A program made the position numbers and the translations under genes. Positions 1 through 64,000 of a DNA stretch of 64,000 nucleotides are shown here, in pieces. How positions within the stretch are numbered: the first letter of the stretch is position 1; the number at the start of each line of letters is the position of its first letter. Source of the stretch: Candidatus Xenobia bacterium (GTDB lineage: Bacteria > Vulcanimicrobiota > Xenobia > Xenobiales > QWHO01); NCBI GenBank assembly GCA_045863235.1, contig BTUM01000032.1, positions 1 through 64,000 of the forward strand. Reading direction: 5' to 3'. The notes under the pieces are model-generated. The model saw nothing but the letters and a program-made list of their open reading frames with translations. It ran no database searches and was not told the DNA's origin.

Positions 1-96
1 GTGGTGGCGGAGGTTCCCTCCGACACCACAGGGGGTTTGCGGCCGGACTTCTAGCCGGCAGGAATCTCCCACCAGGGCAAACGAAACCCGGCGGCT

Positions 97-1311
97 ATGG
101 CAGTGATTCGACCTTTTTCCGCAGTGCGGCCCCGTCCCGAGAACGTGGCGGCGGTGGCGGCCGTCCCCTATGACGTCGTGAGCCGCGAGGAGGCCGCCCA
201 ACTCGCGGCTGGCAACCCGCTCAGCTTTCTGCACGTGTCCCGTTCGGAGATCGACCTCGAGCCGGGAATTGATCCCTACTCGGATGCCGTCTACGCCAAA
301 GCGCAGGAGAACTATGGCAAACTCCAGCAAATGGGCGTTTTGATCCGAGAGCAGGAGGATTCTCTCTACGTTTACCGACTGCGCTCGGGCCAGCACAGCC
401 AGGTCGGCCTGGCGGCTACCTTCGCCGTGGACGAATACGACGGCGGCAAAATCCTCAAGCACGAGAAGACCCGCAAGGACAAGGAGGACGATCGCACCCG
501 CCACATCCTCACCTTGCGGGCCCAGACCGGCCCGGTGCTGCTCACCTTCCGTCCCCTGCCCACCATCCGCGCGCTGTTCGAGGAGGCCGTGCAGGGCCAG
601 CCGCTCTACGACCTGACGGCCAGCGACGGCATCCAGCACACCGTCTGGAGGGTCAGTCAGCCCGGGCTCTGGGTGCAGGCTTTTGGCGCCGTGCCCAGCC
701 TCTATATCGCCGACGGCCATCACCGTGCGGCCGGGGCCAGTCGGGCTCGGGCCCGCCTGCGAGAAGAGAGCTCGAGCTGGAGCGGCCAGGAAGCGGCCAA
801 CTTTTTCCTGGCGGTGGCTTTTCCCACCGACCAGCTGCGAATCTTGCCCTATGACCGGGTGGTCAAAGACCTGAATGGTATGACCGCTCAACAGCTGCGG
901 GAGAAGCTGCACCCTTTCGTTGGAGCTCGAGCCGTACCAGAGGGGCCCGGCCATTGCAGCATGTATCTCGAGGGCCAGTGGCTGGATGTGGATATGACCG
1001 CCTGGGCCACGGCTGCCGCCTCTCCGGTGGGACGACTGGACGTGGCTCTCTTGCAGGAGCACGTGCTGGCTCGCTACCTCGGCATTCAAGACCCGCGTAC
1101 CGACAAGCGGATCGACTTCGTGGGCGGAACGGCCGGGGTGGAGGAGCTGGTGCGGCGAGTCGACTCAGGCCAGGCCGCGGTGGCCTTCTCGATGGCTCCC
1201 ACCAGCCTCGATCAGTTGCTGGAGATCTCCGACGCGGGCGAGATCATGCCACCCAAGTCGACCTGGTTTGACCCCAAGTTGCGCGACGCCATCGTCATCC
1301 ACGCCATTTGA
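97..1311 (+). CDS. DUF1015 family protein (ParB/Srx-like fold)
   Basis: Motifs PYDV, HEKT..K..DR, YIADGHHR and MPPKSTWFDPK are typical of DUF1015. Confidence 0.85.
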   Translation: MAVIRPFSAVRPRPENVAAVAAVPYDVVSREEAAQLAAGNPLSFLHVSRSEIDLEPGIDPYSDAVYAKAQENYGKLQQMGVLIREQEDSLYVYRLRSGQHSQVGLAATFAVDEYDGGKILKHEKTRKDKEDDRTRHILTLRAQTGPVLLTFRPLPTIRALFEEAVQGQPLYDLTASDGIQHTVWRVSQPGLWVQAFGAVPSLYIADGHHRAAGASRARARLREESSSWSGQEAANFFLAVAFPTDQLRILPYDRVVKDLNGMTAQQLREKLHPFVGARAVPEGPGHCSMYLEGQWLDVDMTAWATAAASPVGRLDVALLQEHVLARYLGIQDPRTDKRIDFVGGTAGVEELVRRVDSGQAAVAFSMAPTSLDQLLEISDAGEIMPPKSTWFDPKLRDAIVIHAI

Positions 1312-1450
1312 AGAAGAGCTGAAGGTCTTGGGGACTCCCGAGGAGACAACATCTTCAGCCAATGAACTTCGCTGCGCCTGACGCTTCCAAGCTTTGCGGC
1401 CCGGGCAATGACGACGTTAGCCTGTGAGACTTCATCTGGCTCTGTCGGCG

Positions 1451-2134
1451 TTAGCTCTTGATCAAGGCCAGCACATAGCTTTCCAGCTGTCGCGCCGGCT
1501 CGCCAACGGGCTCAAGAAAGACCAGTCCCAGGTTGAAACGACCATCCTCTGTGGGGCGGCAGCGCACCACCTCGGCCGACAAGGTCAGGGGAGGTAAGGG
1601 CCCCAGGGGCCCGATGGTGGCCTCCAAACCCTGGCCCACCTCCCGGGCTTGCGCAGACTGCACCAGCGCTCCCCGCACGCCCAGGTTCAGCAGCCGGGCC
1701 TCGGCAGTATCCAGGCGGGCGGGCAGGCTGGAAGCCACACGCACGTGCAGGCGACGCTCGAAGATGGCCTGCTCGTCGAAACCGATGAGCTTCAGCACGC
1801 GCTGTACCCAGGACCGTTCGAGATTGCCCGGCTGGTCGAGGTAGGCCATGCCGGCCTCCTGGCCCTCGCTCCACTGCACCCTTCCCCGAACGGGAAAGGC
1901 GCCCACCAGGGGGGGGTCCAGTTGCACGAGCATGGAGGCGCCCGCCGGTGGGGGCTCGGAAAGGCTCAGCCGCAGCCCCCCTAATCCCATGTCCACGACG
2001 CTGGCATTCACGGCATGCTGCTCCCAGTGGCAGGTGACGGGGTACCGACAGACGATGCGAGTGAGGCGCCTCTTTTGGTGCAGGGTCAGCTCTTGCAGGC
2101 CCTGCGCCAGTATTTTGCGTTCTTCCCTGGCCAC
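1451..2134 (-). CDS. Tandem PilZ-domain protein (c-di-GMP binding candidate)
   Basis: Two RxxxR motifs (KRRLTR, ERRLHVR), each followed by a D/NxG/SxxG-like motif (DMGLGG, NLGVRG) and a VQW/VVR strand. Confidence 0.8.
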   Translation of the reverse strand: MAREERKILAQGLQELTLHQKRRLTRIVCRYPVTCHWEQHAVNASVVDMGLGGLRLSLSEPPPAGASMLVQLDPPLVGAFPVRGRVQWSEGQEAGMAYLDQPGNLERSWVQRVLKLIGFDEQAIFERRLHVRVASSLPARLDTAEARLLNLGVRGALVQSAQAREVGQGLEATIGPLGPLPPLTLSAEVVRCRPTEDGRFNLGLVFLEPVGEPARQLESYVLALIKS

Positions 2135-2147
2135 AGGCCGAGTTTCG

Positions 2148-3737
2148 CTACCTGAAGCCCCAGCCCTTGTTGAGCGTCATCCCCGAGAGCACCAGGGTGC
2201 CCCCCTTCTTCATGCGCGGATCGTCTCGCAGAGCGGCCCGCTCATCGATCGCAGGCGCCGTTGTCAGGGCTATGAACCTGGGGTTGCGGCCCAGATCGGC
2301 CTTCAGCCTGTCCAGAATAGCATTGCCCAGCACGGCGTGGCCTACATTGCTGGGATGCATGCCGTCATAGCTGAAGAAGCCGTTGAAACCACGTCCATCG
2401 GTCACTCCCGTGGGCACATTGGTGACCGTGGCTGGCTCGCCGCTGCCCTGCAACTCGATCCCCTGTTCTTTGGCCCGCATCAAGAGAGCATTGGCGTCCA
2501 CCAGATGAAGGCGAGGATTGGCGGCTGCGGTCTGGCGCAACAGCTCGTTGTATTCCTCTGTGCGCTGGTGAATCTTCTCGATTTCATCAGGAGTGAGCAC
2601 CTCGTCCTCGGTGAACAGACCTTCGGCCGAAGCTTCGTTGAGGCGGCTCTGGAGCATGTTTTCGCTGAAGATTTCGCCGTGCTGGACGAACTTGATCAGC
2701 ATGTCTTTCAGACCCACCCGACTGCCGGGTGGGAACGTCGTGCGACCATCCTGGCCTTCCCCTCGAATGGTGTCGGGGATGACCCAGTTCTCCAACTTGC
2801 TGGTGACGTCCGTGCCATTGGGCAGCACCACCTTGTAGGGAAGAGGCCCCACTTTCTCACCCACGGTCATCAGGTACGGGATGACTGTGACATCGGGGAT
2901 ATTGAGCACGACGATCTCAGCCCGGGTCTCATTCAGAAGGCGGCCCAGCGATTTTTGCAGGGAGGTGCGAAAGCCCGGATTGACGGTCTCAGTCTCCTTG
3001 AGCGATGAACGGCCGGTGAAGGGATTCTTGACGTGGTAGGTCCACTTCTGATCATCGAGGGGGGTCAGGGTGCGGTCGTCGACCACCCCGCCGTTGACCG
3101 ATTCGAGGGCATCGTTGTTGCCGCCCCAGAAGACAACGACGTCGGGATTCTGGGCGATCGCCTTGTCGATCATCGAGCGGCCGTGCTCGGCCGAGCGTTC
3201 TTCCTGCAGGATGCAGTGAACGTAAGGCGCCAGCATCATCAGAGCGCCCGACTGGGTGCGCTTGTCGGCCATGTCCTGCATCAAGTCGAGCACATTGTTG
3301 ACGTCGCTGAAGTGGCGAAGCTCGAAATTGGGCACGGCCACGTTCTGGAGATCGGTATCATGGCCCTCGGTCATCTTACCCATGCCGCCGGCATAGTAGA
3401 GAGGCCAGAGCACCGGCTCGGGTGGCACGGCCCCCATGGCCAGCGCTGCCATGGGAACCGACATGGCCAGGCCCACCTGCAGGTAGCGCCAGACCGTGCC
3501 TACCAGTGAAATATTCTGGTCCTCGAAGATGCGTGGGGGAATGCCCCGCCCCGACATCAGGGGCTGCTTGAAGTCCAGGTTGGCAGCCCGAGCGATCTGG
3601 CTTGGATAGGAGTGCTCCTGTCGCTCGGCCACCAGAGTAGCGTCCTGAAAGCCAGCCGTCAGGCTGTCGCCCACCGCGACCAGCTTGAGTGGCGCTCTTT
3701 GCACAGGGGTTGGAACTGTGGCCTGACTGATTACCAT
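2148..3737 (-). CDS. SGNH/GDSL hydrolase (lipase/esterase), no Sec signal peptide
   Basis: Block I GDSLTAG, block III GGNND, block V DGMHP. Confidence 0.85.
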   Translation of the reverse strand: MVISQATVPTPVQRAPLKLVAVGDSLTAGFQDATLVAERQEHSYPSQIARAANLDFKQPLMSGRGIPPRIFEDQNISLVGTVWRYLQVGLAMSVPMAALAMGAVPPEPVLWPLYYAGGMGKMTEGHDTDLQNVAVPNFELRHFSDVNNVLDLMQDMADKRTQSGALMMLAPYVHCILQEERSAEHGRSMIDKAIAQNPDVVVFWGGNNDALESVNGGVVDDRTLTPLDDQKWTYHVKNPFTGRSSLKETETVNPGFRTSLQKSLGRLLNETRAEIVVLNIPDVTVIPYLMTVGEKVGPLPYKVVLPNGTDVTSKLENWVIPDTIRGEGQDGRTTFPPGSRVGLKDMLIKFVQHGEIFSENMLQSRLNEASAEGLFTEDEVLTPDEIEKIHQRTEEYNELLRQTAAANPRLHLVDANALLMRAKEQGIELQGSGEPATVTNVPTGVTDGRGFNGFFSYDGMHPSNVGHAVLGNAILDRLKADLGRNPRFIALTTAPAIDERAALRDDPRMKKGGTLVLSGMTLNKGWGFR

Positions 3738-3746
3738 CGCGGGCCC

Positions 3747-3790
3747 ATGGTAGATGGGACCGCTGCAGGTTGTGTGGACGATTTGTTAAC
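3747..3790 (-). promoter_or_regulatory. Putative activator-dependent promoter of the GDSL gene: GTTAACA/GTCCACA boxes plus -10 TACCAT
   Basis: Boxes 11 nt apart; first box (3784-3790) ends 31 nt before TACCAT (3747-3752). Confidence 0.55.
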
Positions 3791-3920
3791 AGCCGACGGT
3801 CCGGACCCTGTGGATGCAGCATTCTCGCTTTGCATTTTTGCACAAGCGCTCGCGCGACGCCGGCGAACTGTCAAACGCGGCCGCTCGAGATTCACTTCCC
3901 GGCAAGAAAGACCCCCTCGA

Positions 3921-3975
3921 TTCAACGCTCGATCAACGGAACAGGAACCCTCGGTCAGCGCGACTGCTGGATACT
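3921..3975 (+). promoter_or_regulatory. Putative promoter: TTCAACG/ATCAACG boxes plus -10 GATACT
   Basis: 11-bp period; box 3932-3938 lies 31 nt before GATACT 3970-3975. Weakest match of the set. Confidence 0.4.
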
Positions 3976-4011
3976 CTGGGTGAGCCAGGACAACAATTGG
4001 AGGACCACCCG

Positions 4012-4374
4012 ATGATCGCCACCCTGAACCAGTCGCCCACCACCGCCCTGCAGAGACTGAGCCGGCCCACAGTGGCCAGCACTCTGCCTGAGCCCAGCTC
4101 GGACAAGGTGACCTTGAGCCCGGAATCGCAGGGCCTGTCAGGTCGGATGAGCGGCCTCAAGGCGACGGCTCTGGCTCTGGGGCTGGCCGCCACCCTGAGC
4201 CTTTCGGGATGCGCCACCACCTTCAGCGACGGCTTCAGCACAACCACCATCGGCGTCACCCCGGGTGGCGGCTCCTACATCTACACCACCCCTAACTACA
4301 ACTACAACTACTACTCGCCCCGGTGCGGCTACAATTACGATTTCTGGGGCAACAGCTACTACGGCTGTTATTGA
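4012..4374 (+). CDS. Small protein: S/T/P-rich leader, internal lipoprotein-like signal (LSLSGC), Tyr/Asn-rich tail
   Basis: GGAGG RBS at 3999-4003 before ATG 4012; biased codon usage; 120 aa. Confidence 0.7.
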   Translation: MIATLNQSPTTALQRLSRPTVASTLPEPSSDKVTLSPESQGLSGRMSGLKATALALGLAATLSLSGCATTFSDGFSTTTIGVTPGGGSYIYTTPNYNYNYYSPRCGYNYDFWGNSYYGCY

Positions 4375-4560
4375 CAGCTGTTGAGATAGATCGCCACGCA
4401 CGGGCGCGGCATTCATTCAATGGTGCTAAGGTCTTGCCTTCCGGATTCCTGTCTGGCCGAGCCGCATGCGGTCTCGGCCTTCTTTCTTTTGAGCTTCCTG
4501 CGGAGGTGGTTGCTCGCCCCCGTTGAACTCGCGCTGGCAGTCGGTCGGGAGGAATGTGCA

Positions 4561-5160
4561 TTGAAACGCTTGCTCCACATTGTTCTTGGTGCTTTGATTC
4601 TGGCCGGGTGCTCGGGAGACTTCGTGGCCCTCGGCCAGCTCGGCCCCCCGGTACCGGCCTCCTTCGCTGTTTTCGCCGAGTTTGCTCGGGACCACAACAA
4701 GCTGATGAAGAACGGTCTCAATCGTCGAGTTTACAATGTGGTCGAAGCCCAGTCCGGGACCGACATTCAGCTCGCCAGCGACGGTTCCATCACGCTCCAA
4801 CCGGGCACCTACCGGTTGAGCGGGTTCTCGCTGGTCACCATGCAGGCCACCTTCGCCCCGCCTCAACCCCAGAACAACAGCAACTACCCCGGTTACTGCC
4901 TGGTCTACCCGGTAGCCTTCGAATCAGACATCCCCAACCTGTTGCCCAATGCCATCGTGATCGGAAGTCCCCAGACTGCCATGGACACCAGTCCCAGTCT
5001 CTTCGAGGCTGTCTACACGGTGACGGAGACGACCACCATTGCAGTCGGTCACCAATCGGGAGAGGACTTGCATGACGAGGTCTACCTATCGGTCTACGAG
5101 GTGGAGGGAATCCCGAGTGATTACCACGTTTTCTCCCGGATCTCCATTACCCGTCTGTAA
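4561..5160 (+). CDS. Hypothetical lipoprotein
   Basis: TTG 4561 after GGAGGA gives MKRLLHIVLGALILAGC (lipobox); beta-rich mature part. Confidence 0.65.
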   Translation: MKRLLHIVLGALILAGCSGDFVALGQLGPPVPASFAVFAEFARDHNKLMKNGLNRRVYNVVEAQSGTDIQLASDGSITLQPGTYRLSGFSLVTMQATFAPPQPQNNSNYPGYCLVYPVAFESDIPNLLPNAIVIGSPQTAMDTSPSLFEAVYTVTETTTIAVGHQSGEDLHDEVYLSVYEVEGIPSDYHVFSRISITRL

Positions 5161-5193
5161 AGGGTACCTCTCCAGCCCGTAGAACTCGCCGGC

Positions 5194-8799
<3,606 letters not shown>

Positions 8800-8862
8800 C
8801 GGAACAGGTTCACCCCGCCTGGCGACGAACCCGGCATCTCAGCCACGAAGCGGAGGTTCCCC

Positions 8863-9768
8863 ATGAAGAAGCGTCTGATCGCCCTGGCCGCGGCCGTCAC
8901 TTTGAGCGCTCCGGTGCTTGCCTGCTGCGCTATCCCCATCGGTCCCCCCATCGACTCCAACCAGATGCGACTCGACGAGCAGCGGGCTTTCATATTTCGT
9001 CAGGGGACCAAGGAGCACCTGATCCTCTCGGTTCAGTATGACGGCGCCACTGAGGAGTTCGCCTGGGTCATCCCGGTCGAGTCCCGCCCCAAGGTGGACG
9101 TGCTCAATGGGGCTCCCTTCACCGAGCTGCGCAAGATGACCGTGGTGGCCGAGCCAATGCGGAGTATGGACAAAGGGGCCCCGGGCGGCGCCGCTCCTGA
9201 GACCGCCGGAGTCCAGGTGCTCGAGCGCAAGGTGGCCGGCCCCTATGAGCTGGTGGTGCTGAAAGCCACCAGCGGTGGCAACCTCTACGACTGGTTGCGC
9301 AGCAACAAGTTCCAGCTCACCAAGAACATGAAAGGGGCCCTGGATCACTACGTCAGTCGCGATTTTGTGTTCGTGGCCGCTCGCATGCGGCCGGGCACGA
9401 AAGGCAAGCAAGAGCTGGCTCAGCGTCTGAAGCAAGGCAATATCGCGCCCATTCACCTGATCTATGACGCCAAGAGCCTCAGCTACCCGTTGCGGGTGAC
9501 CGCGGGCAACCCGGGCTACTCCAAGCTCGAGTTCTACGTGCTCGACAGCAAGCCCGACGACTACTCATCGCTCGGACTCACTGCCCAGACCTTCAAGCTG
9601 ACTCCCGAGGGCAAGGATGGCTTCTCGGTCAGCGGTCCACCCGGAGCCGTGAATCCGACCGACTCATTTCCCACGATTCGCAAGCTCATTCCCCGCGGGG
9701 GAACTCTGACCAAATACACCGGCAATCTCGGAGACCACCAGCGTCAGAAGGATCTTGTCTTCGACTAA
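8863..9768 (+). CDS. DUF2330-like secreted protein
   Basis: Sec signal peptide; EFAWVIPV, GPYELVVL, L.DWL..N, YPLR motifs. Confidence 0.7.
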   Translation: MKKRLIALAAAVTLSAPVLACCAIPIGPPIDSNQMRLDEQRAFIFRQGTKEHLILSVQYDGATEEFAWVIPVESRPKVDVLNGAPFTELRKMTVVAEPMRSMDKGAPGGAAPETAGVQVLERKVAGPYELVVLKATSGGNLYDWLRSNKFQLTKNMKGALDHYVSRDFVFVAARMRPGTKGKQELAQRLKQGNIAPIHLIYDAKSLSYPLRVTAGNPGYSKLEFYVLDSKPDDYSSLGLTAQTFKLTPEGKDGFSVSGPPGAVNPTDSFPTIRKLIPRGGTLTKYTGNLGDHQRQKDLVFD

Positions 9769-9769
9769 A

Positions 9770-9790
9770 GTGCTCGCACTTTGGTCTTGC
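9770..9790 (+). repeat. Dispersed 21-bp motif, copy 1 (GTGCTCGCACTTTGGTCTTGC)
   Basis: Near-identical to 51445-51465 and 61335-61355; lies between convergent genes. Confidence 0.8.
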
Positions 9791-9803
9791 GATTGCACCT
9801 CAT

Positions 9804-10802
9804 CTACCGGAGATTTTGGTCGAAGAACTCGATCATCCAGCCAGCCACCTCTTGATGCACGACCAGGCGGTCGACCCCCGGTGGGTCGACCGCGATTTCG
9901 GCCAGCGCCGGGTCGGCCCGAAGAGCCTCTGAACGCACCAGGTCGAGAAAGACGTAGTGCCCTGCCCCCTCGACGACACGCAGTTGGCAATCGGGGACGT
10001 GGCCTGCAAAATACTCTCCGTTGCTGCGCGGCACCAGCATTTCATCTCGTGTTCCCAGGACGATCTCCATCGGGACCCCGACCTGTTCGAGGCTCTCGGC
10101 GTCGAAGGCCCAGCCCAGCGAGGGGGCCAGCAGAAAGAAGGCCTTCAGGCGTGGATCGCGGTAGGAGCGGGCGGCCTGCTCGAAGTCGGTGCTGGCCATC
10201 AGCTGGTTGTACTGCACAGACCCAACCGGAAAGAACTCTTCCTGGGGTGCGTAATCGGCTCCGGGGTTGGCCGTTCGTCGATAGGTGGTGGCCAGCCCGC
10301 CGGCCAGCCAGATGCCAGTGCCGCCACCCAGCGAGTAGCCAACCATTCCGACCCGTTGCTCATCCAGATGTTGACCGAGGGGCGAGTCCAGCAAACCTGT
10401 GAGCGCGGCGCTGATGTCGCGGGCTCGTTCCCAGTGATTCATGTGCAAATGCTGCCGGTTGGGGTCGTCATGAGTCGGGCCGGCTACCACATAGCCACGG
10501 GCAACCAGAGCCTGAGCGATCCAGCTCAAATTGGCAGGCTGGCCGTGGAATCCGTGCGAGAGCATCACCAGGGGCAACTGGTCTCCCTGAATGGCAACAT
10601 CACGGGCTTCTGGCGAGGTGATGAAGGGACCATCTTGTTCGGTGCCGGCCGTACCCGGCGCAACTGGATACCACACATCCACCAGGAGAGTCTTGTTGCG
10701 GGCCTCATCGCGCACCTCGAGCCTGGCTCGCCCCAGCACCGGATCGGCTAGCAGGGGCGCCGCCAGGCACAAGAGCAGGAGGACCGAGAAAATGAGCCTC
10801 AC
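9804..10802 (-). CDS. Secreted alpha/beta hydrolase (dienelactone hydrolase/PAF-AH-like)
   Basis: Signal peptide, VWYP, LSHG, GYSLGG nucleophile elbow, GAGHYVF. Confidence 0.85.
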   Translation of the reverse strand: MRLIFSVLLLLCLAAPLLADPVLGRARLEVRDEARNKTLLVDVWYPVAPGTAGTEQDGPFITSPEARDVAIQGDQLPLVMLSHGFHGQPANLSWIAQALVARGYVVAGPTHDDPNRQHLHMNHWERARDISAALTGLLDSPLGQHLDEQRVGMVGYSLGGGTGIWLAGGLATTYRRTANPGADYAPQEEFFPVGSVQYNQLMASTDFEQAARSYRDPRLKAFFLLAPSLGWAFDAESLEQVGVPMEIVLGTRDEMLVPRSNGEYFAGHVPDCQLRVVEGAGHYVFLDLVRSEALRADPALAEIAVDPPGVDRLVVHQEVAGWMIEFFDQNLR

Positions 10803-13800
10803 AGGCTCTGGAGCAGCTGAGCGGTTGGCAGAGCCGAGGCCAGCACGATGAATCCGACCACTACGCCCATGACCAACAAGATGAGCGGCTCGAGCATCGA
10901 GGCCAGATCCATCAGGGCCATCTGCACATCCTCCTCGTAGACCGTGGCTACCCGGCGGATCATTTCCGAGAGCTGGGCAGACTCCTCACCCACGGCGATC
11001 ATCTGGATGGCTCCGCGGGGGAAAACGTGATGAGCGGCCAGGCAGTCGGCCGCCGAATCGCCTTCGATCAGAAGGCCTCGAGCCATCTTCAGCCGATGGG
11101 CGATCTCAGCATTACCCGCCACGTGCTCGCACTTTTCCAGGCAGTTGGTGAATGGAATGCCCGCGTCCAGCAGGCTGGCCATGGAAAAGAGCAGGCGGGC
11201 CGTGATGATTCTCTCGATCAGCAGGCCAAAGTAGGGCAGCCCCAGCAGAGCGCGGTCGATGGCTCGCTTGCGGCGAGGATTGCCAAAGAAGTGCCTCCAG
11301 AAGGGCCAGCTGAGCCAGAGTAAGGGAATGAACAAGCCAAGAGTCGTCAGCAGCACGGGGTTACGCCCGGCATCCGACAGCCAGAGCAGCATTCGGGTCG
11401 GCCAGGGCAGTTGCACCCCGAGCTGGTTGAACATGGGCACGAACATGGGCAGCACGACCCAGATGAACACCGCGATGCAGATGAGCGAGACCACCATCAC
11501 GACCGCCGGGTAGGTGATGGCCGCCAGCACTTTCTGACGTAACTTCTGGTTGCGCTCGCACAACTCGGCCAGCTTGGAGAGAATGGCCACCAGCATGCCG
11601 GTGGTCTCACCGGCAGCGATCAGTCCGGTATAGACCTCGGGGAACACGGTGGGATGCTGTCGCATGGCCGCCGACAGGGTGGAGCCCTGGCTTACCTTGC
11701 CGGCAACTTCCGAGATCACCTCGCCCAGACCGCTCTCGGTGTGGCTTTCGGCGTAGAAGTGAAGGGCCTGGTGCAGTTGCAGTCCGGCGCTCACCATGGC
11801 CGAGAACTGCCGGGTGAAGATGACCACGTCTTCGGGCTCCACTCGCGCCGAGCGATCGACCAGGCGCCGAAGTCGCTTTTTCAGGTCGGTTCCAAATCCG
11901 TCCGGCCGCCTGGGAGCCAGGGCAGCGGTCCGGCGGGGGGCTCCCAGTGGAGCGGCAGCAGCGGCCACGGGCTTGTAAGTTTGGGGAACGACCGGGATGG
12001 TCGGGATGCTCGTCTCGGGTCGCGCTCGCACCGGATCGTTCTCTCCGTCGCGAGTGGACTCCACCTTTGGTTTCGGGGCCCGCTCGAGCGCCAGGCGGGA
12101 GGCTTCCTCCCGACGGTTGGGTCCGGTTGTGGGAACTTCCATCCGCATCGTTCTGCTCATGGGCATCTCGCGACGCTCCAGGCGCAACGGCTTGGAGTCT
12201 GGCTCAGCCGGTACAGCAGTGGCGGCCTGGCTCGACTCGCTGACGGCCCGCTCGAGAGCCAGCCGGGGAGCACTTTCAGGCTGATCGCGAGACGGTTCCG
12301 ATGGGACTGGCTGCTCGACGGCCCAGGGAGGCAGGATGGGCGGCTCCGATGGGACAGGCTGCAGAGCCCAGGGAGGCTGTATGGGTGGCTCTGAGAGGGG
12401 AGGCTGTATAGACGGCTCCGAGGGGGCTGGTCGCTGAGTCGCCCGGAGTAGAGGTGGCTCCGAGGGGGAAGGCTGCTGAGCCGCCCAGGGAGGCTGAATG
12501 GGCGGCTCCGAGGCCGGGGCCAGGGCGGATGCTTGCGCGGGTGCCTGCCAGGTCGGAGTTTCCATCGTGCCAAACGGGGCAGGTTCGGGAGCTCCCAGCA
12601 GCTCCTCCCCGGGAACCCCCAGGCCCGCCGGGTCGAAGCGCGGAGGCGGGGCGCCTTCCTCCACGGGAGCTCCCATGAGCGAACTGACCGCAGGCTTCTC
12701 CTCGCGCAGGGCATCCTTGAGCAGCCGTCGCGCCAAAGCAAAGGGGTCGGATTGCTCCTCGCGGGCCGCCTCGTCGAGCAACTGGCGGGCCAGATGAGCG
12801 GGATCCGTCTTCTCACCCGCCTGCAGCAACTGGCGGGCCAGGTCGGCGGGATCGGGGGCTCCTGATCGGGCCGATTCGATTGGAAGTGCGGGCATGTCGG
12901 CCAGGCGCTTCGGCTGGACCTCGGCGGCCGGCACCGCCGGGCCTTGCTCCGCCTGAGGCACGGCCGGCTGCTCGGGCGCAGCGGTATCGACCAGCGGCAG
13001 GGCAGGCAACTCGGGCACAGCGGCAGCCTCGACGTAGGGCAGGGCAGGAAGTTCGGGCTCAGTAGCAGCCTCGACCAGCAGGGGAAGCTCGGGCATCGTG
13101 GCAGTCTCGACCGTCGGCAAGACGGGAACTTCCAGCTGAGTCGTGGTTGCTTCCATCAGCGGCAGGGTTGGAACCCCGGGTGGAGTCGCTGCCGCTTCCA
13201 ACGGCAGCTCGGGCACCGTCTCAGCCTCGAGCAGGGGCGCTGCTGCGACTTCAGGCGCGGTACCCGGATCGACCAGCGACAAGGTCGGAACGTCAGGCGT
13301 GACAGGAGCGGTGGAGGAGATTTCCGGCACATTGGCGGCATCTGGCTGGCTCTGCAGAGCGGGGGAGGCGGCGTCGGTTCCACTCGCGGGCATCTCCGGC
13401 TGCCGAGGCGTCAACAGGGGCAGGATCGGGATCTCCGGCTCCGAGGCCTGCGATTCGGCTGAGCGGCGAGCAGCCAGCTCACGATCGCGCTCCTCTACCC
13501 CCACCAACTGGCTGGCGACTGCCAGCCGATCTTCGCCCTGACCTCCCTCGTCCTGGCGGACCGAGTCGATCAGTCGCATGGCCAGATCCAGGGGATTATC
13601 CTCGGGGGATCTGGAGGTGTCCTCCTCCTCGCGGGCCGCGTAGAGTAGTTGCATGGCCAGCTCGAGCGGACTGAGCTCGGCTCCTGGAGCTGGCAGCACG
13701 GGCAAGGGGCCCAGCTCCACATCCTCAAGCTCCTCGGCTCGAGCCATGTCAATCAGACGGCGTGCCAGGGCCAGGGGGTCCGCTTCCTGCGAGGGACCTT

Positions 13801-13834
13801 CAGGGCCCGAGTTGGAGGGCGGGAAGCCGTCCAA
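10799..13834 (-). CDS. pilC: PilC/GspF family platform protein with ~650-aa low-complexity N-terminal extension
   Basis: C-terminal FTRQFSAMVSAGL, GETTG.L, AITYP, MIAVGEESA.L, LEPL. Confidence 0.85.
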   Translation of the reverse strand: MDGFPPSNSGPEGPSQEADPLALARRLIDMARAEELEDVELGPLPVLPAPGAELSPLELAMQLLYAAREEEDTSRSPEDNPLDLAMRLIDSVRQDEGGQGEDRLAVASQLVGVEERDRELAARRSAESQASEPEIPILPLLTPRQPEMPASGTDAASPALQSQPDAANVPEISSTAPVTPDVPTLSLVDPGTAPEVAAAPLLEAETVPELPLEAAATPPGVPTLPLMEATTTQLEVPVLPTVETATMPELPLLVEAATEPELPALPYVEAAAVPELPALPLVDTAAPEQPAVPQAEQGPAVPAAEVQPKRLADMPALPIESARSGAPDPADLARQLLQAGEKTDPAHLARQLLDEAAREEQSDPFALARRLLKDALREEKPAVSSLMGAPVEEGAPPPRFDPAGLGVPGEELLGAPEPAPFGTMETPTWQAPAQASALAPASEPPIQPPWAAQQPSPSEPPLLRATQRPAPSEPSIQPPLSEPPIQPPWALQPVPSEPPILPPWAVEQPVPSEPSRDQPESAPRLALERAVSESSQAATAVPAEPDSKPLRLERREMPMSRTMRMEVPTTGPNRREEASRLALERAPKPKVESTRDGENDPVRARPETSIPTIPVVPQTYKPVAAAAAPLGAPRRTAALAPRRPDGFGTDLKKRLRRLVDRSARVEPEDVVIFTRQFSAMVSAGLQLHQALHFYAESHTESGLGEVISEVAGKVSQGSTLSAAMRQHPTVFPEVYTGLIAAGETTGMLVAILSKLAELCERNQKLRQKVLAAITYPAVVMVVSLICIAVFIWVVLPMFVPMFNQLGVQLPWPTRMLLWLSDAGRNPVLLTTLGLFIPLLWLSWPFWRHFFGNPRRKRAIDRALLGLPYFGLLIERIITARLLFSMASLLDAGIPFTNCLEKCEHVAGNAEIAHRLKMARGLLIEGDSAADCLAAHHVFPRGAIQMIAVGEESAQLSEMIRRVATVYEEDVQMALMDLASMLEPLILLVMGVVVGFIVLASALPTAQLLQSL

Positions 13835-13995
13835 GCGCTACTCTCCATTCTGTACAATTGAGCCAGGAGCCCGGCCGCAATTCCCTCTTGGACGCGGAGG
13901 GGACCTCCACGTCCACAGGATATTCAATCATTTCCTTTGCGGCCGCGCCTCTAGAGGGCATTTTCCACCCTCTTCTTCAGTTTAGCACGTTCCTC

Positions 13996-15552
13996 TCAGG
14001 AACCCTGCCTCAAAAACCTCTCGATGGAGCGGCAGGCTCGGAAGGTTAACGCTGCCAGAGTCAGGGTGGGCGGGCAGGCTCCGCTGGTGGGAAAAACGGC
14101 CGTGCTCACGATCCATAAATTGGAATGCTCGTGGCAGCGAAGCTGGGAATCCACCACCGAACGGCCCGGTTCGCTGCCCATGCGGCAGGTGCCGAGGATG
14201 TGGGCCGGATCGGTGCTCTCCTCGACGTGGTGGACCATGGTGGCCCCCCAGCGATCAAGCAGCCTGGCGTGCACCAGCACCGCCTCATCCATCCCTTCTC
14301 GGGTGTAGGCCCCCACGCGGTAATGAATGCGCGGCCTGGGAACTCCATGGACGTCGACCAGTTCTCCCAGCGTCACCCGGTTGTCCGGGTCGGGCAACTG
14401 CTCGCAGTTGGAGACCAGCAGCACCTGACGACTGGCGTGGTCGCGCAGGGCCTGCTGCAGGGCTTTGCCTCGCAATCCCTCCTCCAACAATCGCTCGGCC
14501 CTTCGGGTGGGTGGCTCGGGCCAGCCATCGTTGCCGATGGAGGTCAGAAAGCCCGCTCGATGGGAGCGAAAGGGGCCGTCTCGGAAAGCGGTGATGCCGG
14601 AAACCACCTGGGGCGAGCGGAAGGGGTAGACCGGCTCGGGCGCCAGAGCCCAGCTGATCTGCCCCAGGCTGCCCATCAGGTTGCGCCCAACCTGCCCCGA
14701 GCCCCGGGCCAACCCCGAGGTCAAAAGCAGACGGGGCGTCTCGATGGCGTGGGCGGCCAGGACGAAGACTCGGGCCTGCACTTGAACGCCGGGAGCCGTC
14801 CGGGCCCTGTGAACGCGGCCCTCGGCATCGCTCTCCAGGGCTACCACCTGGTGGTGGGTCAGAACCCTTGCGCCGGCCCGCTCAGCCAGCTCCAGGTGTA
14901 CGGTGGCATCATACTTGGCACCGTTGGGGCAGATAGGCACGCAGGTGGCGCTGGCGCAACACTCGGGCCTTCCTTCATAGGGCTGGCTGTTGCGTGCCGC
15001 CGGCAGCACCTCGATGGGGTAACGCTCCACCTGCGCGAGCTTGCGCTCGAGATAGGTGGCCGGCAGACCAGGCAAGGGATAGGGACTCGAGCGGGGCGAG
15101 CCGCAGTCGCCCTGGCCGGCCACCCCCAGAGCCCGCTCGGCACGGCAGTAATCTTCCTCCAGCTCTGCATAGCCAAAGGGCCAGTCCACCCCAACCCCGT
15201 AACGCGAGCGCAGCTCGAAGTCGGCCGGCAGCAGGCGCATGGCCGTGCCAAGCCAGTGCCAGGTGGTCCCGCCGAGCAGTCGCAGGTAGGTGCCTGTGAA
15301 GAGGTCCGGGCCTGCCTGCAGGTAGTGACGATTGAACTGGCCCACCACGGCGACCGGCTCGACGGGATAAGGAGCGTCCAGACCCCCGTGGGGCGCTCGG
15401 CGAAACCGTTCCACCGCCTGGCGTCGATTGATGGGAGGCCCACCCTCGAGCACCAGCACTCTCAGGCCATGGGCCGCCAGTTGCCAGGCGACCAGCGCTC
15501 CGGCAACCCCCGATCCCACCACGGCAACGTCAGCCTCAAGCACCGGGAGCAT
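13996..15552 (-). CDS. GMC flavoprotein, large subunit of a sugar/sugar-alcohol dehydrogenase type
   Basis: GSGVAG Rossmann motif, GGTTWHW, Cys cluster CCASATCVPICP, HILGTCRMG, PTLT. Confidence 0.85.
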   Translation of the reverse strand: MLPVLEADVAVVGSGVAGALVAWQLAAHGLRVLVLEGGPPINRRQAVERFRRAPHGGLDAPYPVEPVAVVGQFNRHYLQAGPDLFTGTYLRLLGGTTWHWLGTAMRLLPADFELRSRYGVGVDWPFGYAELEEDYCRAERALGVAGQGDCGSPRSSPYPLPGLPATYLERKLAQVERYPIEVLPAARNSQPYEGRPECCASATCVPICPNGAKYDATVHLELAERAGARVLTHHQVVALESDAEGRVHRARTAPGVQVQARVFVLAAHAIETPRLLLTSGLARGSGQVGRNLMGSLGQISWALAPEPVYPFRSPQVVSGITAFRDGPFRSHRAGFLTSIGNDGWPEPPTRRAERLLEEGLRGKALQQALRDHASRQVLLVSNCEQLPDPDNRVTLGELVDVHGVPRPRIHYRVGAYTREGMDEAVLVHARLLDRWGATMVHHVEESTDPAHILGTCRMGSEPGRSVVDSQLRCHEHSNLWIVSTAVFPTSGACPPTLTLAALTFRACRSIERFLRQGS

Positions 15553-15829
15553 CTTCCCAGCGGGGACGCCTGGGCGGGCAGAAGGTGGGCTCGACGCTCC
15601 ACTCCAGGACCTTCCAGGTGATGTGAGGGTACCAGGCCCGGTAGAGGCTGAGCTCGTCGCTCACTCCGCTACGCCAGATGGACTCGGCCACCGGCCAATC
15701 GAGCCAGGACTCAGGCACCTCCAGCACTCGGGCCGAGTGTCGTCGAAAGGCAGCCAGACCGCTCTGGGCCAGCAGGGGAGGGGAGAGGGCCAGGCCCAAC
15801 AGTCCGCTCAGGAAATCCCGTCGTCGCAC
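15536..15829 (-). CDS. Tat-signal small subunit (sorbitol/glucose dehydrogenase gamma-subunit-like)
   Basis: GTG 15829 gives MRRRDFL twin-Arg motif; C-terminal PTFCPP..P.W..AP; overlaps the GMC start. Confidence 0.65.
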   Translation of the reverse strand: MRRRDFLSGLLGLALSPPLLAQSGLAAFRRHSARVLEVPESWLDWPVAESIWRSGVSDELSLYRAWYPHITWKVLEWSVEPTFCPPRRPRWEDAPGA

Positions 15830-15941
15830 GGCAGCCAGCTTCGAGTCGGGAGAGGAGTTTCCCGGCCGCTCACAAAGATGCGCCCCGCCGCCTGAGGAAG
15901 TGTCCCTGGTTGAGCATTCAGCAGTCCGCGAGGGAGTTAAG

Positions 15942-17009
15942 ATGTATCGCATCGCCGTGATTCCGGGGGATGGAATCGGACCCGAAGTCGTCGAGCAGGG
16001 TTTGAGGGTGCTCGAGAGCGCCTCGCGTCAGTTTGGATTCGAAGTCAGCCTGCACCGCTATCCCTTCGGGGCCGACCACTACCTGGCCACGGGCGAGCTG
16101 TTGCCTGACCAGAACCTGCAGGAGGTCCGCAACCTGGATGCGGTCTACCTGGGAGCCATCGGCGATCCGCGGGTGGAGCGGGGCGTGCTCGAGCGCGGCA
16201 TCATCGGTCGTCTGCGCTGGGATCTGGACATGTACGTCAATTTGCGCCCGATCCGTCTCTATTCCGAGCTGGTCTGCCCGCTCAAGGGCAAGCAGCCGCG
16301 GGACGTGGACATGGTGGTCGTGCGCGAGAACACCGAAGACGCCTATCTCGGGATGGGGGGCTTCTTCAAAAAGGGCACCCCTGACGAGGTGGCCACTTGC
16401 GAGTGCATCTACACGCGGCGCGGCACCGAGCGGGTGATCCGCTATGCCTTCGAGCTGGCTCGCACTCGCCCGCGCAAGCACCTGACTCTGGTGGACAAGG
16501 CCAACGCCGTGGTGGCACACGACCTGTGGCGCCGTACCTTCGAAGAGGTGGCCCGCGATTTCCCGGACGTGACCACGGCCACTGCTTACGTGGATGCTTG
16601 CGCCATGTGGATGATCAAGAATCCCGAGTGGCTGGACGTGGTGGTGACCACCAACATGTTCGGAGACATTCTCACCGATCTGGGTGCGATGATCCAGGGC
16701 GGGCTGGGCCTGGCCGCCTCGGCCAACCTCCACCCCGGCCAGGTGAGCCTGTTCGAGCCCATCCACGGCTCAGCCCCGCGCTACGCGGGACAGGGCAAGG
16801 CCAATCCCCTGGCGGCCATCCTGGCCGTGTCCATGATGCTCGACTACCTGGGCGAGAAGAAGGCCGCTCAGAGCATCGAGGGGGCCGTGGAGAAACTCTT
16901 CGCCGAGGGAATTCTGACCGATCTTTCCACCTCCAGCGGCCGTTCCACGGGAGAATACGGTGAGCTGGTGCTGGGCAAAATGAACGAGACTGCTTCGGTG
17001 GGAGGTTAG
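15942..17009 (+). CDS. leuB: 3-isopropylmalate/tartrate-family beta-decarboxylating dehydrogenase
   Basis: [38 protein letters not shown] 15942 after AGGGAG. Substrate not certain. Confidence 0.8.
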
Positions 17010-17039
17010 GTCCTCCAGATTTTAAGGGAGCAAGGATAG

Positions 17040-17951
17040 ATGGCAACAGCAACCGCAAATCAAGTCAAGACGCTCGCCGTGGTGGGCAGCGGCACGATGG
17101 GATCGGGAATCGCACAGATCGCCGCCTCGGCTGGCTTCAAGGTGATCATGAACGACGTCGAGACCAGCTTTCTCGAGCGCGCCGTGAAGACGATCCAGGG
17201 CAGCCTGGAGAAGTTCGTGCAGAAGGGGAAGCTGAGTGAGGAGGATCTGAAGGCCACACTTGACCGCCTCACCCACAGCGTCGAGCTCGATCAGGTGGCT
17301 CAGGCCGATCTGGTGATCGAGGCCGTGACGGAGAGGATCGAGGTCAAGAACGAGCTTTTCGCTCGCCTGGACGCCCTCTGTCCCGCTCACACCTTGCTGG
17401 CCACGAACACCTCCTCGCTTTCGGTCACCGAGATGGCTCGGGCCACCAATCGGCCCGACCGGGTAGTGGGGATGCACTTTTTCAATCCCCCGGCCCTGAT
17501 GAAGCTGGTCGAGGTGGTGCGCACTCCGCTGACCTCCGAGGAGTCCTTCAAGACGGCCTGGGAGGTCGCTTTGAAGTTGGGCAAGTCGCCCGTCGAAGCG
17601 CGCGACACCCCGGGCTTCCTCTTCAATCGCCTCATCATTCCCTACCTGAACGAGGCCATGTGGGCTCTGTATGAGGGAGTGGGGAGCGTGGAAGACCTGG
17701 ACGCGGCCATGAAGCTGGGCGGCAACATGCCCATCGGTCCCCTGTCACTGCTCGACCTGATCGGGATCGACGTGCAACTGCACGCCTGCGAGGGGCTGCT
17801 GGCCGAGCTGGGCAATCCCAAATTCGAGCCGTGCCCTTTGAATCGGGCCATGGTGAGGGCCGGTTACCTGGGACGCAAAGCCGGCAGAGGCTTTTATGAC
17901 TACTCCAGCGACCCGCCCCGTGGGATCGACCTGTCGGTTTTCCGCCGTTGA
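17040..17951 (+). CDS. hbd: 3-hydroxybutyryl/3-hydroxyacyl-CoA dehydrogenase
   Basis: GSGTMGSGIA, ATNTSSL, GMHFFNP, LGRKAGRGFY. Confidence 0.9.
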   Translation: MATATANQVKTLAVVGSGTMGSGIAQIAASAGFKVIMNDVETSFLERAVKTIQGSLEKFVQKGKLSEEDLKATLDRLTHSVELDQVAQADLVIEAVTERIEVKNELFARLDALCPAHTLLATNTSSLSVTEMARATNRPDRVVGMHFFNPPALMKLVEVVRTPLTSEESFKTAWEVALKLGKSPVEARDTPGFLFNRLIIPYLNEAMWALYEGVGSVEDLDAAMKLGGNMPIGPLSLLDLIGIDVQLHACEGLLAELGNPKFEPCPLNRAMVRAGYLGRKAGRGFYDYSSDPPRGIDLSVFRR

Positions 17952-17986
17952 GCCCAGTTCTATAGCGAAGGAGACGATTACAAGCG

Positions 17987-18784
17987 ATGCGTGGCGTGGA
18001 TATGAAGTACAAGACCCTGATCCTGTGTTACCAGGATCACCTGGCGGTCATGAGTGTCAACCGACCCGACAAGCTCAATGCTCTCAACAACCAGGTGCTC
18101 GATGAGATGGAGCAGGCTCTGGATGAGATCGAAGCCAATCCCCAGTGGCGCGTCTTGCTCATTTCGGGCGGCGGCGACAAGGCCTTCGTGGCCGGCGCCG
18201 ACATCGGCGAGCTGAAGGATCTCAACTCGCGCTCGGGCAAAAAGGCGGCCGAGAAAGGCCAGAAGCTTTTCCGTCGTCTGGAGAAGTCGCATCTGTTCAC
18301 GATTGCGGCCATCAACGGCTATGCGCTGGGCGGCGGGCTGGAGCTGGCTCTCGCCTGCGACGTGCGGGTGGCCGCTGACCACGCCGTGCTGGGTTTGCCC
18401 GAGGTGACACTGGGCATCATTCCGGGTTATGGCGGAACCCAGCGCCTCCCCCGGCTGATCGGTCGCGGCCACGCGATGATGATGCTGGCCACTGGCACCA
18501 AGATCCAGGCTGCCCAGGCCGTCCAGATCGGGCTGATCAACCTGGCGGTTCCTCGTGACCAACTGCTCCAGGTTTGCCAGAGCATCGCCACCGAGGTCTC
18601 CAAGAACGGACCGCTGGCTGTGGCCGCAGCCAAGCGTGCCCTGGACCAGGGGCTCGACACCAGCCTGGATGAAGGGTTGGCCATCGAGGCCAAGGAGTTT
18701 GGAAAACTATGCTCCAGCGCCGATCGAACCGAGGGCATGACGGCTTTTCTAGAAAAGCGTCCCCCCGCATTCACTGGACGCTGA
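17987..18784 (+). CDS. crt: Enoyl-CoA hydratase (crotonase)
   Basis: AFVAGADI, GYALGGGLELA, PEVTLGIIPGYGGTQRL. Confidence 0.9.
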   Translation: MRGVDMKYKTLILCYQDHLAVMSVNRPDKLNALNNQVLDEMEQALDEIEANPQWRVLLISGGGDKAFVAGADIGELKDLNSRSGKKAAEKGQKLFRRLEKSHLFTIAAINGYALGGGLELALACDVRVAADHAVLGLPEVTLGIIPGYGGTQRLPRLIGRGHAMMMLATGTKIQAAQAVQIGLINLAVPRDQLLQVCQSIATEVSKNGPLAVAAAKRALDQGLDTSLDEGLAIEAKEFGKLCSSADRTEGMTAFLEKRPPAFTGR

Positions 18785-18800
18785 AAAGGAGAAGGACAAA

Positions 18801-19988
18801 ATGGCTCTGTTGGACATCGTGATCGCCGGGGGAGCCCGGACCGCATTCGGCAAGTTTGGAGGCTCCTTCCGCGATCTGTCGGCCGCCGATCTGGCCCTGG
18901 CAGCCAGTCTCGAGGCGCTCAAGCGCAGCCAGGTGCGCGCCGAGGACATCGATCACGTCGTCTTTGGGAACGTGATTCAGTCCAGCGGCGACGCTGCGTA
19001 CCTGGCCCGCCACGTGGGCCTGCGCGCGGGGGTGCCGATTCCGGTGCCAGCGATGGTGGTCAACCGCCTGTGCGCTTCCGGCTTCCAGGCCATCGTGACC
19101 GGTGCCCAGGAGATCCTGTGCGGCGACGCCGAGGAGGTGCTCGTCGGTGGGGTGGAGTCCATGAGCCAGGCGCCCCACGTCGTGCGGGGCGCCCGCTGGG
19201 GAATCCCCCTGGGCCAGAGCAGCATGGGAGATGCTCTCTGGGACGCCCTGACCGATACCTATTGCGGCTGCAGCATGTCCAACACGGCCGAGAACCTGGC
19301 TTCGCAGTACGGGATCACCCGTGAGGAGACGGATGAGTTCGCTCTACGCAGCCAGAAACTGGCCGCCGAGGCGCAGAGCTCAGGGCGGCTGCAAGAAGAG
19401 ATCGTGGGGGTGGAGGTGCGCGGCAAGAAAGGCAGCGTGACCGTCGACAAGGATGAGGGGATTCGTGGTGACAGCACCCTGGAAGGTCTTGCCAGGCTCA
19501 AGCCGGCCTTTCGGGCCGACGGCGTGGTCACTGCCGGAAACGCTTCGGGTATCAATGACGGTGCCGCCGCCCTGGTCTTGACCAGTGCCGAGTCAGCGAA
19601 GAAGCGTGAGATCAAGCCGCTGGGACGATTGCTGGGCTGGTCGGTCAAGGGCGTGATTCCCGATCTGATGGGAATCGGGCCAGCGCCCGCCGTACGCGAT
19701 CTCTTGCAGAAGACGGGCAAGTCGCTGCACGAAATCGATCTGATCGAGGTGAACGAGGCTTTTGCCTGCCAGTATCTGGCCGTTGAGCGCGAGCTCGGGC
19801 TGCCCCGCGAAAAGGTCAACGTGAATGGCGGAGCGGTGGCCATCGGCCATCCGTTGGGGGCGTCCGGGGCCCGTCTCACCCTGACGCTTCTGTACGAGCT
19901 ACGCCGCCGGGGAGGCAAGCTGGGCATCGCCACCGCCTGCGTGGGCGGTGGGCAGGGGATGGCCCTGCTGGTCGAGTCGATCCAGTAG
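18801..19988 (+). CDS. Acetyl-CoA C-acyltransferase (thiolase)
   Basis: NRLCASG, NEAFA, GHPLGASGAR, CVGGGQG. Confidence 0.95.
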   Translation: MALLDIVIAGGARTAFGKFGGSFRDLSAADLALAASLEALKRSQVRAEDIDHVVFGNVIQSSGDAAYLARHVGLRAGVPIPVPAMVVNRLCASGFQAIVTGAQEILCGDAEEVLVGGVESMSQAPHVVRGARWGIPLGQSSMGDALWDALTDTYCGCSMSNTAENLASQYGITREETDEFALRSQKLAAEAQSSGRLQEEIVGVEVRGKKGSVTVDKDEGIRGDSTLEGLARLKPAFRADGVVTAGNASGINDGAAALVLTSAESAKKREIKPLGRLLGWSVKGVIPDLMGIGPAPAVRDLLQKTGKSLHEIDLIEVNEAFACQYLAVERELGLPREKVNVNGGAVAIGHPLGASGARLTLTLLYELRRRGGKLGIATACVGGGQGMALLVESIQ

Positions 19989-19989
19989 C

Positions 19990-21186
19990 TTGCTGAGCGT
20001 CTCCCAGGCGCTGGAGCGCATCCTGTCTCAGGTGGTGCCGCTCGAGCCGCGCTCGCACCCTCTGAGCCAGTCCCTGGGTCTGGTGCTGGCCCAGGAGGTG
20101 GTCAGCCGGGAGGCCCATCCCCCGTTTGACAACTCGGCCGTGGATGGCTTCGCCGTGCGTTCTGCCGAGGTCGCCGCGGGAACCTGGCTCGAGCTCGTCG
20201 GCTCGATTCCGGCCGGCTCGGTGCCCGATTTCGAGCTCGGTCCAGGCCAGGCAGCTGCCATTATGACCGGGGCCATGCTGTGCCCAGGGGCCGACGCCTG
20301 CGCCATGGTCGAGGACTCCGAGCGGCAAGGCGGAAGCGTTCGCTTCACGCGGAGCGTGCGACCGGGGGAGAATGTGCGCCGGCGGGGCGAGCACCTCCAG
20401 CCCGGCCAGGTCGTCTTGAGGCCAGGTCACCGCTTGCGTCCGGCTGATCTGGGCCTGGCGGCCTCCCTGGGCTATCCTGAGCTGTTGGGCTTTCCCCGGG
20501 CTCGAGTGGCCATCGTGTCCACCGGGAGCGAGCTGGTACCCCCGGGTCAGCCCCTGGGACCGGGCCAGATCCGAGACAGCAACTCTTATGCCCTCGAGGC
20601 GCAGGTGCGAGCCTGCGGGGGAGAGCCGGTGCGCCTGGGTCCGGTGGCCGACGACCGGGACGCCCTCGAGCGCACCCTGCGTCAGGCTCTCGGGCAGGCG
20701 GATGTGCTGGTCACCTCGGCCGGGGTTTCGGTGGGGGAGCACGACCACGTTCGCGACCTGATCGCCCAGCTGGGCGGAGAGTTGAGCTTCTGGCGGATCA
20801 AGATGCGCCCGGGAAAGCCCCTGGCCTTCGGGCTGGCCGGCTCCACTCCCATGTTCGGCCTGCCCGGCAATCCGGTGTCTTCCATGGTGACCTTCGAGCT
20901 GTTCGTGCGGCCTGCCCTGGAGCTGATGATGGGGCGCTCTCCTCAGGAGGGCCGCAAACAGACTGCGCGCCTGGCTCACGAGGTCACCAAGAAGCCTGGT
21001 CTGACAACTTTCCTTCGTTGCCGGCTGGAATCGACCGGGGCCGCTTTCCTGGCCACGGCCACGGGCGATCAGGGCTCGCATATCTTGCGCTCGATGGTCG
21101 AGGCCGATGCTCTGGCGGTGTTACCCGAGGAGCTCGAGCGGCTGGAGGCCGGTCACGAGGTTGAGGTGCTCCCCCTTCATTCGTGA
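19990..21186 (+). CDS. moeA: Molybdopterin molybdenumtransferase
   Basis: PPFDNSAVDGFA, TGSEL, DSN, RPGKP, LPGNPVS; TTG start inferred. Confidence 0.9.
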   Translation: MLSVSQALERILSQVVPLEPRSHPLSQSLGLVLAQEVVSREAHPPFDNSAVDGFAVRSAEVAAGTWLELVGSIPAGSVPDFELGPGQAAAIMTGAMLCPGADACAMVEDSERQGGSVRFTRSVRPGENVRRRGEHLQPGQVVLRPGHRLRPADLGLAASLGYPELLGFPRARVAIVSTGSELVPPGQPLGPGQIRDSNSYALEAQVRACGGEPVRLGPVADDRDALERTLRQALGQADVLVTSAGVSVGEHDHVRDLIAQLGGELSFWRIKMRPGKPLAFGLAGSTPMFGLPGNPVSSMVTFELFVRPALELMMGRSPQEGRKQTARLAHEVTKKPGLTTFLRCRLESTGAAFLATATGDQGSHILRSMVEADALAVLPEELERLEAGHEVEVLPLHS

Positions 21187-21254
21187 GGCAGGGCCAGCAA
21201 AGTTGCTGTTCTCGGCCCGACCTCCGGGGAGGACGACTCGCTTGGAGTCAGGGA

Positions 21255-22019
21255 TCAGTCGTCCCTTTTCCACCGCTCGGCTTCCAGGCCAGTGCCTTCC
21301 GTGGTGTTGGTGCTCGCGCCGACGTGGGCGCCAAAGGTCTCCCGATAGAAGGTGCCAGTGATGTGAGCCTGGACCAGCATTCCGTAAGTGCACAGAACTC
21401 CCCCGAAGAAGAGGCCCAGGATGCCGATCAGGGGGAGGTTGCTGAGAATATTCAGCGGGATGGAGCACACCGTTCCGATGGCCATGTTGACCAGTACCAC
21501 GACCGCGTAAGGCTGGAGGTTGGACGTGATCTTCTCGAAGATGTTTCCGACCGCAAAGCCAGAGCCGAGCTCGTCAGTGGTGGCATAGTTGAGGATGGCC
21601 ATGGGCAAGATGAAATAGATCGCCAGTCCGACCAGGCCTGCAAGAATCGACCCCAGAATGAACCAGATGCCGACGCTGGAGGAGCCATCGGCGGCCCGTG
21701 TACCCAGGAGAGAGATGAGCGACCCGCCGATCGTAAACACGGTGATCAGGAACGGAATCGCGTAATAGCCGATGAAGATGATCAGGGCCATCAGACCGAA
21801 GCGGAAGTGATCGGCGATCAGCTCCCATTCGGGCAACTCGTCTTCCTCGCCCTTGATGACTTTGCGCAGGGCTGAGATGCCATAGCCGCCCAGGACAACA
21901 AATGGGATGGCCAGCAAGAGAATGCCGGGGAAGAAACACGCTCCCCCAAGTGCAAGCTTTTTCTTCGCGTCCGGGTCGTTGAGCGGATACCGGAACGAGG
22001 TTGCAAGGTCGAGGGCCAC
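21255..22019 (-). CDS. DUF4013-like membrane protein
   Basis: Several TM segments; FRYP, GY, LPEW motifs; GTG after GAGGAG. Confidence 0.7.
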   Translation of the reverse strand: MALDLATSFRYPLNDPDAKKKLALGGACFFPGILLLAIPFVVLGGYGISALRKVIKGEEDELPEWELIADHFRFGLMALIIFIGYYAIPFLITVFTIGGSLISLLGTRAADGSSSVGIWFILGSILAGLVGLAIYFILPMAILNYATTDELGSGFAVGNIFEKITSNLQPYAVVVLVNMAIGTVCSIPLNILSNLPLIGILGLFFGGVLCTYGMLVQAHITGTFYRETFGAHVGASTNTTEGTGLEAERWKRDD

Positions 22020-22353
22020 GTCCACTCCTCTCGGGAGCCAGAACACTCCCGTTCTTCAAGGGATAGGAACACCAGTTTACCGTTTTGTTAGGTTCGGGCT
22101 GGCAGGGGTCGATCCTGCTGCGAAGGGAAGCCCCCCGCCGGGTCGAAGCACTCCAGGACCGCATGCTGTGTAGCCCGGGGGGCTCACGGTTTCGGCTGAA
22201 AATGGTTCAAGAGGAGGTCCGCTATGCCCGGACCGTGGGAATGGGTCTTGATCTTTTTTATCGCGCTCTTGCTGCTAGGGCCGGGAATTTTCATGCGAGC
22301 CGGTGGCTCGCTCGGCTCTGGTGTGGGCGCCTTCAAGCGAGCCCTGAAAGAGG

Positions 22354-23142
22354 GTGAGCAGAAAGCATCAGGCCAGAGCCAGAACGAGCCGCCCGCCTCC
22401 TGACCCCCGGATGGAAGAGTCCCTGGTCGACGAGACCCCTCACGACCGGCCGATGAGCCTGGTCGATCACCTTTCGGAGCTGCGCTCGCGTATCTTCTGG
22501 TCGCTGCTGGCCTGGGTAGTGGCCTCCACGATCTGCTATTTCTACACTCCGACCCTTCTCTCGCTGGTGCGTCCCTTGCTCGGCCCCAAGGCAGAACTGA
22601 TTTTCACGGGCCCGACCGAGGCTTTCTTTGCTTACCTGAAGCTGGCGATGGTGGCTGGCCTCTTCATCGCCGCCCCCGTCATCCTGTATAACGTGGCCAT
22701 GTTCGTGCTGCCGGGACTGACCGTGCGCGAACGCCGTTGGCTGATCTCCATGCTGCCGATGTCGATCGTCTTGTTCGTGGTAGGCGGGGTCTTTGCATAC
22801 TACGTCGTGCTCCCCACCACGATGGGGTTCTTCATGTCCTATGCCACTCCGGATCTGAAGGCCCAGATTCGAATCGATGAGTTCATGGGGTTCGTGACCG
22901 GACTTTTGCTGATTTGCGGACTGATGTTCCAACTACCACTGGTCTTGTTGTTTCTGGCCAATCTGGGATTGGTCAGTTCGCGGGGCCTCTCGCGCCAGCG
23001 CCGACTGGCCGTCTTCATCGCGTTTCTGGTGGCCGCCCTGGCCACACCCACGCCCGACGCGATGACCTGCACGGTGGTCGCCCTGCCCATCTATCTGCTG
23101 TTCGAGTTCAGCCTCATCTTGATGAGGATCACCGGAAAGTGA
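22354..23142 (+). CDS. tatC: Twin-arginine translocase subunit C
   Basis: HLSELRSRI, PTEAF, PGL..RE, FQLP, TPTPD. Confidence 0.95.
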   Translation: MSRKHQARARTSRPPPDPRMEESLVDETPHDRPMSLVDHLSELRSRIFWSLLAWVVASTICYFYTPTLLSLVRPLLGPKAELIFTGPTEAFFAYLKLAMVAGLFIAAPVILYNVAMFVLPGLTVRERRWLISMLPMSIVLFVVGGVFAYYVVLPTTMGFFMSYATPDLKAQIRIDEFMGFVTGLLLICGLMFQLPLVLLFLANLGLVSSRGLSRQRRLAVFIAFLVAALATPTPDAMTCTVVALPIYLLFEFSLILMRITGK

Positions 23143-23237
23143 CCCGGTTGCGCACCTTCTGGGAGGGGCGTATACTGGGCGTGGAACAGAGACATCTCTC
23201 GTGCTCGCAGCACGAAGCATAGAAGGAGCCAAAACAC

Positions 23238-23465
23238 GTGGAGAACCTGGTTTTTGCCTGGGCCCTGGGCCCGATGGAGCTGGTACTGTTGCTGGTGGCT
23301 GCGCTGATCATCTTTGGCCCTCGTCGTCTGCCGGAGATCGGCAAGGCTGCCGGGGAAGCCATCCACGGCTTCAAGAACGCCAGCATGGCCCCCCCACCTC
23401 CCCCGGCTCAATCGGTCAACGGCCCGTCAGCGGGTCAACCGCCCGAGGAAGTCACCCGAGTATAG
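23238..23465 (+). CDS. tatA: Twin-arginine translocase subunit A/E
   Basis: LGPMEL...[39 protein letters not shown] -10 near 23171. Confidence 0.92.
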
Positions 23466-23532
23466 CCCCCCCTGCGGGAACGCTGTATCCTCGCTCCCTC
23501 TGGCAGTTTAGACCCTGCATCAAAGAGTCCGC

Positions 23533-24183
23533 TCAGCGAGCCGGACGCTCGTCTTCCCGGCTCAGAGGGCCTGTGAGGTGGTAGGCCAGAATGGCCAGTT
23601 CGTGGGTCATGTCCACGTTGCGTACGACCACGTCGGGATGCCCAAGATTTGAACCGGTGAAATTCAGCAGCGCTTCCACGCCCGAATCGATCAGCAGCTT
23701 GGCCACCGTGCGGGCTCCCGAGGGCGGCACTGCCAGGATGCCCAGTTTCAAACCCAGCGGGCAGGGGAGGTCAGCTATGTCTCGGATGGTGACTCCGTGC
23801 AGGCGTTTGCCGATCTTTTCGGGAGCCTGATCGTAGATTCGAACAATGCGAAAGCCCCAGCGGGAGAAGCCAGGGAAGTTGGCCAGAGCTGAACCAAGGT
23901 TCCCGGCCCCCACGAGCACGACGTCATGGTCCTGATCGAGCTGCATGATGGCAGCGATGCGGTCGAGCAGATCGGCCACCGGGTAGCCCAGGCCCTGAAT
24001 TCCAAATTCGCCGAAGTGGGACAGGTCCTTGCGAAATTGAGAGGCCTTCACACCGGCCAGGGACGCCAGTTCTTCACTGGAGACGATCTCCTGGTCGGCC
24101 TCTTGGAGCTCGACCAGGCATCGGAAGTAGCTCGGCAGTCTCGCGATGGTAGGTTCAGGTATCTTGTCACGCCTCTCTGACAT
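23533..24183 (-). CDS. rex: Redox-sensing transcriptional repressor
   Basis: IPEPTIARLP.Y, SSEELA, RKDLSHFGEFG..G.GY, GAGNLG. Confidence 0.92.
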   Translation of the reverse strand: MSERRDKIPEPTIARLPSYFRCLVELQEADQEIVSSEELASLAGVKASQFRKDLSHFGEFGIQGLGYPVADLLDRIAAIMQLDQDHDVVLVGAGNLGSALANFPGFSRWGFRIVRIYDQAPEKIGKRLHGVTIRDIADLPCPLGLKLGILAVPPSGARTVAKLLIDSGVEALLNFTGSNLGHPDVVVRNVDMTHELAILAYHLTGPLSREDERPAR

Positions 24184-24200
24184 GGACCAGGGGCCATTCC

Positions 24201-25067
24201 TCAAGAGGCAGCCTTTACCTCTGCCCGCAGGCGGGCAGCCTCGACAACTTGCCAGAGGAGCAGAGCCGTGGTCACCGGGCCCAGGCCCTCCTTCGGGGGC
24301 GAGAGGGCCGAAGCCACCAGGTTCACCCCGGCTTGCTCCACGTCTCCCACGACCTGACCGTCGGGTCCCAGGTTCGTGCCCACGTCCAGGACCACGGCTC
24401 CGGGAGTAACCATCGATGCGGTGACCAGTTCGGGCTTGCCGGCTGCCACGATGAGGATCTCAGCTTGCCTGGTCTCATAGGCCAGATCGCGAGTTCGCGA
24501 GTGGCACAGGGTTACCGTCGCGTCCTCGGCCAGCATGAGCAGAGCGAGGGGCTTTCCGACCACCAGGCTTCGTCCCACGATCACGACACGTTTACCGGCG
24601 ATGGGAATCTCGTAGTGATGGAGCAGTTCGACGCAAGCGGCAGCGGTGGCTGGAACGAAGAGCGGGTTGCCGGCCAGCAGGCGACCCAGATTGACCGGGT
24701 GCAGACCATCCACGTCCTTCTCGGGGGGAACGCGAAGATTGAGATGGAGAGAAGAATACTCTTCACTGACCGGAGCCTCCACGATGATGGCGTGAACCTT
24801 CGGGTTCTCAGCCAGCTCGCGGAGGTGCTCGACCAGCTCGCGTCCGGAGCCTGAAGCGGGCAGGGTGAGGAGCTGGGTCTGAATGCCTGACTGGGCGCAG
24901 GCTATCTCTTTGGCCCTGGCACGGAGGGCCGCGGATGGGTCGCTGGTTGCGTCGACAATCGCCAGGGTGGGCACGATTTCAATGGAGGTCAGGGCAGCAA
25001 CCTGCTGTTCGATGTTGCGGTGCAGGCGCTCCACGACCGGTTGCCCTTTGAGAATCCGTGCGGCCAT
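24201..25067 (-). CDS. folD: Divergent FolD-family methylenetetrahydrofolate dehydrogenase
   Basis: KDVDG.HP.N.G, GRS.VVGKP, TVT.CHS.T, DVG, GDV present; YxxxK and QLP motifs altered. Confidence 0.8.
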   Translation of the reverse strand: MAARILKGQPVVERLHRNIEQQVAALTSIEIVPTLAIVDATSDPSAALRARAKEIACAQSGIQTQLLTLPASGSGRELVEHLRELAENPKVHAIIVEAPVSEEYSSLHLNLRVPPEKDVDGLHPVNLGRLLAGNPLFVPATAAACVELLHHYEIPIAGKRVVIVGRSLVVGKPLALLMLAEDATVTLCHSRTRDLAYETRQAEILIVAAGKPELVTASMVTPGAVVLDVGTNLGPDGQVVGDVEQAGVNLVASALSPPKEGLGPVTTALLLWQVVEAARLRAEVKAAS

Positions 25068-25317
25068 GCAACCCTCTTTCGTTTTGAAATTTTCTTCGCC
25101 TTCCAGATCTTTCAAGTTGGGTTGAACGTTCCTCCCCGAGAAAAAATCGCCTGGTTAAGCCATTCATGTCGTTCGGTCAGGGTCCAAAAAATCTTGAAAA
25201 AAGTGCCGATCTTAGAAGGAGGAGGGGCTCGATTCAGGGAAATCCTTCAACGCGGTCAAACGGATTTTCGGGTCTTCGGGCGCGCCTGGGGACCCCCAAC
25301 GCAGTGGAGGTGAAACA

Positions 25318-25572
25318 GTGCCGCCTAAGAAGGAGACACCTAAGAAGGCCGATACCAAGAAACCGGCAGCCAAGCCCGCCGCTAAGCCAGCAGCGAAGCC
25401 GGCCGCCAAGCCCGCAGCCAAGCCCGCAGCGAAACCGGCAGCCAAACCGGCTGCCAAGCCAGCCGCGAAGCCGGCAGCCAAGCCCGCAGCGAAGCCAGCT
25501 GCCAAACCCGCAGCAAAGCCGGCTGCCAAGCCCGCCCCGAAAAAGAAGGGCACTCCTGCGAAGGAGATGTAG
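25318..25572 (+). CDS. Histone H1-like Lys/Ala/Pro nucleoid protein
   Basis: 84 aa with 14 KPAA repeats; GGAGGTG RBS; followed by a terminator. Confidence 0.85.
   Translation: MPPKKETPKKADTKKPAAKPAAKPAAKPAAKPAAKPAAKPAAKPAAKPAAKPAAKPAAKPAAKPAAKPAAKPAPKKKGTPAKEM
25360..25539 (+). repeat. 12-bp coding tandem repeat (14 x KPAA + KPAP)
   Basis: AARCCNGCNGCN units with synonymous variation. Confidence 0.9.
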
Positions 25573-25598
25573 AAGGTTTCGGTCTCCGAAATCTGCGG

Positions 25599-25640
25599 CT
25601 GAGGGAGCAGGGTCAGGGACCCGCTCCCTCAGTTGTTTTT
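25599..25640 (+). terminator. Rho-independent terminator
   Basis: CTGAGGGAGC...GCTCCCTCAG stem followed by TTGTTTTT. Confidence 0.75.
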
Positions 25641-26854
25641 CAAGCCTTGGCCGGGGCTGCCACCGTGGCCCGGATCAACACCAACGGCGTCATTTCGTCG
25701 GCATTGCCCTGAGGGTTGGGCTTGAGTGCTTCCACGACCTCTTGCTGACGGGACCTGTCCGACAGGTGGAGCACGTCCACCTTTCCGAGGTCATTGGCAT
25801 CCACGATGGCGCAATCAAGTCCGGTCTCTCTCTTGATCAACTGGACCAGCTCGTCGCCGCGGGCGGGACCGAGAACCACGTGTTTATCAAACGGGGGTAG
25901 TGTCCCCGTGCAGTCATCGATCACGGCCACTGCGCGACCGGCCACCCGATAGAAGTCCCCATCGCGGCGCCGGAGTTTTCCCAGCAGCCCGGCCGCAAAG
26001 GATAGCAGCATGCGAGTTGTACCCACCTCTTGAAAGGCCATCTCGAGGGCGTAGACCGACGAGAGGGAGGAATGCATGCCGAACATCCGGTTGAGTCGAC
26101 GCGCGAGATAGCGGGGCTTGATGTCCTCGCAGTAAACGATGCGACCCTGCATGATGGCCACAGCCGATTCGGCCACCGCAACCAGATCGCCCGGGCTGGC
26201 AACGCCCTGGGCATATTGTTTGACGATCTCGAGCAGGTCGTCACCAGGCCGCAGAAGTTTGGTCCGCAGCGGCACCACTCGACTGCTCGGGTCGGAGGAG
26301 CCCTTCTTCTTCGGCTCCTGGGCGGGTGTCGGGAGCTCGGGATGCTCATCCACAGTCTTGAAGCGGCTCAGATCGAGGAAGAGCTCCTCTCGCCGGTAGA
26401 TCATCGGCGTTCGACCGTAGTATTTGAAGAAAATGTCCAGGCGCAGCTCAGTCAGCGAATTGAGCACGGTGCGAATGTCGGGCGCCGTCAACCAGAGCTC
26501 CACCCAGACCTTGAGCTGCTCGCCCGGGACGATGGTAGAAGCATCCCAGTAGCCGTCTGAGCGCCACTTCAGGGGATTGATCAGACGGCAGACTGGCTGC
26601 AACTCGCTGAAGTGCTCACCGGCTGGCTGGAGGTTGGCGCTGGCGTCGATCAGCAGAGCCTGTTGCGGTCCATTGTTGATGAATGAGAACGAGAAGCGCA
26701 AGCAGGCATGCGAGTCATCAGCAATGAGCAGGGTGCGGTCGTCGAGCTGCTCGGCAGCCAGGCGAAGCCGGCAGTCTCCTCGCGTCTGACAAAAGAACTC
26801 GAAACCAGCCCAGCCTGCCAGACCTGCTAAACCGATCGCCCATAGCTTCAACAT
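25640..26854 (-). CDS. Membrane-anchored protein with C-terminal CofE-like (F420-0:gamma-glutamyl ligase family) domain
   Basis: N-terminal TM segment; PGD.VAVAES..AI.QGR, IDDCTGTLPPFD, AIVDANDLG. Confidence 0.7.
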   Translation of the reverse strand: MLKLWAIGLAGLAGWAGFEFFCQTRGDCRLRLAAEQLDDRTLLIADDSHACLRFSFSFINNGPQQALLIDASANLQPAGEHFSELQPVCRLINPLKWRSDGYWDASTIVPGEQLKVWVELWLTAPDIRTVLNSLTELRLDIFFKYYGRTPMIYRREELFLDLSRFKTVDEHPELPTPAQEPKKKGSSDPSSRVVPLRTKLLRPGDDLLEIVKQYAQGVASPGDLVAVAESAVAIMQGRIVYCEDIKPRYLARRLNRMFGMHSSLSSVYALEMAFQEVGTTRMLLSFAAGLLGKLRRRDGDFYRVAGRAVAVIDDCTGTLPPFDKHVVLGPARGDELVQLIKRETGLDCAIVDANDLGKVDVLHLSDRSRQQEVVEALKPNPQGNADEMTPLVLIRATVAAPAKA

Positions 26855-26954
26855 ATTGCTGCTCCGGAAGGAAGCCACCCATTGGGGGGCAAAGATCAAT
26901 GCTGTCGAGGGGTTTTCGGGTCGTCTCCCCATATCCTTCTGGAATCGAGCAGGG

Positions 26955-28565
26955 ATGGTTCGTCTTTACGGAAGCTATAACGGGCGTTACTTCATCGCTC
27001 AGTTCCCTGGCGAGGTGCGCATCCACCGCGGCAGCGCCTTCCAGTGGACCCGTCCTGTGGCCAACGTTCGCGAAACGCTGGCAGTCGGGAACAATGGGGA
27101 GGTGTTCTTTCGCACCGAGTCCGGGGTTTTCGTACGCCTGCCCTATGATCGAAATGCACAGCTCACCAAGGTGGAGTTGTTCCGGGCTCGCCCGGAAGAG
27201 AATGTGCGGCTCGGGAAGCTGCGCATCAATGCTGATGGGCGCGAGTTCTGCTATGAGAAGATTCAGCCTGAGAAGCGCCTCAGCGAGAAGATCTTTCGCC
27301 TGTTGGGCAAGAAGGACAGCGATGGCGGGGGAGCCAGCAGCCACTCGCTGAACCTGCTCAACCCCCGCTCGAGCGAGGCTTTGAGTTTCTTCTCGGCCAC
27401 CCTGACCCCCGGCAAGGACGATCGCTTTCTGTGGGAGGTCTCGCCCTATTTCATTTACCTGGTTGTAGCCCAGACCGAGAAAAAGGGACTGGTCTTCCAG
27501 GTCATCAACATCCCCGATAAGGCGGTCACGGCCGAGTTCGAGATGGGGGTCCAGAACGTAACCCGCATCTTTGTCAACGATCAGGGCACCGTCATGCTCG
27601 AAGTCAAGCAAGAGAATGCCGTGACGCTGGTCATCGTGAGCGCCAATGGAAAGTTCCTTCTCGAGCCCCCCCCCAACTATCGGGTTCTCCATCTCGGACC
27701 AGACTGGGTGGCCTTTCAGACGATGGTGGACCCGCACATCATCGTCCGGCGTTTCGACAAGTCCCCGGTGGTCACGGCCGACCTGCGCCCGCTGGCCAAA
27801 CTCGGGGTCGAGTATCGGTTCCTGGTGAACGATCGGGGAGATCTCGACCTGGTGACCTTCGCCGAGGACGTCATGACCGTCCACAACACCGACTTTCGCA
27901 ATCTGGAAACGGATGCCAAGCGGTGGGAGCTGCTCGCTCGTCAGGCTGCCGCTCAGGAAGAGGGCAAGGTGGCCCGCAAGGCTATCGAGGAGCACCAGGA
28001 GAGGGTCGAGCGAATGGCCCGCGAGGAAAAGCAGCGCGAAATGATGACCGACATCCGGGCCTCGGCGCCGGTGGCCAGCCTGCCCCTCGAGTTGGAGCCA
28101 TCCAGCGAATGGCCGCCACGTCTCGAGCTCGGCCTCGAGTTGGAAGACCCTGCCCCGCGCGGCGCAGCCCGTGGCCCTGAGCCAGCCAGCATTCCCCTGC
28201 CCCTGGACCTGCCCGAGGAGACGCCCGCCCAGCTCAAGCTGCAGCCCCAGTCCCCCCCGGCCTCCCAGGCCCCCGCCATGTCCTCCGACGACATTGCCCG
28301 CGAGCTCGAGAAGCTCCAGATGCAGTACATCGCCGGAGAGATCGGGCGCGAAGAGTACTATCGGCGCAAGAATGAGCTCGAGTCAGCCCGCAAGAATGTG
28401 GCTGCTCGTCCGGCCGCTGCCCCCAAGATGCTCGAGATCGAGCACATCGAGAAGCTCGACGTTCCCAGGTCGGAGCCTTCGGCCGCGCCTCCCACACTCG
28501 GCAAAGGCCCGCGTTTGGAGCTCGGACGTTCACTGCGCCCCCCTCCCGGGGAAGATTCTCGCTGA
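26955..28565 (+). CDS. Hypothetical protein: beta-rich N-terminus, coiled coil, SHOCT-like motif
   Basis: ELEKLQMQYIAGEIGREEYYRRKNEL; start uncertain. Confidence 0.65.
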   Translation: MVRLYGSYNGRYFIAQFPGEVRIHRGSAFQWTRPVANVRETLAVGNNGEVFFRTESGVFVRLPYDRNAQLTKVELFRARPEENVRLGKLRINADGREFCYEKIQPEKRLSEKIFRLLGKKDSDGGGASSHSLNLLNPRSSEALSFFSATLTPGKDDRFLWEVSPYFIYLVVAQTEKKGLVFQVINIPDKAVTAEFEMGVQNVTRIFVNDQGTVMLEVKQENAVTLVIVSANGKFLLEPPPNYRVLHLGPDWVAFQTMVDPHIIVRRFDKSPVVTADLRPLAKLGVEYRFLVNDRGDLDLVTFAEDVMTVHNTDFRNLETDAKRWELLARQAAAQEEGKVARKAIEEHQERVERMAREEKQREMMTDIRASAPVASLPLELEPSSEWPPRLELGLELEDPAPRGAARGPEPASIPLPLDLPEETPAQLKLQPQSPPASQAPAMSSDDIARELEKLQMQYIAGEIGREEYYRRKNELESARKNVAARPAAAPKMLEIEHIEKLDVPRSEPSAAPPTLGKGPRLELGRSLRPPPGEDSR

Positions 28566-28568
28566 CAG

Positions 28569-29423
28569 GTGGCTCTCGAGAGCCCGACCGGTAACCCGCC
28601 CCTGCAGCGGCCCGGGTTGAGGCTTGCTCCCTCGAGCCGTCCGACAACCTCCGACCCCGGGGCCTGGCTCTGGCTCCTCTCCTGGCTCCTCCTGGCCGGC
28701 CTGGGGCCGGTCTTGCCCGGTCCTCTGCTGGAAGCCGCCCGCTTGCTCTGGGTGCTGCTGTTCTCGCTGGTCCTGCACGACCTGGGTCACGCTCTGGCAG
28801 CCGACCGGGCCGGAGATCCCACCGCTCGTATGCAGGGCCGGCTGCGACTCAGTCCCCTGGCCCACTTCGACCGCCTGGGCTCCTTTTGGCTGCCCTTGCT
28901 TTCGACAGTTCTCTCGTCGGCTCAGCTGGTGGTCGGCTGGGCTCGTCCCATTCCGGTGCGATATGAGTCTCTGCGCGACCCTCGTCAGGACGCACTCAGG
29001 GTCGCTGCCTGCGGGCCGCTGGTGAGTCTGGGACTGGCTTATCTCTGTCTGGTCGGCCTGGCCGCGCTCACACTGGTGCTGGGCATCCGGATGGAGCTGA
29101 ATCCCCCGGGAGGCGTCTGGACGGCGTCCGTGCTGGCCCCGAGCCTGGTCGGCTGGGAAGCCGTGGCCTCCACCCTGCGCTTTGGTCTGGCGGTCAATCT
29201 CGTGCTGCTGGTGGTCAACTGCCTGCCCTTTCTGCCCTTTGACGGAGGGTGGATCCTGAGGCTGATCACCCCCCGGCCGACCCGGTCGGTGATCGAGCGC
29301 TTGCAGGCGGTCTTGTTGCTCCTGGCGGTGGTCCTGACCCTGTTGGGGCGGGGTGGCTTTCTGCTCACCCCGCTGGGCGGACTCTGGAATCTCAGTCTGA
29401 GAACGCTCGAGGCTCTGCCTTGA
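28569..29423 (+). CDS. Site-2 protease (M50) homolog with HDxxH
   Basis: LHDLGH...GDPTA..QGRL.L.PLAH.D, GWARP, GPLVS, NCLP..PFDGG. Confidence 0.8.
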   Translation: MALESPTGNPPLQRPGLRLAPSSRPTTSDPGAWLWLLSWLLLAGLGPVLPGPLLEAARLLWVLLFSLVLHDLGHALAADRAGDPTARMQGRLRLSPLAHFDRLGSFWLPLLSTVLSSAQLVVGWARPIPVRYESLRDPRQDALRVAACGPLVSLGLAYLCLVGLAALTLVLGIRMELNPPGGVWTASVLAPSLVGWEAVASTLRFGLAVNLVLLVVNCLPFLPFDGGWILRLITPRPTRSVIERLQAVLLLLAVVLTLLGRGGFLLTPLGGLWNLSLRTLEALP

Positions 29424-30619
29424 AGCGCCTCTGCTGCGGCGACTGTGGTGCCTGGTATGGAATCGATCTGGCCTTCTGTCCCGAGTGCGGGACGCTGGGG
29501 GAGGGCCAACTGCCCGCTCGCCAGGAGGGGGCACTCCTGCAGAGCTCGGTCTCGACCTGGGCTCACTCCCTGCGCCGCGGGGTCGCCTGGGTCAACCTGG
29601 GGCCGCTGGCCTTTCTCAGCGCGACCGTGGACAGCGCCGTCTGCCTGGCCACCCGGCAACCGCCCTGGTCGGTGGCCTGGCTGAGTCCGCGGATCTCCTT
29701 CTCCAGGCTCCTGCCGGTGCAGATTTTCGGGCTCGACCTGGCTCGATTGGCGAGAGAGACCGCCTGGCTCGAGCAGGAGGGGTTCCTGCCCGCGTCCGAC
29801 TTCGTGGTGCCCGAGGAGGGTGCCCCCTGCTTCTACCGCCTGCTGGCCCGCCCGGGGGAGTGTACCTGGGCGCTCTTGACCGTGCCCCCACCCTCCTCGC
29901 CGGAAGCTCAGGATTGGGGCTGGAGCTTCCACAGCCTGCTGACCGGCAACCGCTCCCTGGCCAGTCACCCGGTGGAGCCGGTGGGGGAGGTGCCCGGACT
30001 CGAGGTGCTGGCCGTGCCAGGGTCCTGGCGCGACCGACTGGTTGTCCACCGTCAGGCTCTGCTGGCTCGAGGTCAGGCCCGACCTGTCGGTGACCTCCCC
30101 CGAGTGGGCTGGTTCTATCGGCACTATCAGCTCCTCACGGCCGGTCGAATCGCCTCGGGAATGGCCCGGGGGAGGCTGGTGCAGGCCCGGGGGGACAGCT
30201 ATCGCCCTCACTGCCTCCAGCATCCCTGGGCGCCTGCCGTGGCCGAGTGCCATTTCTGTCGCTTGCCTCTGTGTGATACCTGTGGCGTCAGAGAGGAATC
30301 CGTGGTCGGATGTGGCCTGTGTGCAACGCTCAAGCTCGAGGGCCCGGTCTCGAGGCCAGCCGGCCCAACGGTGGCCCGCCGAACCACCGGAGCAGCCCTG
30401 GATGCGCTTCTGGCCGGGTTGGTGTGCTTGCTGGCAGGGAATCTGACCCTGGCCGTGCTGCTGTTTCCCCTGGCCATGCTGCTGGTTACCTTGCTGGGCA
30501 GTCCCGGTCGTCGCCTGGTGGGCCTGCGCCTGCAGGGTGAACCCGACTTTCTCCAGCTCTGGCTGCTGGCCTGGACCTGTTCTGAGCCTCTCAGCGGCTG
30601 CGAAGCTCGAGATAGCTGA
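29420..30619 (+). CDS. Zinc-ribbon + B-box-like zinc finger + degenerate RDD membrane domain protein
   Basis: CGDCG..CPECG; CLQHP...CHFC..LC..C; RRTTGAALD..SPGRRLVGLR; TTG overlaps the upstream stop. Confidence 0.6.
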   Translation: MKRLCCGDCGAWYGIDLAFCPECGTLGEGQLPARQEGALLQSSVSTWAHSLRRGVAWVNLGPLAFLSATVDSAVCLATRQPPWSVAWLSPRISFSRLLPVQIFGLDLARLARETAWLEQEGFLPASDFVVPEEGAPCFYRLLARPGECTWALLTVPPPSSPEAQDWGWSFHSLLTGNRSLASHPVEPVGEVPGLEVLAVPGSWRDRLVVHRQALLARGQARPVGDLPRVGWFYRHYQLLTAGRIASGMARGRLVQARGDSYRPHCLQHPWAPAVAECHFCRLPLCDTCGVREESVVGCGLCATLKLEGPVSRPAGPTVARRTTGAALDALLAGLVCLLAGNLTLAVLLFPLAMLLVTLLGSPGRRLVGLRLQGEPDFLQLWLLAWTCSEPLSGCEARDS

Positions 30620-30989
30620 GCAGCTCGACCTCCTGGGCAGGGGTTGGCTGGAAGTCGATCTGGCCCGAGTGCCCGCGCCCTCCCTCGTGAGTCCAGCGCA
30701 CCGTTCCGTGCAGGCGCAGAGGGCAATCGGGCCGCAGCAAGATGAGCATGGTCAGCTCTTCGCCTGCAGTCAAACAGGTCGCGCTCTTGAAAAGCAGGCA
30801 GCGGGTGTTCATCTCCTGGGTGAACAGTTTGATCTCCCCGCCAGCCGGTCGCGGTACGTGAACCTGCAGCATTCGACTGAGCGAGTACATTTTCTCGGGA
30901 GTGGCCGCAGGCGCATCAGCCTTCTTGGGCGCCGATCCGAACCCCAGCCAGGTTGCCGTCCAACGGGCGATGTGGGTCATCGAAGTCAT
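30591..30989 (-). CDS. Degenerate PilZ-like protein
   Basis: L..GEEL, LRLHGTVRW, G.IDF pattern; c-di-GMP motifs absent. Confidence 0.55.
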   Translation of the reverse strand: MTSMTHIARWTATWLGFGSAPKKADAPAATPEKMYSLSRMLQVHVPRPAGGEIKLFTQEMNTRCLLFKSATCLTAGEELTMLILLRPDCPLRLHGTVRWTHEGGRGHSGQIDFQPTPAQEVELLSYLELRSR

Positions 30990-31060
30990 CCTTTCCAGTC
31001 GTCTACCGGATCAGACCGGCGGGGTAGGGGAACGTTACTCGGGACAGAACCTGATCCAGG

Positions 31061-31633
31061 ATGCAACTCCTGGCAATGCTTCTGCTCCTGGTTCTGGCCT
31101 GCTCTCCCGCACCCGCGCCTTCTCTGTCCACGACCTTCACGTATGACGATGGCCAGGGGCAGCAGGTTCAATTGCTGGGAAAGGAGGTAAAAGTGACCTC
31201 CCCTCACTTTGAGCCCCTCCAGTACAGCCTGCTCTCCGACAACCCGGCCCAGCGCGTGGCCGAGTTCGAACCGCGCATCGCGCAGGGTCAGAAGGCCGCG
31301 AGCGGTGCGCGCATCGGGGCCGGGCCGAACCAGGTGGCGGCCGACTCGGTGCCGGAGGCCCGAGTGGTGCTCGAGCAACTCTTGCCGGTGGCTGATGGGA
31401 TCGGCCCCGACTCGGCCTGGGTGGGGGGACGACTCGGGCGCCAGAGCGCCGAGACCGGTTTTTGGACCCTGACGGCGGCAGGTACCGTCTATGTGTTGAG
31501 CGACAACCCCCCGGCTGCCATGAAGGCGGGCGACCAGGTGGTGGTGACCGGTCAGGTGGATACCGACCAGATGAGCGCGGCCAACGCCGGGCCGGTCTAC
31601 AAAGCCAGCCAGTGGAGGGTCTGGAAACCCTGA
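31061..31633 (+). CDS. Hypothetical lipoprotein
   Basis: LLLLVLAC lipobox; C-terminal OB-like strand pattern. Confidence 0.6.
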   Translation: MQLLAMLLLLVLACSPAPAPSLSTTFTYDDGQGQQVQLLGKEVKVTSPHFEPLQYSLLSDNPAQRVAEFEPRIAQGQKAASGARIGAGPNQVAADSVPEARVVLEQLLPVADGIGPDSAWVGGRLGRQSAETGFWTLTAAGTVYVLSDNPPAAMKAGDQVVVTGQVDTDQMSAANAGPVYKASQWRVWKP

Positions 31634-32394
31634 ATCGCACGCGCCTCGAGTTGCCGGGGGGCAATTACCTGGAGGTGGCCCAGGCCGGCTCGGGGCCCAG
31701 CTTGCTCTTTCTGCATGGTGGAGCCGGCTCGATCTCCAACTGGCGATACCAGATGGCCGCCTTCCAGGCCGACTACCACGTTGTGGCGCTGAATCTGCGT
31801 GGACATGGAGGCTCTCCCTGGCCCGGTCCCTCCCACGTGGACGACTTCTTCAGCGACGTCCTCTACGCCCTGGACACTCTCCCCATGAGCCCGCGGTTAG
31901 CTCTCATGGGGCACTCCTTCGGAGGCTACCTGGCCACCCGGTTGGCGGTGACGCGCCCTGAGCGCGTCGCCGCCCTGGGCCTTTTCAACACGTGCGGTCA
32001 CCTGCCCAACACGCCCGCGTCCCGGTTCCTGCAGCTCTTTTCGCGACGCTCGGATCTGCTGCGCTACTTCTGGCCAGGGCGAGTCAACGCCGGTCCCCAG
32101 GTCACCTTCGAGCTGATGCATCGCACTTTGAAGGAGTGGCAAGCCTGGACGCTTTACAGCCAGCTCACCATGCCGGTGCTGGTCGCCCTGGGAGGGTGCG
32201 ATCTCTTGATCCCCCTCAAGCTGGGGCGGCGCATGGCCGGAGCCATCCCCCGCTGCCGGCTGGAGATCGTGGCCACGGCTGGGCACGTGCTCCCTATCGA
32301 GCGACCCGGGTTGGTCAACTCCTGGATCCGGGCCCTGCTGGCCGAGGCCTTCAGACCAGAGCCGGCTTGCGTCCCGCCAGGTTCTCCGGGTTGA
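31630..32394 (+). CDS. Alpha/beta hydrolase
   Basis: FLHG, LRGHGGS, GHSFGG, AGH; start uncertain. Confidence 0.85.
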   Translation: MNRTRLELPGGNYLEVAQAGSGPSLLFLHGGAGSISNWRYQMAAFQADYHVVALNLRGHGGSPWPGPSHVDDFFSDVLYALDTLPMSPRLALMGHSFGGYLATRLAVTRPERVAALGLFNTCGHLPNTPASRFLQLFSRRSDLLRYFWPGRVNAGPQVTFELMHRTLKEWQAWTLYSQLTMPVLVALGGCDLLIPLKLGRRMAGAIPRCRLEIVATAGHVLPIERPGLVNSWIRALLAEAFRPEPACVPPGSPG

Positions 32395-33490
32395 GCCCGG
32401 TGAGCGCGTCCACGACGAAGCGGCCATCCTTGCGCACCAGCACGTCGTCGAACCAGAGCTCGCCGCCCTCTTCCTGACGCAGCACCAGATCCCAATGGAC
32501 GTTGGAGCGGTTGTGATTCTGGGTCTCCTCGTAGCACTCTCCCAGAGCCAGGTGCAGGCTGCCCCGAATTTTCTCGTCAAAGAGGATGTCGCGCATCGGC
32601 TTTTCGATGAACGGGTTGAAGGCCACCGCAAACTCCCCAAAGTAACGGGCCCCCTCATCGGAGTTGAGAACCGCTTCCAGCGCCGCGTCGTTGGAGCACG
32701 ATGACTTCACCACGCGACCCTTCTCGAAAGTCAGCCGAATGTCGTCGAAAGCCGTGCCCCGGTAGATGGTGCCGGAATTGAAGTGGATGTGTCCCTCCAC
32801 GGAATCGCGCACGGGTGCAGTAAAGCACTCGCCGTCGGGGACATTGTGCGTACCGGTGCAGGGAACCACCCCCACGCCCTTGATCGAGAAGCGAAGGTCG
32901 GTATCGGGGCCCACGATGCGCACCTTGTCGGTTTTCGCCATCAGCTCCTGGAGCGGCTTGACGGCCTTCTCCATGGCTTCGTAGTCTGCCAGGCAGACCT
33001 TGAAGTAGAAGTCTTCGAAAGCCTGGCTGGACATACCGGCCAGCTGGGCCATGGAGGCGTTCGGCCAGCGCAGCACCACCCAGCGAGTGTGCTTGACTCG
33101 TTGCTCGAGGTGGACCGGCTTCATCCATTCCTTCTCGTAGATGCCCATGTGCTCGGAGGGTACGTCGGACATCTCGGTGATGTTGTGGGCCCCACGAAGC
33201 CCGATGAAGGCCTGCATCTTCTGCATGCGGTTCAGCTCGAGCTGACCCATCAGCTGCATGCGCTGGCGCACTTGCTCGGCCGTACCGGCCCGGAGGAGAG
33301 CCCGCTGAATGGTGTGATCCTTCAGCTCCACGATGCTCACCGCCCCCCGCTCGGTGGCCTCCTCGACCAGGGCGGTCAGCATCTCGGGAGGCACGTGGGT
33401 GGCCTCGATCAACACGTTGTCCCCCTTCTCGAGGCGGGTGGAGTGGGAAACGAGCAGTCGGGCGAGCTCACGGTAACGAGGATCGGGCAT
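32351..33490 (-). CDS. Aminopeptidase, M29 family (AmpS/AmpT-like)
   Basis: N.PDGE.FTAP, GEFA, ILFDEKI.G..HLALG, N.S.VHWD. Confidence 0.9.
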   Translation of the reverse strand: MPDPRYRELARLLVSHSTRLEKGDNVLIEATHVPPEMLTALVEEATERGAVSIVELKDHTIQRALLRAGTAEQVRQRMQLMGQLELNRMQKMQAFIGLRGAHNITEMSDVPSEHMGIYEKEWMKPVHLEQRVKHTRWVVLRWPNASMAQLAGMSSQAFEDFYFKVCLADYEAMEKAVKPLQELMAKTDKVRIVGPDTDLRFSIKGVGVVPCTGTHNVPDGECFTAPVRDSVEGHIHFNSGTIYRGTAFDDIRLTFEKGRVVKSSCSNDAALEAVLNSDEGARYFGEFAVAFNPFIEKPMRDILFDEKIRGSLHLALGECYEETQNHNRSNVHWDLVLRQEEGGELWFDDVLVRKDGRFVVDALTGLNPENLAGRKPALV

Positions 33491-33645
33491 GTCGGAAGAC
33501 CTCCAGTGCAGGGTGAGCGGTGTTTATCGAAAGGGCAAGAGGGATCCTGCCTTCGACACGAGCGGGGCTTCCGGTGCGCGACGCCGGTTTGCGGCCGGGT
33601 GACTCGGGCAAGGGGTTTCGGGCTGCGCTCCTAGAACTGCCGCCC

Positions 33646-34437
33646 ATGAGCACCCTGCTGGCTGCCCTGCCGGCTCCTCAGCGGCTTCACCAGAAAGCCC
33701 GTCGTGAGCGTGCGCCGGGCTATCCCGAGCGCTTCCCCGTGCCTGACGACCGGGTGAGCTGGGGAGTGGCCTTTCCCGAGTATCACCCGCCCGTCTTCAC
33801 CGACCCGCGCCTGCTCGCTCAGCCCTGGGCCGATCCCGAGTGGAGTCCTTCCCTGGATCGGTTCGCCAGCCTGGAAGGCGAGTTGGCCCGGGACGGGCAG
33901 GGCCGCCCCCTCAACCCGTGGGGGCGCACCGGGCTGGCCGGCCGGGGGCGCCTGGGTCGACATGGGGCCAATTTCTCCGCCGATCCCATCTTGACCCGGG
34001 TGCGGGAAGGGATCCTGGAAACTGTCTTGATCCAGCGGCGCGACTGCGGTCAGTGGGCCATTCCTGGAGGAATGGTGGACCAGGGGGAGGACTTTCGCGC
34101 GGCCGCCCGCCGTGAGTTACTGGAGGAGACCGGTCTGGACTTTGATTTCGGGCCGGCCGGCTCAGTCGCCCGGGGCTATGTGGACGATCCGCGCAATACC
34201 GACCACGCCTGGATGGAGTCGGAAGCCTTCCACCTTCACTTGAGCCAGGGTGGGGTGGAGCCAGTGGGCGGCGACGATGCTCGCGAAGCAGCCTGGGTGC
34301 GGGTCGATCGAGGTCTGATGGATCGGCTCTACGCCAGCCACTGGGTCAGTCTTGCCCGGGCGATCGCGAATCTGGAACGCCTGCTGGTGGCTGAGGTCGC
34401 GGTGGATGGGACAGTGACTCAAAGGCCATCGCTCTAG
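33646..34437 (+). CDS. NUDT9-like ADP-ribose pyrophosphatase (Nudix)
   Basis: P.NP.GRTG..GRG.LG.HG.N..AD, WAIPGGMVD, RELLEETG, GYVDDPRNTD.AW.E, LYASH. Confidence 0.85.
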   Translation: MSTLLAALPAPQRLHQKARRERAPGYPERFPVPDDRVSWGVAFPEYHPPVFTDPRLLAQPWADPEWSPSLDRFASLEGELARDGQGRPLNPWGRTGLAGRGRLGRHGANFSADPILTRVREGILETVLIQRRDCGQWAIPGGMVDQGEDFRAAARRELLEETGLDFDFGPAGSVARGYVDDPRNTDHAWMESEAFHLHLSQGGVEPVGGDDAREAAWVRVDRGLMDRLYASHWVSLARAIANLERLLVAEVAVDGTVTQRPSL

Positions 34438-34470
34438 GCCCGCCCCTGTGGCGGTGTTGACCGCCCGAAC

Positions 34471-36927
34471 TCAGCCCACGACCAGATTGAGGAGTTTGCC
34501 GGGTACGCTGATCACCTTCTTGACCGACTTGCCCTCCAGGGCCGACTGCACCTTCTCCAGCTCCAGGGCCTTACGCTGGATGGTGGCCGGATCGTCGGAA
34601 GCGGGCACGGTCAACTTGTCGCGCACCTTGCCGTTGACCTGAACCACGATCTCCAGGGTGTGCTCGACCAGGTAGGCCTCGTCCCAGGTGGGCCAGGAGG
34701 CCAGCGTGGGAGCAAAGATGGATCCCTCCTGGCCCAGGCGATTCCACAGCTCCTCGGCATGGAACGGGGCGATGGGGGCCATCAGCACGAGGTAAGTCTT
34801 GACCGTCTCCAGGGAGATCGAGTCGGGCTCGCTGCGTTTCTTGTCGATCAGGAAGTTGAGCCACTCCATGAGGGCGGCCACCGAGGTGTTGAGATGCAGC
34901 CGCTCGATGTCCTCGGTGATCTTCTTGATGGAGCGATGGGTCCAGCGCAGGACCTCGGGGTCGACCTCGGGCTCGGCCTTGAAGCTGTGTCCGCCGAGCA
35001 GGTTCCAGACCCGCTTGAGCCAGCGCGACACGCCCTCGATGCCCGAGTCGCCCCACTCGGCGTCCACCTCGGGGGGGCCGATGAAGAGCTCGTAGGCGCG
35101 CAGGGCGTCGGTGCCGTAGCGGTTGACCAGCTCGTCGGGGGCAACCACGTTCCCCTTGGACTTGCTCATCTTTTCGACGCGGCCCGAGCTGCCTTTTCGG
35201 CAGATCATGCCCTGGTTGAACAGGCGCTTGAAAGGCTCACGGAAGTCCACGTAACCCAGATCGTAGAGCACCTTGGTGTAAAACCGTGAGTAGAGCAGGT
35301 GCAGCACGGCGTGCTCGATGCCGCCCACGTACATGTCCACCGGCAGCCACTGCTTCATCTCTTCCTGGGTCCAGGCCACCTCGTCGTTGTGGGGAGAAAC
35401 GTAGCGCAAGTAGTACCAGCTCGAGCAGATCCACTGGCTGAGGGTGTCGGTGTCGCGCCGGGCCGGGCCCTGACAGCTCGGGCAGGTGGTGTTCACCCAC
35501 TCCTCGACCGTGGCCAGGGGCGATTCCCCCGTGCCCGAAGGCTGGTAGCTCTCCACGTGCGGCAGCTTGACCGGCAGCTCGGTCTCTGGCACTGGCACCG
35601 GCCCGCATTTTTCGCAATGAATCATGGGGATGGGGGCGCCCCAGTAGCGTTGGCGCGAGATCAGCCAGTCGCGCAGGCGGTAGTTGATCTTCTTGACCCC
35701 CAGACCTCGTGTCTCGAGATCCTCGGTGATCTTCGCCTTCCCCTCGTCGGACACCATGCCGTCATAGGGTCCGGAGTTGAGCATCCTGCCGACTCCCGTG
35801 AAGGCTTCTTCAGGATTCCAGTCCGGCGGGGTCTCGATGACCTGCACGATGGGCAATTTGAACTTGTGGGCGAACTCGAAATCGCGGGTATCGTGGGCGG
35901 GCACGGCCATGATGGCGCCCGTGCCGTAGCTGAGGAGCACGTAATCGGAGATCCAGATAGGGATTTTCTCGTTGTTGACCGGGTTGACGGCGTAGCCACC
36001 GGTGAAGACTCCCGTCTTCTCCTTGTGCTCTTGCCGCTCCACCTCGCTTCGAGAGCGGGTCTGCGCGACGTACTCCTCCACCTTCGATCGCTGCTCGGCG
36101 GTGGTAATCTTTTCCACCATCTCGTGCTCGGGCGCCATCACCATGTAGGTGGCTCCGTAGAGCGTGTCGGGGCGAGTGGTAAAGATGCGCAGCTTCTGGC
36201 CCGTCCCGACGATCTCGAAGTCGACCTCGGCGCCCTCGCTCCGCCCGATCCAGTCCGATTGCATCTTCTTGACCTTCTCGGGCCAGTCGAGCTCGGCCAG
36301 GTCGTCGATCAGCCGCTGCGAGTAGTCGGTGATCTTGTAGAACCACTGGGGCAGGTACTTCTTGGTGACCTCGGCGCCGCAGCGCTCGCAAGCCCCGTCC
36401 ACCACCTCTTCGTCGGCCAGCCCGGTTCGGCAAGAAGGGCACCAGTTGATGGAGGCGGGCTTGCGGTAAGCCAGGCCGCGCTCGTAGAACTTGAGAAAAG
36501 TCCACTGGGTCCACTTGTAGTAGTCGGGCGAGGAGGAGTTGATCTCGCGGTCCCAGTCGTACATGGCGCCGATTTCCTGGAGCTGGCGCTTCATGTTGGC
36601 GCAGGAGCGACGGGTATACTTTTCAGGATGGTCGCCGTGCTTGATGGCCGCGTTCTCGGCCGGCAGGCCGAAGGCATCCCAGCCCATGGGATGGAGCACG
36701 CTGAAGCCTTTGAGCGCCATGTAGCGGCTCCACACGTCCGAGAGCACGTAGCCGCGCCAGTGGCCCACATGCAGACCTTCTCCAGAGGGGTAGGGAAACA
36801 TGTCCAGACAGTAATAGTTGGGCTTGCCCGGACGGGGCCTGGCCTTGTGCAGCTCGTGCTCGTGCCAGTAGGCTTTCCAGCGCTCTTCGATGGCCTTGAG
36901 GTTGTACTCGGTGGTGATGGTGCTCAC
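34471..36927 (-). CDS. leuS: Leucine--tRNA ligase
   Basis: MFPYPSG..LHVGH, FTTRPDT, GTGAIMAVPAHD, KMSKS. Confidence 0.98.
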   Translation of the reverse strand: MSTITTEYNLKAIEERWKAYWHEHELHKARPRPGKPNYYCLDMFPYPSGEGLHVGHWRGYVLSDVWSRYMALKGFSVLHPMGWDAFGLPAENAAIKHGDHPEKYTRRSCANMKRQLQEIGAMYDWDREINSSSPDYYKWTQWTFLKFYERGLAYRKPASINWCPSCRTGLADEEVVDGACERCGAEVTKKYLPQWFYKITDYSQRLIDDLAELDWPEKVKKMQSDWIGRSEGAEVDFEIVGTGQKLRIFTTRPDTLYGATYMVMAPEHEMVEKITTAEQRSKVEEYVAQTRSRSEVERQEHKEKTGVFTGGYAVNPVNNEKIPIWISDYVLLSYGTGAIMAVPAHDTRDFEFAHKFKLPIVQVIETPPDWNPEEAFTGVGRMLNSGPYDGMVSDEGKAKITEDLETRGLGVKKINYRLRDWLISRQRYWGAPIPMIHCEKCGPVPVPETELPVKLPHVESYQPSGTGESPLATVEEWVNTTCPSCQGPARRDTDTLSQWICSSWYYLRYVSPHNDEVAWTQEEMKQWLPVDMYVGGIEHAVLHLLYSRFYTKVLYDLGYVDFREPFKRLFNQGMICRKGSSGRVEKMSKSKGNVVAPDELVNRYGTDALRAYELFIGPPEVDAEWGDSGIEGVSRWLKRVWNLLGGHSFKAEPEVDPEVLRWTHRSIKKITEDIERLHLNTSVAALMEWLNFLIDKKRSEPDSISLETVKTYLVLMAPIAPFHAEELWNRLGQEGSIFAPTLASWPTWDEAYLVEHTLEIVVQVNGKVRDKLTVPASDDPATIQRKALELEKVQSALEGKSVKKVISVPGKLLNLVVG

Positions 36928-37004
36928 GGGAGAATTCCTTACTTGGTGTCAAGATTGGGCTGCTATTTCCGTGGCTCGGGACGGAAAATCCTTCAGGGCG
37001 GGGC

Positions 37005-37763
37005 TCAGGCTAGCTGAACCGGCCTGGCCTCGCGGAGCATGGCGCGAATGGGGTCATAGTCGGCGTCCGTGACGGCCGCAAAGCGCACCATCGGCAGGTT
37101 CTCCAGTTTCAGCTCCAGCAAGGTGTCGCGCAGTAAAGCTCTCAGGTCAGGCTGAAGGGCCAGGCTGGCCACCGCCGGCTGAATGGGGCTGGGGCCCAGC
37201 CGCTCCAGCACGCGAATCTGGCTCAGCAACTCAGGCCGAGCCTCGAGCTCGGTGTCCAGAACCGTGCTGTCCAGGGCAGACGCATCCACTCGTCCGGTCA
37301 AGATCCAGTCCAGCGAGGTCAAATGGGCGCCGGACTCCTGGCTGGATCCGAAAAACCGGTCCTGCCAGCCGCGTCGGGCCAGGTGGGCCCGAACCACATT
37401 GTATCCCGAGTGCGACTCGGACTCGTTGTAGGCCCAGCGCGCACCCCTCAGGTCGGCCAGGGTCTGAAATGGGCTGTTCGAGCGCACCACCACGTCCGAA
37501 AAGTAGACGGGTCTGTCCCGGTAGCGCGCACCTTTCATCACCGGAGCGGCCAGGAGCTCGAGCCGGTCCGCTTTCTCCACGTAAGGCAGGCCGCACAGAA
37601 AGCCAAGATGTGCTTCCCCAGCCAGCAGACGGCGCTGGCGCTGTCGCCAGGGAACTTGCTCCTCGAGCTGGACCGGCATCCCGAGTCGGTCGGCGAGCCT
37701 GCGGGTGACCTCGCGATAGGCGGGCGCATGGTTCTCCGAGAGCATGGAAACGGCCTTGAGCAT
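37005..37763 (-). CDS. PhnD-like phosphate/phosphonate-binding fold protein, no signal peptide
   Basis: CGLPY, Y.S.VVV, S.SGY, SG.H..S, D..ALDS. Confidence 0.75.
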   Translation of the reverse strand: MLKAVSMLSENHAPAYREVTRRLADRLGMPVQLEEQVPWRQRQRRLLAGEAHLGFLCGLPYVEKADRLELLAAPVMKGARYRDRPVYFSDVVVRSNSPFQTLADLRGARWAYNESESHSGYNVVRAHLARRGWQDRFFGSSQESGAHLTSLDWILTGRVDASALDSTVLDTELEARPELLSQIRVLERLGPSPIQPAVASLALQPDLRALLRDTLLELKLENLPMVRFAAVTDADYDPIRAMLREARPVQLA

Positions 37764-37824
37764 ACCAGGTGTATTCTGGAAACTTGCTCGAGAGCCTCGC
37801 GCTCTCCGAGCGACCGGAGGGAGA

Positions 37825-38541
37825 CTAGACCCGCAGGTACATCTCGAAGCTCTGGCAGGTGCCGTCGGCCTGAGCCACGACCAGATTGCCGTCCGCTCCG
37901 ATTGTGGCCTCCAGGGCCGCCCCCTGGGAGGTCTCGCCCCGCTTGTTGCCGGACATCTCGTAGGCTACCGGGGCCTCGCCCTTGCGCAGCTGAGTCTCCT
38001 GCCAGGTGCTGTCGTCCTCCACCACCACGGGCATAGCGCTGACCATTCCCGTGGGAGGCCCGGAGACGATCACCGTCTCGCGCTCGCCGCGCAGGTTGCT
38101 CAGATAACGGCTGTTGCCCTGGCTGTCGAGCTCCTGGCGGGCGGTCCGCTGATAGCTTTCGCGATAGGCGAGCGCGCCTTGTTGGGCCGGGATCTCCTGG
38201 CTGGTCTCCGGAGTCGAGACCGTCACGGTCTGCTCTCGCGGATCGAGCACGGTCTCCAGTCCCGTCTGCGGGTCTTTGGTGACCACCGTGCGATGAAAGC
38301 CTTCCCAGCCGCGGTAGGCCTCGAGCCGGGTCCCCTGGCTGTCGGTGGCGACCACTTCCTTACCCAGGATTCCCCACAGGATCGGCTTGAGCTCCACTCG
38401 AGCCGCCACCCCGGGTGCGGCGGTGGGAATCTCGTAGACATCGGTCTCTCCATCGCTGTGGACGACGCCGTTCTTCCAGGTCTGGGTGGCGGCCGAGCTC
38501 GGGGCCAGGCTGGGTCGGAACGCGAGGCTGGCAGTCTGCAC
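37825..38541 (-). CDS. Hypothetical beta-rich protein with S/A/P-rich N-terminus
   Basis: GGAGG RBS, GTG start, shared promoter geometry. Confidence 0.65.
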   Translation of the reverse strand: MQTASLAFRPSLAPSSAATQTWKNGVVHSDGETDVYEIPTAAPGVAARVELKPILWGILGKEVVATDSQGTRLEAYRGWEGFHRTVVTKDPQTGLETVLDPREQTVTVSTPETSQEIPAQQGALAYRESYQRTARQELDSQGNSRYLSNLRGERETVIVSGPPTGMVSAMPVVVEDDSTWQETQLRKGEAPVAYEMSGNKRGETSQGAALEATIGADGNLVVAQADGTCQSFEMYLRV

Positions 38542-38573
38542 GAGAAATCCCTCCGGCGATTGGTTTCCTCAAC

Positions 38574-38628
38574 AGTCTACGTCTTGGCGAGGTAACTTGT
38601 GCAAACTTGCTGTAAACCAGGTGTGAAC
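38574..38628 (-). promoter_or_regulatory. Putative promoter: GTTCACA/GTTTACA/GTTTGCA boxes plus -10 TAGACT
   Basis: 11-bp period; box 38611-38617 ends 31 nt before TAGACT 38574-38579. Confidence 0.6.
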
Positions 38629-38635
38629 GTACCGC

Positions 38636-39637
38636 TCAGGTCGGTCGAGCTTCCAGAATCGAGTAGAAGCCATGGGTGGGGATCACCCGCTCGAGCTTCA
38701 GATCCGCTGACGCGAGGAGCTTGCCATACTGCTCAGCGGTCCGCTCCCGGCCGCCGGTCATGACCAGCATGTTCAGATCCATCAGGTCGGCCATCCCGGG
38801 CTCGGCCGCCAACAACATCTCCAGGACCAACACCTTGCCGCTCTTGTCCATGGCGGTTCGGATGCTCTTGAGGATGGCCGTGCACTGCTCGTCGTTCCAG
38901 TCATGCAGGATGTGCTTGAGGAGATAGAGGTCACCCGAAGGAACCGACCTGAAGAAGTCACCGCTGATCTTGTCGGTGCGCTCGAAGATGCCGTGTCGGC
39001 GCAATTCCTCGTCGGCCTCGGTCAGCACGTGAGGCAGGTCGAAGAGCACGCCCCGAGCGTGGGGAGCCCCCTTCAGGGCCGCTGCCAGCAGAATTCCGTG
39101 ATTGCCTCCCACGTCCACGATGGTCTGGCAGCCCGAGAAGTCGTAGAACTGCGCCAGTTGCTCGGCCCAGGCCGAGGACATCGAAGCCATAGCCCGGTTG
39201 AAGTTGCTGCCCTCTTCGGGATGATGCTTGTAGTATTCGAAGATCTCCTCGGCCTGAACGCCCGGCAACACGCCTGTCTTGCCTGTTCTAACACAGTGAG
39301 GCAACTGGCCCCAACTGTTCCAATGGCCCGGGTCAGTTATCATGATAGCCAGCCCGGCCAGCGAGCCTGGTGCGCTGGAGGTCAGCAAGCGGCCCAGCGT
39401 GGTCAGTTCGAACCGTTCGCCGTCGGCGGTGGAAACCGCTTCCAGGGCGGTGCAGCCGCGCAGCAAGCGACGCAAGGCCTCAGGGTCGAGCTTGAGCTGA
39501 TGGGCCAGGTCACCGACCTGGGCGGGCAAGCCGTCGAGCACGCCCAGGCGGGCGGCGGTGGAAAGGGTCTGGCTGGCCCAGTACCCGGTCAACATTTGCA
39601 TCAACTTGATTTCTGGGGGATGGGTCGTCGTACTCAT
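38636..39637 (-). CDS. SAM-dependent O-methyltransferase (family 2)
   Basis: N-terminal dimerization wHTH; VDVGGNHG, FDLP, GDFF, KHILHDW. Confidence 0.9.
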   Translation of the reverse strand: MSTTTHPPEIKLMQMLTGYWASQTLSTAARLGVLDGLPAQVGDLAHQLKLDPEALRRLLRGCTALEAVSTADGERFELTTLGRLLTSSAPGSLAGLAIMITDPGHWNSWGQLPHCVRTGKTGVLPGVQAEEIFEYYKHHPEEGSNFNRAMASMSSAWAEQLAQFYDFSGCQTIVDVGGNHGILLAAALKGAPHARGVLFDLPHVLTEADEELRRHGIFERTDKISGDFFRSVPSGDLYLLKHILHDWNDEQCTAILKSIRTAMDKSGKVLVLEMLLAAEPGMADLMDLNMLVMTGGRERTAEQYGKLLASADLKLERVIPTHGFYSILEARPT

Positions 39638-39658
39638 GGGCCCCAGGTTTAGCCGAGC

Positions 39659-40705
39659 TCAGCGCGGGCTCCTCTTGCGAGGCGATTTGCGGAACAAGAA
39701 AACATACTCGTGCTTGAAGACGTAGAAGCCGCCGGCCAGCGCCCGGTAGCGCCACAGCTCCTTCTGGTGCCTCTTGCCGGCTGTGTCCTCGAAGTTCTTG
39801 ACGACGATGCTCTTGAGCGAGAAACCCAGATTGCAGATCTCCTGCATACTCTGGAAGCCCAGCGGGATCCACTCGCCCTCGGCATACTTGTCCCCGATGA
39901 CCAGCACCAGGTAGCGACCCGCGTCCAGCACACGCGACACGTTGGAAACGACCGCGCGCAGCCGTTGCAGGAAATTTGTGACATCGGTGGCGCGGGACAG
40001 ATCGTCGGGATTCTCGGAGAACTGGATGATGTCGAAGTAGGGGGGGTGCAGGATGGCCAGTTGCACCGAACTGGCGCCCACTGTCTTCAATTCTTGGGCC
40101 AGGTCGACCCGGCTCGAGTCGCCCTGGACGATGACCTGAGAAACACTGTGTGGATTAGGCTCGGACTTTATCAGTCCACGGGCGTGCTCGACCATGTCGG
40201 CCCGGAGCTCGACCCCAAGCGTGTGCCGCCCCAGCCGCTGGGCCTCGATGGGAGTGGTGCCCGAGCCGCAAAAGGGATCCAGGACCCACTCGCCCGCTCG
40301 GGTGTAGCGCTGGATCATCTGCTGGGGAATCTGGGGCACGAAGTTTCCCCAGTAGTCAGCCTTGTGCACGCCGGTCCCGTCACGTCGGGGGATGATCCAG
40401 AGGCTGTCGGTCTGGATCTCGGTGTACTCCTTCCAGCGATTCAAGTTGAGATCGCTGACCTCGGGAGTGCGCACCACCGTCAGCCCCTTGATCAAGCGAT
40501 CGACATAGTAATGAGCCCGTTCCAGTGTCTGGGAAGCCTGAATCTGCTTGAGCTCGCTCACCAGAAAGCGATCGTCTTGCACCTGACGTGCCAGTTGCTC
40601 GACAGCTTTCTGGACTCCAGCCATGGCCGTCGTGCCGCGCACCTCCCGCAGGCGTGCCACCAGCTCGGAGGGGTTGTGGCGGTTATGAGGTTGAGGCTCC
40701 AACAT
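39659..40705 (-). CDS. Amino (N4-C/N6-A type) nucleic-acid methyltransferase, orphan
   Basis: VLDPFCGSGTT followed by HPPY; GNFVPQIP; HEYVFLF. Confidence 0.8.
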   Translation of the reverse strand: MLEPQPHNRHNPSELVARLREVRGTTAMAGVQKAVEQLARQVQDDRFLVSELKQIQASQTLERAHYYVDRLIKGLTVVRTPEVSDLNLNRWKEYTEIQTDSLWIIPRRDGTGVHKADYWGNFVPQIPQQMIQRYTRAGEWVLDPFCGSGTTPIEAQRLGRHTLGVELRADMVEHARGLIKSEPNPHSVSQVIVQGDSSRVDLAQELKTVGASSVQLAILHPPYFDIIQFSENPDDLSRATDVTNFLQRLRAVVSNVSRVLDAGRYLVLVIGDKYAEGEWIPLGFQSMQEICNLGFSLKSIVVKNFEDTAGKRHQKELWRYRALAGGFYVFKHEYVFLFRKSPRKRSPR

Positions 40706-40774
40706 CGAACAGTTGAGAAGAATTCCATGGGAATCCTTCGAACTCCTGTTCGAGAAAAAAGTTCATGGGCCTAC

Positions 40775-41515
40775 TTACAGGACGTTGACCTCAAACTTGG
40801 CCAGGTCGAAATTCAGGAACGGGAACTCGGGGGGGAGGTCGGGTTGGACGATGAAATCATTGAGGGGATCGTCGGGGAAGAACTGGGGAATCGGATCCTG
40901 GATGCCCAGCGACTTCTCCAGGGTCATCGTTTGCAGGGCGTTGCCATTGATGTCCGGACCCTGGCCCGGAGTGTCGAGCACGCGACCGATGAAGGATCCC
41001 TGGAAGTTATCGGTAGTGAGCACGTGGGCCGTAAAGCGAGTGGCAGAGATGAACTGGTTGAGGAGATTGTTGGGGTCGTTGGGATCGAGCACGATCTCCA
41101 GGCCCGTGCCATCGGTCGTCAAATTCCAGGCATTGTTCATGCTTCCCGCCAGGGTGAAGGTGAAGCCCGGATTGGGGAGATTGGCCTGGCGGTGGTAGAA
41201 GTCGAGACTGCGACCGTCGAACCGGAGAAAATCGGTGAAGGTATCGATGTCGGTGATCTCGATCGGTTGCCCTGTGGCATTGAACAGGATAAGGTAGTAC
41301 CCGACTCCGGAAGTGTCGATCCGGCCATTCGGGTTCACCCGCAGGGTGAAACGCAGCAGCGCAGGTGTCGCGTCAGGCTGCTGGGTGGTCGGGTTGGAGG
41401 AGGAAGGTCCGCTGGCGCAACCGGTTGACAGGATTGGCACGAGCAGGCAGGAACCGAGTGCGAGGCCCAGGGCCGCGCGGGATGTCCATGAGCGAAAGTA
41501 AGAAAACCAGGTCAT
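40775..41515 (-). CDS. Hypothetical lipoprotein
   Basis: ILSTGC lipobox; start uncertain. Confidence 0.6.
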   Translation of the reverse strand: MTWFSYFRSWTSRAALGLALGSCLLVPILSTGCASGPSSSNPTTQQPDATPALLRFTLRVNPNGRIDTSGVGYYLILFNATGQPIEITDIDTFTDFLRFDGRSLDFYHRQANLPNPGFTFTLAGSMNNAWNLTTDGTGLEIVLDPNDPNNLLNQFISATRFTAHVLTTDNFQGSFIGRVLDTPGQGPDINGNALQTMTLEKSLGIQDPIPQFFPDDPLNDFIVQPDLPPEFPFLNFDLAKFEVNVL

Positions 41516-41541
41516 CAAAAGCCTCAGAAACCAGGAAACGA

Positions 41542-43023
41542 TTGGGATTGCCCTTCGGGGCCGCCTGCCTTCTTGCCTTTCTCTCGGCATTCCTGCTGTA
41601 TCTTGCCTTCCCGCATCCCCACATTTCAGGCTTCGTCTGGGTGGCCGCCCTCCCGTTCTATCTCGCCTGTCGCTTTCAGGGTCCGGTCCGGGGAGCTGTG
41701 CTCGGGCTCCTGTTTGGTTGCGCCTTCCAGTATTCGTTGCTATCCTGGGCCACCGTTTTTGGGACCGCCGCCCAGGTCGCCCTGGTGCTTTATAAGGCCG
41801 TCGCTCCCGCCCTCCTGGGCGCTCTTTTGGGCTCCTACCGTCCTCCCACTCCCCTTCATGGCGCCCTCTTTGGCGCGGCTGCCTGGGTGGGCATGGAGTA
41901 CTTCCAGATCCTGGGTCCTCTGGGCATGACCTGGGGCATGCTGAGCCATACTCAGTCTCGAATTCTGCCCTGGATTCAGATCGGTGAGCTGTTTGGTCCC
42001 TGGGGACTTTCCTTCGCCATCGCCTTCTGGAATGCGGCCCTGGCTGAATTGTTCTGGCGACGCAAGCGAGCCCTTACGACGGTGGGTGCTGCGGCTGGCC
42101 TTCTGGCAGTCATCTTCTCCTACGGAATCGTGCGCCTGCAGCATCCATGGGGAAACGGCCATTCACTGACATGGGGAGTGGTCCAGACCTCCATGCCCCA
42201 GGATCAGCGCTGGGACCCGAGCTTTCGCGAAGAGATCATGGGCCGGCTCGACCGGTTGACCCGAGAATCCGCCTCTCAGGGCGCGCGTCTAATTCTCTGG
42301 CCGGAGACCAGCGTGCCTTATCCTTTCTTTTTGGAGACCTGGCCCCTGCGCTCCCGCGTGGGCGGGCTGGCCCAGAGCCTGCAAAGCTTCATTCTGACCG
42401 GCTCCATCGAGCGCGCCTCCGAGCCCAACGCCACTCGCAACGTGGCCACCCTGGTCGCTCCTGACGGCGAGCTTCTGGCCACCGCCGAGAAAATCCGGCT
42501 GGTGCCATTCGGCGAGTATCTGCCGTTGCCCCGTTTCATGCGCGACTGGCCGATCTTCGACCGGGTCATGCGCTACGTTCCCGGCACGCAGCACGTCATT
42601 TTTCCCGACCCCACATCCTTTGGCGTTCTCATCTGCTACGAGTCCATGGTGCCTCACGAGCCGCGCAAGAAGGTCGAGCGTGGTGCCGGGGTGCTGGCTG
42701 TGATCACCAACGACGCCTGGTTTGGAAAGTCGTCGGCCGCCATGCACCACTTCGAGATGGCCATCATGCGGGCGGTGGAGATGCGCAGGCCGGTCGTCCA
42801 GTGCGGCAACAACGGTATCTCGGGCTTCATCCTTCCGACCGGCGAGGTGATGGTCGAGTCGGGTCTCGATGAAGTCGTTCAGTTGACCCGTGAGGTTCGG
42901 CCCGAGACCTACCGAACGATTTACAGCCGTACTGGCGATCTGCTGGCTTATCTGTGTCTGGCCATGATGCTCTGGCTCATCAGGTTGCAGTTGGGCGAGC
43001 GAACGCAATGCGTGAAGAGCTGA
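41542..43023 (+). CDS. lnt: Apolipoprotein N-acyltransferase
   Basis: Multi-TM N-terminus; triad WPET, K..LVPFGEY, ICYE; TNDAWF. Start uncertain (41488 possible). Confidence 0.93.
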   Translation: MGLPFGAACLLAFLSAFLLYLAFPHPHISGFVWVAALPFYLACRFQGPVRGAVLGLLFGCAFQYSLLSWATVFGTAAQVALVLYKAVAPALLGALLGSYRPPTPLHGALFGAAAWVGMEYFQILGPLGMTWGMLSHTQSRILPWIQIGELFGPWGLSFAIAFWNAALAELFWRRKRALTTVGAAAGLLAVIFSYGIVRLQHPWGNGHSLTWGVVQTSMPQDQRWDPSFREEIMGRLDRLTRESASQGARLILWPETSVPYPFFLETWPLRSRVGGLAQSLQSFILTGSIERASEPNATRNVATLVAPDGELLATAEKIRLVPFGEYLPLPRFMRDWPIFDRVMRYVPGTQHVIFPDPTSFGVLICYESMVPHEPRKKVERGAGVLAVITNDAWFGKSSAAMHHFEMAIMRAVEMRRPVVQCGNNGISGFILPTGEVMVESGLDEVVQLTREVRPETYRTIYSRTGDLLAYLCLAMMLWLIRLQLGERTQCVKS

Positions 43024-43844
43024 CCCGGCTTGAAAGAGTCTTCCTGGCGATGATCGCCCGGGCCCAATCTCTGACCCAGCTCGAGCAAACGAACCGACAC
43101 ATCTTTGGGCGACGTGGCCAGCTGACTCTTGCGCTGCGTTCGCTGCGCGATTGCCCGGAGAGGGAGCGACCGGCTCTGGGAAAGCTCGGCAACCGGATCA
43201 AGGAGAGCCTGCAACACGCCATCGGGCAGAGACGCGAGGAGTTGCGCCAGGTCAGCCAGGTCCAGCGCCTGGAGTTCGAGCAGCTTGATGTCACCCTGCC
43301 AGGCATTCGGCCCGTCAGTGGACGCCTTCATCCCCTGCGCGAGCTGGAAGCGGAAAGCGGTCACTGGCTTCGTCTGCAGGGCTTCCTGCCCGCGCGGGTT
43401 GGACCCCTGCCGGATCGGCTGGGGGAATTGAGTGGGCGGCGCTACGGCTCTCGGCTGGTCTGCAGCCCTGAATGGGGAGGCTGGGGGCATCAGGAAGGGA
43501 TGCCCACTCCTCCCGTCGACCCGGCCTGCGGACACCTGCTGGAGGCGATTGCCACGGGTGAGCAGTGGACTGTCGGTCAGCTCAAGGGCTGGCTGGAGAC
43601 CTGGGGCAGGCAGTTCCTGGGCTATGTTTCGCTTCGATGCGTTCCCGGCTCGGTTACGTGGGCCAGCCCTTCGCTGCACCTGCTGGGGCCTTTCCGGGGG
43701 GGCTGGCTGGCGGTTGCCAGCGCCGGCCTGCTCGAGCACGGGGCCTGCCTGGCAATCTCTCTCGAGCGGGCCGCGGCCGTTCGCTACAATCTCGACCCGG
43801 GTGTCTTTCAATCCCTCGACTGGCGTTTCGTGGCTCAATTCTGA
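43008..43844 (+). CDS. pheS: Degenerate phenylalanine--tRNA ligase alpha-like protein (catalytic motifs lost)
   Basis: N-terminal coiled coil GRRGQLT..ERPALG, DVTLPG, G.LHP and C-terminal RF.AQF kept; RTHTS, motif 2 and motif 3 missing. Confidence 0.8.
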   Translation: MREELTRLERVFLAMIARAQSLTQLEQTNRHIFGRRGQLTLALRSLRDCPERERPALGKLGNRIKESLQHAIGQRREELRQVSQVQRLEFEQLDVTLPGIRPVSGRLHPLRELEAESGHWLRLQGFLPARVGPLPDRLGELSGRRYGSRLVCSPEWGGWGHQEGMPTPPVDPACGHLLEAIATGEQWTVGQLKGWLETWGRQFLGYVSLRCVPGSVTWASPSLHLLGPFRGGWLAVASAGLLEHGACLAISLERAAAVRYNLDPGVFQSLDWRFVAQF

Positions 43845-45976
43845 TGCGAGTACCGTTTGTCTGGCTCAAGGAGTATGTCGAGATTTTCGAGCCCCTGACT
43901 CAGGTTGCCGAGGAAATCAGCTCGCTGGGCTACCCGGTGGCCGGGACCGGAACCGTGGGAGCACCCGTGCGCGGCGTTCTGGTGGGTCAGGTGAGCAGTA
44001 TCGCGCCTCACCCCAAAGCCGATTTGATGAAGGTTTGCCAGATCGATCTCGGAGACGAAGGAGAAGCCCAGATCGTGACCACGGCTGGGAACGTGCGCCT
44101 GGGGCAGAAAGTCGCTGCCGCCTTGCACGGAGCGGTTCTGGCCGGGGGAACTCGCATCAAGCGAGGGCGCTTGCGCGGGGTTCTCTCCGAGGGAATGCTG
44201 TGCTCGGCTGACGAGCTGGGTCTGTCGGCTCTCGACCTGCCCCACGAGCAGCGTCACGGACTCATCGAGATGCCCGAGCAGAGCGAGCCGGGAACTGATG
44301 TCATGGACCTGTTGGGCCTGGACCAACAGGTGATCCTGTTGACGCCCTGGCCGGAACGAAACCCCGGTGGGCTGATTGGACTCGCACGTGAGCTGGCGGT
44401 TCGGATGGAGCGAAGCCTCGAGAGCCCCTCTCTTGCTCCGGCCGAGACCAGCGCTACGGGCTGGTTCGAAGAGCCCGATCCGGCTGCCGTCTGCGAGCTC
44501 GGAGTCTGCCTGCTGCAGGGCGTCAAGCTCGAGCCTTCCCCGGCCTGGATGGCTCGTCGCTTGCGAGCAGCCGGGCTGCATACGGTCATGAACGTGCTCG
44601 ACATCGTGCGCTACGTGATGGTGGAGACCGGTCAGCCCTTGCACGTCTATGATCTGGACCGACTGCGACCTCCGCTGAGTATGCGCCCAAGCACGCCGGG
44701 CGAGTCCCTGCGGCTTGGAGAGACGGTGCGCGAGCTTCCTCCTGGCACCTGGGTGGTCTGCGACGGGAGAGGCCCCGTAGCTGTTGCCGGTGTGGCTGTG
44801 GGCAGCGATTTTCAAGTGCATCCCCGGACCCGACGCGTACTGGTCAAGGCGGCTCGCTATCGGCCAGGCCTGGTAGAGGAGAACGGTCGCCTCCTGGGGG
44901 TCGCTACGGAGTCGTCGCGGCGCTTTGTGGCTGGCCCCCGGGGCAGCCACCTGACCCTGGCTCTGCAGCGCGCGAGCTGGTTGCTTCAGAGGCTGGCTCG
45001 GGGGCGATTGCAGGCCGTACAAAGCTGGCGCTGTGACGATCAACCCGAGTTTGAGCTCGACCCGGCCTTTCTCGAACGCCATCTCGGGCCTCTTGACTCG
45101 GGCTGGCTCGACCAGGCTCTGGTGGCCGCTGGTATCGGCTATCATCGAGTGGGCAGCCAGTTGCGAGTGAGCGTCTCGGCTCACCGGGTCCTGGAGGACC
45201 TGGTGCGTCTTCGCGGGGTGGACCGTCTCGAAGCAGTGCCTGCGACCCTGCGGGCCTCCCCAACCGATGAGCTGGATGTGCGACGTCGACTGGCGATGAT
45301 GGGATTTTCGGAAGTGGTGTCCGGCTCTCTGCCTCAGCCCTGGTTGGGATTGCTCGAGCTGGCTGGTCGGCGCGGTCAGGACGAGCTAAGGCTGATGGAG
45401 CAGGTCGAGAGTGAGCTTTGTTTGCTGGTTTCGGGACACGATTCAGCCTATCTTCACTTGAAAGGTCTTCTTGAAATGCTTGCCGAACTCGCCCAGGCCG
45501 AGCTGTCTTTCGAGCCTGCCGAGTTGCCCTGGCTGCACCCGGGTAGCTCGGCGAAGATTAGCCTGGGTAATGCTCCTCTGGGCTGGTTGGGGGAGCCGCA
45601 TCACGGGCACGAGGACCGGGTTCAATCGACCCTCGCGGTAGCACTCATCGACAAGGAGCGACTGGCTGCTCGAGCCCGCCCTCGGGGGCTCTTCAATCCG
45701 GATGAAGTCCGTTGGGTCGAGCGAGATCTTGCGGTGCTGGTGCCCGAGCAAGTCTGGGCCGGGAAGGTAGTCGACCAGGCCCGTCAGGCAGGGGGGGCCA
45801 TGCTGGTTTCGATCCGGTGCTTCGACGTCTATCGAGGGAGCCAGATTCCCGAGGGATGGAAGAGTCTGGGGTTGAGGATCAGGTTGCAGTGCGATCGGGA
45901 GGCCGAGATCAAGTCCATTCTGGGCCGGATCCTGGGGCAACTGGAACAGAATCTTGGTGCTCGCTTGCGGGCTTGA
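43844..45976 (+). CDS. pheT: Degenerate phenylalanine--tRNA ligase beta-like protein
   Basis: WLKEYV, HP.AD, RGVLSEGMLCS, GQPLH.YD, WLHPG, RDLAV..FDVY.G..KSL; 710 aa; TGATG coupling to the alpha-like gene. Confidence 0.85.
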   Translation: MRVPFVWLKEYVEIFEPLTQVAEEISSLGYPVAGTGTVGAPVRGVLVGQVSSIAPHPKADLMKVCQIDLGDEGEAQIVTTAGNVRLGQKVAAALHGAVLAGGTRIKRGRLRGVLSEGMLCSADELGLSALDLPHEQRHGLIEMPEQSEPGTDVMDLLGLDQQVILLTPWPERNPGGLIGLARELAVRMERSLESPSLAPAETSATGWFEEPDPAAVCELGVCLLQGVKLEPSPAWMARRLRAAGLHTVMNVLDIVRYVMVETGQPLHVYDLDRLRPPLSMRPSTPGESLRLGETVRELPPGTWVVCDGRGPVAVAGVAVGSDFQVHPRTRRVLVKAARYRPGLVEENGRLLGVATESSRRFVAGPRGSHLTLALQRASWLLQRLARGRLQAVQSWRCDDQPEFELDPAFLERHLGPLDSGWLDQALVAAGIGYHRVGSQLRVSVSAHRVLEDLVRLRGVDRLEAVPATLRASPTDELDVRRRLAMMGFSEVVSGSLPQPWLGLLELAGRRGQDELRLMEQVESELCLLVSGHDSAYLHLKGLLEMLAELAQAELSFEPAELPWLHPGSSAKISLGNAPLGWLGEPHHGHEDRVQSTLAVALIDKERLAARARPRGLFNPDEVRWVERDLAVLVPEQVWAGKVVDQARQAGGAMLVSIRCFDVYRGSQIPEGWKSLGLRIRLQCDREAEIKSILGRILGQLEQNLGARLRA

Positions 45977-45991
45977 AGGAAGGAGGAACGT

Positions 45992-46531
45992 ATGACCGGC
46001 CTCGATATGCTGCTGCTGATCTTGATCGTCGCGTTTATCTATCTCGGTTACCGCCGAGGCGTGATCGGCGAGGCATTCGATATCATTACCGGCATCGTGA
46101 CGGGCATCGTCGGGGTCATCGTCTACGCTCCCCTGGGAAAGATGATCGATCAGTGGACCGAATGGGGAGTCGGCCCATCTCAATGGCTGGCTTTCTTTCT
46201 GGTCGGGTGCCCGGTGGCCGTGTGCCTGTTGATTCTCGGCATGCACCTCGATCGAATCGCCCGCGATGACAAGAAGATTCCCGACGCCATCATGGCCTAT
46301 GGTGGGCTCTTCTTGAGCATCTTCAAGTCTCTGTTCGTGCTCTGGCTGGCCCTGATGCTGCTGAAAGCGAGTCCTCTTTACAGCAAAACGACCCGTGAAG
46401 AGTTTACCAATGCTCCCGTCGTCAATTTCATTGAAGATACTGGCGGAACAGCCGGGAAGGCCATCTTCGGCGTCATGGCACCGGGCAATGTCCAGAAGCA
46501 GTTGGGGCCCTTCCTGCAATCGGGATTCTAG
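45992..46531 (+). CDS. cvpA: CvpA family membrane protein
   Basis: LD.L.L....IYLGYRRG...E; four TM segments; AAGGAGG RBS. Confidence 0.8.
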   Translation: MTGLDMLLLILIVAFIYLGYRRGVIGEAFDIITGIVTGIVGVIVYAPLGKMIDQWTEWGVGPSQWLAFFLVGCPVAVCLLILGMHLDRIARDDKKIPDAIMAYGGLFLSIFKSLFVLWLALMLLKASPLYSKTTREEFTNAPVVNFIEDTGGTAGKAIFGVMAPGNVQKQLGPFLQSGF

Positions 46532-46535
46532 GAGG

Positions 46536-46991
46536 ATGGCCTGCTGGTTGCTCAAGAGTGAGCCCGAGGTATTCTCCATCGACGACCTTCAGCGCAAGAA
46601 GGTCGAGGGCTGGGACGGTGTGCGCAACTACCAGGCGCGCAACTATCTCAAGAGCATGCGCAAGGGCGATCAAGCCTTCTTCTATCATAGCCGTGAGAAG
46701 CCCCCGGGCATCGTGGGGATCTGCAAAGTAGTGCGCACTGCTTACCCTGACGATACGGCCAGCAATCCCAGGAGCCCCTATTATGATCCTCGCCACACTG
46801 CCGAAAACCCTGTCTGGTTTCGGGTGGACGTCGAGTTCGTGGAGAAGTTCTCGCGCTTGCTCTCCCTCGATGAGCTCAAGGCTACCCGTGGCCTGGAGCA
46901 GATGGTCGTGACGCGCAAGGGCAGTCGCCTTTCGGTGCAGCCAGTGACACCGAAGGAGTGGAAGACTGTGCTCAAGCTGCTCGAGTCGTGA
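46536..46991 (+). CDS. EVE domain protein
   Basis: WLLKSEP, WDGVRNYQARN, FFYHS, RLSVQPV. Confidence 0.93.
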   Translation: MACWLLKSEPEVFSIDDLQRKKVEGWDGVRNYQARNYLKSMRKGDQAFFYHSREKPPGIVGICKVVRTAYPDDTASNPRSPYYDPRHTAENPVWFRVDVEFVEKFSRLLSLDELKATRGLEQMVVTRKGSRLSVQPVTPKEWKTVLKLLES

Positions 46992-47677
46992 TCGAGCTGG
47001 TTCTGGTGCGCCACGCGCAGCCGATGTGGGAACCCGGTGGGCGGGCGGTGGACAACCCTGAGTTGACCGAGTTGGGACTGCAGCAGGCCAACCGGTTGGC
47101 AGAGTGGCTTTCGGGCGAGCACTTTGACGCCTTCTATTGCAGTCCCTTATTGCGTTGCCGCCAGACGGCCGCCCCTCTGGAGGCCCTCTGGCGGCGCTCG
47201 TGCACCATTTTGAGCTGGTTGGAGGAGATCAGGCTGCCCACCCTGGAGGGCCAACCATCCGCCCAGGTGCACGAGTTTCTGGCTCAAGTTCGAGCCCGCG
47301 ACCTGGAAGATTGGTGGGAGGGGGCTCCAGGCGGGGAGTCCTTTCGCCACTTTCACGAGCGAGTTGTGGGTGGTCTGGAGCCCCTGCTGACTCGCGACCA
47401 TCGCGCGGAGCTGCACTCCGAGGCTTCCTACCGACTGTGGCAGGTACCTTCGGAAAGCGAGCGCATTCTGGTGGTGGCCCACGGGGGCACGATCGCTGTC
47501 ATGCTCAGCTTCTTGCTCGGAATCGAGCCGGTTCCCTGGGAGTGGGAGCGTTTCAAAGTCGGCTGGTGTGGCCTGTCGGTCGTACGCTCGGTCGAACTGG
47601 CTACGGGAGCTCTGTGGTCTCTGACCAGTTTCAATGCCCGCGGCCACCTGGCCGGGCTACCCGACCCATGGGGTTAA
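46988..47677 (+). CDS. Histidine phosphatase family protein
   Basis: LVRHA, SPLLRC.QTA, PGGES, VAHGG. Confidence 0.85.
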   Translation: MIELVLVRHAQPMWEPGGRAVDNPELTELGLQQANRLAEWLSGEHFDAFYCSPLLRCRQTAAPLEALWRRSCTILSWLEEIRLPTLEGQPSAQVHEFLAQVRARDLEDWWEGAPGGESFRHFHERVVGGLEPLLTRDHRAELHSEASYRLWQVPSESERILVVAHGGTIAVMLSFLLGIEPVPWEWERFKVGWCGLSVVRSVELATGALWSLTSFNARGHLAGLPDPWG

Positions 47678-47680
47678 CGG

Positions 47681-48148
47681 TCAGGGAACCTCGATCTTCC
47701 AATCGGTCAGTTCGACGGGGGGGGTGAGCTTGGCGCCCGAGGCTCGAAACTGGACAAAGACCGAGCTCTTTGCGGGTAAGGCGACGTCTCTGGCCGTGAA
47801 GAAGTATTCGGTCACCGCTTCTTCGCCTTCGCCCAGAACCTTCTCGGTCCGTTCCATCTTGGTGTAGGCGGCGCTGGAGCCGGCCTCATCGACCACACGA
47901 TATTCCAGATCCTCGACGATCGGTTTCTCATTGCCCCAGTCTCCCAGGCCGTTGTTGGCCTCAAGGGTCACCTTGCCGTTGCTCGGGGGCCAGGGAGACA
48001 TCTTGACGGACAATTCCGAGTCGTCGGAAAGCTGCCAGAAGGTTTCCGATGGCTTCTCTTCTCCGCTCTGGCTGGAGTCAGGAGCGGGGGGCGAGGAGCA
48101 GCCCAGGAAAAGCATGGCAGACACGAGCACGGTGAGCAATCTTCGCAT
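47681..48148 (-). CDS. Hypothetical lipoprotein
   Basis: MRRLL...FLGC lipobox. Confidence 0.7.
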   Translation of the reverse strand: MRRLLTVLVSAMLFLGCSSPPAPDSSQSGEEKPSETFWQLSDDSELSVKMSPWPPSNGKVTLEANNGLGDWGNEKPIVEDLEYRVVDEAGSSAAYTKMERTEKVLGEGEEAVTEYFFTARDVALPAKSSVFVQFRASGAKLTPPVELTDWKIEVP

Positions 48149-48183
48149 GCCTGGCTTGATGCGACGGACCTTCGGCAGGGTCC

Positions 48184-48203
48184 TTTTTCAGGGATTTTTC
48201 AGG
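48184..48203. promoter_or_regulatory. TTTTTCAGG direct repeat, 11-bp period
   Basis: The same pair recurs at 53366-53385; both lie in divergent intergenic regions. Confidence 0.55.
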
Positions 48204-48278
48204 GCTTGTGCATACAACAAGCGGGCTTTCTGGGGTTCTGTCCCCCAGCAGCAATCTCTCGATCGAGGAGCACTCATC

Positions 48279-48869
48279 ATGGTCATCACCCAGACTGCCC
48301 CCCAGCTCAACGCCGTCCGCGCTGCCTCCAGCGCCCCGGTGGAGGCTCCTCCGGACCAGGACAAAGACCAGGACAAGGCCGAGCTGAAAGCCCTGTGGAA
48401 TGAGGTCAGGACTCCCACCCTGATCGGGACCGGCGCAGGTTTTGCCGCGGGTGCTGCCGCCGGCTCGGTTGGTGGCATCCTGGGTGGCATCGCTGGAGCT
48501 GGAACCATGGTGGCCGGCACGGTGGCCGGTGCGGCCCTGGGCGGATATCTGGGCCTGCAGCTGGGGATGAAGATCGGTGAGAACAAGGACCTTCTGGGAG
48601 TGCTGCTGGTCATGGGCACCACTTCGGCTGGCCTGGTGCTGGGGGGTTATGCCGGTTTTTATGGCGGGCTGGCCCTGGGCGCGGTGGCCGGTGCCTCGGG
48701 TGGGGTTCTGGGCGCTGTGGCAGGCGGTCTGGGAGCCGCTCCGGTAGCCGGGCTGGTGACCGGGGGCGTGGCCGCCTTCCGCGAGGTCAAGGCTCACCCC
48801 GAGAAGTACCCCACCCTGATCAAGAACTGGCAGGAGGCTGGCAAGTCCAAGGACGAGCCCAAACCCTGA
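48279..48869 (+). CDS. Glycine-zipper membrane protein with S/A/P-rich leader
   Basis: GAGGAG RBS; long (GxxxG)n hydrophobic segments. Confidence 0.75.
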   Translation: MVITQTAPQLNAVRAASSAPVEAPPDQDKDQDKAELKALWNEVRTPTLIGTGAGFAAGAAAGSVGGILGGIAGAGTMVAGTVAGAALGGYLGLQLGMKIGENKDLLGVLLVMGTTSAGLVLGGYAGFYGGLALGAVAGASGGVLGAVAGGLGAAPVAGLVTGGVAAFREVKAHPEKYPTLIKNWQEAGKSKDEPKP

Positions 48870-48935
48870 GCTCTGCCCGTCTGAACGAACAACTATTCTC
48901 CAGGAAACCAATGTACCGCGCAGAAAACCGATCCC

Positions 48936-51362
48936 ATGTGGGAAGAAATTCTGGCCGGTCTGAATCCTCCTCAACACGAAGCGGTCGTGACCACCGAGGG
49001 TCCGGTGCTGATCCTGGCCGGCGCGGGCAGCGGCAAGACCCGGGTCTTGACCCGTCGCATCGCCTACATCCTGGCTCAAAAACTGGCATGGCGAAACCAG
49101 ATCCTGGCTGTAACCTTCACCAACAAAGCAGCTCGCGAGATGAAGGACCGCATCGAGGAGCTCTGTGGGGCAGGTCGTTTTCCTGATCTGGGCACCTTTC
49201 ACTCGGTCTGCTCCCGCTGGCTCCGCGTGCACTCCGAGAGTCTGGGCCTGTCCTCACGATTTGCCATTTACGACACCTCCGAGCAGACCATGGTCATGCG
49301 TGAGGTGGTGCGAGAGATGCGCCTGGACGAGAAACGCTTTCCGCCCACGGCCTTCTTGCACCAGGTCTCCAGTTGGAAGAACAGCCTGATCCTTCCCCCG
49401 CAGGCTCAGCGCGAAGCGAAATCACCCTATGAGCGGGACGTCTCCACCGCCTATGAGCTTTATCAGAAGAAGCTCAAGCTCAATCAGGCGGTAGATTTCG
49501 ATGACATTCTGGTTTACGCGGTGGAGCTGTTTCGCCACGATCCGGCTCTGCTCGAGCGTTACCAGGAGCGTCTTCGCTACATCCTCATCGACGAGTATCA
49601 GGACGTGAATCCGGTGCAGTATGAGCTGGTCCGCCTCCTGGCTGGCCGCCATCGCAACCTGTGCGCGGTGGGTGACGATGACCAGAGCATCTATGCCTTT
49701 CGTGGCGCTGACGTGTCCATTTTGCTGCGTTTTGAAGAAGACTTTCCCGAGTCCAAGATCATCAAGCTCGAGCAGAACTATCGCTCGACCCGCTTCATCC
49801 TGGAAGCCTCCAATGCGGTGGTTGCGAACAATCGAGGTCGCAAGGCCAAGGCCCTCTGGACCGACAAGCCGGGTGGGGAGAAGCTCCAACTCTACTCGGC
49901 AGCCGACGGACGCGACGAAGCCCGTTATGTGGCTCGAAGCATTCGCGATCTGGGAGGGGGATCGCGGCGTCCCTACGGAGACTTCGTGCTGCTCTACCGC
50001 ACCAACTCGATGTCTCGGCTCCTGGAAGAAGCCCTCATCCAGGCCGGCATCCCCTACAAGATCATCGGAGGGCTGCGCTTCTTCGAGCGCAAGGAGATCA
50101 AGGACGTGCTGAGCTACCTGCGCCTGCTGGTCAACGAAGCCGACTCGATCTCACTGCGCCGCATTCTCAACGTGCCACCGCGAGGCATTGGCGATACCAC
50201 TTTGCAGAAGCTCGAGCGCTTCAGCCAGAGCCAGGAGATCTCCCTTTACGAAGCCATGCGCCGGTCAGGCGAAGCAGGCCTGACGGGTAAGGCCAAGGAG
50301 GCCCTCGAGGGCCTGGCGAGCTGGCTCGACAGGTTGCGCGACAGGTTACGCTCGGGTGGAAAGCCCGTCGCCCCGGCCGAGTCGCTCTTCGACGAACCGG
50401 TGGCTCTGGAGGCGGTCAGCGTGACCGGCACTCTCAGAGAGGTGCTTAAAAAGAGCGGCTACCGTGACTGGCTGGGAGCCGATCAGAAGGTCGAAGCCCA
50501 GGCCCGTCTCGAGAACCTGGACGAACTCGAGAACGTCACCACGGAATTCGACCAGAATGCCGAGGATCCGTCGCTGGAGACCTTTCTGGCCGAGGTCTCC
50601 CTGCTGTCTGATCAGGATACCTACCAGGATTCCAGCCAGGCGGTCACGCTCATGACGTTGCACGCGGCCAAGGGATTGGAGTTCCCGGTGGTGTTCCTGG
50701 CCGGGTTGGAGGAGGGCACCTTTCCCCACCAGCGTTCCATCGACAACCCCGATGAGTTGGAAGAGGAGCGGCGCCTGTGCTACGTGGGGATGACCCGCGC
50801 TCGGCAAGTGCTGCGGCTGAGCCGGGCTCAGACCCGAGATGTCCACGGCACCCGCATCCCAAAGATGCCTTCCCGATTCCTGGCCGAGATCCCTCAGGAG
50901 TTGCTGTTGCAGGCCCGCAGCGAGTACTTTGTGCCCGAGCAGCGTCGAGAGCGCGAGAGTCCCAGTGTGGGCTCGGGCAAGTTCGCAGGCTGGGGAAAGT
51001 CCAGTCCGCCTGCGCGGGTCACCCCCCCGGCCGAGAAGCCTCGTCCCGTGCGCTCCGAGCTGCCGGCCCGCTTTCGGCCCGGCCAGAGGGTGATCCACAA
51101 GGTATTCGGCCAGGGTTCGGTGGAGAAGACCGAGCGCGATCTGGTCACGGTGAACTTCGACGAGAAGGGCGCCAAGACGGTTCAGGAGAGTTTTCTCTCA
51201 CCCATGGCCTCTGATCCCCTCGGCGTCGGCGATCGGGTGTTTCACTCGCGCTGGGGCAAGGGCGTCGTCAAGACGGCCGACCCGGGTGCGGTCACGGTCG
51301 TGTTCCCCGGTATGACCTTGCACCTGTCTCCGGAAGAGGCAGCCAAAACCCGCCGGCTTTAG
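48936..51362 (+). CDS. pcrA: UvrD/PcrA SF1 helicase with two C-terminal Tudor-like domains
   Basis: AGAGSGKT, TFTNKAA, DEYQD, VGDDDQSIY, QNYRS, HAAKGLEF, EERRLCYV. Confidence 0.95.
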   Translation: MWEEILAGLNPPQHEAVVTTEGPVLILAGAGSGKTRVLTRRIAYILAQKLAWRNQILAVTFTNKAAREMKDRIEELCGAGRFPDLGTFHSVCSRWLRVHSESLGLSSRFAIYDTSEQTMVMREVVREMRLDEKRFPPTAFLHQVSSWKNSLILPPQAQREAKSPYERDVSTAYELYQKKLKLNQAVDFDDILVYAVELFRHDPALLERYQERLRYILIDEYQDVNPVQYELVRLLAGRHRNLCAVGDDDQSIYAFRGADVSILLRFEEDFPESKIIKLEQNYRSTRFILEASNAVVANNRGRKAKALWTDKPGGEKLQLYSAADGRDEARYVARSIRDLGGGSRRPYGDFVLLYRTNSMSRLLEEALIQAGIPYKIIGGLRFFERKEIKDVLSYLRLLVNEADSISLRRILNVPPRGIGDTTLQKLERFSQSQEISLYEAMRRSGEAGLTGKAKEALEGLASWLDRLRDRLRSGGKPVAPAESLFDEPVALEAVSVTGTLREVLKKSGYRDWLGADQKVEAQARLENLDELENVTTEFDQNAEDPSLETFLAEVSLLSDQDTYQDSSQAVTLMTLHAAKGLEFPVVFLAGLEEGTFPHQRSIDNPDELEEERRLCYVGMTRARQVLRLSRAQTRDVHGTRIPKMPSRFLAEIPQELLLQARSEYFVPEQRRERESPSVGSGKFAGWGKSSPPARVTPPAEKPRPVRSELPARFRPGQRVIHKVFGQGSVEKTERDLVTVNFDEKGAKTVQESFLSPMASDPLGVGDRVFHSRWGKGVVKTADPGAVTVVFPGMTLHLSPEEAAKTRRL

Positions 51363-51444
51363 GCAACTCCGCCTGCCGCCGAGAGCGCCAGGGACACGAA
51401 GGCCCTGTCTGGGCGCACCCCTCCGCGAGCTGAGCCAGGCTAAT

Positions 51445-51465
51445 GTGCTCGCACTTTGGTTTTGC
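51445..51465 (+). repeat. Dispersed 21-bp motif, copy 2 (GTGCTCGCACTTTGGTTTTGC)
   Basis: Matches 9770 and 61335; convergent junction. Confidence 0.8.
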
Positions 51466-51475
51466 CCATCAGCCT

Positions 51476-53299
51476 TCACCCTCGGCGAGGTACTCGCACG
51501 CCGCCGATGACCACCGCGTCCTCCTGCTGGGCGACGCTGCCCTGACTGGTCGGCCCACCGAAGGAGGCCTTCAGCGCCTTCTCCACGTCGTCGTGAAGGA
51601 CCAGATTCTGCAGGAACTGAGTGACCCGCTGATCGGTCTGGCGGGGGTCGCTCTTGCCCTCGCGCAAATCCTGCTGAAAGTAGGTGAAGACCTCGGTGGC
51701 GCGGTCCTGGTGGCGACCTACGGCCATGCCTTCCAGCAACTTGCAAAAGCGTTCGCCGGTAGTCGCCAGACTCTCCGAGCCGGCCCGCTCGGCCAGGATG
51801 GTGCGGTAGCAAAAGCTGGTCTGATCGGTGCTCCCGGCGGGCAGGCGGCGAGCGATGTCGGTGAAAAGCCGGGTGCGGTCTTCCTGGCTCTCCGCGCCCA
51901 CGGTGATGCGGACCAGGTCCATCCCTTCACTGGCGGCGGCGATCGAGCCGCTGGCCGACAGCAAGCTGAAGAACAGGTCTTCGAGTTGCTCCTGGCGCTG
52001 GGGATTGTTAGCCGCTCTGGCGGCGATCACTTCCTGGGTCTGGCTGAGCACCCGATTGGCCTGCTCGTAGCCCTGGCGGGCGTAAGTCGTGCTGACCAGG
52101 GCTGTCTTGCGAGCCAGCTCGAAGGGGGTGGCGCACTCGGCGAACAGCTTCTTGGTCAGCCCACCAACGCGCTCGCTGACCCGATAGTTGTCATCGTCCC
52201 CCTTCTTGCTGCCCCGAAGCAGTTCTGCGTAAACGGCTGCAGCCACACGCAGCGGGAACTTTTCGCCCCCCTGGATCACGATCTGAGGAAAATAGACGTT
52301 GTCGCGCTCCCATCCCGCCTCGGCATAAGCCCCCGACAGAACCTCGCGATAGACGGCATCGTATTCAGCCAGGCGTCGAGAGAGCCCGGGCAGGTTGGCA
52401 AGCTCGTCGCGACTGACGCTCAGCAGGACCCCCTTTCCTTCGCGCGCCCATACGTTCTTGGCTTCCTGCAAGTAGACCGAGCGTGCATCGATCTTGTTGC
52501 GGTCGCTGTAGAACTCGAAGCCCTTCTCTTGCGCTTGCTTCAAATCTTCCGCCAGTGCCGGATCCTTGAGCCCGCGGTCCGTCCCGGAGCCGCAAAAGTA
52601 GTCGAGTGCGGACAGGGTTTCGGCGTTGGCCGCCACTCTGTCGTTGCCGGGGGCGGCGAAGTAGATGTCCTGCCCGGCAGCGAGTCCGCGCAGGTGCTCC
52701 AGGGTGTCGCTGGGGCGCCTCTCGTCCTCGTCATAGTAGTAGGAGGAGCTGGAGGTCGGCTTGTAATCCTTGGCTTGGAGACTGCGCAGGGTCTCGAGCC
52801 GGGTCTTGTCCTCACCGGTGAGGACGTCGTGGCCCAGGACAGCGTCGGCAAACTGCAGATCGCGCAGGGCGGTCACCTTACGTCGGTCGGTGCCGGGCAT
52901 GGTGATCTGCAGACGGTCCAGTTTGTCAGCTTTCTGTTTCAGGACGTGCTCGCAGGCTTTGTCGGCCGTCAGCTCCTGGTGTCTGGGACGGAGCCCGAAG
53001 GGGAGCACGAAGCGTCTTCGATACTCGAACCTGGCTCCGCCCTGCTCAAGCCTGCGGAAGGCCTGGAGCAGGTCCTGGCGGGCAGTCTCGCTGATAACAG
53101 AGCCAATTGGCCCACCCACGGTCGAGCCGGCCACCAACACTCCCGCCTGCGCGAGCTCGGGCCAGGGATTGGCCAGGGGAGTGGACTGCAGTTGAACCTT
53201 ATCGCCGGGGTCGGCCGGTGTCGTCTCGGCCGCGGCGGCCGGTCGCGAAGCTACGAATGTCGGTCGGGAGGTCAGGCTCTGGAGCGAGGTGATCATCAC
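51476..53299 (-). CDS. Hypothetical helical protein with S/T/P/A-rich leader
   Basis: 607-aa ORF; no family recognised; leader contains DKVQLQS. Confidence 0.75.
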   Translation of the reverse strand: MMITSLQSLTSRPTFVASRPAAAAETTPADPGDKVQLQSTPLANPWPELAQAGVLVAGSTVGGPIGSVISETARQDLLQAFRRLEQGGARFEYRRRFVLPFGLRPRHQELTADKACEHVLKQKADKLDRLQITMPGTDRRKVTALRDLQFADAVLGHDVLTGEDKTRLETLRSLQAKDYKPTSSSSYYYDEDERRPSDTLEHLRGLAAGQDIYFAAPGNDRVAANAETLSALDYFCGSGTDRGLKDPALAEDLKQAQEKGFEFYSDRNKIDARSVYLQEAKNVWAREGKGVLLSVSRDELANLPGLSRRLAEYDAVYREVLSGAYAEAGWERDNVYFPQIVIQGGEKFPLRVAAAVYAELLRGSKKGDDDNYRVSERVGGLTKKLFAECATPFELARKTALVSTTYARQGYEQANRVLSQTQEVIAARAANNPQRQEQLEDLFFSLLSASGSIAAASEGMDLVRITVGAESQEDRTRLFTDIARRLPAGSTDQTSFCYRTILAERAGSESLATTGERFCKLLEGMAVGRHQDRATEVFTYFQQDLREGKSDPRQTDQRVTQFLQNLVLHDDVEKALKASFGGPTSQGSVAQQEDAVVIGGVRVPRRG

Positions 53300-53306
53300 G
53301 CCTTCA

Positions 53307-53350
53307 AGTCTACGATCTTCCGGCCAGCACGGGGTGAAGGTCGTGTTAAC
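53307..53350 (-). promoter_or_regulatory. Putative promoter: GTTAACA/CTTCACC boxes plus -10 TAGACT
   Basis: Box 53344-53350 ends 31 nt before TAGACT 53307-53312; GCTGTTAACA is identical to the GDSL promoter. Confidence 0.6.
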
Positions 53351-53365
53351 AGCTCGCCGGGCCCG

Positions 53366-53385
53366 TTTTTCAGGCTTTTTTCAGG
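53366..53385. promoter_or_regulatory. TTTTTCAGG direct repeat, 11-bp period
   Basis: The same pair occurs at 48184-48203. Confidence 0.55.
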
Positions 53386-53477
53386 GTGCACGCGGCAGCG
53401 AACTGTGTCCGCAGGAGAACCACGATACCCTTCGAATCGAATTTACGTCAAGAATTTGCAAAGCGAGGGCAGAAATC

Positions 53478-53864
53478 TTGTTGAACGCCAGGAACCTGGT
53501 CGCCGCGGTGGCCGGAATCGTGCTCAGCCTGGGGATGGTGGCGCAGGCCGAGCAGGAAGACTATTGCGTCCTCTCGGTGGACAAGGGCAATGGCACGCTG
53601 ACCGTGGTCGAGGCCGACGAGTTGTCGATCCGGAATGTAGGGTGCGACCCGGCCAACTACCAGTCGGCTCCCAAAGTCACCGTCAAGCTGGCCCCGCACA
53701 CCAATTATATCCAGGCTCACGCGCTCGAGAACGAGCAGGAGCACGATGAATGGTACCATACCGAGGAGGACTTCCTGTTCAATGTCCGACCGGGGGATCT
53801 GATCGAGGTCGAGGGGAATGTTTCCAGTCCTGATCAGATCTGGCTCCACCGCATTCGGTACTGA
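53478..53864 (+). CDS. Small secreted protein (OB-like)
   Basis: Signal peptide ending VAQA; TTG after GAGGG; V.PGD.IEVEG. Confidence 0.6.
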   Translation: MLNARNLVAAVAGIVLSLGMVAQAEQEDYCVLSVDKGNGTLTVVEADELSIRNVGCDPANYQSAPKVTVKLAPHTNYIQAHALENEQEHDEWYHTEEDFLFNVRPGDLIEVEGNVSSPDQIWLHRIRY

Positions 53865-53888
53865 CCTTCGAAACGGCGGCCAACGCCG

Positions 53889-55457
53889 ATGATCGAGGAA
53901 GTCTTCGAGAATCTGGTCGATCAGTTCAGCGATCCCTTTACCTTTTATCGCGAGCTGATTCAGAACGCCATGGACGCAGGCTCCAATCGCGTCGAGGTTC
54001 GGGTGGAGTATCGCCCGGCTGAGCAGCGTGTGGTGGTGGATGTGGTCGACTTCGGCGAGGGGATGAACCAGCGCATCATCAACACCGAGCTGACCAGGCT
54101 GTTCTCTTCCAGCAAAGAAAACGACCTCACCAAAATCGGAAAATTTGGTATCGGCTTCGTGTCGGTTTTTGCCCTCAACCCTGAAGTTGTGACCGTGGAT
54201 ACGGGCCGCGACGGAGAGTACTGGCGAGTGGTCTTCCAGGGGGGCACCAACTTCGAGTGTCTCAAGCTTGACCATCCGGTCGAGGGCACCCGGGTGCGAC
54301 TCTACAAGAGGCTCCAGGCTGACGAATTCGACCATTTCCTGACCAAGTCGCGGGATACCATCTCGTTCTGGTGTCGTTTCTCCGATACCGAGGTGCTCTT
54401 CAACGGGCTCAAACTGAACGAGCCTCTGGCGGTCGACTCTCCCTGCCAGGTGCGCCATACCCGACCGGGCACCGAGCTGGTGGTCGGGGTCACCTCGGTC
54501 AAACCTCCTCCTTTCGGGATGTACAATCGCGGTCTGACCCTCAAGGAGGCTGCCCAGGAGTTCTTTCCCGGGGTTTGCTTCCGCATCAAATCTCGCTATC
54601 TCGAGCACACCCTCACCCGTGACAACGTCATTGTCGACGAGAATTACCATAAAGCTTTGAAAATCTTGCGCGAGTGCGTGCGCAACCATCTGCCCGAGGA
54701 GATGTTTGCGCGGATCAAGAGCTGGCTATACGACTCGGCCAGCTTTGACAAGCTCGACGAGCTGCTCGGGGAGGCCGCCCCTTACCTGAGCAACTACCGC
54801 GAAGGCATGGCCAAGAAGTTTCGCACGATGCCGCTCTTTCCCACTCTTCACGGTGCTCCTCTCAGCCTTTCTCAGCTCCGCTGGGCCAGTTTCTTCGAAG
54901 GAGCCGTTTACCTCGAGCTCGAGCCGAACCGGGTCTCCAGTGAGCTGGCCCGGGTCGGAATTCCCGTCTTGAAGGGGGAGGTCGGCTCGGGGATCGCCCT
55001 GGCTGCTCAGGCCGTGACCGGACGGAGTCCCCTGGTCGCTTCTCACTCGGTCGCGGTGCCCATCGTGCGAACGCGCCAGGCTGCCCGGCGCGAGCTCAGC
55101 CGGCTGGGCGGGGCCATCAAGACCATCTTGAAGCGGGGCAAGGTCAGCATTCAGGAGGTGCGCCTGGCTTCGTTCGACTACCCGGGCTCGGTGGTGGAGA
55201 AGTTGCCAGCCCTCCTTCAGTCGGGAGAGGGCGTCCCCATTCGGCTCTTCGACCGCGGTATCTTGCGCAGTCTGCGCGTCAAGCCCGGCTTGTTACTGCT
55301 CAACGAAAGCCATCCCCTGGTGGCTCGGGCTCTGGCACGCGCCGAGCATACGCCGTTGCTGGCCAGCTTCGTCCTGGCCAAAGCTGCTCTGCTCAACGAC
55401 GGATTGTCCAGCGAAACGGAAGCCAGCCTGGTGGGCCAGGCCCTCAAACTGGCGTGA
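53889..55457 (+). CDS. Hsp90-like GHKL ATPase
   Basis: RELIQNAMDA, DFGEGM, GKFGIGF.S.F, GT.V, LTRD, LNESHPLV. Confidence 0.85.
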   Translation: MIEEVFENLVDQFSDPFTFYRELIQNAMDAGSNRVEVRVEYRPAEQRVVVDVVDFGEGMNQRIINTELTRLFSSSKENDLTKIGKFGIGFVSVFALNPEVVTVDTGRDGEYWRVVFQGGTNFECLKLDHPVEGTRVRLYKRLQADEFDHFLTKSRDTISFWCRFSDTEVLFNGLKLNEPLAVDSPCQVRHTRPGTELVVGVTSVKPPPFGMYNRGLTLKEAAQEFFPGVCFRIKSRYLEHTLTRDNVIVDENYHKALKILRECVRNHLPEEMFARIKSWLYDSASFDKLDELLGEAAPYLSNYREGMAKKFRTMPLFPTLHGAPLSLSQLRWASFFEGAVYLELEPNRVSSELARVGIPVLKGEVGSGIALAAQAVTGRSPLVASHSVAVPIVRTRQAARRELSRLGGAIKTILKRGKVSIQEVRLASFDYPGSVVEKLPALLQSGEGVPIRLFDRGILRSLRVKPGLLLLNESHPLVARALARAEHTPLLASFVLAKAALLNDGLSSETEASLVGQALKLA

Positions 55458-58400
55458 GCCTGCCCCAAGAGATCCTTGCGGGGGCCCAGAAGGGCTACAA
55501 GGGCTCTTTCACCCTGGCTGTCGAGAAGGCGCGCGAGAAGCTCAAGCGCTTTCAGCTCACCGACCCTCGCTACTACATCCTGCAGGTCATCGAGGCCCTG
55601 CTGGCTTCCGGGGCGACCGACATCCGAGTTTCTCACGAGGTCGTGCTGAGCGTCGATCTCACGCTCAGCTCGTACATCCTGGTCATCGAGTTCGATGGGC
55701 CTGGCTACACCCGCGAGGAGCTCGAGCAGCTCTATGACTTCCTGTTCATCTCTCAGGCTGACCGACAGCGGGATCGGTTGCGCGAGCTGGCTCTCGCCCT
55801 GATGAGTTGCCAGGCCCTGCGGCCCACCGTCATCAAGCTCGAGAGTCAGGGGGCCGTCTGGCAGCGCTGCGTTTCCGACAAGCCGGAAGAGCACCTCAAG
55901 GAGCGCGTGCTCGAGCGAGCCACGCAGGCGGGCAGTCGACTCGAGATTCGCGGGCCTGGCAAGGGTAGTGAAATCGAGCTGTTGCGGTCTTACTGCACCC
56001 TGGTGCAGGTGCCGATCCTGGTGAACGGGGACCAGATCAGCGCCACCCCGAAAAGCTTGACCGGAGTCTGTCCCTGGCCGAACTATCGCTTTACCCGGGG
56101 CCAGCTGAGCGGATGGATCGGTCTGCCCTATGCCGAGATGGCTCGTTCCTCGCTCACCTTCCTGCGCTACGGGGTGCAGTTTGCCCGGCGGCTCGAGCAC
56201 CGACTCACTCCCGCCGTTTCGGTCGTGCTCGAGGACCCGCGTATCCGCAAGAATGCCAGCCAGACCGACGTGGTCGAGGATGACGGCTACTTCGAGGTCC
56301 TCCAGGAGGTCCAGCAGGTTCTCTTTGAGTTCGCGCTCGAGTTCAGCCGCAAGTACATCCCCGGCTACCAGCGCCAGGCAGTGCAGAACTTTCTTTCCCA
56401 ACTTTTGTGTGACTGGATGAGCCCGGAGGTGCTGCTGTCAGCCGAGCAGGACTCGACTCCCGAGCTTCAGCAACTGCTCAACCTGCCTCTGTTCACCGAC
56501 CGCCTGGGCCAGATGTGGCCCCTCAAGGAGGTGGTGGCTCAGTACCGCAAGGACGGATTCGTGAGCATTTGCTCGCGGCGGATGCCCCACGCTCACCGGG
56601 TCGACTGGTTGGTGCTCAACCCGGGCGCCGATGAACTGAGCTTGCTCAAGTCGCTCTTTGATCGCATTCGCAACGTGGACGAGGAGATCAAGCGCATTCA
56701 GGCCCTGGGCACCGGGCGAGCCACGCCCGCTCCGGCCCCCAACACCAGTCCGGCGCTGGCCGAGCGGGCCGTGACCGGGGGGGGGTTTTCCTGCGTTCTG
56801 CGCATTCCCAACGACTACCCGGTAGGCTCTCTGGAGCTCTTTTTCCCTGCTCAACAGGGTTGGGTGCGCCATACGGACTACTTCAACGGTCTTTCCATCC
56901 AGGTCGAGATCACCGGTCCCTGGCGAGCGGATGCGGTGCGACTGGCCAGAACGGCGGTCGAGGAGAACCATATCGAGCTCTATCGGCACCTGCTGGCCCG
57001 CCTGCTCAAGAGCCACCGTACTCCCCAGCACCGCCAGCCCATCCTGAGGGCCCTCGAGCACCTGCTGGCTTACTGGTCGAGTCTGTTTCCCACGGGCTGG
57101 CCAGGGGTGCGCAAGTTCAACGAGCGGGTGATCAGCGCACGGACCGCGGTGGGGGAGGAGATCTGGCAGGCTCAGGTCTTTGCCACCCGCTCGGGCAGTC
57201 TGGTCAGTCTGAATGATATGTCCGTCTGGTTAGGGAGCTTCGAGAGCCTGGCCCTGGCTTACGGGGGACGGCCCATTGAAGGGGACCACGCGATCGATGG
57301 CAGTCCGGCCGTGGCTCGCTTTCTCAGCCTGATCTTCGGTACCGAGCGGATTCAGCGGGTGACGCTGGGCACCGCCCTGCTGCCTCAGCGCCAGAAGCAG
57401 CGTCTGTTGCCCGGCGCGGCTGAGAACCCGGCCCAGCTCGTGGAGGTAGAGACCGCGGTTGAGGCCGATCCCGAGTTGGAGGAGATCTCCCTGGACGCGC
57501 TGAGAGCGGCCATGGAAGCCGAGATGCCCGCCCCCGAGCCCCCGCCTCCCCCTCCGCAACAGCCGCAGGTGGAGACAGAAGAGCTGCCTGGACCCGACGA
57601 GAGCGACGAGCCCGAGGAGATCCCTCCGTCGGCCGACAGCGAGTCGCTCCCCCCTCCCGAGTTCAGCCCGGTGCCCGAGCCGGTGCGCACCCAGAGTGAG
57701 CAGACGACCACCCTGGTGGCCATCTCTTTCAGTCAGGAAGGCCTGGCCGGCTGGCTTGGCCTGACGGCCCAGGGCTCGGGCATTGTCAGCGTCTGTCAGG
57801 GCGGGCATGAAGTGGCCGGCGGGCCCCTGCTCGAGTTGCCCGTTACCGGCTGGGTGGTGGCGGCGGACAATCGTTCGCTGGTCGTGGAGAACGGCGTCGT
57901 CTTTTGGACCGAGGACCAGGGCGCCGTCTTGCTCGGCCACCTCGAGCGTCTCTATGAGGAACTGGCCCAGTGGATGGCCGACAAGCACCCGCAGGGGCGC
58001 GAGTTCCGACGCGGGCGCGAGCTGTTGGTCCACTTTCTGGGGCGTTTCCCGGATCTGACTCGCAGTCGGCTCGGGCGCGGTCGCCCCGACGACCCCATCG
58101 GCTCGCTCAAGTTCTTGCCGGCGGCCGGGGGAACCTTGAGCTCGTTGGCGACCTTCTATGAGGAGACGCGAACTCGAGGCTCCTTACACGTCATTCAAGA
58201 GTTCGGGCTCAATCCGGATATGGCCTACCCGGTGGCGGTGGTCGGGCGGACCGTGTCCGAGTCCTTTTACCGCGAGCTTCTGGGTGTGGAAACCCTGCAT
58301 CCCTTTCGCGAGTCCGAGCGACCCATCGAGGAGCGCTTTCTTCAGGTGCTGCGCCGAGAGCTTCGCCTTCTGCGCGAACGGGGAGACTTTCGTCTATCAG

Positions 58401-58702
58401 ACGAGATTCTGGCGGGGATCGATTGGCAGGCCAACGCGGCCCATTTCGTAGAGCACAACCCGGCCACTCGCACCACCGGCCTCGACCTCGAGCACCGTAT
58501 CGTACGCGAGGTGCTGCGTCGCTTTGATCACGATCGACGTCTTCTGCCCATGTTGCTCAGCTCTCTTTACACCGCCATCAATCGGGCTCTGGAGGAAGTG
58601 GGCGACGAGGATGAGCTCGAATTTCTGGAGACCCTGCTCGAGGTCTACCCGGATGAGCAGGCTCGCCAGCAGCGGACCGGGAGTCTTCTGAAAGATTCCT
58701 GA
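55454..58702 (+). CDS. Large degenerate GHKL/Hsp90-like protein
   Basis: GHKL-like N-terminus lacking ATP motifs; GTGA overlap with the upstream gene. Confidence 0.7.
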   Translation: MSLPQEILAGAQKGYKGSFTLAVEKAREKLKRFQLTDPRYYILQVIEALLASGATDIRVSHEVVLSVDLTLSSYILVIEFDGPGYTREELEQLYDFLFISQADRQRDRLRELALALMSCQALRPTVIKLESQGAVWQRCVSDKPEEHLKERVLERATQAGSRLEIRGPGKGSEIELLRSYCTLVQVPILVNGDQISATPKSLTGVCPWPNYRFTRGQLSGWIGLPYAEMARSSLTFLRYGVQFARRLEHRLTPAVSVVLEDPRIRKNASQTDVVEDDGYFEVLQEVQQVLFEFALEFSRKYIPGYQRQAVQNFLSQLLCDWMSPEVLLSAEQDSTPELQQLLNLPLFTDRLGQMWPLKEVVAQYRKDGFVSICSRRMPHAHRVDWLVLNPGADELSLLKSLFDRIRNVDEEIKRIQALGTGRATPAPAPNTSPALAERAVTGGGFSCVLRIPNDYPVGSLELFFPAQQGWVRHTDYFNGLSIQVEITGPWRADAVRLARTAVEENHIELYRHLLARLLKSHRTPQHRQPILRALEHLLAYWSSLFPTGWPGVRKFNERVISARTAVGEEIWQAQVFATRSGSLVSLNDMSVWLGSFESLALAYGGRPIEGDHAIDGSPAVARFLSLIFGTERIQRVTLGTALLPQRQKQRLLPGAAENPAQLVEVETAVEADPELEEISLDALRAAMEAEMPAPEPPPPPPQQPQVETEELPGPDESDEPEEIPPSADSESLPPPEFSPVPEPVRTQSEQTTTLVAISFSQEGLAGWLGLTAQGSGIVSVCQGGHEVAGGPLLELPVTGWVVAADNRSLVVENGVVFWTEDQGAVLLGHLERLYEELAQWMADKHPQGREFRRGRELLVHFLGRFPDLTRSRLGRGRPDDPIGSLKFLPAAGGTLSSLATFYEETRTRGSLHVIQEFGLNPDMAYPVAVVGRTVSESFYRELLGVETLHPFRESERPIEERFLQVLRRELRLLRERGDFRLSDEILAGIDWQANAAHFVEHNPATRTTGLDLEHRIVREVLRRFDHDRRLLPMLLSSLYTAINRALEEVGDEDELEFLETLLEVYPDEQARQQRTGSLLKDS

Positions 58703-58831
58703 AAGGCGAAGTTTTGCCAGGACGTAAACCTGGTTACCGGAACTTTAAGGACTCATGCTCGGGCTGTGAACTGACGGCCTGGTTACAGCACTTTTTGCGA
58801 TTGGACGCGGTCTGATCCTTGCTATCGCTGT

Positions 58832-58886
58832 GTTCACACCCCGGCAACATCCAGTTCATCTTCCTTACTTTCTCCACTCATATAGT
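58832..58886 (+). promoter_or_regulatory. Putative promoter: GTTCACA/GGCAACA/GTTCATC boxes plus -10 TATAGT
   Basis: 11-bp period; box 58843-58849 ends 31 nt before TATAGT 58881-58886. Confidence 0.6.
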
Positions 58887-58939
58887 GACCGCGGAATTCA
58901 TCCCCGTCGGGGACAAAAAGAGGAGAGAAAAAAGTCACC

Positions 58940-61276
58940 ATGATGATTCGCGATCTTAGCAGCAATTTCAGCACCCAGCGGCCCCAGTCAGCCGGCAAGC
59001 CCGATGCGGCTCCGGCTGCGCCGTCGGATACGGCGCAGCTGTCTGGTGCGCGACCAGAAGCCTCGATTAACCTGGCCTCCGTGCTGGCCGCCACGGCCGC
59101 CGAGGCCAACTCGCTCGCCGGCAAGCTGCCCGAGCACGTGGAAGGTGAAGTGCTGGTCAAGCTCAAGCCTGGAATGGACCTCCAGGGCATGGAGGACTTC
59201 GCCTCCACTTACGGCGGCAAGCTGATCGAGAAGATCGCGATGCCCGACAACATGTACAAGTCCTTCGGCGGCGACCTGCTCCACATCAAGTTGCCGGCCG
59301 GTATGAGCACCGCCGAAGCCATGGCCGCCATGGGCAAGGACGACCGCGTGGCCTACGCTGCCTCCAATGACATCATGAAGCGCATGGAAGGCACCACCGT
59401 GCCCAACGACCTCGACCCGCGCCTCTGGGGCCTCAACAACACCGGTCAGGACGGCGGCACGGCCAACGTCGACATCGACGCCCCTGAGGCCTGGAACGTC
59501 AGCACCGGCGCCAAGGCCGCCAACGGTGGACCGGTCATCGCGGTCATCGACACGGGCCTGGACTACACCCACAACGACCTCAAGAACAACAGCTGGGTCA
59601 ATGCCGGTGAGATCCCGGGCGACGGTATCGACAACGACGGCAACGGCGTCATCGACGACGTGCACGGCTTCAACGCCATCAACGACTCGGGCGACCCGAT
59701 GGACGACCACGGCCACGGCTCGCACTGCTCCGGCACCATCGGCGGCGAGGGTAACAACGGCGACGGCGTCGTCGGCGTCAACTGGAACGCCTCCATCATG
59801 GGCGTGAAGTTCCTGTCCGCCTCCGGCGGCGGCACCCTGGCCGACGCGGTCAAGGCCATCAGCTACGCCACGGCCAACGGCGCCCGCATCACCTCCAACT
59901 CGTGGGGCGGCGGCGGTTACAACCAGGCCCTCAAGGACGCCCTGGCTGCTTCCCCCGCGCTGCACATCTTCGCGGCCGGCAACGAGTCCAACGACAACGA
60001 CGCCAGCCCTGCCTACCCGGCCAGCTACGACCTTCCGAACATCGTGTCCGTGGCTGCCGTCGACCGCAACGGCAACATCGCTGACTTCTCCAACTGGGGA
60101 GCCACCGCGGTCGACCTCGGGGCCCCTGGCGTGGACATCTACTCCTCCATCCCGGGCAACCAGTACGACTCCTGGAGCGGCACTTCGATGGCGACCCCGC
60201 ACGTCTCCGGCGTGGCCGGCCTGATCGCCACCGTCTATCCCGACGCCTCCAACGAGCAGATCAAGTCCCGCCTGATGAACGGCGCTCGCCCGCTGGACTC
60301 ACTGGCCGGCAAGACCGTCAGCGGCGGCATGCTGAACGCTGCCAACTCGCTGGAGAACGACTCCACGGCTCCGGCCGCTCCCAACGACCTGCGCGGCACC
60401 CGCGCCACCACCAAGTCGGTGGATCTGAGCTGGACCGCCACCGCCGACGACGGCTGGTGCGGCGGCTCGGCTGCCGGCTACAAGCTGGTCTACTCGGACC
60501 GTCCCATCGTCGACGGCCAGGCCAACCAGGGCGAAGTGAGCTTCGACCAGGCTAACCGCGTGGCCACCGGCGCCGCCAGCGCCACGGGCACCATCGAGGG
60601 CGCCACCATCAACGTGACCCCCTCGGGCCAGGAGCGCACGCTCTACGTCGGCCTGAAGGTCTATGACAACGTGGGCAACCTGTCCGAGATGCGCACCGCC
60701 CAGGTGAGCGTCCCGGCCGCCAGCGTGGCCTTCGAGGACAACAAGGACGCCGGCAACTTCACCGCCGAGGGCGCATGGGCCCAGAGCGAAGTCGAGGGCC
60801 GCGGCCTGGTGTGGACCGATAGCCCGAACGGCGAGTATGGCAACAACGAGAACCGTTCCTTGACCTCCAAGCCGATCGACCTCTCGGCCGTCGCCAACCC
60901 GACCATGATGTTCGACGCGAAGTTCGACCTCGAGCGCCGCTACGACTTCGTCCAGGTCGAGGTGTCCGAGGTGCCGGCCGAGCCGCCCACCCCGCCCACC
61001 CCGCCCGAGGACGGCCAGCCGCCCGAGGGTGCCAACGAGCGCCAGTGGACTGAAGTCGCCAAGTTCAACGGAACCAGCGATTGGGCCACCCAGAGCATCG
61101 ACCTGTCGGCCTTCGACGGCAAGAACGTCCAGGTTCGCTTCCGCATCACCTCTGACGGCAGCGTGACCAAGGACGGCTTCTCGATGGACAAGCTGGTCGT
61201 GGTGGGCGATCCTCGTCCCGCCCCGCCCGCTCCCGAGCCCCCGGCCCCGCCGGCTCCCGAGCCTCCTACCCGCTAA
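58940..61276 (+). CDS. S8 subtilisin-like serine protease with prodomain, FN3-like and jelly-roll C-terminal domains, no Sec signal
   Basis: VIDTG, HGSHCSG, AAGN, GTSMATP; AP.AP.DL...LSWTA; AGGAG RBS. Confidence 0.93.
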   Translation: MMIRDLSSNFSTQRPQSAGKPDAAPAAPSDTAQLSGARPEASINLASVLAATAAEANSLAGKLPEHVEGEVLVKLKPGMDLQGMEDFASTYGGKLIEKIAMPDNMYKSFGGDLLHIKLPAGMSTAEAMAAMGKDDRVAYAASNDIMKRMEGTTVPNDLDPRLWGLNNTGQDGGTANVDIDAPEAWNVSTGAKAANGGPVIAVIDTGLDYTHNDLKNNSWVNAGEIPGDGIDNDGNGVIDDVHGFNAINDSGDPMDDHGHGSHCSGTIGGEGNNGDGVVGVNWNASIMGVKFLSASGGGTLADAVKAISYATANGARITSNSWGGGGYNQALKDALAASPALHIFAAGNESNDNDASPAYPASYDLPNIVSVAAVDRNGNIADFSNWGATAVDLGAPGVDIYSSIPGNQYDSWSGTSMATPHVSGVAGLIATVYPDASNEQIKSRLMNGARPLDSLAGKTVSGGMLNAANSLENDSTAPAAPNDLRGTRATTKSVDLSWTATADDGWCGGSAAGYKLVYSDRPIVDGQANQGEVSFDQANRVATGAASATGTIEGATINVTPSGQERTLYVGLKVYDNVGNLSEMRTAQVSVPAASVAFEDNKDAGNFTAEGAWAQSEVEGRGLVWTDSPNGEYGNNENRSLTSKPIDLSAVANPTMMFDAKFDLERRYDFVQVEVSEVPAEPPTPPTPPEDGQPPEGANERQWTEVAKFNGTSDWATQSIDLSAFDGKNVQVRFRITSDGSVTKDGFSMDKLVVVGDPRPAPPAPEPPAPPAPEPPTR

Positions 61277-61289
61277 GAGCAGCGGATTC

Positions 61290-61322
61290 AAAGCCCCCGG
61301 TCGTGAGACCGGGGGCTTTTTT
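61290..61322 (+). terminator. Rho-independent terminator
   Basis: AAAGCCCCCGGTC-GTGA-GACCGGGGGCTTTTTT. Confidence 0.9.
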
Positions 61323-61334
61323 GTGGTGGGTCAT

Positions 61335-61355
61335 GTGCTCGCACTTCGGTTTTGC
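61335..61355 (+). repeat. Dispersed 21-bp motif, copy 3 (GTGCTCGCACTTCGGTTTTGC)
   Basis: Matches 9770 and 51445; convergent junction. Confidence 0.8.
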
Positions 61356-61375
61356 ACAGGTGGAGCGGCGGCGCC

Positions 61376-61789
61376 TTAGCGCACTCGGTGCAGCTCGAGG
61401 TGAAAGCCCCCCTGTGCCTTCTCGAGCTGGATGTGAAGCCTGTCACCATCTCTGCGGTAGATCAGCCTCTCGGGGACATCCTGGCGAGCAAACTCCACTT
61501 CCTGGTGGGAATGTCGCTCTGGCTTGAAGATCATGGTTTTGTTCTTCTCGGGCAGATAGAGCTTGAGGAACAAGCCATCGGGTGTCTCCTCGAGCAGCAT
61601 GAACTCCTTGTGGACTGTCTGGCCGTTCTCGACGGCCCGGGAGGTGCCCAGCATGGTTCCACCCAGGGCCGATCCCCAGGATTCCTCGAAGCCCTGACCT
61701 TGCCATTCCCCCGTGAGAAAGCTCAGGTCGGCGAGCGTCTGGGCCCGGGCCGAGAGGCTGAGCAGCAAGACCAGCAGGATCAGCCGAAT
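61376..61789 (-). CDS. DUF6265-like secreted protein
   Basis: L.FL.GEW, EE.W....GG.M.G, P.R..Y.R.GD.L; start ATT 61789 or TTG 61768. Confidence 0.65.
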   Translation of the reverse strand: MRLILLVLLLSLSARAQTLADLSFLTGEWQGQGFEESWGSALGGTMLGTSRAVENGQTVHKEFMLLEETPDGLFLKLYLPEKNKTMIFKPERHSHQEVEFARQDVPERLIYRRDGDRLHIQLEKAQGGFHLELHRVR

Positions 61790-62760
61790 AGCTTGCTCAC
61801 CGACAGGTTGAAGTAGTTGCGCCGAATGGCCTCGCCCAGCAGAGCGTCTACGCTCAGCACGGTGATCTTGCCCTGGCGGGCCGAGGAAGGCACCGGAATG
61901 GTGTCGGTCACCACCAGCTCCTTCACGCGCGAACTCTCGATGATGTTGATGGCGTCTCCAGCCAGCACCGGGTGGGTGGCGGCCGCGTAGACTTCGCGCG
62001 CGCCCAGGTTGAGCAGCGTGTCCACAGCCGCCGAGAGGGTTCCGCCGGTGGAGATGATGTCGTCAATGATCAGGCAGGTGCGGCCCTCGATCTCACCCAC
62101 GATCTCGGTCACCTCGGCCTTGTCCGGCTCGGGGCGGCGCTTGAAGATGATGGCCAGGCCGCAATCGAGCCGCTCGGCGTAAGCCCGGGCCCGATTCACG
62201 CCGCCGGCGTCGGGTGAAACCACCACCAGCTCTTCGCGCTTGAGGTTCTTGCGGTGGAAGTATTCCACCAGGATCGGCATGGCGTACAGGTTGTCCACCG
62301 GGATGTCGAAGAAGCCCTGAATGGCACCCGCGTGGAGGTCGATGGTGATGACCCGGTCGGCTCCGGCGGTGGTGATCAGGTTGGAAACCAGCTTGGCGGT
62401 AATGGGCTCGCGCCCTGAAGTCTTGCGCTCCTGCCGGGCATAGCCGAAGTAGGGGATGACGGCCGTGATGGTGCGCGCCGAGGCCCGCGAGAGGGCGTCG
62501 ATCATGATCAACAGCTCCATCAGGGTGTCGTTGACGTTTCCGCAGGTGGGCTGGATGACGTAAGCCTCCGCCCCGCGCACGTTCTCTTCGATGCGCACGC
62601 GCGTCTCGCCATTGGTGAAGCGCCCTACCAGGGCGCTGCCCAGCGGCAGCCCCAGATACCGCGCGATAGCCTGCGCCAGTCGCGGATTGGCGTTGCCTGT
62701 GAAGAGAACGATGTTCTCGTTTTCCAGGGTCGGTTGGGCTGCTTCCTCGAGCACCAGCAT
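61780..62760 (-). CDS. prs: Ribose-phosphate pyrophosphokinase
   Basis: PYFGYARQ, DLHAG.IQGFF, VSPDAGG, DDIISTGGT; GGGAGG RBS before ATG 62760. Confidence 0.97.
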   Translation of the reverse strand: MLVLEEAAQPTLENENIVLFTGNANPRLAQAIARYLGLPLGSALVGRFTNGETRVRIEENVRGAEAYVIQPTCGNVNDTLMELLIMIDALSRASARTITAVIPYFGYARQERKTSGREPITAKLVSNLITTAGADRVITIDLHAGAIQGFFDIPVDNLYAMPILVEYFHRKNLKREELVVVSPDAGGVNRARAYAERLDCGLAIIFKRRPEPDKAEVTEIVGEIEGRTCLIIDDIISTGGTLSAAVDTLLNLGAREVYAAATHPVLAGDAINIIESSRVKELVVTDTIPVPSSARQGKITVLSVDALLGEAIRRNYFNLSVSKLFG

Positions 62761-62843
62761 GGCAGGGCCTCCCGCATCGTCTCGTAAGCCGCCGGCTTGT
62801 TCGGCCGGATGGATCGCGAGTCCTCCAGGTAGAGTCGATGAAT

Positions 62844-64000
62844 TCACGGCGTCGTGCTCGATTTCTGGCGCAGGGGTCGGGCAGGCACCCCCACTACCGT
62901 GCTGCCCGGCTCTACATCCCGATTGACCACCGAGCCCGCGCCTGTTCTGGCCCCCGCTCCCACCCGGACGGGGGCCACCAGGCTGGTGTTGGAGCCGATG
63001 AAGGCTCCCTCCTCAATAATCGTCTTATGCTTGGCTTTGCCATCGTAGTTGCAGGTGATGGTGCCGCAGCCGATGTTGACCTTCGCTCCCACCTCGGCGT
63101 CGCCCACGTAGCTCAGGTGGGGCACCTTGGCCCCGGCCTCGATGCGGGAGTTCTTGATCTCCACGAAGTCGCCCACCTTGCTGCCCGGGCCGAGATCGGC
63201 TCCGGGACGAAGATAAGCGAAGGGACCGACGTTCACCTTCTCCTCCAGGCGGGCTTCGGTGAGAACCGAGTTCTGGATGGTGCATCCGTTCCCCACCATG
63301 CAAGAAACGATGCGAGTCTGAGGCCCGATCTGACAGCCTTCCCCGATCACGGTCTCGCCCTGCACCATCGTCTGGGGAAGAATCACTGTATCTACGCCGA
63401 TCCTGACACTCGGCTCAATCCAGGTGCTGGCCGGATCGAGAATGCTGACGCCAGCCAGCATCCACTTGCGATTGATGCGCTCGCGCAGCACCTCGCCGGC
63501 TCGAGCCAGGTCGGCCCGGGTGTTGACGCCCAGCGACTGGTCCAGATCCTCGATCTTGACCGCCTCCACGCGGTGTCCCCCCTGCACGGCGAGAGAAACG
63601 ATGTCGGTCAGGTAGTACTCACCCTGGTCGTTGGCGGTTCCCAGGCGAGGCAAAAGCCCGCGCAGCAGCCCGGCCTGCACGCAGTAGCAGCCCATGTTGA
63701 CCTCTCGCACCATCAGCTGCTCGGGAGTACAGTCGCGCGCTTCAACGATCCCGATCACCCTTCCCTCGCCAGAGCGAATGACCCGACCAAAGTCGGCCGC
63801 TTCGGGGAAGTCGGCGCTTAGCAGGGCTACATCGGCCCCGGCATCGAGCAGCTTCTGCAGAGAGTCACCGGTCAGCAGGGGCATGTCGCCATAGGTGATC
63901 AGAACCGGGCCCTCAAACCCCTCCAGCCCCGGAGCGGCCATCATGACCGCATGCCCCGTGCCCTTCTGCTCGGTCTGCTCGGCAAAACGGGCCCGATGTT
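62844..64000 (-). CDS. glmU: Bifunctional UDP-GlcNAc pyrophosphorylase/GlcN-1-P acetyltransferase (5' truncated by window)
   Basis: YGDMPL, EYYLTD, GVN.R, GPFAYLRP, HLSYVGD, TCNYDG. Confidence 0.97.
   Translation of the reverse strand, partial: HRARFAEQTEQKGTGHAVMMAAPGLEGFEGPVLITYGDMPLLTGDSLQKLLDAGADVALLSADFPEAADFGRVIRSGEGRVIGIVEARDCTPEQLMVREVNMGCYCVQAGLLRGLLPRLGTANDQGEYYLTDIVSLAVQGGHRVEAVKIEDLDQSLGVNTRADLARAGEVLRERINRKWMLAGVSILDPASTWIEPSVRIGVDTVILPQTMVQGETVIGEGCQIGPQTRIVSCMVGNGCTIQNSVLTEARLEEKVNVGPFAYLRPGADLGPGSKVGDFVEIKNSRIEAGAKVPHLSYVGDAEVGAKVNIGCGTITCNYDGKAKHKTIIEEGAFIGSNTSLVAPVRVGAGARTGAGSVVNRDVEPGSTVVGVPARPLRQKSSTTP

Follow-up and report, generated by a model that had tools for sequence, protein, structure and literature searches.

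The closest described systems to the locus analyzed here are the canonical (alpha-beta)2 phenylalanyl-tRNA synthetases (PheRS) of Escherichia coli (3PCO) and Thermus thermophilus (1EIY/2IY5). The editing residues of bacterial PheRS are R244, N254, H265, G318, E334, and T354 in the E. coli numbering (PMC8599791), and Trp at position G318 lowers editing 7.5-fold; the B8 domain of the T. thermophilus beta subunit contacts G34 of the anticodon via D729, Y731, S742, and R780 (PMC9976931). In spirochaetes, the bacterial form has been replaced by an archaeal-type PheRS (PMC3191353). Synthetase paralogues that do not charge tRNA include SLIMP, a catalytically dead duplicate of SerRS whose active partner subunit has no coiled coil (PMC10817482), as well as HisZ and other non-aminoacylating proteins with a class II core (PMC5388404, PMC7373986). 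YtpR (NF045760), TapR (NF045867), and free B3/4 proteins such as CtdA (PDB 9F7E) are stand-alone single domains that correspond to the B2 OB fold or to B3/4 of the beta subunit. In the literature, we found no account of a PheRS pair that is displaced and dead but conserved.

Such a pair is encoded in a window of 64,000 nucleotides (the whole stretch of DNA analyzed) from Candidatus Xenobia bacterium (Table 1). It is like canonical PheRS in gene order, coupling, domain order, and modelled fold. As an earlier note on this DNA had it, both frames are open and coupled: translation revealed no internal stops, and the alpha TGA (43842–43844) overlaps the beta ATG (43844–43846), a TGATG junction that recurs in all four other loci checked. 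The 3' end of lnt overlaps the alpha start. Neither the window nor the locus of the second PheRS described below gave an Rfam match at the gathering score, so that no T-box or leader was found, and promoter and terminator counts were near or modestly above those in shuffled sequences, yielding nothing usable. In contigs from four RNA libraries, both genes are covered in part, as is most of the 16 kb region (20–30 of 30 bins); because this coverage takes in most of the region, transcription of the pair is indistinguishable from DNA carry-over.

Table 1. Features of the degenerate pheST locus, with positions in the window.
Feature	Position	Strand	Basis
lnt (apolipoprotein N-acyltransferase), upstream neighbour	41365..43023	+	analysis began at ATG 41482, the start being uncertain; first marker of ancestral pheST site
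Degenerate native bacterial-type pheS (alpha, 278 aa)	43008..43844	+	open frame, profile scores, fold model
Alpha N-terminal tRNA-binding coiled coil (res 1-87)	43008..43268	+	PF02912; omega 0.072
Alpha class II core, shortened and remodelled	43269..43841	+	alignment; omega 0.032 for res 176-278
Degenerate native bacterial-type pheT (beta, 710 aa)	43844..45976	+	open frame, profile scores, fold model
Beta B2 OB fold (res 41-151)	43964..44296	+	Pfam; omega 0.066
Beta B3/B4, former editing domain (res 191-395)	44414..45028	+	Pfam, alignment
Beta B8 anticodon-binding domain (res 616-710)	45689..45976	+	Pfam; D661, Y663, S674, R709
cvpA-family gene (PF02674), downstream neighbour	45992..46531	+	second marker of ancestral pheST site

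The coiled coil of alpha, shared with canonical PheRS, matches its Pfam family with E = 1e-14 and keeps all six canonically conserved residues, down to ~50% identity. Unlike the canonical enzyme, the core that follows lacks the motif-2 loop, HTS, FPF, and the motif-3 glycines, along with the four-Cys insert, and retains motif 1 and the motif-3 Arg (R254). It scores 17.9 bits, below the Pfam cut-off of 19.8, and the chain falls far short of the NCBIfam equivalog TIGR00468 (37.9 bits, cut-off 237.45). Patterns for the motif-2 Arg, HTS, FPF, and motif-3 G.G..R are absent from all 11 degenerate alphas, as against 27, 21, 22, and 22, respectively, of 27 canonical-like rows. The loss of motif 2 and HTS noticed earlier is thereby borne out, and that of motif 3 only in part, the glycines being gone but the Arg still present. 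All 10 complete degenerate alphas aligned are 277–278 aa long (the eleventh is a partial record), and the identical deletions common to all degenerate members, down to ~50% identity, exclude chance. A search of the ESM Atlas with alpha residues 100–278 matched PheRS-core clusters only.

In beta, Pfam recognizes B2, B3/4, part of the catalytic-like module, and B8; B5 was undetected by Pfam, and both B5 and the catalytic-like module are shortened compared to canonical PheRS. The chain scores below the NCBIfam equivalog TIGR00472 (376.8 bits, cut-off 402.65) and also below YtpR (NF045760, 93.9 against a cut-off of 100) and TapR (NF045867, 56.5 against 120); unlike these proteins and free B3/4 domains, it keeps the whole beta architecture, with alpha. 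Within B2, 18 of the 21 canonically conserved residues are kept invariant. In the editing site, H246, R256, V319, and K335 stand at E. coli R244, N254, G318, and E334; these replacements (R>H, N>R, G>V, E>K) are found in all seven degenerate betas, the original residues being invariant in 70 of 70 canonical PheT, and editing positions H267 and T/S355 are retained. The four B8 residues listed in Table 1 are likewise present in all seven degenerate betas; we take them to be the G34 contacts, the T. thermophilus numbers having been placed on the FDVY, KS, and LR motifs of beta. The contrast drawn in the earlier note, with catalytic and editing residues lost while the anticodon contacts persist, holds for these 11 alphas and seven betas, and its readings of the editing site (DIVRY, LVK) and of a beta retaining B2 and the anticodon-binding domain proved correct. 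Where it saw TPNR changed to WPER, the WPER is real but the nearest canonical relatives have FANR. At the level of sequence, the pair is confirmed to be stripped of its charging and proofreading sites.

Selection was assessed with a purpose-written M0 codon model, for whole genes and for each domain. Omega is 0.049 for alpha and 0.104 for beta (2dlnL against omega = 1, 571 and 1004, respectively), with an upper bound of at most 0.20 in all domains; the dead pair is not decaying but is under purifying selection. The earlier argument against simple decay stands: the orthologues are open, dN/dS is far below 1, and the pair does not behave as a pseudogene. Slow decay of a redundant pair, kept open by chance, by operon coupling, or by selection against misfolding, might be suggested by omega values 2.5 to 5 times those of the working enzyme (0.022/0.019), by weak codon adaptation (CAI 0.48/0.46 vs 0.70/0.69 for the archaeal-type pair introduced below), and by gene loss in sister lineages. 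This explanation is highly improbable and already largely refuted by dN/dS: omega matches that of functional neighbour genes (0.04–0.08), close alpha pairs show 55–104 synonymous vs 12–24 non-synonymous differences, alpha length is constant, the same deletions recur at ~50% identity, and the sister family tolerates a clean deletion of pheST from the operon.

Contrary to what the earlier note implied, the constraint is not focused on the tRNA-binding modules. Omega is lowest in alpha motif 1 (residues 88–128, 0.030), in alpha 176–278, and in beta B1 (0.049), compared with 0.072 for the coiled coil; in beta, constraint is weakest in B8 (0.124) and B5 (0.166). These stretches carry new sequence that has been fixed again: B1 is 72–80% identical inside the degenerate clade and ~35% identical to canonical PheT, and alpha 176–278 is 80–84% identical inside the genus-level group and ~29% identical to canonical sequences. 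Such a distribution would fit a tRNA-independent scaffold, in which the complex is kept for binding protein or DNA via the new core/B1 surface and the anticodon residues are structural; KLMT-1, a PheRS-subunit duplicate that has left tRNA biology (PMC13192637), is a precedent. However, most of this conserved sequence falls within the predicted alpha-beta interface, and all four G34 contacts and six of six conserved coiled-coil residues persist to ~50% identity; we regard the scaffold as unlikely.

The interface itself comes from structure models built on alignments dominated by canonical sequences. The predicted folds (pLDDT 85 for alpha, 89 for beta) have their best Foldseek matches in bacterial PheRS. 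The predicted heterodimer scored 0.71, compared with 0.00 for the best of three controls; because alpha-beta is a textbook pair, this score may reflect memory of, or likeness to, solved PheRS. The score mark employed was attained by 116 of 157 solved pairs and 2 of 215 mismatched pairs. Model runs have at least 74% of contacts in common, with partner pLDDT of at least 81, and alpha residues 176–278 give most of the predicted contact with beta.

The remodelled editing site invites another explanation, namely that B3/B4 acquired a new ligand or chemistry, for example, as an anion or nucleotide site or as a deacylase of acidic amino acids. The pocket charge is reversed by the N to R and E to K changes, six of the seven constant-but-different beta positions lie in B3/4, four of these being the named editing residues, the two retained editing positions are in place, and segment 228–275 has an omega of 0.047. 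Nevertheless, we consider this distinctly unlikely: 42% of the B3/4 columns are invariant among the seven betas anyway, so that four fixed of five changed editing sites are only suggestive (binomial p ~0.1, calculated by hand); the G318 to V change fills the pocket at the position where Trp impairs editing; and the overall omega of B3/4 is 0.13.

A tblastn search with the dead pair against its own genome returned the self match only, and a second PheRS, the functional pheST that the earlier note expected elsewhere in the genome, surfaced only in a profile search. It lies on another contig (G000:C37), comprises 509 and 609 aa with all motifs intact, and exceeds the cut-offs of archaeal-type families (NF003210, 533 vs 350; TIGR00471, 491 vs 283); PF02912, PF01588, and PF03147 are not matched in either of its chains. 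Its codon usage is housekeeping-like, its omega (M0) is that quoted above for the working enzyme, and its closest relatives are other bacteria (62–71% identity). This pair must be the charging enzyme of the lineage. The dead genes did not arise by duplication; they are the native pair, displaced by a working enzyme of archaeal type that was imported. As in spirochaetes, both archaeal-type subunits charge tRNA in a bacterium; there, the bacterial form was replaced, whereas here the native pair was kept and remodelled.

The descent of the dead pair is clear from its position and phylogeny. We compared the family of this genus, its sister family, and a third family of the same order that has canonical PheRS. 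Three of six third-family loci have the canonical arrangement lnt-pheS-pheT-cvpA, and two of five sister-family loci examined have lnt-cvpA without pheST. The degenerate betas group in a single clade (support 100, stem 1.43) that adjoins the third-family canonical PheT (SH-aLRT 90, in a quick tree with a long stem); beta evolves ~2.7x faster than canonical PheT, as worked out by hand from the trees. By descent, the dead pair is native bacterial pheST; it lies at the ancestral lnt-pheST-cvpA site and occurs in all five genomes of this genus, with open frames in each (the G001 beta ends at a contig end). Archaeal-type PheRS is present in 33 of 251 genomes, only five of which keep the native copy; after xenologous displacement the native gene is usually lost, and the other 28 holders are examples, having no native alpha and including 16 of 16 sister-family genomes. 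One of these 16 (G025) yielded a beta-profile match, a C-terminal piece of canonical appearance that follows an N gap at the end of a contig, with alpha absent; it is a probable misassembly or contamination. The data are compatible with the import having been acquired once, in the common ancestor of the two families: RpoB groups the families (support 100/97), a careful tree of the import alpha places all nine of their rows on one side (support only 84/84), a quick tree with more rows joins this genus's family to other proteins at 90, and the beta tree lacked close outside relatives.

Given that the dead pair and the import occur together in five of five genus genomes, the former might help the latter, handing over tRNA-Phe or forming hybrid oligomers, as with SLIMP, Arc1p, or Anabaena ThrRS heterodimers. 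The single tRNA-Phe of this genome has the bacterial U20, against the G20 listed in the archaeal identity set (PMC9976931). Help of this kind is very unlikely, however, because eight of eight sister-family tRNA-Phe genes read also have U20, and that family uses the archaeal type without native alpha. No U20-to-G20 switch that could account for the loss in that family was seen (U20 in 29 of 29 covering genes, 30 loci read). Moreover, the import shows no domain lost relative to the sister family (two rows vs three); an active partner short of a tRNA-binding part, as for SLIMP, is not seen, the imports of both families being alike and the sister family lacking the dead pair. Like the pair, SLIMP combines a collapsed catalytic site with a tRNA-binding coiled coil that has been kept, and it has non-catalytic roles, as the pair probably does; here, in contrast, both subunits are dead and form their own pair, with no complementing loss in the active enzyme. 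As in HisZ, a class II core that, judging from sequence, no longer supports charging is kept by selection; unlike HisZ, which is one chain and regulates a known enzyme, the pair is a whole synthetase of two subunits with an anticodon domain.

Conservation of a pair stripped of its active sites suggests that the old PheRS probably keeps a second, non-catalytic job, most likely tRNA binding. That it has some non-catalytic function we consider very likely; that the pair is a non-catalytic tRNA-Phe-binding complex we somewhat favor. The lineage gained the archaeal-type PheRS, and the native pheST stayed at its ancestral site, lost both active sites in a burst of change, and has been under purifying selection since then. 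The subunits would still assemble in PheRS-like fashion, probably as alpha2beta2, and the dead core may be conserved because it serves as the assembly surface. The complex would neither charge nor edit tRNA-Phe but would bind it, using the alpha coiled coil, B8 (at anticodon G34), and perhaps B2; the retained job would be to hold or present tRNA-Phe or to report its state to a partner; the import could not do this job because it lacks B2, B8, and the coiled coil. Among the seven degenerate betas, just 36% of the B8 columns are invariant, and B8 and B5 are the least constrained, so that the case for tRNA binding is carried by a few residues and the coiled coil, and the 28 holders without native alpha imply that the job is dispensable in close kin. 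An elaboration of tRNA-Phe binding that we find unlikely is re-tooling of the pair as a tRNA-Phe sensor, a bacterial GCN2-like device made from a whole two-subunit synthetase: B8 would read the anticodon, the former editing pocket (R256, K335, H246, H267) would hold the 3' end or an anionic ligand, and charged and uncharged tRNA-Phe would be told apart, with the signal passing through the newly fixed core/B1 surface.

Within one order, a single gene site thus occurs in three states, intact, remodelled, and deleted. The lineage splits PheRS charging from its other role(s), which makes the pair a natural separation-of-function mutant and the non-catalytic roles of PheRS directly testable. Such genes, when annotated as ordinary PheT, could mislead single-copy-marker phylogenies; a related beta, P0017, is annotated as plain 'phenylalanine--tRNA ligase subunit beta'.

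The PheRS alpha and beta genes of the window both have open reading frames with no internal stops and are joined by a TGATG overlap, as the earlier note described. Pfam matches alpha at its bacterial-type N-terminal domain (E 1e-14) and scores its catalytic core below threshold (17.9 vs 19.8 bits). In beta, the matches are to B3/4, B2, B8 and a portion of the catalytic-like module, with none for B5. On alignment with canonical PheRS from the same class, alpha is missing the NFEALN..HP.R..DSF segment, HTS, the motif-2 loop, FPF, the four-Cys insert and the motif-3 glycines but retains the motif-3 Arg; missing from beta are RQD in B5 and the NPLS..R segment. The alpha motif patterns occur in 0 of 11 degenerate alphas vs 21-27 of 27 canonical-like rows, which bears out the reported disappearance of the alpha catalytic motifs; both active-site signatures of the pair have been lost.

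Coordinates of the degenerate pair and of other features discussed in the text
Feature	Location	Strand	Remarks
Degenerate pheS (alpha)	window 43008-43844	+	278 aa
Degenerate pheT (beta)	window 43844-45976	+	710 aa
EVE-domain gene	window 46536-46991	+	3' of cvpA
Histidine-phosphatase gene	window 46958-47677	+	3' of cvpA
Lipoprotein-like protein	window 40775-41590	-	271 aa; no Pfam match; divergent from lnt
Protein	window 51476-53299	-	607 aa; no Pfam match
Archaeal-type pheT	L034:5923-7752 (G000:C37)	-	four-Cys insert
Stand-alone B3/4-domain protein	L070:2083-2694 (G000:C125)	-	203 aa; PF03483, 33.3 bits
PheT C-terminal piece	L062:5706-6769 (G025:C42 end)		sister family; canonical-looking; behind N gap at contig end

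The functional-looking pheST that the earlier note expected elsewhere in the genome (completeness 97.6%) was found on another contig (G000:C37) by profile search (core, E 1e-86). It encodes a 509-aa alpha and a 609-aa beta with intact motifs, scoring above the archaeal-type cut-offs (NF003210, 533 vs 350; TIGR00471, 491 vs 283). No match to PF02912, PF01588 or PF03147 was detected in this pair, consistent with the absence of B8 from archaeal/eukaryotic PheRS, as described in the available text of PMC3275996. Since its motifs are intact and no other candidate is present, this pair would be the one that charges tRNA-Phe. Its codon adaptation (0.70 and 0.69) comes close to the value for rpoB and leuS, which served as reference genes (0.72, circular for those two); the degenerate pair, at 0.48 and 0.46, resembles its neighbours. 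The closest relatives of the archaeal-type pair are other bacterial proteins (62-71% identity), which makes a bacterium the probable direct donor. The archaeal-type PheT of the window's family (f1) and the sister family (f2) (L034, L042-L044) carries a zinc-ribbon-like insert with four Cys near the N terminus, weakly matched by PF02150; all 5 f1/f2 rows have this insert, and the 3 rows from other families do not.

The degenerate pair is the native gene, displaced by the import. Genome classification places four relatives of the window's genome in its genus, and the order lnt-alpha-beta-cvpA is seen in 4 of these 5 genomes, the fifth ending at a contig edge within beta. Among six loci examined from f3, a family of the same order with canonical pheST, three read lnt-pheS-pheT-cvpA, one lnt-pheS-pheT, and two have neither neighbour; of five f2 lnt loci, two pass directly from lnt to cvpA with pheST absent, and the other three lack both cvpA and pheST in the stretch examined. 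The seven degenerate betas form one clade (support 100; stem, 1.43 changes per column) in a quick tree built from 39 beta rows, and this clade adjoins the canonical PheT of f3 (SH-aLRT 90). A canonical-looking PheT piece in the f2 genome G025 is probably a misassembled or foreign stretch, and a frameshift near an N gap in an f3 canonical pheT (L051, G034:C63) is probably an assembly artefact.

Of 251 genomes sampled from the phylum, 33 have archaeal-type pheT (f1, 5/5; f2, 16/16; f3, 0/19; and 12 genomes in three further families), and the bacterial alpha domain occurs in 5/5, 0/16, 19/19 and 0/12, respectively; the native copy is thus kept in 5 of the 33 holders, some of whose genomes are incomplete. 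The simplest story is a single import before the f1/f2 split, because RpoB joins these families (100/97; 22 rows); trees of the import itself neither establish nor contradict it. The twelve other holders (G051-G074; f13, f14 and f19), in which neither native alpha nor B8 was found, have PheRS only 31-38% identical to that of G000 (six compared); theirs is a separate import within the phylum.

Six more alpha clusters (73-93% identity, all 277-278 aa) and six degenerate beta clusters (identity down to 55%, P0017) were identified, and a search of 1.84 billion representatives yielded only two proteins with E below 1e-30, one being P0132, a partial alpha of about 48% identity. The distant P0132 and P0017 (records named Eremiobacterota) carry the same deletions. 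The degeneration is thus an old, single event and, within the collections searched, occurs in this lineage only. An archaeal-type alpha with an adjoining accession number, P0286, groups with the import of the genus (support 100), suggesting that this more distant organism also has both pairs.

The degenerate pair is retained under purifying selection. In pairwise Nei-Gojobori comparisons of G000 with three close genomes, dN/dS is 0.05-0.09 for alpha and 0.09-0.13 for beta; with the distant genome (dS ~1.1) it is 0.18 and 0.25, respectively. A purpose-written one-ratio codon model, run on five sequences with the tree fixed and with L055 standing in for the cut beta of G001, gave omega of 0.049 for alpha and 0.104 for beta (2dlnL 571 and 1004 vs omega = 1). 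Omega is 0.039-0.076 in five neighbour genes; for the import it is 0.022 and 0.019. These values are only roughly comparable across genes that differ in GC3. Every part is constrained, the dead core most strongly: in alpha, omega is 0.072 for the coiled coil, 0.030 for residues 88-128, 0.066 for 129-175 and 0.032 for 176-278; in beta, 0.049 for B1, 0.066 for B2, 0.13 for B3/4, 0.166 for B5, 0.092 for B6/7 and 0.124 for B8. This refutes plain decay, as the earlier note had argued, and, with omega well below 1 in every domain, slow decay is very improbable. A preference of selection for the tRNA-binding modules, as the earlier note implied, is not seen, the coiled coil and B8 both exceeding the dead core in omega.

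AlphaFold2 models (mean pLDDT 85 for alpha and 89 for beta, biased by mostly canonical input alignments) have bacterial PheRS chains as top Foldseek matches. The predicted alpha-beta complex scores 0.71 vs 0.00 for the best control, a pass that may reflect memory of similar solved complexes; 116 of 157 solved pairs attain the score mark, as do 2 of 215 mismatched ones. The runs share at least 74% of contacts, with partner pLDDT of at least 81. In the predicted interface, residues 88-103 and 188-223 of alpha meet beta at B1, B5 and the catalytic-like module, which would explain the conservation of the dead core. A scaffold acting independently of tRNA is a rather unlikely reading of such a complex; in beta, D661, Y663, S674 and R709, which we take to correspond to the G34 contacts of T. 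thermophilus, are retained in all seven degenerate sequences, as are 6 of 6 conserved positions of the alpha coiled coil. Lost or variable are the residues that presumably make up the interface Mg site: the Asn conserved in B1, two Asp in B5 and, in alpha, the Glu that follows FPF. Four G34 contacts are named in the accessible text of PMC9976931. Six editing residues (R244, N254, H265, G318, E334 and T354 of E. coli), named in the portion available of PMC8599791, were located by position count in the alignment with the E. coli sequence. Every one of the 70 canonical betas has R244, N254, G318 and E334, and every one of the 7 degenerate betas has H, R, V and K in their place; H265 and T354 (T/S) are retained. 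B3/4 holds 6 of the 7 constant-but-different sites of beta, as might be expected of a re-purposed pocket; this fixation is only suggestive because 42% of B3/4 columns are invariant among the seven sequences anyway, and we consider this reading improbable.

Somewhat favoured is the reading in which the displaced alpha and beta assemble as a PheRS-like complex that would bind tRNA-Phe without charging or editing chemistry and retain a second job of the bacterial enzyme. That the pair instead helps the import is highly doubtful: all 29 tRNA-Phe genes that span this site have U20, those of f2 among them, and no domain of the f2 import is missing from that of f1.

The pair is real, and dead synthetases are already known as a kind: going by the text available for each, HisZ (PMC5388404, PMC7373986), SLIMP (PMC10817482) and KLMT-1 (PMC13192637) are dead paralogues. 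Duplicated synthetases are also known to cooperate, in the case of Anabaena ThrRS (PMC4787780). Spirochaetes likewise have an archaeal-type PheRS, which there, according to the accessible part of PMC3191353, replaced the native form. Neither a dead two-subunit bacterial PheRS nor the PheRS of this lineage is described in the literature searched, mostly open-access main texts; paralogues of this sort could appear in the tables of PMC5388404.

Several neighbouring and related genes were also recorded. The EVE-domain and histidine-phosphatase genes follow cvpA in all four genus loci that reach there and are absent from the f2 and f3 loci examined; EVE domains are readers of modified nucleic acids. 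The stand-alone B3/4-domain protein is a possible trans-editing factor. The lipoprotein-like protein lies beside lnt in f1, f2 and f3 loci at 44-57% identity.
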